Assembly (NCBI GenBank): GCA_003614675.1
Contig: ML002278.1
Location: 1 to 48,882, forward strand
DNA length: 48,882 bases
Source of the DNA: Dimargaris cristalligena
Taxonomy: Eukaryota
Direction: 5' to 3'
Shown: positions 1-48,882 of the stretch, in pieces
How positions within the stretch are numbered: position 1 is the first letter of the stretch
How the letters are laid out: every line of letters starts with the position of its first letter
Position numbers and translations under genes: made by a program
The notes under the pieces: model-generated
What the model saw: the letters and a program-made list of their open reading frames with translations, nothing else
Databases searched by the model: none
What the model was told of the DNA's origin: nothing

Positions 1-164
1 ATAATAATAGAAAAAACAATATAATAATGAAAATGGAGGTAAAATAACCATACTCGTCAGGGGCAGGGGCAGGGGCTCATTCACTTGTCAGGGGTGTACT
101 TCCAATAAGTATGAAAAATAGATTAAAAATAAAAGTAAGTAAAAAATGTGGTAAGTTCACTACA
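1..164. mobile_element. Probable 3' end of a different LTR element inserted into the gypsy pol region (truncated by the window start)
   Basis: A-rich non-coding stretch ending ...GTTCACTACA (CA terminus) at 164. Integrase coding sequence starts abruptly at the next base. The other end and a TSD are not visible. Confidence 0.3.
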
Positions 165-1061
165 GATGCCACCCACAGCGGGCCCAGAGCCAGTCACCTG
201 GGAGCTGAAACAGTACTACACTGCCTCTATTAAACCATCTACTGGCCGTCCATAGACAAAGACATTAAGGAGCATGTCCACAGCTGCAAAACCTGCCAAT
301 ACCACCAACAGGCCCCTCAGCCCCCAGCCCAGCTTGTCACCCCCCCTCACCAGCCCCTTGGACCACCTCAGGATTGACATCATTGGCCTTTCATGCATAC
401 TGTGCCCCATATTACTGCCCAAGCCATCATCCAGTTCCTCATCAAAGATGTCATCAATGTACATAGTTGCCCTCAGATCCTCATCTCTGACTGCAGTAAC
501 CAAATTACTACTAGTATCCTCTGGAAAACTATGCAACTCTTAGGGGTAGACCACCAAATGGCCATCCCCTACCACCCCCAGAGTAATGGAGCCATGGAAT
601 ACCTCAATGGAACCCTCAAACACATGATCACTAAACATTCCTCTGGTGATGACCCCCAATGGGATCAACACCTCACCCTCCACCTATTTGCCTATCACAT
701 GGCCCATGTTTGCATAATCACCAACAAACCCTTCTTCTTGATGTATGGCTATGATCTATGCATGTCCATTGATGTTGCCCTGAATACTAAACCCAATACT
801 CTGCAAGCCTCCACTGGCTCTGCCTATACTGATGAGTTATGCAATAGACTCAGTGAAGCCTACCAACATGTCTGCCACAAGCTGGGTCCCAATCCTACTA
901 ACCTTATGCAATACTGGATTGGTGATTGTGTCTCAGTCCAAGTCCCACATGGACCCCTGTCCTTGCAGGCCCCATTTGAAGGACCTGTCTCCATAGAAGG
1001 CATCTATGGTAGTAACACCTATACCATCACTCCTGCAGCACATAACAAATATTGCCAATAA
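165..1061 (+). mobile_element. Degenerate Ty3/gypsy retrotransposon integrase (pol pseudogene)
   Basis: The frame from 165 reads DATHSGPRASHLGAETVLHCLY*TIYWPSIDKDIKEHVHSCKTCQ, an HHCC zinc-binding domain with an in-frame stop. A shifted frame gives PLDHLRIDIIG (first catalytic D). ORF 393-1061 gives ILISD...PYHPQSNGAMEYLNGTLK (second D and E of DDE) and PFFLMYG (GPY/F-like). Stops, frameshifts and an apparent deletion after IDIIG indicate it is inactive. Integrase lying just before the 3' LTR is the gypsy domain order. Confidence 0.9.
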
Positions 1062-1120
1062 GAATGAGTCTCCAGTGACTAGACCATTCCATTCATTAAA
1101 GGCCTTGAGGATAAGGCTCT

Positions 1121-1135
1121 AGTAGGAGAGGGTGA
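1121..1135 (+). other. Polypurine tract of the gypsy element
   Basis: AGTAGGAGAGGGTGA directly abuts the LTR start and follows a CCTTGAGGATAAGG motif of the kind often seen at gypsy pol 3' ends. Confidence 0.7.
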
Positions 1136-1699
1136 TATCAGCCCTCCTAATCTGACCTAATATGGACTTAATGATTGTCTACCCTTGTTAGGCCTTATAG
1201 TACTATATTAACCCTCCTATGGTCACCCCCAGTACTATGGGATCATCATTTATTATATAACCCTTCTCCTTCCAGCCCCCAATACTTTGCACAAAACACT
1301 CAACCTGCTAATCTAAAGACTCTTCTAGATATGAAGCCCATCTGGTCAGTCTATTTATCTATACTATAGTCTAGTAGTATCTCCCCTTGGGACCTCCCTC
1401 TGGAGTTGTCCCCACATATATATAACTGGGCCCCATTGGGACCAGTTAGATTCTTTAGTTTATTATTACCCCCTGGTTTATCCCTAATAAACCCTATATA
1501 TACTCACTACCCTTGTACTGACTAGTAAGTGTGCTGCTGCATATCCCTTGCCTATACCTGCATTTTGTAGCCTTAATTAGTTAGTACCATATCCATACCT
1601 AATACTAGTGACCTGTTTGGCTGAGCCTAGGCCCCACCTACCATTAGAAGCCTATCCTTGGGACTCTTGATGGACTAAGAGTGGTTAATCCAGGTGATA
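1136..1699 (+). mobile_element. 3' LTR of the gypsy element (LTR family A, copy 1)
   Basis: Aligns end to end with 11234-12103 (minus its insert) and with the reverse complement of 48554-48821. Termini are TATCA...TGATA here versus canonical TGTCA...TGACA in copy 2. Contains TATATATAA and AATAAA motifs. Confidence 0.9.
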
Positions 1700-2255
1700 T
1701 AGTTGTTATTTCCCCCCTCAAAGAGTAAGGATAAAGGATGGTGTGGTGTAAAATTAATGGTATGGGTATTTTCAAAATATGACTTACTAGATGTGTAGTA
1801 AGACCAACTGCTGCAGTCCATTCATTTATTTTGGAATTCTGGCAGTCTTACTCATCAATGGAATATTAAAGGGGTATAGATGTGATATAGTCCCTGAAAC
1901 TTTGCTGACTGCGGCATTTCTTTAAAAAAAAATCCTCCGTGTTCCCTAAATCCCACCTGCCTAAAGTCGTGTTTTGGAAAATAAGGAGCTGCTGAGTCCG
2001 TAGAATATCCATGTTTAATCGTAAAGTGTACAGCTTTTTTGTTGGCCAGCGTCCATGAATATGTTTCCCCTGGCGGGCTATTCCCAATCAGGATCCGGAG
2101 GTTATCAAAAAAGGAAATTAATGGAGAACGGTGGAGTGAAAAAATAATTCATGGCATGTAACCAACACTGTTTCATAGTTGACGAATGAGTTGGTCATAG
2201 CTACATGGTATATACTGACCCCTTGTGCCACCATCCTATTCTGACAACCAAATAT

Positions 2256-2265
2256 GTGACGTCAC
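2256..2265. promoter_or_regulatory. CRE/ATF-type palindrome GTGACGTCAC
   Basis: Perfect bZIP ATF/CREB core TGACGTCA. Further copies at 3599-3606 and 24104-24111. Function is not demonstrated. Confidence 0.3.
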
Positions 2266-2438
2266 GGATACTTCAAGGAGATTCAGGCGCCGAGTTAGGC
2301 AATTTAGTATGGTATCAAAGGGGCTCATGAATATTACCCATTACTGGGAACCCGTAACAGTGGGTCACAACTGACGATCTTTCCACTGAAACGTATTATC
2401 AGGCCCAACCACACAAAAAAAAATGGAGAAAGAGAATT

Positions 2439-2842
2439 AACCGGTTTCCCCTGGCGGTCTGGCCGGTATTAGTATATCTCATTCTCTCACCCTCTCTCTT
2501 AAGTGATACTAACGGCCGCTTGGGCCAACCTGTCATGCACTCAACGCAGGGGTTTTCCAATGGAGAGAACGTGTATAGTATAAAAAAGAAATTAGAGGGG
2601 ATACGGAGGGACAAAATCCCGCCGGTGACCTGGACTTGCAGAACGAATGGGTTAGGTCTAGTGAAAGAAAGTACAGTAAGTCGCTGTGCTGTTTTGAGGG
2701 GTGGGACTGGCTGAGAACGTTAGACCTGTGTACTTACTTTACCTTGGCGACAGCGAGGGAGAGAGAGGGGGGGGTACAGGGGATGGGTCTGCCTACTCCT
2801 ACCAGCGGAACCAATCCAACGATACAAGTAATAGAACCGGTT
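2439..2842. promoter_or_regulatory. Pair of perfect Grainyhead/CP2 consensus sites AACCGGTT (2439-2446, 2835-2842)
   Basis: Exact matches to the GRH palindrome upstream of the Grainyhead-like gene. Near-matches include AACCTGTT (2970-2977) and AACCGGTG (3161-3168). Confidence 0.35.
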
Positions 2843-5800
2843 AGATCAACGGATGGCTGCTTTCATTAGACCCCGTGCTGGTTTGTACCTGATTACAAGT
2901 TAGTTGTTCTGAGGTAGAAAGGGTATACCTGGTTGGATGGTTTAATGAGATAAACGGAACAAACAGCGCAACCTGTTTCATCGGCAATTTTTTAAGATTT
3001 CATCTACGCACAGTTACTGGTTGGTCGAGAGAGGGGTCGATTCGCCGGTCTACCGGAGGTTTTCCTCTACGTATCAGATCAGTTCAATATAGAATCGGGA
3101 CTTATTTACGAAATAGCATGGGCATGGTACAGATCTGTGAACAATAGGGAGGTAGGGAATAACCGGTGGGCCAAGTTACATTCACTGCATCAAATTCAGG
3201 CAAATCAGTAAGCCTCCCCCCTAGTCATTCTGATTGTCGGCGTTGCATACGAACTCTGTAGTAGAAGGTAAGGTGTGTCCAGCTACTTTTTTTTTACTGG
3301 GCCGTGTCCACTCCGTTCCCAACTGCCAATCAAACTCCAGGGGTGGAGAGGCGTGTCACGGTTAGTTTTTGGGGGTGGTTGACGACAGCATTTTTCTCTC
3401 TCTTCCCCCCATACACTGTGTGTGTACCAGCGCGATCCAGGTAAAATTGGCGCCACTAATCATCAGGCTATACATGTAGACCGATCATTGGATCCCATAC
3501 CATTACATGAGCTGCACCGCGTATGTAGTATGGACCTAATATCACCTGCGCCTGAAATCGGACCAAATCCCATGCTAAGGGTGTGCGACTGGCGCCATTG
3601 ACGTCAACTCAATTGTCGTTGACACAACCCGATCTGGGATCTACTCTTAGATATTCAAATACCTGTTCAGGTACATTCGGAATCGGGTTGAGGCGCACCC
3701 TTCATTTAACAAGTGAACGGGTGACGCACTACCAAGGGAGTGGGGGTTTGGCAGAACGCCTTCATTCCTCCCCCCCGGAGCCTAATATTATGATGCTACA
3801 CCCCTTCTTTGGCTTAATTCATACTCTCCACATTTGGTCCATGTCTATCTAAGGACCGTATGCATGTATAGATGCGTGCGTGACCTTCTACTTCGAGGTT
3901 CTAACTGTAGAGTCCTGGTGCCGGTTCACAGTGCTCTGGTCACCACCTGTCACACCGGACATGCAGGTTTTGGCAGTGGCACTGTTGTTGAGCTTGCGAC
4001 CATGTTGGATTGGTTTCATTGGCCTCTTCCCAATCGGCCAGGTTTATCAGATACACGGAGGGTCAGCCCCCTCTCTTTCTCTCCGCCACCCCGATCTTGC
4101 AAGGGTCGTTTGAAATAGGGTTGGGAAACCAGATGAATTGCGGGTTTATAGCGCGACTGTATATGAAAAGGGAAAGGGGAGCCACTAGCCTATTGCCGAA
4201 GGCTTGGCTTGGAGGGACAATGGGTCGTGCGATTTTCTGAATGTACGGCGAACGGTACCACTTTCTATGTATATATTTATATGGTAGGTCCCCGTACTGT
4301 CCGAATAGGCCAGCTTTAGCCGTGGGGGTTTACCCAGTTGCTATTTCCTCTCCATCTGCAGCGGAGTGCAGAGAAGGGGAGCTGACTGGGCCCCGCCACC
4401 CCTTCCCTCTATATGTCCGAAAATGGGTGTAACACCGAGGCCACAGGTCTCCCTGGAGCCTGACTCTAGCTATATACCGGGACTTCTCCTTTTATTATCA
4501 ACCGACGTGATCTCTGGTTCACTCGTTTTAGCATTGGGGCCGTGGTAGCAGTGCGGGACCGCCTATTGCTGCCGTTCCCACTGGTAATCAATACCTCCCA
4601 ACTACTCAGTTATATTATAGCCCGGTGAGTCTTAGCCGGCCGTTTAATCTAGGCCGCACTCCACCAGCTTCCGTCGAAACACCACTTGCTGACCATCTAC
4701 AGCGCTATTCTACTCCGCTCGCAAAGCTCACTGCTGCCACTATTATCTCGCTGGTGACCATCCGTCGATAAGCGGGGGGAGGGTATACGCTGGCCTACCG
4801 AATGTATTCGTCTGGCTCAGGTTAGGTCCATTTTCGGCCGTTGGTTTTCGGGGGACCTTTCGGACATAGTGACGAAGCCCAATGACCAGCTCATCCGCCA
4901 AGTCAGTGGCTGATATTATACTGTGCCCGTTGGGTCAACGCGGCTTCTCTCCTCCTTCTTCCCCCCTCTCTGGACTTCCATATTTGCAAGTCGCTGAATG
5001 TTTCCCTATACTTCTGCACGTACCATCTACCCATACCGGTTATGACCCCCTTAAGACTACCCCTCACTTCAGCGTGGTCTTTCACACTGGTACACTCTCT
5101 TTCTTTCCCTTTTCCCTCTTTCTTTCTTCCCCTCCCCCTCTTAGCGCCCTCTTATTGATTACTTGCTGGATTTATACGGCGACTGTGCCCAGGACGTGCT
5201 GAACCCAACTTCGGCTTCACGTTGAAGTGTCGGGTATTGCCCTTAACCAAATCCACACTGTCACTGAGGCATGTCTGTCGAACGTTCTCTCCACTATTAC
5301 CCCGACCATTGATATCATCCCAGGTTATAGCTGCTCTTCCCTTGTGCCTCGTCCTATTTTATCCACCATCCTCTTTTACTTCTTCTCTCACCTTACCTTA
5401 TTACCTAAATTATTCCTACTATTTCCTTCTCCTCTTTCCTTCTCCCCTTTCCGATAAAATCGTTGGGTACTATTTTGACAGTTACCTACGTCAGTCTAAA
5501 TCACGCTCTTCCTTTAGAGAATCGGTTGCTTCGTTTTCTCCGAACCTGACAATAGGGTTTCCTTATAAAGTCCCGCACGGCTGGTTTTTCTTCTCCGCCT
5601 CTATGTCTATCCGCCTCCATTGGAAGCAGCTGTTCTATTTCCCCGCCCCCCCGTAACCCTTCACCTGTCCCTCTCTAAGTTCAATACAGTCTTTTTCCTT
5701 CTTCCCCAATTTCTCTTTTTGTGCCTTTGCCCTCCGATAGTTCATACCCCTTCTTTCACCCTCCACCTTTTTGGACCGCCACTCTATTCCCGCCACCGTA

Positions 5801-7147
5801 CATTGCATATATTCCCTCTCCACCTACGTAACTGTCTTGGCAACCTCGTTAACTGTAACATTCTCCGCACATTTTTTGATATTGAAACCCTGCTTATTTG
5901 GCGTATCTAATCGATATTATTAGGAACGGTGGGGGGTTTTTTTTTTGGAATTGGTTGCTCGAAATATTGCCAGTTCGGTCAATTTTTCCCACCGGCCCAG
6001 TGTTACATAGTTTATCCGTTCAGTTGGCTTTGGCCTGGGTAGTTAGTTCAGTTCTTTCTCTCGTTTATAAGTCTTTCAACTATACCCCAAGTGCCTCGGG
6101 TATATTTTTTTATCGAATGCTGTAGAGAAGACCACTATTCAGCGGTTTAGTCGATACCTACCTTACACCTTTATATCGGCATTTACTTGGTTGATATCTC
6201 AACGGGAAATAATTGCTTGGTAACCATTATTCCGGAATATTGTATGGAATGCCTCATACTCTGAGCCAAACATGCTTTGACACCATGGCGGGCCCTTATA
6301 ATCCAAAGTAAGTTGGTTATTTTTGTTCGACGAAAACTGCGAGTCGGCGTGGCTATTGTCGAGGTGAAGTTCGCGGACGTCGCCTGCCGCAAATCCGCCT
6401 CAGCATTTGAAATATGAACCTCCATCACTCCACTAACCCCTATAACACTCATTGGATGTATTTCTGGGTCCGGTAGCCAATCGCTTCCTTTTTCTTATGA
6501 GTCAGTTTCTGGTCTGAACGTCTATAGCAACGATTCGTACCAGCAATCTGTTCCGAATCTACGGCTCCAGTAAGTAACTTTGAGAGTTCGGGGGATGTTC
6601 AAATGTTGATGAAATACCGGTCAAATCTCCATGAAAACTAATATACACTATAGCTCAGGATATGACAGCCGAGGTGCAATGCTGCTACTATCTGTGGCCC
6701 GGATAATGTTACGGCATCTACTGAACTATCCCACTGATTACTAGAAGCACAGGCCAATGAATTGGGGAAAGGGGAACCAATGGCTCACTATCGCAGCATT
6801 AAATCGAGATCCCGATCGGATAGTAAACTCGGGATTACTATTAATGGGCATAATATTAATCGCATGGCGTGTGCACACATAATAGAGGGGCGGGGATTGC
6901 TGGCGCTTTCAGGGTCGAGTGGGGGGGGTGCAGAGGGACTAGACTGAAAAAGGGAAAAACAATCAATCGAGGAAAAGAGGGCATTCATACCACCTACCGC
7001 TTTAAACTTATTAAAGCGCAATTTGGTAACACCGAATTTAACCTTCACTCCATTCACTCCCACCCCAATCACCCAGGCCGGGCAGTTGCCCAATTAGGCG
7101 ATTTCCCGAGGCCTGACCATCGACATCGAGTTTAACTTATTCCCCGA

Positions 7148-8979
7148 ATGTCTAATGTCCCCAAAGGGTGTGGGCAGCTTTGCCGATGCCAGGTCTTCAT
7201 CGATCGGGGTTTTGTGTGATAAACTCGATGATGATGGTAGTCTCCCCCTTTCTCCTTTTCTCCCAGTGCATCCATCCACTCAAAAAAAAAATCCCATGCA
7301 CCTCGGGCGCCAATCCGACACTAAACAATGTACTTTACAGTCTGCATCCAACTATTTTTTTTGGCATGTCTATAGTTAGTACCCTCCTCTATTAAGGTAC
7401 TCTTTCTAATTGCATGGCCTTCGCTTTTCCTGAATTTGTTCTGATGTATTCCCCTTTACTGTTCTATTGATTGTGACTATGGCGCCCCCTCTTTATTCTA
7501 CCCCACCATAGGCCGGCCCAACCATTAGCACGGGAATCCCATCCCACCCATCACGGCTCGATGATCCTCGCCGAGCCAGGCGAGCCTCAGTTTCTGGGCC
7601 CTCCCAACGCCACACCGCCCACCCCATTTTCCCGACTGGTTAACCCCGAATTCCCCGTCAGTGGTCTGGCTAGCGTTCAGCAGCAACTTGATCAGGTCTC
7701 GAGCTACGTACGTCATGGCGATTCCACCAATTCCTATTTTTCGGCCTACCACTCCCAATTAGCCAATATTCCCCAACCGCACCCGCCAGCCATCTCCCAC
7801 GCCAGTGCCTTTACCGCCGATAATCCTGGCACATCACAGCCCAATTCCAGTCCCTACCACCAATCGATGCTTCAGTCACCCTCCCACTCTGTTTCCTTTC
7901 TGGAACAAACATCGCCATCTATGGATGGCTTCCACTCTGGCTCGACCCTTTTGGGGAAGGGGATGGCAGTTTCCACCCTAGCTCATGTTAGTTTCCCAGA
8001 CTAGTAAGTTGTCAACATACCCCTCCCTACTCATTTATTCGCTGACCTGCCAGACCCCATATCTAATTTATTGTTACATATATATATTCCATACTCGTAT
8101 AAAACCGATTATCGGTCGGTGCTTCTTTAACTACCAGTATCAAATTTCGCTCTTATCTGGAGACCAAAATATCACCATCCTGCCGCAAGGATGAGCCCAC
8201 CATTACCTATATTAATCGAGGTAGGTTTACTCTTAATCGTTGGGCATTGAATGGATAATCTGGGTGTAAAGTATGAGGTGCATTGTAGACATGCCCTCCC
8301 AATAAGCCTTGGTGTAATCCATTGGCAATGGTTATCTAAGGCTCCCCCCATAATTTGCTGCTAACCCCCATCCACTAAGACTTGTCCTGACCATCTGCTA
8401 ATTTGTGATGCGGGGCTTTAGGTCAGACCTACATGATGAGCCACAGCCATGAGCCATCCCAGAACATCATTTACAAAACTCAGCTCATTATTGCGTTCCA
8501 CGACGACCACCACCGCCAAGAGGCCGCCAAACTGTGGAGAGTGTGGGCCGAGAAGCAGCCCAACCCGATGAACCCAAAAGCCGTTGAGATCGATGCCAGC
8601 TCGTCCTATAATATCACCATTATCGACGATAGCCAATTTGACCGGGTGACTTTTAACTGGAGTGGCACTGATGTGGCTCGCCTTAGTATCCGCTTTAACT
8701 TTCTCTCCACCGACTTCACAAACCTCAAGGGAATCAAGGGTATTCCTTTACGTTTGGTGGCCTTAAATGTACATAGTGGCGGTTCTGATTCTAATGCAGA
8801 ATGCTATTATACCCTGTTGAAGAGCTTCCGGGATAAGGTTAGTATTGTTATTTGTTATGTCTATGGTTGTCGCGAATTGTTTATATATATCCCAACTGAG
8901 TTGAGTTGGGGTCGGTTAGTTGTCATCACTCGCTCTCTCATGTGGCTCATACTGGCTATATCTAATAACATGTCCTAGC

Positions 8980-9013
<34 letters not shown>

Positions 9014-9775
9014 CCTACTTATCACTTTCAAATTTGCCTATTTTGCTTGCTTTATGGTCGGTCGTATCATGTGCAATAGGGAGCAGAGCGGAAGTATAAA
9101 GACGAAAGTCGCCATTATTCCAAACACTTGGGGAAGGGCAAATCAATGATTGAGGCGGATAATTTAAATGCCAACCTCTACTTTCCAGCCAGTCCTTTGA
9201 CCGCTTTGAAACAGCCCCTACTGGCCTCCCAGATTCCCGCGCCTTACGGCAATCTTCTAGTATCGACTCCCGACAGCAATCATCTTACCAATGTGGTGGC
9301 GGCAAGTGGCAGCAGTGTAAGTGGCACAGGTTCTCTGGAGGTTCTGGCTTCCCAACACATATGGAACTCGGGATCCCGCTCTCCCAATATAGAATATTTA
9401 ATTCGTAAGAGAAAACGGACCACGCCATTGCGGCCGTGTAACTGTCAGATTGCCGACCGTGACCCCACCTATGCCCCAAACCCAATGCACAAATACCAAC
9501 TCTGTATGTTGGTCCAATTCCCGCGTGAAACCTGGTACCGGGCCGTTTACCTAGAACGCTTGACTATGGAACACTTTCAAACGCAATTGATGGCTAAATT
9601 GGATCTTGCGAGTCCAAACGTAAGCATTGAAGGTATTCGACGGCATACCCTCGCTGACCAGGTGGTCCATATGGACGATGAAATGCTCCAGAAAATGGAT
9701 GATGAGATCGATATGGTCCTGTCAATTCAGCCTGGAAGCCGCTCCAGCTGGTTCTTCCTATGTCTTTTTTTTTAG
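7148..9775 (+). CDS. Grainyhead/CP2 (LSF/GRH) family transcription factor
   Basis: Exons: 7148-7167 (tentative), 7512-8003, 8138-8220, 8422-8837 and 9080-9775, all phase-consistent GT-AG. Splicing restores the CP2-domain motifs FRSYLET...EPTITYINRGQTY, FNFLSTDFTNLKGIKGIPLRL and KSFRDKGAERKYKDE. The C-terminal YRAVYLERLT...MDDEML domain is typical of the family. The start could instead be ATG 7561. Confidence 0.92.
8983..9010. repeat. (TA)14 microsatellite in the last intron of the Grainyhead-like gene
   Basis: Read directly from the sequence. Confidence 0.95.
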
Positions 9776-10369
9776 CTTTCCTTAACATGTCCTAATGGCA
9801 CTATCATCTGTGGTTTTTAATTATGTTTTTTCGTTTTTTTTTTAAAAAAAAGGACAATAAATGTGGTTTTGGGTAAATACCTGTCGTATTTTACAGGTGG
9901 CTTATCGGGGGGCTTTCACAGGGATCCCGCTTATGTACAAGGCCGACGATCATTCTGCTGTGGCCGAATAGTTATTGCTATTGGGAGACGCACTGTACCA
10001 GGCCCTCTAAGGATGAAGCTCACCCTGCGTAGTGAGACCGCTCGGGGACTTTGTTACTTTATTATGGTTATTTGAGTGTGATGCTGTAAATCTTGTACAA
10101 GGAATTAACCTCATATTCAGTGTGGTGCGATAAGACCATGGGTTCTTTGGGCTTTCAAAAAAGGATCAGGCAGACTGGGCTTAATAAATATATTTTAAAA
10201 AATTGCTAGCTGGCAATGACAAGGTACTGGAATTTGTCCATATACGCTACGTGGGTGCCTATATGATAAATTATACCTGCTATTATCAAAAATATACATT
10301 ATGGGCTATGCATCACTGTTATAAATAATCAACCAATCTATTTCTACAATGTACAGTCCTTTAGAAACC

Positions 10370-10950
10370 TTTTGAGGCTGACCCCAGCTCCATCCATGTT
10401 AATATTTAAGAGAAAATTGTCTCCCAAATCCCCTTTCAGAGACCAATCAACCGAGGCGGTCAGGCTAATGTATCCACATCCCAGTTTACAAATCACCTTG
10501 CTGCTTCACCAACCGATTAGGCCTGCTTTACAGTGCGGGGCTGGCTACACTGTACTATACACTCATTATTCTAATCCACCATTTTTGGCCGACATCCCAA
10601 CCAGCCTGGTTCAGCCTGGTAGATCTTTTCCCATCTAATCACAGTACTAAACCTATTGTTTAAAAATGCCCATATTATTGTACCCATATGCATTGTTAAA
10701 TGAGACAACCTGATTATCCACCTCCGTTTCCACGTCTCCCTAATACATTCCTGCTGCCTATTTGTTGTCTTCCAGGTCTGCTGCCTAATGTTCACCCCAC
10801 CTATATACCTCGGTTTATGGGTTCCTCGGGCCAAGCCATCAGTTCGCCTAGCAGCAGCAGGACGGGGCCAATTGCTCGGAGAATGGGTAATGGTCACCTG
10901 ACTGCCCCAACGAGAATGCACCACCAAACAGGCAGCAAAAAATTATTGGC
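10370..10950 (+). mobile_element. Possible highly decayed non-LTR retrotransposon fragment
   Basis: CpG-poor region. Broken frames give RPINRGG-(shift)-RLM at about 10440-10470, reminiscent of the post-RT P..GGLG motif, and FWPTSQPAWFSL at about 10583-10618. Weak motif resemblance only. Confidence 0.2.
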
Positions 10951-11233
10951 ATAATCGACCACACAAATGAACTATAGGTATAAAATAAGCAAAAGATAAT
11001 CCAATTTTATTTTATTATTGGAGAAAATGCAGATAGCACACGTCATTCCAAGTTCCCTCTCACTTACATTGATAATATTTGACCCCCCTGGGTCCGGGAG
11101 TAATGCAGACCTTGGTCACCACCTATTACTGATATATTGGACTAGTATTCACTGGCAATTACTTTAATCACCCACATTTGTAACAATTCAACAGTACCCT
11201 TCTTAGTCAGACACTACAATAGGTACCTTAGCC

Positions 11234-12103
11234 TGTCAGCCCTTCTAATCCACCTTAATCTGGACACCAGGCTGTCTGCCCTTATTAGGTCTTATAGCAC
11301 TATATTAACCTTTCCATAGTCACCCCTGGTACTATGGGATTACCCTATATCACATAACCCTTCCCCTTCCAGACTCCAACCCTTTACACTAATCACTCAG
11401 CATGCTGATCCAAGGACTCTTCCGGTTACCCTGAGAGTCTTCCAGATACTAGTAGCCATCCAGTTGGCCTATTCTCACTATATACCTTAGTTACCTGTAG
11501 TCTTCCCTTGGGACTTCCCTCTGGAGTTGTCCCCACATATATATAACCGGGCCCCCTTGGGACCAGTTAGATACCTTAGCTTATTTCTTACCCCCTAGTT
11601 TACTCCAATAAGCTTCATATATACTGCAACCATTAGGAGAGATCGACCCCATTAGTGATGTTGAGGTCACCTGATCCTCCCTACTCTAAAGCAACGCCTA
11701 AAAGGCGAAGAACAGTTACTGGCCCCATTAAAACATAATAGATTAGCCCGAGGTATAAATTAGATAATGATCTGCGCCACTCGGCAAACCTTATGTCTTA
11801 ATAAAATACTTATACTTATATCCATACATTTAGTTATTATCCCCCTCAAACCCCAACTCGGCTGAGGTAGTAGATCCTAGCCCAACTCGGCCTACCTGTA
11901 ACAATACTCACCCCCTTGTACTGACCCATAAGTGTGCCTGCTGCACATCCCTTACATAACTAATCACCTAGGCCTTTATTGGTTAGTACTGTGCCCTGTT
12001 CCTAATGCTAGTAGCCCACTTGGCCAAGTCTAAAGCCCTGCCTACCATTAGAAGCCTATCCCCGGGACTCTTGATAGACTAAGAGTGGTAAACCCAGGTG
12101 ACA
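11234..12103 (+). mobile_element. Solo LTR, family A copy 2 (interrupted by a nested insertion)
   Basis: TGTCA...TGACA termini and colinear with copy 1. No internal retrotransposon sequence was recognised on either side. The flanks TAGCC and CTTAA are not a TSD. Confidence 0.9.
11625..11903. mobile_element. Nested 279-bp solo-LTR-like element (family B)
   Basis: Starts TGCAAC and ends GTAACA, flanked by a 4-bp duplication ATAC (11621-11624 and 11904-11907). The empty site CATATATACTCAC is seen in copy 3, and a closely similar site in copy 1. Internal direct repeat CCCAACTCGGC occurs twice. Confidence 0.85.
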
Positions 12104-12685
12104 CTTAATATGACGATATGTGAATGGCTACTATTAGCTAGTGACAGCTGTCAAGTCTACTGTCATTTCTATCACTCTCATGATTATAAGCCAGTGTGCA
12201 GGGTAGAGGGAGAAATGAATACCCCACCGAAATGTCAGATGTAATTGGGTTTAGTGCACATCTTATCATAGACGGCGGCATATATCTGAAAGGTCGTATC
12301 ATTTAGCCAGACGATAATACTCTCACATTTTTTGTAGTTGGCCTACACGAAGTTGGGTGTAGCAGCCAAATTCAGCAGGTCTATCCATAATTGCATCATC
12401 ATATCCCCAGGATTTCCGACATCAAAATGTCACTAAGTAGTTTGAAATTAATACACCTCTTCTTACGTAAACTAATAACATTAACACATGCCCAGCAAAA
12501 GTCCCATAATTGCAGCCTTCCGGTAATTAGGTAAGAGTTTCCAATGGATTTTATGAGTGGAGAAGTGCCACTCCATAGTGGTGGATACGTTTTATAGATT
12601 TTCTGATCTAATAAACAATAAATAGAACCCATCAGTTGCCAACATAAATAAAATCCGGCTTGTCCAAGGTAGTCACGCAAGTCCC

Positions 12686-13448
12686 TTATTCGGATTTTTC
12701 GACCGGGGCGATATTAGTGGTGGCTACAGCGGGTTGATTTTCGATACTTTTCCGGTGAGTATAGATTCGGAAAAGCTGATAAAGGCCAGTGAAGCCCACG
12801 AACATGTTCACGCTCATGAGGCTGTAATTAACGGGGATAATCTGGGTGGAGTAGCGGCTCCAGATCACACCAGTGGCCGCCAGGGCTACGTTTTGGCTGA
12901 CGCTCAAGCTTTCCGCGGGCCGCTGCATGTCACCCAAGCCGGCGATTACGAGACACTATTAGAGTCAGCCAGTCGGCGAGTGCAGCCCAAAGAGTAAATT
13001 ATAGGAATATCGGTGTACTGTTATTAATCCAATAAACTCAGATAGGTTGTCGGTAGCATAGTTGAGGGTGTTGCAGTCTCTTATTCGGCCGAGGGCCCTC
13101 TGCAGCACAATTAAGCCAACTTACCCATTTGCACATCGGAGCCCAGAAGTGGATGGTCTTGGGGCCTACATATTGACAAGGGTGAAGGAGCAAATACAAT
13201 AAAGTTGACCGGTACTGACAAGTTAGTTGAGTGTGACTATCCCTAAAAACGCAATACTATAGACAGCACCGACATTAAGTAGTAGCCGGACTCGAAATAC
13301 TCGCTGAAGGGATTCCCGTTCAATGCATTCGTGCAATGAGGCCTTCGGTGTGAGCTAACCCGAACAATGCTACAGTCGTATAGTTTCGATCCTAATACTA
13401 CTTACCAGCCGGGTGGTTGAGGAAAGTACGGAAGCGAGAAGAGGCCAT
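12686..13448 (-). CDS. MPC2: Mitochondrial pyruvate carrier subunit (MPC2/MPC3 type), 117 aa
   Basis: Exons 13448-13406, 13165-13125 and 12955-12686 with GTAAGT donors and TAG acceptors. The protein MASSRFRTFLNHPAGPKTIHFWAPMCKWCLVIAGLGDMQRPAESLSVSQNVALAATGVIWSRYSTQIIPVNYSLMSVNMF... matches the MPC2 signature. Confidence 0.96.
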
Positions 13449-14307
13449 GATGGAGTCTGAGGATTGGCGAAAAGGGAGATGCTGGCAACAAGCGGTAAAG
13501 AAGTATGAAATGGCAATGCCCAAGAAAGATGAATGAATTGTGAAAGTAGCCAATGCTGTTAGTCAGTAGTGGTGAGTCAGTAAGTAGGATAGTTAACGCT
13601 GAGTGGAAATTGAGATGCGTGGATACTGGTTGCTCAGTGTAGTCCAAAATAACTCGAAAGGAAATGTTATTAAAATAGACGATGCTTATACTCCAGGAAG
13701 GGCGAATCTCGCTGCCTGAAGTATAGACCATTTCAAGACCCTGGAAATCGCTTGAGGGTCCCAAACTCTGGTTGGAGTCCCTCCCTCTCTGCTAAAGTGA
13801 GGTGCGACTACTGCAAGTATCAGCTGTTGGGTATGGCGTGTTACATAAACTCCTCTTGGTATTTTATGCGCTCCCCTGGCACCACTATTTGCACACATTC
13901 TTGTCGGCCTTATTGGCAAGTTAATGGCTGGATACGGATAGCTATAATTAAATCATACTTAAATGCTTGCGATGGGTGCATTGGAAGGTATAATAAAAAC
14001 ATTCCCAGTTATATACGAACGACCTGGCCTCCATAGATACAACTTGCCATTTAAGTAGCGCTGGTGATTGTCAAACATGATATAGCTTCAACTAAATGAT
14101 AGTTTACCAGAATGATTTTCCCCCCTCAATTGGCATGTTTCGGTCGAAGTATCTCTTCATATAGACCGCCATAAAATTCCCACCCTTGGTGACCCTAATA
14201 ACCTAGTATTGCCAAGGATACTATCACAACAGGGGTGTATTAATCAACTTAATGCTAAGAAAAGGAAGAGATAATTCCAGTAATGTATTGATTGATTAAT
14301 AATAGAT

Positions 14308-15811
14308 TTAACCTTGTATGATTTGATCATAAAGGTGCCGCGTCACGGTGAGCTTCAACCGTTGCTTATCAAACGAAATAAGAAGGGGGTTGAACTGTAG
14401 GAATATAGCACACTCCGAAGGACTGGTAAACGAACCGGCCATTATGAACCTGTCTTCACAGAACTGGGCCTCAGTTCGGTGATAGCCGAAGTTACTAGCA
14501 CAGTGACAAAGGGCCCGACGGCCCAGATGCTTTGTGGAGAAGGCTGTGAGTATATCGACCATTGGTTTCGACCCTATAATATCGAGTTCGATAAGGGCAA
14601 TTAGAGCCAATGTCGAATATCCGGGAAGTCCTAGCTGAGTTGTATACAGTTTATCTAAGAGGTACTGGAGTTGATCAAGTTGGCCAGCATGGACCAGTGC
14701 CACCACCATTAGGGGTATCAGGTAGTACGATACGAGGCTCCGGAAGGTTTGGTCAAACATGGACCGGTCCCCCCAGTATTGGCGAGTCAGATAGGCTAGC
14801 CTGTCGGGAATCAGTGCTCGGACACTAGGATAGTACTGTTCAAAATCCACCCGCTGGTGGAGATGCGTCAGAATGGCTATAACTATGGTCAGTATTGCTT
14901 TAGAATCGGCATTGCCCAGCTGGTGAATCAGGTAAAGTAAAGGCGAAAGTCGCTCTAGGGCCGGGGAAGACACATAATCCGAGTACCACACGCTATGGGA
15001 TATCAAACCGGCTTGCTCCATAGTTCGCAGACTAAGAGTTTGAAGATAGCTGCCCGAGTTTCGACGATCCGAGTCCTTCTCGGAAGACGACCTTGAAGGA
15101 AAGAGTATGTGCATTATCTGGGTCTCACTATTTGTTGTGGTACCCAGCGCATGTTCCAAAAGACTAGAAATGGCGGTAGTAACTTCCGATTCCACCACCT
15201 TTAGGGCTAATTGCGGGCGAAGTTGAATCGGCTGCATTAGGATGAAACGTTGGGACGGGGGTACATCTATGGATTGGCCTAGGCCCCGGCGGATTTTGAC
15301 AAGAGCCTTGTTGAGTTAGATCGTGGTAAACATATACAGGAAGCAGTTAAATCTCGAGCAGTATATGTAGTTTAGTTGTAGATTCCAGTATCCCAACCCA
15401 GTCCCGGGGACTTCAGTATTTACCCCCTCCCCACTCCCCAAATTAAGGAGTATTCTACATCACCATCCAGTCAAACAGGGAAATATTGATAATGGTTGCT
15501 AACCATAAAATAGCAATTAAGTTTTGGCATTGTACACTTACCAAACCGCCATGGAATTTCAAATACTGATCAAACAGTGCGGCTAGGCGGGAATTGACAA
15601 TCCCCAATTGACCAGCGGCCCCCCACTGTAAACGGTCCATAATATGGAAGATAAGCTCAGGCGGTAGTCGCTCAAAATTAGCTAGCGAGGGCATCTCATT
15701 GGAGGCAGGGGGGGCGGCGCGGGGCACATCTAATGAGTGGCCAATCATATCTGCCCCTAGCGCGATTCCTCCGAGAATGATGGCCGCGATGAAGAAATAG
15801 TGAAGTCTCAT
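14308..15811 (-). CDS. Hypothetical secreted protein with N-terminal F-box-like motif (about 422 aa)
   Basis: Exon 1 (15811-15542) encodes a signal-peptide-like MRLHYFFIAAIILGGIALG, then FERLPPELIFHIMDRLQWGAAGQLGIVNSRLAALF, with a GTAAGT donor at 15541. The best phase-0 acceptor is CTAAC-TCAACAAG at 15307, giving exon 2 15306-14308, which contains the 309-aa ORF. The acceptor choice is tentative. Confidence 0.7.
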
Positions 15812-17553
15812 AATATGGGACAAACCAAAATATGAATATCAAGACAAAGACAACAACAGGGATGCAAAGTGCGAATAAGACGACTGTCACCTTTTAGCAT
15901 TCGCCCTATTTAATACGCCGAATTCGCGGCCATTTATATTGCATAGATAGACGACGGGTCCTCCTAATAGAAACATGCCAGCCTATATCAAGCCAGCTCC
16001 CTATTAAGTAACTCGGTAGTAAAAATGTCCCATAATCACCTGCCAATACCTCGGAGTGTAATAGGGATATATAGAAGGCAATCTTGGGTGGTGGCTGCGT
16101 TAATGGTTCCGCCATAAACCTATGCCCCAATCAATGGTTTCACAGAGGTCACAATGATTCCCAATTGTATCTTCCAACCCTATAACTCAACGCCCCCTCG
16201 GTCAAGTGGACTATGTAGCCGGTACTGGAAAGAGGCGATATAATTACAGAGAATCGGGGTTGTATTTTCAGCAAATTTGGATGGACAGGTTCCATTGGTG
16301 ATGCATACGATAAGGTCTCCTGCATTACGGTGCTCATATATTGCCAAATCACCATGACAGGGCACCGCTTATTTCAGGAATAGAGTAACGTATCACAATT
16401 GAGTAAGTTTCCCATCACCAGACAAAGACCTTGGATAGTTAAATGCCAAATCAAAATAATATAAATGTAGGTTAGTTCATAAATATGTTTAGCTGAGAGA
16501 TGCCTCGATCACAGTCCCCAGCGTCGGGAGACTTTTTATATTAATTATAAAGTGACGGGGGAGAGGATTGTGAGCAGAATGACGGGAATTAGATACAGTC
16601 TACTGAGAAGGAACATTGCGCATAATTTTTTAATCGAGGCCATTGATGCTGCGTTCAATAATAAATATGATTTAAGTCAACATCTCGTAGGCTGTCGCTT
16701 TCGATTGGCCCTAATTATGTCAATACGGCGCGAAAAATCGACGACTGGCGATATGTATGTCAAGAAGCCAATTGCAACATATTTATCTCCCTCGGACTCC
16801 CCTCCTCTCGCTCAATGTTTTTGATTCCTATATGTTCCCATCACTCAAGCATTGCCTATTTTGCCCACTTTCTAATGGTATCTGTTAATAGCAGTTTAGT
16901 TACCCCTCCCCCAAGATTGACACTGCCAACCAGTGCTCGGCTACATAAACCTGTAAATCTTTCTACTACCTACTTCTTAGCTATTTAATCGATTATTTGG
17001 TACCCCTTAATTAATTAAATTTTTAGGAGTCGCCAACCATCTATTCTATTCTATTAGACCTCTTCAATAGAGTCATTCATAGCCCTATGTTAAATGCTCT
17101 TAGGTAGATTAGTTCTTGGTGTAGGCTATTCTAGGATTTATTAGGAATTTGACCTATGGTAGTAGGCATGATTGAAAGGGGCAAGTAATCTGCCTAGGCT
17201 GATTATTCTTCTTGAGTAAAGGCGGGGGTGCTTCTTACTCAAACCGACGCAAATATAAATAATTAGTAAAGGTCAGTGGATGCGTGTGGGGTACAGTAGA
17301 GGTGTACATTCATAATATAACTTATAGCAATGGGTGTCGCCCATATTCAAAGGAAATATTAATACAATGGAAATGTAGTTATTTTAGTTTAGAAATAATT
17401 AAGGGTATGGAAAGAGTGGTATAATCGTACAAGAATATATAATAAATAAAAAGTGGCTATTATATAAAAACAAAACTGAATATTCAAAAACACATATGCA
17501 ACTATTTAACGAAGAATGAGGTACCAGCGCTATCCTAAGGGCTGGCCAATACC

Positions 17554-20500
17554 CTACACACTTCCTCGGCGTTTTTTTGAATAATCAACGACTTGCTCGA
17601 CGGCCAAATTAAACCGATCTACAACCACAATCCGGTACTGCTGGGGACTTTCACCCGTCCATCTGTATATTTGAATACATTCGGCCTCTTCGTAGTGGAA
17701 GAAGTAAAAGCTGAGTGCGTATATCAGTACCACTGCCAACTGAAGTAGTACGGCGCGGTAGATGACAATCTCAACATCGGTGTATTCTTGGTAGCGCAGA
17801 ATGATGGCAATGAGCCGTAGAGTGGAAATCATGAGAATACCACACACTATCGTGGCCATCTAGCATAGGGGTAAAGCAGTAGTTGATATAAAAAAGAATA
17901 GTCGAACGTAGTTAACCCCATTAACTATTGATTAAAATGGGATGGGTTTCAAGGAAATACCCCATTTACGGGGAGGAAAAGGCTGGCGTATACAACAGTC
18001 CCTAGTCTAATGCCGACATGCTATGGTTTGTAAAAATAACCTCGCCCATTTATATATTAGGGTTATTTTCAAAAAGAAAGCATCGGTTAAAACCACTTAC
18101 CTTTATCAGTTTACTGTAGGTTTCGGGTGATAGGGCCAGGACATCGCGGGCGCCTAGTAGTAGATGGGCTGGTTGATGGCAGCGTTAAAGTTGGTGCATG
18201 CCAGAGGTATATAGTAATATTAAAAGTTAGGGGATCATGACACCGTAATAATTAATCTGATAATATTTATTCAGCCATTGTGTATAATCAACGAATAGCC
18301 TGGAGGCCATTTGAATACTTTAACCTATCAACAAACATCTCGTGCTATAAATAAAATACAGCTATACATATATAGTTATTGTAGAATTACACTTACTATA
18401 GAGGAATATGATAAATCCTTGTGAAAAAGTAATTATAACTCCCATGATTATCAATAAATGAGAATTGATACGATCTAACGGCTGGTTTTGTGTTACAATT
18501 ACAGCGACTTGCAGTATGCCAACCATACAGGTGGACCCTATTCGTAGAGTGTTAAACCAGAGAAAGACAAACCGTAAACCAGGTATTGGCATAATGTTTT
18601 GAAGTAACAGACCCCTGTTTGAATTCAAGTGTGAAGTGATATAGGAGCGGGAAAATAATGAAACGAGGTGAGAATGATATCGGGCCGGAGAATAGAAGGA
18701 GCTACGTCGTGTACATACGCATAGTCCCGATTAAGAAGTAAATATGTATGTAGCATCATACGAATTGAGCTCATCCGAGGGGATCGATAAGCCCCGTCGT
18801 GCAAGAAACGCTTACATACCATACATAGTAAACTGCTGCATCGGCCAATTCGCAAAATGTTATGGCAATTATGTATAGACACTGAAAAGTGATTGGAATG
18901 CGCACTTTCAAATTTAAGGTCGATAGCACTGACATTCAATAATCCAATCAATTATATAAATATAATATAAATTAGGTGTCGGCTGGCCAATACCAAAATT
19001 ATATGGCGGTCATGTAGGCTATATTGGTGTTACAAAGGTGGGATTATTAGAACTGGGTCGAATTATATATGGCACGACCCATGGGATCAAACTAACTTAC
19101 AGATGACGCATATTATACCCGAAATATAAACCGCAAGTCGGGTCGGCTGTTTTAACTGTTGCCTATGTACAAGACTATATGAAGCGTAGATCCCGTAACA
19201 TGCCAACGGTAAAAACTAAAAAACAACAACAATACAACAATAACAACGCATACCAACCAGCTTAATTAAAGTCAGACTTAGATGTGGTGGAGTTAACGGG
19301 AAATATAACGGTGCTACGTAAGTCAGTGGAAAAAGCAACAACGTTGGGTGTATGAGCCATGAAATAAACAAGAACAATAGTCAGTAATAGACTATTGATG
19401 TCTAAGCCATAGGCAAGAAGGAAGGAGGCCTACCATTAAATACGCCGAAATTTGTTGGATGGTGGAGCCGGGCGATTGATACATGATGTTCCATGGCCCA
19501 GGGTCTAGAAAAATAGGTACGGTAAATTCAGATAAGAAAGCACAAACAGTAAAATTTAAACATAGGGCTGGGGGTATGGACTGATTGATGGGTTACTGGG
19601 CCGAAATAGCTGCATATTGTGGTTAGGCAAACTTTTAGAATACTAAACCTGGACTTAATCCAGGTTCAAATATCGATAACTTCATTCGCCCTATATTTAA
19701 CTGCCGGGGAGGAGCACGGTACCGATGGTATGGCAGTCGGGTAAATAGTCGGGACTGATTGGGGAAAGGGGGTTTTGTGCACCTACCACTAAAGACTTCG
19801 ACTGTGATGTTTTGGAGCAGCTCAACACCTGGTAGCCGGGTGTATTCATCGGCCGAAATGAGACCTAATTCAACTCCCGGTGACCGGTGATCCAGCCAGT
19901 TACCGTACATTTCGCGACTGGGGTCACCGAAATTTTGATTAGCATTTTGGGCAGCCGGGAACAGTACTAGTCGAACACTGGGCCAGCCTAGCTGTTTTAG
20001 TGACGTAGTATACGGTTCAATAAGGGCGAGTACCTGCCGAATAAACCAGCGATGCAATGGTACCGTCCCGACAGGTGGTGTTTGGGGTTAATGATCGACG
20101 GTGTTGAGATCCATCAGTATAATTAAGGAGCCAGTGCCAATACAGAATGCGAATGAGTGACATTGGCTGGGTGGTGGAGGTGAGAGAAGAACCGGGGTAT
20201 CAATGCCGGTATTCGGGGGATCGATCAAATAAGTCAACGATAGCTTGTTGGAGGGATGCAGCTTTAAGTACCTTTCACACGATACCACCAAGTCCACGTC
20301 AGAGCGGACCGGCTGGACCGACAGTATTAGGCAGTTGATGGAAAACGGGAGTGCTAAAACTTACATTCGACTTCTCTCGACAAACGGACCATACGCGGGC
20401 CCAGTCTTCCATGAGCAGGATAACGTGATAGGGTTGCTTGGGGTTTTTAGGCGCCCAGACCCAGTCCGGTGAACGGTGTTGAGGTAGCTGTATCTGGCAT

Positions 20501-20694
20501 TTGTCCGTAAGGGTTACGGGGAGAAGGATCCCCGTGACCTGGAAGGGCGTACCCGAGTCACCGAAAAAGCCGTGGGTGGTTATAGTGGTCGGACCCCCCT
20601 GAACGGTGAGTTGCATTGAGGCCTTTACGTCAGTCGACAGGAGGATGCTCCAAAGTAAGCCAAATACGGCCAAGGCCCAGGGCATGTGGCCCAT
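17554..20694 (-). CDS. Orphan GPCR-like protein: signal peptide, about 200-aa ectodomain, seven predicted TM helices (482 aa)
   Basis: Eight phase-consistent GT-AG exons: 20694-20365, 20033-19787, 19504-19434, 19215-19101, 18928-18820, 18614-18397, 18153-18101 and 17859-17554 (1449 nt in total). N-terminus MGHMPWALAVFGLLWSILLSTDVKAS, a DPGPWN motif just before the first hydrophobic segment, then seven hydrophobic segments counted by eye. Confidence 0.8.
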
Positions 20695-21814
20695 CGCGAA
20701 TGAGACGCCCAAGCACAAGTGGTGACGTCTTTGACTAGATGGCCGAGGGTTGAGGAGGAAAGTGTTAGAAATAGGGGAGTTTAGCGCGGGCTGCAATGCG
20801 ACTCGCTTGGGGTTAGTTATTGGGCGTAAAATAAATCAGCTGCGAAAACAAAGAGGTTTAGCAAATATAGGAATGAGCAAAGCATAACTTGGATGACCAG
20901 AAGCGCACTTGACCAACACCGGGGCTTATAGGTTCTGGAATAGGGGAAATTGATAGGGACAACCTATATAAAAAACAGCATGAAAACACCTCATACCTAT
21001 ACTATACTAGGGCTTTAAAGCAATACTTAACACATAATTAAAGTATTACAGGAGCGATCAGCCCACAGTCGGAGTATCTAAAGAGAAGCCATCCTTTGGC
21101 TCTGGTGTTTGGGCCAAGGTAGTGCCTTTGGATTGCATATCTGGCCAATGGAACCACCCCACCTTTGGTAAAACTAATGAATAAGCAGGGCATTGGAAAG
21201 TAGCGGTGAAGCAAAGTTAAGGTTGCGCTCTACTCATTGATCAACCCGTTTGCGTTGAACACTAAAACGAATGAAGGTGGCGAATACCAGACGGGGATGA
21301 GTGAAGGATATAGGAGCTCCCTATCCATACCAAACCCGCGGTGGTTTTTGGATGGCTGGAAATTCAACTGAAGCCTCACCAATTCCCACTTTTGGCGATG
21401 TTTCCTCTATCCTAAAGGGGGATAAAGTATTGGGACGAAGGACGACCAACACTAAGATCCGCGGGATTTGCCGGTTAGAACTGGTTCAGAGAAACTATTC
21501 ACATAGGGAAACGAAGAACCCAGCAATCTTCTTGGGAAGGAAGAGTAACATATACCCCTTCCCCCTTTCTGGATATCCGATATATGTAACCTGTTGTACT
21601 ATAATGGGTTTAAAAGGTTCAAGGAAAGGGGTGAACCTATCCAGCTGCACTTGGTGAGGGGGTTTCTTTGTCCCTTATTTTAGCCCACATGGTCGTTGAG
21701 CCGCCTGTAGTTCACAATAAAGCTGTATTAACCCTTGGCATGCCTCGTGGACAACTCAATCCTTCACTAGGAGTATCTTTTGGTAGTGCTGCTTACCTTT
21801 GCTTGGCCGATGCC

Positions 21815-21826
21815 TTAACCGGTTAA
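21815..21826. promoter_or_regulatory. Palindrome TTAACCGGTTAA containing the Grainyhead consensus, about 1.1 kb upstream of the 7TM gene
   Basis: Read directly from the sequence. Function is inferred. Confidence 0.3.
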
Positions 21827-24800
21827 CCTAAGACTATACCTGGAGTATCCTGGTACCACCTACTTAAACCTGCCTTCCTTGTGTAACAATACTATTAGAA
21901 CTGCGCACATGGATAGGTGTTCCCAGCCACATAGCACCACCCCCACGGTGATTGGAACATAATGTTTCTACGACCCCCCCCCCCACTTACATGTGTGTCG
22001 GTTGCTGCACTACCTTATTGTCCGTGCGCCTAATCGCCCCGACCCCCCTATTCCCGTTCACTTGTCACCCATATCGACCCCCTTTCCACGCGTCCAGCGC
22101 TAAACTGTTTAGATCACAGGGGGCGGCATGTCTAAATAATGAAACTCTATTTTAAAATCTATATAGATCACTAAACCCCTATTCAGCAACCTCGTTGCTA
22201 TGTGTGGCAATGCAAACGTGGGACGTGGGTGGTTTGGTGTACCCCTCGGTCGCATGATACTGAACGTCGGGAAACTCCGATAGATGAGTGATAATATAGC
22301 CATTCTTAGGTGCGTTTCCAGGGGGGTGAGGTGGGATAGCCTGGGTTTTTCTGAAAGTACCCGAAATATTTTCGTCAGGACCACCACTCCATTTATCCAA
22401 ATAAATTATTCGCGTCCACTGGGAGGTAATACCTCCACACCCACATGTGACCGAGGCAGTGCCCTACAAGCACTGTCTGGGTCCGTGTAGCTCTAGTAGC
22501 CGGGCCATTTCCTGGGAATATTTTCTTTAAGAAATGTAAAGTGAATGGTTATTTATAAACCCAACTTTCCGTGGTCTATTCTTAAAAAAGTAAATGAATT
22601 AAAACTCCGTCTCATTAAATTCCAATATACAAATTGCCGTCTATTCGGTTTAAATAGTAGGGCGTCACCGAGGTACAATATTAGACCAATTTGCCATCTG
22701 TAACCACAGCGGATTGGATCCCAACTTGTATGAAGGCCCGTGCTGCTTAACTAGACATGGCCTTTGCATGGCATTCATCGGTATGACGTGTAATTCATTA
22801 ATCATGAACCATGGCTTTCGCGATGCCACTGGACCCCGATCGCGACCATAGGTTCGCCATATATCGGAAATTCACCACATCATGCAATCCTTGCCTTTCT
22901 TGCCAAAAATATAAAAAGTTGCTATAGGCAAATCATTACTACCCCTACCTAAACTGAACTCAAAAAAGGGGGAATAGGCACAATTGTCATTTGAAAGCAG
23001 ACCAATTCATATGGGTGAAATTTTGCCCAGCTGTATAAGGGTTTTCGTGGTATGCGTATGGGGGAATAGGCGGCGATTCATTTTCAACCAGTAATATTTG
23101 CCTCATCCAATGGATTTTTTGAAAGACAGTCGGGCTGAACCTCGCTCATATTGACGAAATACCACAGTAATTAATTGAAAACATAAGCATACATGGCTAT
23201 CGGGGGGAGGCTATATTAGAAGCTGAAGAAAAATTGGGAAATCCAGTTGGCCCACCGATACTAAAATAAACACGGTACGCCTAAAACATTAAGGACTTTA
23301 TCATTAGAATAATATCAAGGGGGGGCTTTGAATAAGGGGACAGGGCGGGGTATATCCATCTATTGATCAACCGAAATTCCCAGCCTCCCAAAGATCCAGG
23401 TAGCTGTATATTCGGATACACTAAAAACCCACCAATAGCTAGTGCCTTTCCATTTTACATCACTTAAGATCTAATGCGAATAGTTTCACGCACACGCCTA
23501 TTTATTTCCAAGCCCAAAACCCAATCAGGTCAAAATAATAAGAGTAGTACACTATAAAAATAGTACGTTAATAAGGGTTAAGGACCAGTTTAGGTACTCT
23601 CCGTGAACGTTTAGTTAAAGTGGCGGCATTCGGATGACCTGTTGTTTCGAATTGTTTCAACCCTATCTGAACCCGCTGCTGCAGCCATCTTATGTACAAC
23701 AATGTATCCAGGGAATATAGAAACTGTTGCTTATATATCAATGGGCTCATCTCCTTGGAAACCTGGCGCGATTGGGGTGGAGTGAGATAATGAGGAACTG
23801 GATGCGGGTGGGTGTGGATAGAACGACTCATCCGCCTGCATGGCTGATGTAGATGGAATCACATTCTCCGGAAGAGGTGAACCGACCATGTACGGAAAAA
23901 AAAGAATCACTGAACTAACCTACTGTACAAGTCCACGGTTAACGAGGTACAAAAAATTGCATGAGAAGAGAAACCTGTTGGTCGGAAAAAATGCCAGGGG
24001 GAGGGGAAACGAATCTTAGTGTTTAAATCAGAAGTTCAGTGGGTGGAGGGCGGGGTGGACTGTTGTCAAGATCACAGGGCGATAATAAATATATGGTAGG
24101 CTGTGACGTCAACAGCTGCGAGTAAATCGAAAATATTGTTCCTAAAACCCGACCTGACCTATACTAAAATACGGGGTAGGTCGCAAACACCCATACTAGA
24201 ATGTCTGTTGAAGAAGGAGCAGTACATAATTACTCATCACGGACTGGCTCAAACGGAGAACGAGAAGGGGGTGCGGAGGGAATACTCGCCTTGACTCATT
24301 TTCCAGTGTTCAACTAATATATCCATTCCCGGAAGGTCAGAGATTCATTAATTGTACTAAAAAGCTGGGGTCATGCAGGAGGAGTGTCGTTCCTTTAGAA
24401 TAGAACTGAGGGTTTTCTGATAATTGGGTTGGAATAGGGGAACCATACCAACGCCTGTATTAAAAAAGAGAGTCGAGCATCCAGTGAACATGTAAGTTAT
24501 GGTTGGGGATGCATGGCATTATTGATTCCAGCATTAATTGAACTCATGATCTTTGGTTAACATAGCACCGCTTTTGGAATCCTCGACTCCATTCTAAACA
24601 AATAGCAGCAGTCGATACTTTTATTTTTGGATTGGTGGTGCATTCTGGCCCAGTTGTTGATTTTTTGAATTACTAGCCATGTTTCAAAGTATTGTCTTAA
24701 CGCGGGCCTTCGATTAGGAAACAATCCCGCCTTCTTTCTTCGCAGAATAAGACTATTAACTACGGGGGGGGATACTCTGGGTAGAAATCGGCTCGTAACC

Positions 24801-25699
24801 TTGTCAGTCTAGGAAGCTGGGTTATGGGACAATATGGTAGAAGGGGAAAGCCCAGTGGCAGGCAGACAATCCCAGAAACAATACTGGACTATAAATTTAA
24901 AACGCCATACATATATACCCCCCGATGAATGCAATTGAAGTACCACTGTGTGAGCGATTGAGGTGGAGTGGACACCAGTAAAACAATACCCGCTTACTTG
25001 TATTGATCGTGATTGTGGGTATTGATTAAAAACCTCAATTGCCCTACCTTCAAGCTCGTCACCTTCACGGTCGTGACCTTTTGTTTACCTAGTATATCCC
25101 GCTGAACACCAAAAATGGACTATTTATGACAATAACTTGGGGCCGACTTGGTCAACTATAGAATGGTCTCATCATATGCCTACCCGCTAGATTTCGTAGA
25201 GGTCGAGTCATCAGCCCGGACCCCTCCCCCCGTGGAGTTTTAGCCAAGACATTATATAAATACAACGAAATAAGGTGGCTAAAGAAGAAGCATGTGTTAC
25301 TGTTATCGACCATTATGCCTACATTGCCACAACTCTCCTTAATATATATTAGCTACTTCAATCGAAATGTGAGGTTTCCGAATTGAAGGGCGCACATCAC
25401 TCGAATAACAGGTAGTACACTGGCAAGAACAATCACGGAGACCATTTAGGCCAACCTTTATTATAGTTTATTTCTGACTACCTCACTTTACCGCCTCGAG
25501 CCGTACGGCCAAACAATACAGCACTATTCTATCACTACTACCAGTCCTCTGCGAAGTAGTGTACATGCATGATTGACCCCACACCCACACACTACTCTAC
25601 CATTACCCCGTCCCCTGGCATTCTTGTGGCCATTATTCCATATGATATCAGATCTATTTCATTCCTAAAGATATACTATCCGGGGGAATTCATATACCT

Positions 25700-26250
25700 G
25701 GGAACTAGAAAGGGTTTTTGCTAGGGCTAGGAAACACCCGGTATTCATTACACCCAGTGCAACTCCAAGTGGCTGTATCACTCGGGCCGCATCAGCTAGA
25801 GTTCGTATTCGGGCCCATACGGGCTCTGCAATGCGTCCTGCTGGAAAGACGCCACGTTTATTCACACCGGGGGCTCGCTACTGACTATCTTGGTCCGGAC
25901 GTCCTGTACCTCCGACATGGCTCTGTATATTTGTTTAGGGGTAGCTTCTGATAAGAGCAGCCGGTCCCCACCGCGCACCCACGCAGTAAGGATAGGTGAT
26001 TATCGAGGCGTCTGGGTGTGGAACCGACAGGGCAGGGCAGAGTCGAGGGGGTGTGAAAGGAAGGGAGGGGAATGCAATTGCGAATGAGGAGGAGTAAATG
26101 GTGGCAGCCAGTGTGCCGGGGTCCCACCATCGGTTATAAGACGCGTTGAAGTCCGATGGCCGCCCGGTTGGGCTGCACGGCTGCTTGGACAGGAGTAGAA
26201 CCAATGTGGTGGATGTCAGCCAATGGCTCCGAATGTTGGCGCACAATTAG
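25700..26250 (-). mobile_element. Possible decayed L1/Tx1-like non-LTR retrotransposon C-terminal fragment
   Basis: Broken minus frames read WVRGGDRLLLSEATPKQIYRAM and EPVWARIRTLADAARV...VALGVMNTG. These resemble the K.IY..L and W..IW....PKV..F.WR..HG.LPTG pattern preceding the zf-RVT domain. Multiple stops and frameshifts. Confidence 0.3.
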
Positions 26251-29200
26251 TATAGAAATGCCAACTATGCAGTACTTGCTCGGCTCAACCGGAATGGTCG
26301 AATGGATGGAGCTTTCTAGTCAGCAACTGGAGTTTAGAATATAATACAGACTCGGTACAATTGCACCCGGCGGCCCTCACATTTTGGCCAGCAACGCCCA
26401 CTATGGTCAAATAAAAAAACCCATACATTCGTTATGTTTGGCAGCTGGTTACCAGTTTGATGGGACCCAAATAGATATGGAGGCATTTTTCAATCGAAAC
26501 AATAGGTGGCTGTATCCGTAGGATTTATTGTTTTATAAAAAAAATCCCAAAAATGAGGGGAACAGATCGGCAATTTTAGTTTTCTGGTTCCCAATTTGTC
26601 TACATTGGCTAGATTCTCCTGAGAAATAGATCGATAGGTACTTGCAAATGTACAGGGGATGGGGGGAAATTGATGTTAGGGCTTGGCAATGTTGGTAAAC
26701 AAAGCCGATTGATGGCGGTCGGTCTGATTAGAATCACGAGAACCATACTAACCAAAGATCCTCTCATTATTCCATCTACCCTATATTATTCACCTTAACG
26801 TTTAATCTGAAGAACGGGTTTACTAGTACTGATTTAAAGAGAGGGGGTTTGTCCCGGTCATTATACATTCTAAACGACCAGTGTCAGCAATAGTGATGGA
26901 GTGCTTGGGGGAGGCACTCGGAAATCCAAAGATGGGTATATTGCTATAACAATTGCCGCTGATTAATACTATAATAATACCGAGAACTTATTTCCCTCGT
27001 AAAACCAGACTTCGAGTCAAAAGTAAGCACATGCGGAGAACTATTAGGGCTTGCGCCATAATTTTTGCCAGGAGAGAATAGACCCCAATGGTCAATGATT
27101 CTCCAACGAGGCTTTACTTCGCCCGCTTAACCTTAACCATTGCCATTGGTGAGGCCGTATTGAGATGATCACTAGATTTCAGCCATAAAAAAACGAAGCA
27201 TAAAGAACAGTGGTAATAGTAGGCTGACTGGATGGCAATCAGTTGGATTTGTGCGGCGCAGGATCGTCCATGAGAGAGTTACTGTGGACCGAACCAGTGG
27301 GTAGCCAACCAGACTCTTACTTAACCCTTGCAAAAGCGTGTCCTGATTTAGATTGTCTTTCATGGGGGGGGGGTAATGATGGAGGGAGGGGTGGAGTGGA
27401 GCAAAAGGGAGATGTGTGGGGTTTGGGATGAGCCAGCGGTAGCTAAAAATGATTAATCAACACCAGACGTGGTTATCCGAAGGTCATCAATTTCAAGTAT
27501 AGATTGACCAGTTACAAAGGCATTCAAATGTTCCAAGTATGGAAGAAAGTGCCGACCAACCCCTAAGCAGGATGTCCGACGTGTTTCTTCAGTCTGCTGT
27601 AAAGTTAATTACCAAATCTGATTCTATGGGAATTTATAGACGCAAAGCCCACCAACCCCAGCGGTGGGTGCATTATTGGACTATATTCGCCAACAAAATC
27701 AGGAGTGTTCTCCGCTAGTGCACCTCACCAACTTAGTCTAAACTAGTTTAGTTACCGCTTTAAAGAATACAGCTTCATTGACCCAATGTCCATTTATATT
27801 ATCTGGGGAGACTAGGAGAAGGAACGCGGCGGCAAACAGACTTGTCAGTCGCGAGTGTTTGTTGCCCACATCAAATCGGCTAGCTACTTGATAGGTGACT
27901 AGGGGAAAATGGCAGCCGATCCGGCCAATTATTGCAACACTTAGGCGTTGGGATTGGCCCGGTAAGTGAGAAAGAATGGAAATCAAGGATAGCAAAGGCT
28001 GTTGGACATGGGAAATTTACAAGTGACATTAGTATGTAACCCTGCCCATACATTCTGGTTTGAAACAAACGTCCAATACAAATGTCACTATGCCAGCTAC
28101 TGGGCCTCCTAGACTGTGCATTGAACTATGCAATCGAAACTTTATAACATTGGGGCAATGTCTAAATCCGCCTCTACCTGGGAGGCATGGGGCGGTGCCT
28201 GAGGTTCACTTTAGCGCGGGGGGATCCCGACAAGGCGGGAGTACATGCTACTAAATGGGATTCGTATTCCTCATCGAAACTGGATGGTCTCCCAGTGCAC
28301 CATTATGAAGTGTAGTGTGTCGGTATGCCTTGTGTACCTCCTTGTTGCCAAAGACGTGTTATTGGACCACCGCAGTACAGAAGGGGGTGAAGCTCCGAAG
28401 CCCTCCCTGCACTACTTCGCAGTAATAAGTGGTCCGAGTGGCCCTCACTAAACTAGGTTCGAATGCATCTTAGAAACCTATCATGCTTGCCCAGACGCCT
28501 CCACCCCAGTTTAGCTCTCTATAAGCACAATGTAATGCTACCGTTGCAAATGCACTCGCCCCCAAACGTCGAAGCCGGTCTGCTTCCAACTGAGCGGGCT
28601 GTATAGGTAGCTTAATGAGGCGTCGTTTCTAATAGCCCAAAGATGATTTACCCTGTTCGCCGGTGTATTCCACATGCCCTTATCGGTCACCGGCCGAGGT
28701 TATCCAGTAGGGGTGGTGTGATTCAGGGGCGGTTAGCAAGTGTAGGACAGGTAATGGAAGGCCCGACCAAGATCGCAGTGCCACACAACCCCCAAAGTGG
28801 GCACTCTCCATAACTTCGGCTAAACCACGGTCCTTAAGAAGCGAGAAACCAGGAGTGGTCAATGAATGTTTATGGATATTGTTCATCCCGTAAGATGCTC
28901 GGCAGAGAGGGTGTATAGGGAAATCACAGGAACCCCGCTGGGCCAGAGTTGCAAGTGGGAATGTTTATTCGGGCAGTGCTACGCAGTGCATTATGGGCTG
29001 CGAATTTGCAGCTCGCGGCGATGAGGTGCGGCGGGACCTTTCACGCAGTATCCACTATCCCTGTGCAGCCGTGCCGACCAGGGTGTCCCAAGCTGCGAAA
29101 AGGTCCTTGGTCCGTGGGCACAAGTGAAGGTCATAATAACCTACACCGGCGAACCACGCTATGCTTCTGCATCGGTGTGTAAGAGGGCGTAGAAGTGAAA

Positions 29201-30279
29201 CTATGCGTGCGTGCGTGGATGTATATGTGTAGGACGAGAGTGTTCGGAGGAGTTGGGAGAAGAGGAGGGGGTAAGGGGGTGGGTGCTCGAATTATGATAA
29301 TGAATGTGCAGTTGTGTGTGTGTGTAGGTGTGGGTGGGTGTGTGCTAACGGAACGGGTTGGGCTAAACCCAAACTAAAGAAATGTCCAAATGGAGAATGG
29401 GGGCGATGACAGGTGGTAGAGGGAATTCCCGTTTACGATTCCATCCCGCCTTCAGTATCACTACTATGTTTGGCCCACTCTCTGCACTCGCCCTCATTGC
29501 TAGGTGATTTGAATGTGGGTGTGGGTAAAGCAATGGGCGATGCTGAAATCCGGCGATTATGGCGCTTCCTGTACGGATTGGCAACCTTGGGAACTTATTC
29601 AGCGATCTGTATGACTCTTCCCATTTCAGGCCCAGCCGTCCAAGGCTTAGTGGCACTTTTATCCCCCGGCCAGGCGGTGGTGGCCCCTGTCCGATCTGGA
29701 CTTTACGGTTCAAGCCCCCCAAGGTGCAGTAGGCCCATAGTGGCGGCCCTTCCAAAAATAAGTACGTGCGTGTGCGTCTGTGTGTACTGCTGAACAAGCC
29801 CCTCGGGGTTCCCCAAGAAAGCGAACATAGGTGGGGGAGAAAGTGACCGAGGGAAGAAAAAGGGCGGCTGCAGCTTGAACGATCAGGCCCCGTGATCAGA
29901 GCTATCTAAGTAGACCTTCCCCGTTCCCACCGTCAATCGGCCAGGCTGCTGACTGGACAAATCGTTCAGAACCTTACTGCCCCGGGTGCTGAACTAAAGG
30001 GCCCCACCGAAACTGTGCTTATTTGTCAGAGCCAGAGAGCCTCTCCCGCCCTTTCAGTAGTTCCGTGGCCAACATGTGCACCTATAAACATTGAGCTGGC
30101 GCGGAGCCAAGTCGCTCCAATCGCTGTTGAAGCGTCGGGGATGGCATTGGGTGGTTTGCCCCATTATCTTTATTTTCTCGTCACACTCTGACCATCTTTC
30201 TCACCACTTCAGTAGCCTAGGATAACCTCCCCCAGTCTGGAGTAACGCGACTAGTTATATAAACCTGAAAGAATGTAAG

Positions 30280-30298
30280 TATATATATATATATATAT
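30280..30298. repeat. (TA)9 microsatellite upstream of the GATA gene
   Basis: Read directly from the sequence. Confidence 0.9.
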
Positions 30299-31623
30299 TT
30301 ATCTCGGTCGCCCTTCGGACCGTATCCTATTTAAGCTTTTTTTCCACTCTTGCGCACGCCCTTAATCATTACGGCTGTGCTACAGGTGGCTTTTGGTTCG
30401 GCATTTAGTCGCCCTGAGCTGCAATCGCCCCTTTGGGCTGTATGCGCATAGACTCTTCCCGGCAATCCAACTGCCCTCTTGTATGTGATATATAAGGCGG
30501 ACGTCCCTCACCCAACCTTCGTCAGCTTAGCCCAAATTGGTTGTCGTGCTATTTTTCCTCAATCTTCTGTTCTACTGCATTATCTTCTCCTAGTCCTTCA
30601 TCACCCACCTAATATTTATTCGCAGTTACACTTATCCTTGTTCCCTTCCTTTTCTCCGCCTTGTTTCCCTTGCACTCTCGTCTGCGACGACTCCTCCCCC
30701 CTTACTTCACCAACAGGTACAACCCACGGCGTGCCCAGCGTTTAGTTATCACCGCCATCATCAGTCGGCCCTTCAGTGTGAATCCAACCTATCCCCGCTT
30801 CCCCGATACCCTCGCCGCTCTCCCCTACAGTTGTCTCTGTGGCCAACCCTTCCCCCTGGTTTCCCCGCTATTCTCTTCCCCTGTGTGTGGTTGGACTTGT
30901 CTGCCTTTTTGCTGCCTACTAATCGCTGTGTTGTGCCTCGCCTTTCCCACTCGGGTCCCCCCTTGTGCTTTGGGAACTGGTGGCCATATAATAATAACCT
31001 GGCTGCATACTATACCATAACCCAGTCTTGTCTTCTTTCCGTCCCGTTCCCTTATTTTACCTCTCTCTCTCTCTTCTCTTGGGAGTCTCCGTTCTAGCTA
31101 TAACAACTTTCCCAACTTTAGTCTCTCGCTTGGCCTCTTTCGTGCTATTCCTAGGACTCCGTTTATTACTATTAACCCTAGTCACCAACCACGTTCACAG
31201 GGCTTTTTCTCCTATAAAGTGACTGAGTTTCCGCCCTCCTGTCCGACCTCAACGTCGCAGCAGTGGCCAACGACTGGTGACCACTATCCAGTCATTCAGT
31301 AGCGGTTCCATAAACCGTCAGGATCCCGCCCCGCTTCCTTTGTACAACCATATGTTGGTAGCATATACCGATACCGTAATACACCTTAGTTGGCTACCCT
31401 GTGGGTGTGGCAATCTCTAATCCACAGTTTCGTGTGCTTCTCCCTTCCCTCCCTTCTTTCCTTTCCCGGCCCAACGGTGTGCAGAAAAGGCCTCTTGCCT
31501 GAACTCGGCCCGCCGAATTGCTACCAGCCTGTTGACCCCAGTTTTTTTTTTATTTATCACAGCGTTCGTTAATTATTGGTATTTTTTTATATACTTTGCC
31601 GCCAAGCCTGGCACCCCTCGAAC

Positions 31624-34600
31624 ATGACCCAACCCGTGTCCCAGTCCAGTAGGACTCGTATCGCATACACCTTGGCAACCACAACGCCCCCCATGGACCG
31701 GATAGTCTCCCGGGTCGATTCCCCCCGAGAGCTATCTTCACAACAGCTCGCCTCGTCCCATTCTCCCCAGCGGACTACTTCTCTAGACCAAGTCGAGGCC
31801 CCGAACTCGTCAAGCCGTTCCGGCTCTTTATCGGGTCGACCGACTGCCCCCACTTTAGCTTTACCTTCTGTTTCTACCCTAGGTCTTTCAACGACAACTT
31901 CCAACATATCCTACCCAAACCCATTATCCTCGCCTGGCTTACATCTAAGCTCTTTATCCGAAATCACCAGCCCATTTCTATCCGAACCACCTTTACTCCC
32001 GTGCTTCTGGGCACTATTATCATCTGAGAACCTCGATATTGTTTACGTTTCCCCCAATCTTAACCGCAGTTTCCCCATTGATTGCTTCCAGCCTTTCTCG
32101 GTTGGCAGCTCCCTATTCCACTGGATTCACCCCGACGAAGAGCCCCTCGCCCGGGCAGATGTAACCCAATTGTTGACCGACAGTAGTTTCTACGGAACTG
32201 AGATAACGTAAGTCCCCCCGCCTTTATATTATCCAATTACGGCCTGGGCACTCAGGTACGCCTATTTCCCTGCTCCCCGCATTCAAAATGCACCACATTT
32301 TCAAAGAAGAATGGGGTAATCCAGCTCTGGGCTTGATTGCTCGCACCCTTATTTCGCGCCAAAACCCAACCTTGTGCGGGATTCCCCTCGGCTTGTTAGT
32401 TAAATCTGACATTGTTTGTAATTCAGTATAGGTGAAAATATGAGCGACAGGATTCACTTATTGTGGGCTAGGTGCCGATTATCCACTACCATAAAGTAGA
32501 ACGTACCCCTCCTTCCAATTTAGGTGACAGTGGCACATCGATCACCCTTCGTCTATATACCCTGTTGATTGGGGCAATGTGTAATTATATTGCTAACCAG
32601 GCTACGGGGATTTGGACTGGGGGGGGGGGAGGTGCGGTGCTTCCGTCGAGACACTCAGCAACTTTTCCGGGGTGAATAGATCAAACAGGTGGATGCACGC
32701 CACCGGTTCCATAATGGGATCAATTCTTGGCTGCGTCTTAATAGTCAAAGTGTTTGCATTGTTGTCCGCGATCACAAGAACTAACCGCGATGGTTTGCAT
32801 ATTTATCGATTATTTCTATTCGTCACTCTGATTCCATGCATATTTCACTGCTGCCCAATCCTAATACCGGCCCCGAATTAGATGTCGATTACAATTCCGT
32901 GAACCATGTCTTCTCCCCCCCGCTCCTCAGGCTCCCGGGCTATACCGTCGTTCATCAACTTCGCGGCTTCCCGATCTTCCAACTGGAATCAAGCGGTCGT
33001 GGTCAGGCCACAATACTCCGACTGGCCGACCGGCCCGGGCCAGCTCCGTGGATCTAGATTTGGGCCAGGCCTCCTCCGATAACTATCACATGGTCATGCG
33101 AATGGGGCTGTTCACCTTAAAGGATAATTTGGTGCTGGCCTTTATACATCGCCCTTCCCAAAGCACCATCACTGCAGTGCCTCACCTGCCGGAATCAACT
33201 TGCACATGTCGAGACGAAACCATGTCTGAAGCTGACCTGAACGAAATGTTCAGTACCTTTCTCCGACTGCGCGGTATTGCCCCCCTTTCGCTGACTACTA
33301 AGCGGAAGATGCGGGATTCCCTTCACGATTCAACCGGTCCTAAATCGCCTGTCCGCTTGGTCCAGGTGTACGATCGGCGGGATATGCGGCTACTTCACTG
33401 TCTCCCCCCCCTCCGAATCTGACCGGGTGCGTATTCTAGATCTCTTGGATACTCCTATTTCGCCTCGGTTCGTCCACCAACTGTTTGAGTCCGACTGTGT
33501 TGCCGCTCTCCGGCGTGCAGCTAACGGCAGCCAGATGCCTAATTGGGACCCTCTGGCATCCACATCTCTTTCCGTGCGGGCCCGACGACAGGCCAGCGCA
33601 AGTCCGCCCGTTGTTTGGGATGCTGTGGTAACGGGTTTCGGTAGCCTAGTGTTTTTATGCCTACAATCAAGGCAAGTCTTCCCCACTTTAGCCATACATC
33701 CTGAACTAATCTCATTATCAGCGGTTTCCTCTTTCGAGGTACCCCACTCAGCTGATACTTCACCTCACATCAGCAGCATAGACGCACAACTAGCCCGATT
33801 CTCTAACTTTGGCATATTCTCGGAGTTCCGGCGGCATTCCATCGACGTGTCACCATTAGGGCTGCCACCCCCACTACCTCCACCACGCCGCTTCAGTCTC
33901 AACCCCAACCATCTGGTCACTGGCCCGTCTTGGGATATTCACTCGGGCCGCCGGGGTTCACTGGCGGCGGCTGGGGATAGATTCATGCCTAAGAATAGAA
34001 GGGTAGCCGAAATTACCCTTGAAGCGACCCATGGTGGGTATGTTCGACCACCGCCTTCCAAAGAAGTTGGACCCGATACAGCTTCCTTTCGCTATCCTAG
34101 TAGCGCTGGTGGAAGCGGTGATGCCCCAGATGACTACTCCGGGTCGACCCAATATTCCCCCGCTCACGACGCATCCAAATATCATGTAAATGAGAACTAT
34201 GGCAATGGTCCCCGGCGGGCCTCAGCCGGAGTTCTCCCACCGATTGTTGATTTTCCCAAGATACGCCGGTTTTCATTTCCCCTTCACGCCCGGCCTGAGA
34301 ACTCGACCGCGGCCTATATTGAGCCACCCGCGGAAGCCTTCGCCCAGCCCTCGCTTCCCCCGGGCTTCATCTACCCCCATACTAACCAAATTAGTCAAAT
34401 GAGCTCCTCTTCGATGATATCTGGTGGGGAAAGCGGCAGATCACAGTTGGCAACTATTCCTGAAGGTCCATCTGAGTCGTCTGATATTAAGGACACCGCT
34501 GCCACCGAGAGTCGGGTGCTTTCCGCGTTGACCATGCCTCCTTCCGGATCATCCGCCTCGAGGGTAACCCACTTTGTTGGTTTACCGGTCACCCCGACGT

Positions 34601-35568
34601 ACCCAATGTATAGCACCGGCCTAACGAATTCGGTTGGCCTGTCGTCCTCGTCGACGTATTCCTGTTATGCCATGGCCCCGAAATTATCTGTCTCTGCTCT
34701 CGATCCTCGGAGTCCGCGCAATCTTCATCCTTCCGAGTCGGCCCGCCAGTCGGCTATTTTTGTAAACATGCTGCATCCCCCCAAGCGGGTCTGCCATGAC
34801 TATACGGGAACATCCTCTGGTCTAGGCCAACAGTTGATAGCGACTCCGCCAAAGAAGTGTGAGAGTTGTCAAACTGAAACCAGCCCCGAATGGCGACGGG
34901 GTCCCAGTGGTCACAAGACCCTCTGCAATGCCTGTGGTCTGCGCTACTCGCGTTCCCTGACCAGGGCCTCAAAGTCTCAGAACCGGCGCCTGGCTACGGG
35001 AGATAAAACCACGGCAGTTGCTGCTCGACCCCTTTTGCCCGGCAATGGTCTCCCCACGCCGCCAGCGCTTTCCCCCCACCACCCTCATCCACATTCCCAC
35101 CATCCGTATGGCAGCGGAACTGTATCTCCAATGGGTTCCCGTGCTAATATGTCTAATACCCCCTATATGACTGCATCCAGTCCGACTTCCCCGCATTATT
35201 TTACCAGCCCCGGTCACACCTCTGTATCACCATTATCCCCCATGCATCCAGCCGGCTCTACTTCCACTACACCTATTAATAATCCAGGGATTTCGAGTCG
35301 CCCATCCTCTGAACTGCCCCCGCCGGTGCAGTCCATGTCTAAGCAGGGATCAGCGACTCATACCCATGATCTCTACTCTCTACATCGCCCCCAAGATCAT
35401 ACTTACCATTACTCCCATCCTCAATCGCATCGGCACCCTCGATCATATCAGGGCGATGACTGCCAGGAGTTGATTGCTTATCCGACCCAAACCGGCCGGC
35501 CTCGTTCCCCCCAGCCACCGCATTCCACGCCCTTGACCTCGTCAAACTCTTACCGACCGGTTCCCTGA
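31624..35568 (+). CDS. GATA-type zinc-finger transcription factor with N-terminal PAS-like domain(s); frameshift at the C8 run 33404-33411
   Basis: Exon 1 (31624-32207, GTAAGT donor) encodes PAS-like CFWALLSSENLDIVYVSPNL...GSSLFHWIHPDEEPLARADV. One or more small exons in 32208-32930 are unresolved. An exon from 32931 continues through ORF 33048 and, after a +1 shift, ORF 33427-35568. That ORF contains CESCQTETSPEWRRGPSGHKTLCNACGLRY (C-X2-C-X18-C-X2-C, starting at 34858). Confidence 0.88.
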
Positions 35569-36611
35569 CTGTTATTTGATTCCCACCAGTCTCCGTTTCA
35601 CTGAGCTGGTTCGATCCTCGCTGTACACCCCCCACTACCATCTTAATACCTCTGTTTTCATATCCATTGACCTCGTAATCTTCATTTTACCCTTATAATT
35701 GCCCCAATCATTTTATTCTTCGCATAACTCGGACTCCAATTACATTTCCCTTTTATTTTTTACCTTACCACTACTCTACTCACTCTGATATATTTTATTT
35801 TGCATTTAAACTCTAATAGCTCTCTACTGGATTTGGATTCCATTATATTATCACATTTGATGATTCACGTATTTCCATTATGTACTTGTCAATTGGCTGA
35901 TTTTGATGTTTAAAACCCCGTTTTATTTATTACCGCCACTAATACTTTGTCTTAATAGCGTCTAGCCCTTTCAGTTAACCCGATTTAGCATCAAAATACA
36001 CCGATTATTGCAATCGACATTCCAACTATATAGTGGCGAACTAATATTATCAGGCTATGATTTGGCTAGGGGTTTCTATTGTTAGCACACCCTAGTATGG
36101 GTCGCCAACGCCCCTATTAAACAGGATGAGTACCGAAATAGCACGAAGTAGCGAAACCAATTGGGCCTTTCTTTTTTTCAATATGAAATTAGGTTTATTG
36201 GGCGTGAATATTAGATAAGTAGTGGCGAATGTGCCAAAATAGTATAGAGTAAGGAGCGGAGTGATTACGTTTCAAAAAAAAATCGAAAAAGAAGAGGTGA
36301 ATAACATAGTTCTACAGTTAACCTAAGTCCGGACTCCAGTAATGTATAGATAAAAATATAGGAGGAATAAAATAAAATCTTACAAAGGCGGTGGGCGCGA
36401 ATACGCCGCCAAAGGGCAAATCAGCCGATGGTGCCATGCGTGTAACTAAGAAGACAGCAAACGTAGAATGTATATAGGGAAGCAACAGTCACGTAGGATA
36501 ACAATAGATAGGCCATGTGTACAAGAGCTAACAGCAATATCGCTCAAACAAGTAAGTCGTGATTTCGTGTGGTGGTAAAATAAGGGTGAACGGGCTCATT
36601 AAAGTATGGCG

Positions 36612-38315
36612 TTACAGAGAATTGGAGCGATCCCGGTTGGAGTTATCCGTGAGCGACTGGCGTTCTTCAGCGGAGTTAATTTCATCCACAAACCGGTCCC
36701 ATTCGGCATCTTCCTGGACCTTCTTGACGAATTGCAGACGGAGGCGATCGTCCTTGACCAGCCGAATGAGCTGACCGAAGATACGGATCCGGAAGATTTG
36801 GCCTTCGACGGGGGGCAACAGACGGTCGCGCAGGGTGGTACGCACGAAGATGGAGAAGCACCAGCCGAGAATGGTGATTGCCAAAATCCACCAGAAGTTG
36901 ATGACGTAGACGTTGTAGTCCTTGGTGGAGCGACCCCCGCTGATGAGGTTGTTGAAGATACCCGTGAAGGCTAGACCACCGGCGACACCGGCGATGGACC
37001 AAGCGGTCAGAATAATCCCGTGACAGGCCCCAATGTTCTTGGGGCCGTACATGTCGGTTAAAAAGGCGGGGATAATCCCGAACCCGGCGCCGTAGCAGGA
37101 GGAGATGATCCACATCATGGCAATGAACGCCCCGTACGACCCCTCTTCCAAAATGAGCGTAACGACGCCAATGACAATACACTGGACGGTGAGGGTGAAG
37201 ACGAGACAGGTTTTCCGGCCGACTTTATCGGAGATGATGGAAAAGAGGAGGCGGCCGGCTAAATTGAACCCCCCGTTGGCGGACACAATGGCGGAAGCGG
37301 TGGTGGTGGACTTGCCGAAGATATCAACGATCATGGTGGAGAGGCGGGAAATCACGACCAAACCGAACACCGAGTTACCAACGAAGACCAGGTACAGCAG
37401 TCGGAAATCACGGTCCAGGAGGGATTCGACGAGGGTCATCTTAATGTTGGGTTGCTTGCGGGTCGGGGCGGGCACATAGGCTTCGTCTACTTTCTCGACC
37501 TCTCCGTTTTCCACGTCGACTTCGGTGGTGGATACCCGCTCACGGTAGGCGTCCATGCCGTTGATGGTGTAGTTGGGCGGGGGCACACGGAGCAGCCAAC
37601 CGCAGGGCATCATGATACAGAAATAAATGCAGCCCATGATGATGAACGTCTTGGGCACCCCCAGACTCTTGATGAGCGGCACGGGGATCTGGGCAAACGC
37701 AATGGAACCGGCGCCAAACCCACAGACGGCGAACCCAGCGGCCATACCCCGGTGATCCGGGAACCATTTCTGCAGAGCCGAGACGGGCGAGATGTAACAA
37801 AATCCTAGACCGTAACCGCCGATGATACCGTAACCAATGTACAGGAGCCACATTTGCTTCGTGTGGACCGCTAAGGCTGAGAGTAAATGGCCTATGAAGA
37901 AACAGCACGAACCGATCAAACAACCGAACCGGGGGCCCCGGCGTTCCAAGACGGGTCCCATGGCGGCGGCCGAAAAGCCCAGCAAACCCACGGCAAGATA
38001 AAAGGTGATGGGGGCGTCGTTGGCATTTTCGTTGCCCGAAATGGCCTTGTCAATGGGCTTGTTGTAGATACTCCAGGCGTAGAGGGAACCACAGCAAAAT
38101 TGAATCAGCACAGCCACGGGAAACAAAATCCACCGGTTGAAGGGAATATTACCAATGAGAAAGCGTTCCCGATCAATTTGGGCCTCGGTGCGCTGGTAGG
38201 GTTGGTCACGCCAGTGGTGGTAAAAGGCACGCTTAAAAATGTTGCCCTTCTTGACCCTCGGGTCGGTTGAGGACTGATCCTCGGTGTGATACGCCTCAGC
38301 TTTCGTATCGGCCAT
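36612..38315 (-). CDS. MFS transporter, oxalate:formate antiporter (OFA)-like family, 567 aa, intronless
   Basis: Uninterrupted ORF with about 12 hydrophobic segments. Motifs RWILFPVAVLIQFCCGSLYAWS, GPVLERRGPR (motif A), KWFPDHRGMAAGFAVCGFGAGS, FNLAGRLLFSIISDKVGRK and YGAGFGIIPAFLTDMYGPKNIGACHGIILTAWS are characteristic of OFA/YhjX-type carriers. Confidence 0.95.
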   Translation of the reverse strand: MADTKAEAYHTEDQSSTDPRVKKGNIFKRAFYHHWRDQPYQRTEAQIDRERFLIGNIPFNRWILFPVAVLIQFCCGSLYAWSIYNKPIDKAISGNENANDAPITFYLAVGLLGFSAAAMGPVLERRGPRFGCLIGSCCFFIGHLLSALAVHTKQMWLLYIGYGIIGGYGLGFCYISPVSALQKWFPDHRGMAAGFAVCGFGAGSIAFAQIPVPLIKSLGVPKTFIIMGCIYFCIMMPCGWLLRVPPPNYTINGMDAYRERVSTTEVDVENGEVEKVDEAYVPAPTRKQPNIKMTLVESLLDRDFRLLYLVFVGNSVFGLVVISRLSTMIVDIFGKSTTTASAIVSANGGFNLAGRLLFSIISDKVGRKTCLVFTLTVQCIVIGVVTLILEEGSYGAFIAMMWIISSCYGAGFGIIPAFLTDMYGPKNIGACHGIILTAWSIAGVAGGLAFTGIFNNLISGGRSTKDYNVYVINFWWILAITILGWCFSIFVRTTLRDRLLPPVEGQIFRIRIFGQLIRLVKDDRLRLQFVKKVQEDAEWDRFVDEINSAEERQSLTDNSNRDRSNSL

Positions 38316-39674
38316 GATTAAAGCGATTAGAAAGCAAGATAATACAGACAGCTAATACTGCTACTAATAGTAATGATAATAATATAAAAGGCAGGGGTAC
38401 GGAGTGGGAAAATACACGCACGAAGTGAATGGAAAGACGAAGGGGGACACACTAAAAAAGGTCCAATGGAAAAGTTGGTCGGGTAAGCCGGGGCTTATAT
38501 AAAAACTTCCTATTTAGGCGAAAACAATGAACCGAAATAGAGTGCGCTGCAGCCCAGAACACGAGGAATGGGGAGGAAGTTGAACAAACCAGAGCGGAAA
38601 GGAAAAGAAAACGAAAGGGGGGTAAGGCTAAATCAGCGATGTTCAGGGGCGCAGATGGCAAATCGAGTGTTTTCACAGGAAATCGTCCAAGTGTCGGTCA
38701 CTAAAATAGCACATCAAAATAGGACAGAAAGGTGATGGGGGAGTATGGATATATATGGTGGAGTAAGGGGTTAGTCGACTGAGAATCGGTGGTAAGTGAT
38801 ACACGACGGCTATAACTGCCAGTGGATGACTGGGCCGAGTGAAGGTGGAACATGGGAGGGGGTGTGTGTATATAGGAAGGAGAAGTATGGGTGAATGGAG
38901 TGGAACGGTACCAATGAGGTAATAAAGGGGGGGGGAGGGCGGCAATTAAGGGAGGTGGGTGCCGGTTGCATAGATCAATATAAATATAGGTTTTATACGG
39001 CACAGCATCCGGTGCAAGGGAGAAAGGGAGGGAGAGGGCTTCCCCCGCAAATAAAGTGAATTATACAGCCCCGTCGAATAACAATAAAAAGCAAGGATGA
39101 TTGTTACGCTGGTGGGCGTACAGGGCGCATGAGCCAGGTGCGTATGTGGATCATAAGCACATTATGAGATTCACCGCAATCACCTCAGTTTAAATGGAAC
39201 CCGAAGGGGGAGAGAGAGGAAAGGGGAGAGGGAAATCTGGCAGTGGTTTGACAGGTAGGGGAAGGGGCGAATGGATGGAACAATAACCGAAGGGCCTGTC
39301 AAACCAGATTAGACAGCTGGCCAAAGGGGAAACGGCACGCGGGCCGGGGCATTAAAAACGGGTACAAAAAGGCTTACTTTCATACACATACACATACGCG
39401 TACATAAACAAAAATACTCGCCCAGCTGTACTGGTAAATTTTATACCAGGAGGTACAGTATCCCAGTGTGATGAAGAGAGAGAAATTCACGTAAAAATTA
39501 AGCAACACCTATTAAAGAGAGAGGGGGATGGGGAAAGCGATGATGCTAATAGCGTGGGGGGGGGTGAGGCTTACCTTTATATTGGCTGATTCTGCGGTTT
39601 GACTGGTGTGGTTGGAGTGTGGAATCGGGTGAGATGTTGGCGGAAGTGAAGGCGCGGTATTAAGCGGAGTATCA

Positions 39675-39682
39675 AACCGGTT
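39675..39682. promoter_or_regulatory. Grainyhead consensus AACCGGTT about 1.36 kb upstream of the MFS start codon
   Basis: Read directly from the sequence. Function is inferred. Confidence 0.25.
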
Positions 39683-42600
39683 AATTCGGGACTTCTAATG
39701 TGATCGGCGATTGGCAGGAGTGTACCTTTGAGGCACAGCGGATATGGAAGTTGAGGTGAGGAGATGGCCAGAGGATGAGCTACCTCGTCAATAATAATGA
39801 AAAGGAGAGTGAAGGGGAGAGAAGAAAAGTAGCGATGACGGAAGTGGTGCGTGCAGCTTAAACCCGCGTTAGCAACGAAGTTGAAATTGGAGAAGATCAG
39901 GAAGGGGTAAATCAATAGTCAGCTATTGTACTTCGGTACGATAGAACCCGGGTGGGAAACGGCTAAATCGGAGCAAACAGGGAGCGACGGGCGAGTTATT
40001 AAAGCGCGACTAAACTATCGAAAGTATAGTCACAATGGTTGGTTTAAAAATAGAATGCGCAACAGCTGTAATATCCGAATAGTGGGGTGGGAAGAGGAAG
40101 TAAGGAAGGAAGCAGTAGCTGGTGAATAAAGTCGCACCCGAGTGGTTGGGCGGCAAAAACCGCGCGCGCAGTTCAAGGGAGATGGGAAACCACCGAAGGT
40201 AAGGAAAGTGTTGGTCGATCACCCGTTCAATGGCCGGCGAAGGTCGGGCCGGGGGTCGGAACGAGACAATGGAGGAAAGGGGAAGGGGTCAGCGCAATCG
40301 AACAGTAGAACAAAGCGCGATGACGGGGCACTCTTACACCAAGAGGGAGGTAGGTGAAAAGAGCGAACCAATGCAGAACGACCTCCTTGCCGATGTGCAG
40401 GGGGGCGAGGGAGCGCGATGGAAGAGGAGGGTTGGTGGATGGGGGCGGGCAGAGCTTTGTCCGAGGATAGGAATGGGTAATGGATTGACTGGAGAGAGGG
40501 CGGAGAGCCCGGACCTTTTATAGGCGACTTGACCAACCCTGAGTGGAGTGAGCGGCACCGAGTCCGACTGTATAGCCTCGAGCTACGTCGATAGAGCCGG
40601 GAGAGGGCCGTATTGCCGCTTCCTTTCCCCCCCTAATCTATACCTTATTTCCTTTTTCTAGTTCCCTGGATAACCAGCAGCAGTGGGAATCCTCCTAAAC
40701 AAGGTAGGGAGGATGTGCTGCTACCAAGCCCAGTGAATCTCCAGTGATTAGAGCACTGTGAGCCTCTCTCACTTGACGCCTGTACCGATCTTAACGACTC
40801 AATCTATTACTACTTTTCATTAGACGCTGGTGTATTGTTTTCCAGTAATAGACCAATTGCGACTCTCTCGCCTTTTCCCCAGCGAAGCGATGTGACCAGT
40901 AGACTCTTGTTGACTACACTTGGTGTGGGCGACTACTGTGCTAACTCTGGATAGAGAAGGGGTCTTGGGTGGGTCGCAAGCCCCAACTAGCCTGGTCATA
41001 TGACCAACTCAAGTGTGCCAATGGCCGGGTAGAGATGACTAGGGCAACATACCACTCATGAACGAAGGGAATGCGAGGTATGATGGGGATTGGCCACTTG
41101 CGGTTGGCCCTATTTACAATCCCAGCCCCGGCAGTCGACCAAGGCGCCCCCGTATTCTATGAGAGAATCGCCCCAGGCAGCCGTACCAAAGAGCACGTTG
41201 TCAAGGGATTCGCTACCCAATCAATCCCAAGCGGAGACTCCGAATCCAAGTCACGCGCTTTAGAAAAGATAACCAGTCGCTGGTGAGTATGGTTCGAAGT
41301 GATTTGGTCCGGGCTTTTATTCGCCGCCGAAGTTGACGGGCTGAACCAACGGGATGCCGCCTGAACGGTACAGACGGATGCCAAAAAGGAAATCCCCCTA
41401 TATACCCACCACTGATACCTGTCCTGCCTCAACCCTTCGACCATTTGTTTTTTTCTCAGCCGTGGCAGAGATCAATTCCTCACTCGATACTTTTACCAAC
41501 TGCTGGGCACATGGGCAATCCCATGGGGCCTCCACCCCAACCGTCCACTTAGGCCCCCACCTTATATGGCATCACTTACCTATTACCTGGCCGCAGGTCT
41601 ACCTTACTGGCTCGCTAAATGAAGCATTCCCATCTTTGGGATACGGCAGTGCACCAATCTTTCGAATTCATTGGATTAGAGGTTGGCGGGTGCACTAATC
41701 AATGGAAGCCGGGCGAGAGTGTGACCACTGGTCCGTTTGACTGCACCAACGAATAGGCTTCGAACGGACTGCTTTTTATTTTTATTACTATATTTTTCGA
41801 ATCCAGGCCCGTTCAATCAATAACCCCCTCCCCCTTCCTCTCTACCCTAATCAATGGCGAGAAAAGAGACGACAGAATCCGCCAATTAAGAAAGTCGAGG
41901 CAATGGACTCGCTCGGTTATCAAGAATTGGCCACTGTTACTTGTTCGGTGGTCACGGTCCAAGGGGTCGCTTCCTATACTGTAATAGGCTCGGCTACAGT
42001 ATCCTTGTATTTTTTTTTAAAAAAAATACACAAACGGGCCATTTCCCTCCCCGGCGACGATTCAGTAATGGGGGGGGGGACGTTGCTGGCTATGTATCCC
42101 GGTCGGATGACTCACAATAAAAGCGGCTTCGAGCACTGAAAAGAAACGTAAACGAAAATCAATGGGTGGATAGGGGTGAATGGTAATACTGACTGGTCTA
42201 AGAGTCGACAGTATCGCCAGGCGCCTGCTGCCCCCACGGTATAGAATGGGTTGGTGGGCATTGGATAGCTAGCTGCCTTTCAGGTATTCGGCGTTTCCCA
42301 GTCAACACCAACCTGGCGGCGGATGCGGCAATGTGCCGGGCAATGCGGTATGGGGTGTGCAGCAATTCTTCCCGTTTGAATGCAGGGAAAGACGCTTGCC
42401 ACGCGGCAATTTAACTAGTTTTCAACAGGCCCATTTCCCCAACCTCCCTGACTTTGATGTATAATCTTAAGTGAGGCGCAATCCCATTGTAATCATTTCT
42501 TCCGTTAGTGAGGCTCCGCCTCCCTAGATGATCGGATATAACATCGTATAGCCCTGGCCTACCTATATTTTGTGAAGGACTCACAAGCCTCCTTCCCCGT

Positions 42601-45600
42601 TCCATTTCGCCCGAGTCAAGGGGAAGAGGGGGCCTAGTCCCGGGATGTAATACGGTAGGTTATCCTCGGGCACGGCTTTGACCTTGACCCATTCATTACA
42701 TGGTTCCATTCAATACTAACCACATTGCTATTGGACTGATTAAAGAGTCGCCATGAATGGGTGTGTGCTGGGTTGATTCCGGCACCACCGGTTCCTACCC
42801 CTTCTATTCATTTCTCTAATCGCCCCTGGTCGATACACCATGACCTAATCGAGCCAATTCTGACAGCCCCTTATTCCTGTTACAGGCTGAGCGAGGCGTG
42901 CAGTGAATGGCTTCATAGCTTGGAATCACCCCGTCCGAGGGGATTCACTCCAACACGCCGCAGGAACCATTTGGTCAGCTGGTACCGACCCTTATCTATT
43001 TTATTTTATTGTGATATTAAGAGCCTTCAGCTCGGACAACAATGGGAAGGTCAAGTGATTGGCACGGACACGACTTTCGCCACAAACGGGGCAATAGCCC
43101 ACTTGGTCCAACTTGGACTATGGGCTTGGCAGGGGGGGGGCATTAGTTCTAAATCAATCTTCTTGTCGCTATATGGGGAAGCCCATATTATACTCTCTCT
43201 AGGCCTGTCCGGCTAAACTAATTTCCCCCGTATGCATATTTCTATATTGGCGGCACCATAACCAGCGGCAATCGTCGAAATGATAGTCAAGTGAGTATAG
43301 TATGCCTTCGATCTAGGCGGCTGTAAAAAGGAAAATGACGAGCATTAATGCAATTATGACATGCGATTAACCTGTCAGTGAGGAACACAGAGAGGCGCAC
43401 CTAGCCATAATATCGGTCAAAGACAGGTTAAAGTAAATAGCAGTTAAGGGGTGAAAAAGACCTGCTTCAGGTTGTTATATTATTTTTTTCATTCTAGCGC
43501 CTATTTCGGCACGCGACTTGAGGCGAATGTTGGCGATCTCCTATCTATCCCTAGCCAAGAAAATCCCGTCATTGAAGATCGCACATAGTCGCCGCCCCCC
43601 TCTCACTCTCTATCTTAAAATCCGCCGCTGTCCAACGCTCAATGAGTACAGACGAAATGGCGGTGAAGTGGGGATACATAAGGGAAAATATACAATATCA
43701 ACCAAGACCAGGATAGGGAAGGCCCATTCGGTGTTGAGGGCTAGAGCCCATGGTCGGAGGAATTTGAGCTCCACAGGGCGATCTCGCCAGGGAACCTATT
43801 TTCCCTTTCTCCATGGCGACTTACATATATCGCTGACCTTATGTCCAGTCTAACTTGGGTGTTAGGAATCAGTGTTACTTCATATTCATAACTCGTCTTT
43901 CGTTATTTTTTTTTGCAATACATTCCTGGATTCTACTTGTACCCTGCATTCTTTAATGACAATCCCATGCACACCGGAGGATGTCTGCTTAACGCCGGTC
44001 CAAAAGCCCCACGGTCCACGGCAAATAGACAGTGGTATTAACTTGAAGTAGAGCGGGATACCCCAAAAAGGCTGGTTGAATCTTATCCCTGACTTCGTTT
44101 TGGGATGCTTAATTTCCTGTGGCACATTCTTACTACCCTTCTTTTACATTACATTTCTTTTTTGAACAAGAGGGAGCGTGTGCAGTGTTTCGATAAGGCC
44201 AGCGAAATATGTTTCAGGCCATTTTAACCAATAGTACTCACTGTGGTTTAAATGTTGGTATTCCTAAATAGGCAGGACTGATCCTTAGAGGGGTCATGCG
44301 CCCTTACCGAAGTGCCAGAATTCTTTTCCCACATCCTTTCATCTCTACACAGCTCCTAGACTTGGGATTGGTGGCGTTGGGGGTCTGTGTATGCGAGGGG
44401 GCGATCTACCATTGAGAATATGGAGACCAAACGTACCGACTAGGCATTAACTTAGATAAGCGTCGGTGAGAAAAAAGTCAGAGGAAATCCCAAAGATTGG
44501 GTAGACAATAGAAGGAGGAGGAGGGGGGACCGCAATCTTCACGGCTGATGGAAAATTGGCCCAATTACATCCTTAGGACTGGACTTCTTCCATCATTTGG
44601 TTAACTCGCGCCGTTTAATACTGGTAAGGAAGGGATGGTCCATCCAGTATCTAGGTCACTAAACTACCGAAATGGGTTGGGTAATGGGTAATGTCAGCCT
44701 TAATATAGTCACAACCAAATGGTAGGGACATCCACTGGTTAGTTATTACCATCCCTCTAGGGGTGGCTGGCCATCAGCTATGGAGTGGATCTAAACGGTG
44801 ACCGTGGCCAACTGATATATTATAATTATGACCTGGCCATTTTCACTAATTCTTCCACGACCTATTAGAGCCGTTTTCCAATAATTGTGTGCATTATTTG
44901 ACCACCCTATATGAGATTAATACACCTAATAGTGAAATACTGAAATGAGCCTGCCCCCCCTCCTTTAAGACATGGCAATTAATGGATACACCATCAGCCA
45001 GACAAGGATTCTCCATATGTGAAAATGGCTGGCTATGTCTGTAGATTGAATTAAAAACCAGTACTGTATCGGCGGTCCAACGGGGAGTCTGGCCATTTAT
45101 GGTAAGCCAGTCAATGATAGCCCATAGTATATCAAGGGTGTGGGTTGTTACTTGTACCGTTGTAGTCATAAGCAATATATACTGGTTGGAGATAGAATCA
45201 CCATCTCCTTAACTAGGATCGTTAGCAATACCCACATGGCCCGTGTACACAAAGTCGTACCAGATTATTCTTGGCATCAGACCTTTTCAAAGCATCCCCT
45301 CCTCCTCCTTCACTTTCCGTTTCCCCCCCTACTCGCTCGGTATGCCAACTGCTCATTGGAGATTTGGATTGAACCGGCCCATCACTTTCTCATTCTACTC
45401 TAATTTGCGGTCACTGCGAACCAATAGCACTATTAAATAACACACACACACGCACGAAGTAGCGGCCAATAGCTTCACGAAGCCGATGTATTGGTCATTT
45501 TAGGCCGGTCATTCGGTACGTAATATCGCTCGAGTCACCTTCGTTAATATAATAGAGGCACATAGTCCTAGGCATTGCCACCAGTATGGTCCATTATCCA

Positions 45601-47070
45601 TGGGTATATGGTCCAAATCGCGTTATATCCATATATGGGTAGCCCCAATAATAGAGGTTTATAAATCTCTGACTTCCCGTGCCCAAATATAATCGCAGGC
45701 AGGAAGCGTTAGTAGCCGGTCGCTTCAGGATGGAGGGAGAGGGGTCCAACCCCCCCCCCCACTTTTCCCAGAGCCGTTGTTTGAGCCTCCCTGGCGAACC
45801 ACAGGTAGTCGGTGGGTTGCTATTCTTTTCCCAGGACGAAATGATCTCCGTCTATAGATAACGCAATTATAGGATTGCTTCGCTTTATTACTACATACAC
45901 TAATGTAGTCGCATGGAGTCTTTAAAAAAAATATAAGTCTCAAATACCCACATGCCCACCGGTTAGGTCATAATGATACAACTAGGGAAAGTACTACCTA
46001 CCTTTCCTTGGCCAATGCCAAACACCCGTACATTCTCGTGGGCACTACTGTATTACTTATGAAGCCGGTCAGTCATTAAGCGTTTAAGCATTCTTTCCGA
46101 TTATGTTCGAGCTTACTGCTGGACAAACTAGTTTCTCGCAAAAGGTAGGGGTTTCTCTTTTATCATACGTTTTTAAAATCCACCAAATGTAGGGCTCAAT
46201 ACATTCGGTTTTACACCCGGAAATCACGACTGGGAGATATGCACTGAAAAACACTTGCCGTTGCCGATGTCGATTAATTAAACGAATTTCAATGTACAAT
46301 ACGCCTGCAAATTGGCTAGAACGGAGGGAGCTGCTCATCTCGAGAATTCAATAGAGTTAGGCTAAGTTTTCTAGTAATTGGTTGGTTTGGGGCTAGTCTG
46401 AGTATTTTCTTTTTTGATTCTGGCAAAGTAATCGAGTGAAACTCAACAGGAGGCGGTGAGAATCCCACCTAGAATGCTACCACCAACCTCATGGTCTGTT
46501 AGTGACCGCTAAAGCGGAAGGACGCAGCCTTACTACCTACGTCCTGACCCCCCCCCTATATAAAGGGCTGGCCCTAATTCCACCTATATTCTACTACTTG
46601 TGAGCAGCAGGGTTTGAAAGGATATATGTGTCGGAGGTACATCATCGAAAAAGTGCGTAGATATGCCATATTTCTAGGTATGTGTTGACTTCAGTGTAAG
46701 TGAGAGTGTTTTCAGTTATGGTTGGCATAGTCCGTAACTTAGTAAGTGAGTGATACCTATTTTTAGGGCAGTTATCAGACACCTCTAAATGAGTGAAATC
46801 CACAAAGTGCTTTCATACTGGTCAAAACTAACAAAAGGCGGTTGCAGCAGATAGAGGTATATTGATAGCTATAATTCAACCTCGGTTTAGTGGGTGAATC
46901 AGATTAAGCACAGTGAGAAAGCAGATCTTGACAGTCAATTATTGTACATCTGCTCTCCAGTGGCGTAAATGCATCATGTATGTGTAGTATACACCAGTGG
47001 GGATTTTAATCACCCATCATATGCTTGGATTTGTCGAGGATACCCCCACTCAGTCGGCAAAATAGTCGTT

Positions 47071-47097
47071 GCCAATGCGGCCAATGCGGCCAATGCA
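47071..47097. repeat. 9-bp tandem repeat (GCCAATGCG) x3, each unit containing CCAAT
   Basis: GCCAATGCG GCCAATGCG GCCAATGCA. Confidence 0.85.
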
Positions 47098-48553
47098 GGT
47101 CCGCGGATATCACCCAATTCTGACGGCATTGCCGAAGAGTCCAGCGCTAAGTCCAGATTGCTGGAGTGGGATAGATTAACCTCGGTGTGGTGGCTGATGA
47201 GGCGGAATAGTAAATCCACTGGAGGACATCAACTCTACATGGGTGAGATAACCATCAAATACACGGGCCATTTTATTATTCACTGCTCTTCTAAATTAGG
47301 TGAGTGAATCGACGCCAAAACATATCTGCCCTTTTAGATTTTCATTGCATTGGATTAAATTGGTCATAATCGACTCAAATAATTGCTCAAGATCTCCGGG
47401 GAATAAGTACTAATCCATCATGCACCATCCCAATTAAGTTAGATACTCCACAAGGTTATGAACATCCGAACAGTTAAGATGCGACTCTACACACTGACTA
47501 TCTTGGTATCGCCAGAGTGGGGTGAGTTTCTGACAATCTTTGGCGAGGTGGTAGTGGGGTGCCTAGGATGGAGAACAGCCATATTTCTTCGACAAAGGTT
47601 GGGTAATGGCCATTTGCATCCGTTTTCTGGGAGAGAGTGCAGGTAGATAGTTAACATAAACTAACTAACCTGACATCAATTGTGACTGGAGACAGTATAG
47701 CAGTAATCTGGATGCAAAACATCACCCCTAGAGGTTTCATGTGGAATGTATAATTTCGGGGGTTGAGCCATGAATATTTCGATTATAGGATATGGCCATG
47801 GTCCCAAGGTCTGAATAGTACGAATAAGGCATTTTATCCGATATACTAGGATCCTGAATATACAAATCCTCTAGGACAATCACTCGAGCAACAGTAACTA
47901 GAGATTTGCTACCAATATACAATAGGTATTTGGCTAAAATATGTCTTACTAGAAAGAGCTGAATGGAGCATACCAAAAGTCGCCACTTGGACCATCTTTC
48001 ATTTCATCTGAACCCCAATCCTTATTAATTTACGAGGAACAATTCCACCCATCCTATATTACTACCATTATTATCTGACGACCCATGGGTCCCTCAGTGC
48101 CAAACGAATTCCCCTGATTATCACCTAAGTAAATATGTATTTATCCGAATATTAAATGGTGTAGTTGTTGGAAATATAAGTACGATGGTAAACGCAAATG
48201 CCTTTGGATACAACTAAAATGTTTTAAATAGGAGAGAAAGAACCGCGAGGGGCAAAGCTAGATGCCTGTGGTTGGTTTTATTGAGGTGGATAATAACAGT
48301 AATAAAGATTAGGATGAAGTCCCAGGTATAGAATAATATAGTAAAGGCTAGAATATAGTCCCAAGTATAGGATGAGCCAATCATAGAGGTAGACTTGGTG
48401 GGAAGGGGGAAATGAATTTCCAACAGTAGTATTGATGAGATTTCAACTACACTCTCAAAGACTGCCCTTTTCCGGTTGAATTACAACCCTTGATGATCAT
48501 TTTCTTTCCCCTGTCTGATCAACCATAACACCTCCCTAATCTAACAAACAAAC

Positions 48554-48821
48554 TGTCACCCAGGTTTACCACTCTTAGTCCTTCAAGAGTCCCAAGGATA
48601 GGCTTTTAATGGTAGGCAGGGCTTTAGACTTAGCCAAGTGGGCTACTAGCATTAGGAACAGGGCATAGTACTAACCAATAAAGGCCTAGGTGATTAGTTA
48701 TGTAAGGGATGTGCAGCAGGCACACTTACAGGTCAGTATAAGGGGGTGAGTATATATGAAGTTTATTGGAGTAAACTAGGGGGTAAGAAATAAGCTAAGG
48801 TATCTAACTGGTCCTAAGGGG
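48554..48821 (-). mobile_element. LTR family A copy 3 (3' portion, reverse orientation)
   Basis: The reverse complement matches copy 2 over 268 bp with 14 substitutions and no indels once the nested insert is removed (manual alignment). It begins TGTCACC on the + strand. Confidence 0.92.
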
Positions 48822-48882
48822 TGTAAAGAACTGAAATCAAATCCTTGAAAACTGAACTTTATTTGAAAAGATAGATAATAAA
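48822..48882. mobile_element. Probable start of another LTR element inserted into LTR copy 3 (truncated by the window end)
   Basis: Homology to family A stops abruptly at 48821, and the next bases are TGTAAAGAAC..., a TG start followed by A-rich sequence. Confidence 0.45.

Follow-up and report, generated by a model that had tools for sequence, protein, structure and literature searches.

A lineage-restricted gene of the mycoparasite Dimargaris cristalligena encoding an F-box-like protein with a signal-peptide-like modelled N-terminus

A two-exon gene on the minus strand

The stretch of DNA analysed here (the window; 48,882 nucleotides of contig ML002278.1) carries a two-exon gene that lies downstream of a second, multi-exon gene on the same strand. 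The features to which the text refers are as follows.

20694..17679, minus strand: upstream neighbour, an orphan gene for a signal-peptide/two-TM protein, 261 amino acids in one annotation
15811..15542, minus strand: exon 1, 90 amino acids, with a signal-peptide-like N-terminus, a Pro/Ala/Ser linker and an F-box-like motif
15811..15755, minus strand: signal-peptide-like segment, residues 1-19, with an MRLH n-region, a 15-residue hydrophobic core and A-L-G before the putative cleavage point
15748-15746, minus strand: second in-frame ATG (Met22), an alternative start giving a 401-amino-acid protein without the hydrophobic segment
15730/15729, minus strand: JGI acceptor boundary; exon 5 of the 651-amino-acid fusion starts at 15729, after ...CATTAG
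15676..15575, minus strand: F-box-like motif, residues 46-79, FERLPPELIFHIMDRL...LGIVNSRLAAL, matching PF12937 and PF00646 below threshold
15541..15307, minus strand: phase-0 intron of 235 nt with a GTAAGT donor, a CTAAC branch-like site and an AG acceptor
15306..14311, minus strand: exon 2, 332 codons, encoding an orphan, Leu-rich C-terminal domain predicted to be all-helical
14508..14410, minus strand: Cys-containing segment (Cys357, 359, 373 and 389 of the 422-amino-acid protein)
14310-14308, minus strand: stop codon, TAA

Exon 1 encodes MRLHYFFIAAIILGGIALGADMIGHSLDVPRAAPPASNEMPSLANFERLPPELIFHIMDRLQWGAAGQLGIVNSRLAALFDQYLKFHGGL and closes with HGGL, directly followed by the GTAAGT donor (boundary 15542/15541); CTAAC sits 10-14 nt ahead of the AG at 15307. 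The 15541/15307 junction is used in both public gene models, which come from two annotation pipelines. Searched by word index against 5.8 billion clustered proteins, exon 2 matched one cluster, that of a 422-amino-acid protein of Dimargaris cristalligena which corresponds to exon 1 plus exon 2 with a single Ser-to-Ile change at residue 195. This NCBI model, derived from a second D. cristalligena assembly, has the identical exon-intron structure and contains 90 residues identical to exon 1; the frame is intact in that assembly, with one substitution in 422 residues. An earlier note on this DNA had placed a signal-peptide-like start, a linker, an F-box-like motif, an intron and a second exon here, and each of them is present where the note had put it, with coordinates, junction and phase all correct on the minus strand. 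It had also supposed the source to be a parasitic early-diverging fungus. Indeed, the databases name the protein as one of D. cristalligena, which the accessible text of two genome papers describes as a biotrophic mycoparasite belonging to the Kickxellomycotina (PMC6784888, PMC9866270).

Coding potential was scored with a codon-usage model trained on four Pfam-confirmed open reading frames of the window (an MFS transporter, a GATA factor and two CP2/grainyhead exons). Exon 2, whose stop-free frame runs for 335 codons, has coding-like codon usage, with a log-likelihood of +37.0 in frame, the two other frames scoring -78.3 and -105.7. The part of exon 1 from Met22 onwards reaches +16.5. The preceding 21 codons are neutral with a slight lean to the annotated frame (-0.1, against -4.5 and -5.3 in the other frames), and G is their commonest first-position base (8 of 21). 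We conclude that the two-exon gene is real and lineage-restricted. No tRNA genes were found in the window.

The search for relatives covered the protein databases and the window. The 422-amino-acid protein, compared by phmmer with 1.84 billion representative proteins, matched only itself, as did residues 1-90 in a word search of the 5.8 billion clustered proteins, and a tblastn search of the window brought up no further copy. By these sequence comparisons the F-box-like protein is a singleton orphan, apparently restricted to its species. Since all matches were to the protein itself, the "effector family" proposed in the earlier note falls away, and so does its suggestion of module shuffling: exon 1 (residues 1-90) matches nothing but itself, and there is no sign of exon shuffling.

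The F-box-like motif and the C-terminal domain

The sole Pfam match of exon 1 was to PF12937 (F-box-like), with an E-value of 0.11 and 12.8 bits (cut-off 24.3), residues 46-79 being aligned with positions 1-34 of the 47-position profile. A piece of 71 residues taken across the exon junction matched PF12937 slightly better (E 0.061, 13.5 bits; cut-off 24.3) and also matched PF00646 (E 0.26, 11.7 bits; cut-off 20.5), and for the full 422-amino-acid protein Pfam reported nothing. The F-box assignment of the earlier note is thus borne out to the extent that the only Pfam matches are to F-box families; both remain under the curated cut-offs. The stretch LPPELIFHIMDRL ... LGIVNSRLAAL (residues 49-79) has the LPxE signature followed by the spaced hydrophobic positions of H1-H2. 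By eye, and set against the F-box consensus, it reads L-P-x-E-L-I-x-x-I-M-x-x-L and then L-x-I-V-x-x-R-L-x-x-L.

A single-sequence AF2 model of a 53-amino-acid piece containing the motif (pLDDT 70) consists of one short and two long helices. When this model was compared with the PDB by Foldseek no match was better than E 3.1 and none of the rows bore an F-box description; F-boxes have been solved in complex with Skp1, and we therefore regard this null result as uninformative. Exon 1 also had no match among PDB sequences in phmmer at E-values up to 10. The sub-threshold Pfam matches, the UniRef name of the JGI protein and the textbook pattern of LPxE and hydrophobic positions nonetheless make it probable that residues 46-79 are an F-box, if short of a formal demonstration.

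Exon 2 contributes the Leu-rich domain of roughly 330 amino acids that the earlier note had not recognised; it has 332 residues, 15.1% of them Leu, and matches no Pfam family at E-values up to 10. The Cys-containing C-terminal segment is likewise present, with the four Cys of exon 2 at residues 357-389, and exon 2 contains no N-x-S/T sites. In a single-sequence AF2 model of the whole protein (pLDDT 42.9, pTM 0.35) the C-terminal domain is built entirely from helices, about 17 of them at low confidence, and residues 2-24 form a hydrophobic N-terminal helix. With this model Foldseek returned only importin-alpha/ARM rows (best E 0.059, TM about 0.2). A wide search with VIA returned generic HEAT-type solenoids with Z at most 8.9, the tool's guide for helical repeats being about 13, and the Atlas gave ankyrin clusters at 0.79 and 0.76, under its guide of 0.9. 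The Atlas recognition value for the protein is 2036, below the 2300 reached by 91 of 100 known-family proteins. A test for internal repeats was negative, the best diagonal scoring 25.0, where shuffled sequences averaged 25.5 and reached up to 38.

Since the structural matches lie under the tools' own noise guides and the model is poor, assignment of a specific fold to the C-terminal domain was rejected. An ankyrin reading is kept as a lead only, because it has no Pfam match, gave a null result in the repeat test and comes from inspection and the Atlas. The domain resembles alpha-solenoid (ARM/HEAT/ankyrin-like) substrate-binding domains in its predicted stack of helices and in having HEAT and ARM proteins as its best structural matches, but differs from them in showing neither a Pfam repeat match nor an internal repeat.

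Conflicting gene models and the choice of start codon

Two public annotations derive three different proteins from the locus: one of 422 amino acids, one of 651 amino acids and a separate neighbour of 261 amino acids. The JGI model RKP39335.1, annotated on this contig, encodes 651 amino acids and carries the UniRef name "F-box domain-containing protein". It starts at 20694, runs through four exons of the signal-peptide/two-TM protein, leaves at a GTATTC donor (17678) and then skips 1949 nt to the acceptor at 15730/15729, such that the F-box exon starts at VPRAAPP and residues MRLHYFF...GHSLD are intronic. The second annotation splits the locus into the 261-amino-acid upstream protein and the 422-amino-acid protein. 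No homologue of the 261-amino-acid protein was found, and Pfam gave only noise matches on it. Neither gene model appears to be RNA-based: the stem "transcriptom" is absent from the main text of the JGI genome paper (PMC6784888), and the low-coverage genome paper PMC9866270, probably the source of the second assembly, describes ab initio consensus gene models in its accessible text.

The annotations thus conflict over the very residues that resemble a signal peptide. The ATG at 15811-15809 opens MRLHYFFIAAIILGGIALG/ADMIG, where the slash marks the putative cleavage point. The n-region carries Arg2, the 15-residue stretch Y5-G19 is hydrophobic (mean Kyte-Doolittle value 2.27), and Ala17 and Gly19 occupy positions -3 and -1. 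By inspection, these are the features of a Sec-type signal peptide, namely a positive n-region, an h-region of 7-15 residues and small residues at -3 and -1, and, measured in 19-residue windows, the protein is most hydrophobic at its N-terminus (2.09 at residue 6). A crude signal-peptide rule of our own, applied to the ATG-started open frames of the window of at least 40 codons, was passed by 5 of 281 (1.8%); such a segment is therefore uncommon, yet not rare. The core has a Gly-Gly in its middle and is flanked by Arg2 on one side and by Asp21 and Asp27 on the other. Under the positive-inside rule, a positive N-terminal flank and an acidic C-terminal flank predict a lumenal C-terminus, so that a short core with these flanks would leave the F-box facing the ER lumen and not the cytosol. 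Provided that this N-terminus is made, the reasoning of the earlier note stands.

The ATG at 15811 is the first in frame after a stop and has an A at -3, and scanning ribosomes should therefore use it, provided that it is in the mRNA. The 1.7-kb spacer upstream (17560-15880) is AT-rich, has stops in every frame and contains no coding-like window; together with a TATAAA at 15938-15933, about 125 nt ahead of the ATG, this makes a transcription start upstream of 15811 plausible. Whether Met22 or the first ATG is used depends on the transcription start site. A protein started at Met22 would be a conventional cytosolic F-box protein. Since the JGI model treats the codons in question as intronic and Met22 offers an alternative, any reading of the protein as a secreted effector hinges on a single modelled ATG.

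Candidate functions and relation to known systems

The gene structure, the coding signal, the F-box-like motif and the orphan status of the protein have been demonstrated above. Beyond these, we infer Skp1 binding, a role as substrate receptor and the choice of ATG. The reading that we favour, with about an even chance of being correct, is that the gene encodes a lineage-specific intracellular SCF substrate receptor whose modelled N-terminus happens to resemble a signal peptide. The N-terminal F-box (residues about 46-90) would bind the Skp1 of the fungus itself and thereby attach to Cul1-Rbx1, and the C-terminal domain of about 330 residues, predicted to be all-helical, would recruit a substrate for ubiquitination. 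The protein would then be a fast-evolving but otherwise ordinary SCF substrate receptor inside the cell. Its signal-peptide-like first 19-21 residues would be a by-product of start-codon modelling, translation beginning at Met22 or the extension not working as an ER signal.

Several observations are consistent with an intracellular receptor. The exon-intron signals are canonical and common to both public models, and the coding scores of exon 2 (+37.0) and of exon 1 from Met22 (+16.5) compare with -0.1 before Met22. PF12937 and PF00646 are the only Pfam matches (E 0.061-0.26), UniRef gives the JGI protein an F-box name, and the pattern L-P-x-E-L-I-x-x-I-M-x-x-L, read by eye, fits the F-box consensus. 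F-box proteins usually have the F-box near the N-terminus followed by an interaction domain, and an N-terminal F-box followed by a helical domain is the layout found here. Cys is scarce in the mature part, with four residues, and N-glycosylation sequons are absent from it, chance signal-peptide-like N-termini occur in about 2% of ATG frames (5/281), and it is precisely at the N-terminus that the two ab initio annotations conflict. There is also no paralogue or family of the kind expected for expanded effector repertoires. Against an intracellular receptor, the ATG at 15811, if transcribed, is favoured by scanning (first in frame, A at -3), and the noncoding 1.7 kb and the TATAAA make an upstream transcription start plausible. 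In addition, the flanking charges would place the F-box in the ER lumen, the annotated frame before Met22 outscores the other two and has G in the first position of 8 of 21 codons, and the F-box itself lies under every curated threshold and goes undetected when the full-length protein is searched.

The protein shares with endogenous F-box proteins (PF12937/PF00646) an N-terminal LPxE-type motif, probably of three helices, and a larger domain that may serve in interaction. It differs from them in that the motif scores below threshold and the C-terminal domain is not WD40, LRR, Kelch or another family in Pfam, and also in its hydrophobic modelled N-terminus and the lack of a homologue outside the species.

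That the protein enters the secretory pathway at all we consider rather unlikely. By our estimate, the chance gain of a signal-peptide-like start by an ordinary F-box gene, through an in-frame upstream ATG within 21 codons, and a truly secreted F-box protein occur at rates of a similar order, each route being individually rare. The earlier note had proposed an effector delivered into host cells to redirect their SCF. Worked out for this organism, the protein, translated from 15811 and cleaved, would be exported at the haustorium, taken up by a Mucorales host and bound to the conserved Skp1 of that host. The C-terminal domain would in that case bind a host target for ubiquitination. We think this scenario quite unlikely as a whole. 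The n-, h- and c-region and (-3,-1) rules agree with it, the core is shorter than a typical membrane span requires, and only 1.8% of the window's open ATG frames do as well. One ab initio pipeline chose the start at 15811, behind a non-coding 1.7-kb spacer and about 125 nt after a TATAAA. Effectors are commonly orphan and fast-evolving, as this protein is. The organism is, in the accessible accounts of it, a biotrophic mycoparasite. On the other side, the putative start at 15811 is contradicted by the JGI model and has Met22 as an alternative, and the signal-peptide codons have a neutral codon score. The F-box matches are sub-threshold, there is no paralogue, and no signal-peptide/F-box exon is held in common with any other protein searched. 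Literature searches, in the text accessible to them, brought up no secreted F-box effector that has been validated in a fungus, and no paper that names Dimargaris cristalligena together with F-box.

Agrobacterium VirF and Legionella AnkB are translocated F-box effectors. A further bacterial precedent is Ralstonia RipG7, which according to the accessible text of PMC4617103 binds Arabidopsis SKP1-like proteins. RipG/GALA proteins, VirF and AnkB share with the effector scenario the concept of a parasite F-box working on host Skp1 with a repeat domain that picks the target. However, they are delivered by type III or type IV secretion and not by an ER signal peptide; GALA proteins have LRRs and AnkB has ankyrin repeats, and phmmer detected no sequence relationship between them and the D. 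cristalligena protein. A eukaryotic precedent is the SSGP-71 family of the Hessian fly, described in the same text as signal-peptide-bearing F-box-LRR effectors that interact with wheat Skp proteins (PMC4617103). Here a signal peptide, an F-box and a repeat domain together act as a mimic of a host SCF component. The SSGP-71 family is very large and expanded, its LRRs are recognisable and the Skp interaction has been shown by experiment, whereas the D. cristalligena gene is a singleton with an unclassifiable, predicted-helical domain and is known from sequence alone. In fungi there is NLS_30765 of Rhizophagus clarus, an in-silico candidate for a secreted F-box-like effector with a PF12937 match of 2.8e-07 (accessible text of PMC4746824). 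Like the protein described here, it is a predicted secreted F-box-like protein of an early-diverging fungus without other homology, but its PF12937 match is significant, the fungus is a plant symbiont and phmmer found no similarity between the two proteins.

Skp1 is highly conserved among fungi. The addition of a signal peptide might therefore suffice to convert an endogenous SCF adaptor into an effector of one fungus against another. That a haustorial mycoparasite secretes its own fast-evolving F-box receptor into another fungus, marking a host protein for degradation, seems to us a quite unlikely proposition, of the same order as the effector scenario itself. We know of no earlier fungus-on-fungus case of a secreted F-box effector, and if the proposition held, the gene would be the first case of a secreted F-box effector in a fungus.

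It is distinctly improbable that the protein enters the secretory pathway (secreted, or retained in the ER or vacuole) and that the F-box-like stretch is a chance or degenerate helix which never meets Skp1. The protein would then be a secreted helical orphan of unrelated function. Such a protein would account for the signal-peptide-like N-terminus, for F-box matches that lie below the cut-offs and disappear on the full-length protein, and for the lack of any match among PDB sequences in phmmer (E up to 10). It fits poorly with the fact that both of the sole Pfam matches are F-box families, with an alignment that begins at profile position 1 on the LPxE, and with the F-box name in UniRef, and the start-codon doubts apply to it as they do to the effector.

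There is only a small chance that the JGI model is right and that a single 651-amino-acid protein combines a signal peptide, a luminal domain, two membrane spans and the F-box with its helical domain. In this fusion the "signal peptide" at 15811 falls inside the 1949-nt intron. RKP39335.1 is so annotated on this contig, and the same gene contains a 1633-nt intron in both annotations, so that long introns are being modelled in the D. cristalligena genome. However, the 1949-nt intron has a GTATTC donor, while of the four remaining modelled donors three are GTAAGT and one is GTAGGT, and no CTRAY branch-like site was seen by eye before the CATTAG acceptor. The same weak donor, common to both annotations, leads in the other annotation to a 14-nt terminal exon at 17125 of the 261-amino-acid protein. 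The frame of the upstream exon stays open and coding-like for 41 codons more, to a stop at 17556-17554, and hence no intron is needed; the 1.7-kb spacer, AT-rich and filled with stops, resembles intergenic DNA. The odd donor, the open upstream frame and the noncoding 1.7 kb together make the fusion unlikely.

We give a similarly small chance to the hydrophobic N-terminus being an uncleaved anchor on the surface of an organelle, with the F-box facing the cytosol. N-terminal anchoring has been described for the FBXW7-beta isoform and for mitochondrion-associated yeast F-box proteins. The predicted hydrophobic helix at residues 2-24 and the top-ranking 19-residue hydrophobicity windows at the N-terminus (2.09 at residue 6) agree with an anchor, which would reconcile the hydrophobic segment with a cytosolic Skp1. 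The core of about 15 residues with its central Gly-Gly argues against one, as do Arg2 before it and Asp21 and Asp27 after it, which favour an N-in/C-out orientation with the F-box on the wrong side. Finally, it is hardly credible that the locus is a decaying or spurious open frame kept by ab initio predictors: no homologue was found in any other organism searched, the predicted fold has low confidence (pLDDT 42.9) and the Atlas recognition value of 2036 is below 2300, but the frame is open for 335 codons and shows coding bias, the splice signals between the two in-phase coding exons are perfect, and the second assembly keeps the frame intact (one substitution in 422 residues), all of which speaks for a gene.

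The locus is a cheap candidate to test and not yet evidence for an effector. Mimicry of the ubiquitin system is documented, in the accessible literature, for bacteria and a gall midge (PMC4617103); for fungi we found only an in-silico candidate (PMC4746824). Should the first ATG prove to be unused, the gene would serve as a caution that one ab initio start codon can fake a "secreted F-box effector". If it is used, the gene would offer a concrete candidate, and one easy to test, for mimicry of the ubiquitin system of one fungus by another.

The upstream neighbour and its 3' end

17679-20694, minus strand: upstream neighbour gene, an orphan (public annotations; homologue and Pfam searches)
17554-17678, minus strand: possible read-through extension of this gene (open, coding-like frame)

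Both public annotations of the upstream neighbour share a 1633-nt intron (19786..18154), and in both models a weak GTATTC donor serves as the exit from the gene. Reading through this donor adds 41 coding-like codons, ending at a stop at 17556-17554, and the actual C-terminus may therefore be unspliced. The protein begins with a signal-peptide-like sequence, MGHMPWALAVFGLLWSILLSTDVKA, besides which it contains a domain of ~170 aa and two hydrophobic spans. A homologue search with this protein returned none, and a Pfam search placed it in no family.

A short ORF preceding the F-box gene

15808-15900, minus strand: upstream ORF of 30 codons, MLKGDSRLIRTLHPCCCLCLDIHILVCPIL and a stop

The TGA of this ORF overlaps the ATG of the F-box gene at 15811, as ATGA. 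Were transcription to begin 5' of 15900, the ORF could influence whether translation initiates at the first ATG or at Met22.

Other ORFs with domain matches

33295-35568, plus strand: 757-codon ORF, GATA zinc finger (E 2.7e-13)
36612-38351, minus strand: 579-codon ORF, MFS transporter (E 7.7e-29)
8409-9775, plus strand: two adjoining ORFs, CP2 and GRHL1-like domains

The GATA and MFS ORFs were included in the codon-usage training set. In the adjoining pair, a CP2 transcription factor domain was matched at E 1.3e-22, alongside a GRHL1-like C-terminal domain at E 1e-10; the pair looks like an intron-split transcription factor of the grainyhead/CP2 type.
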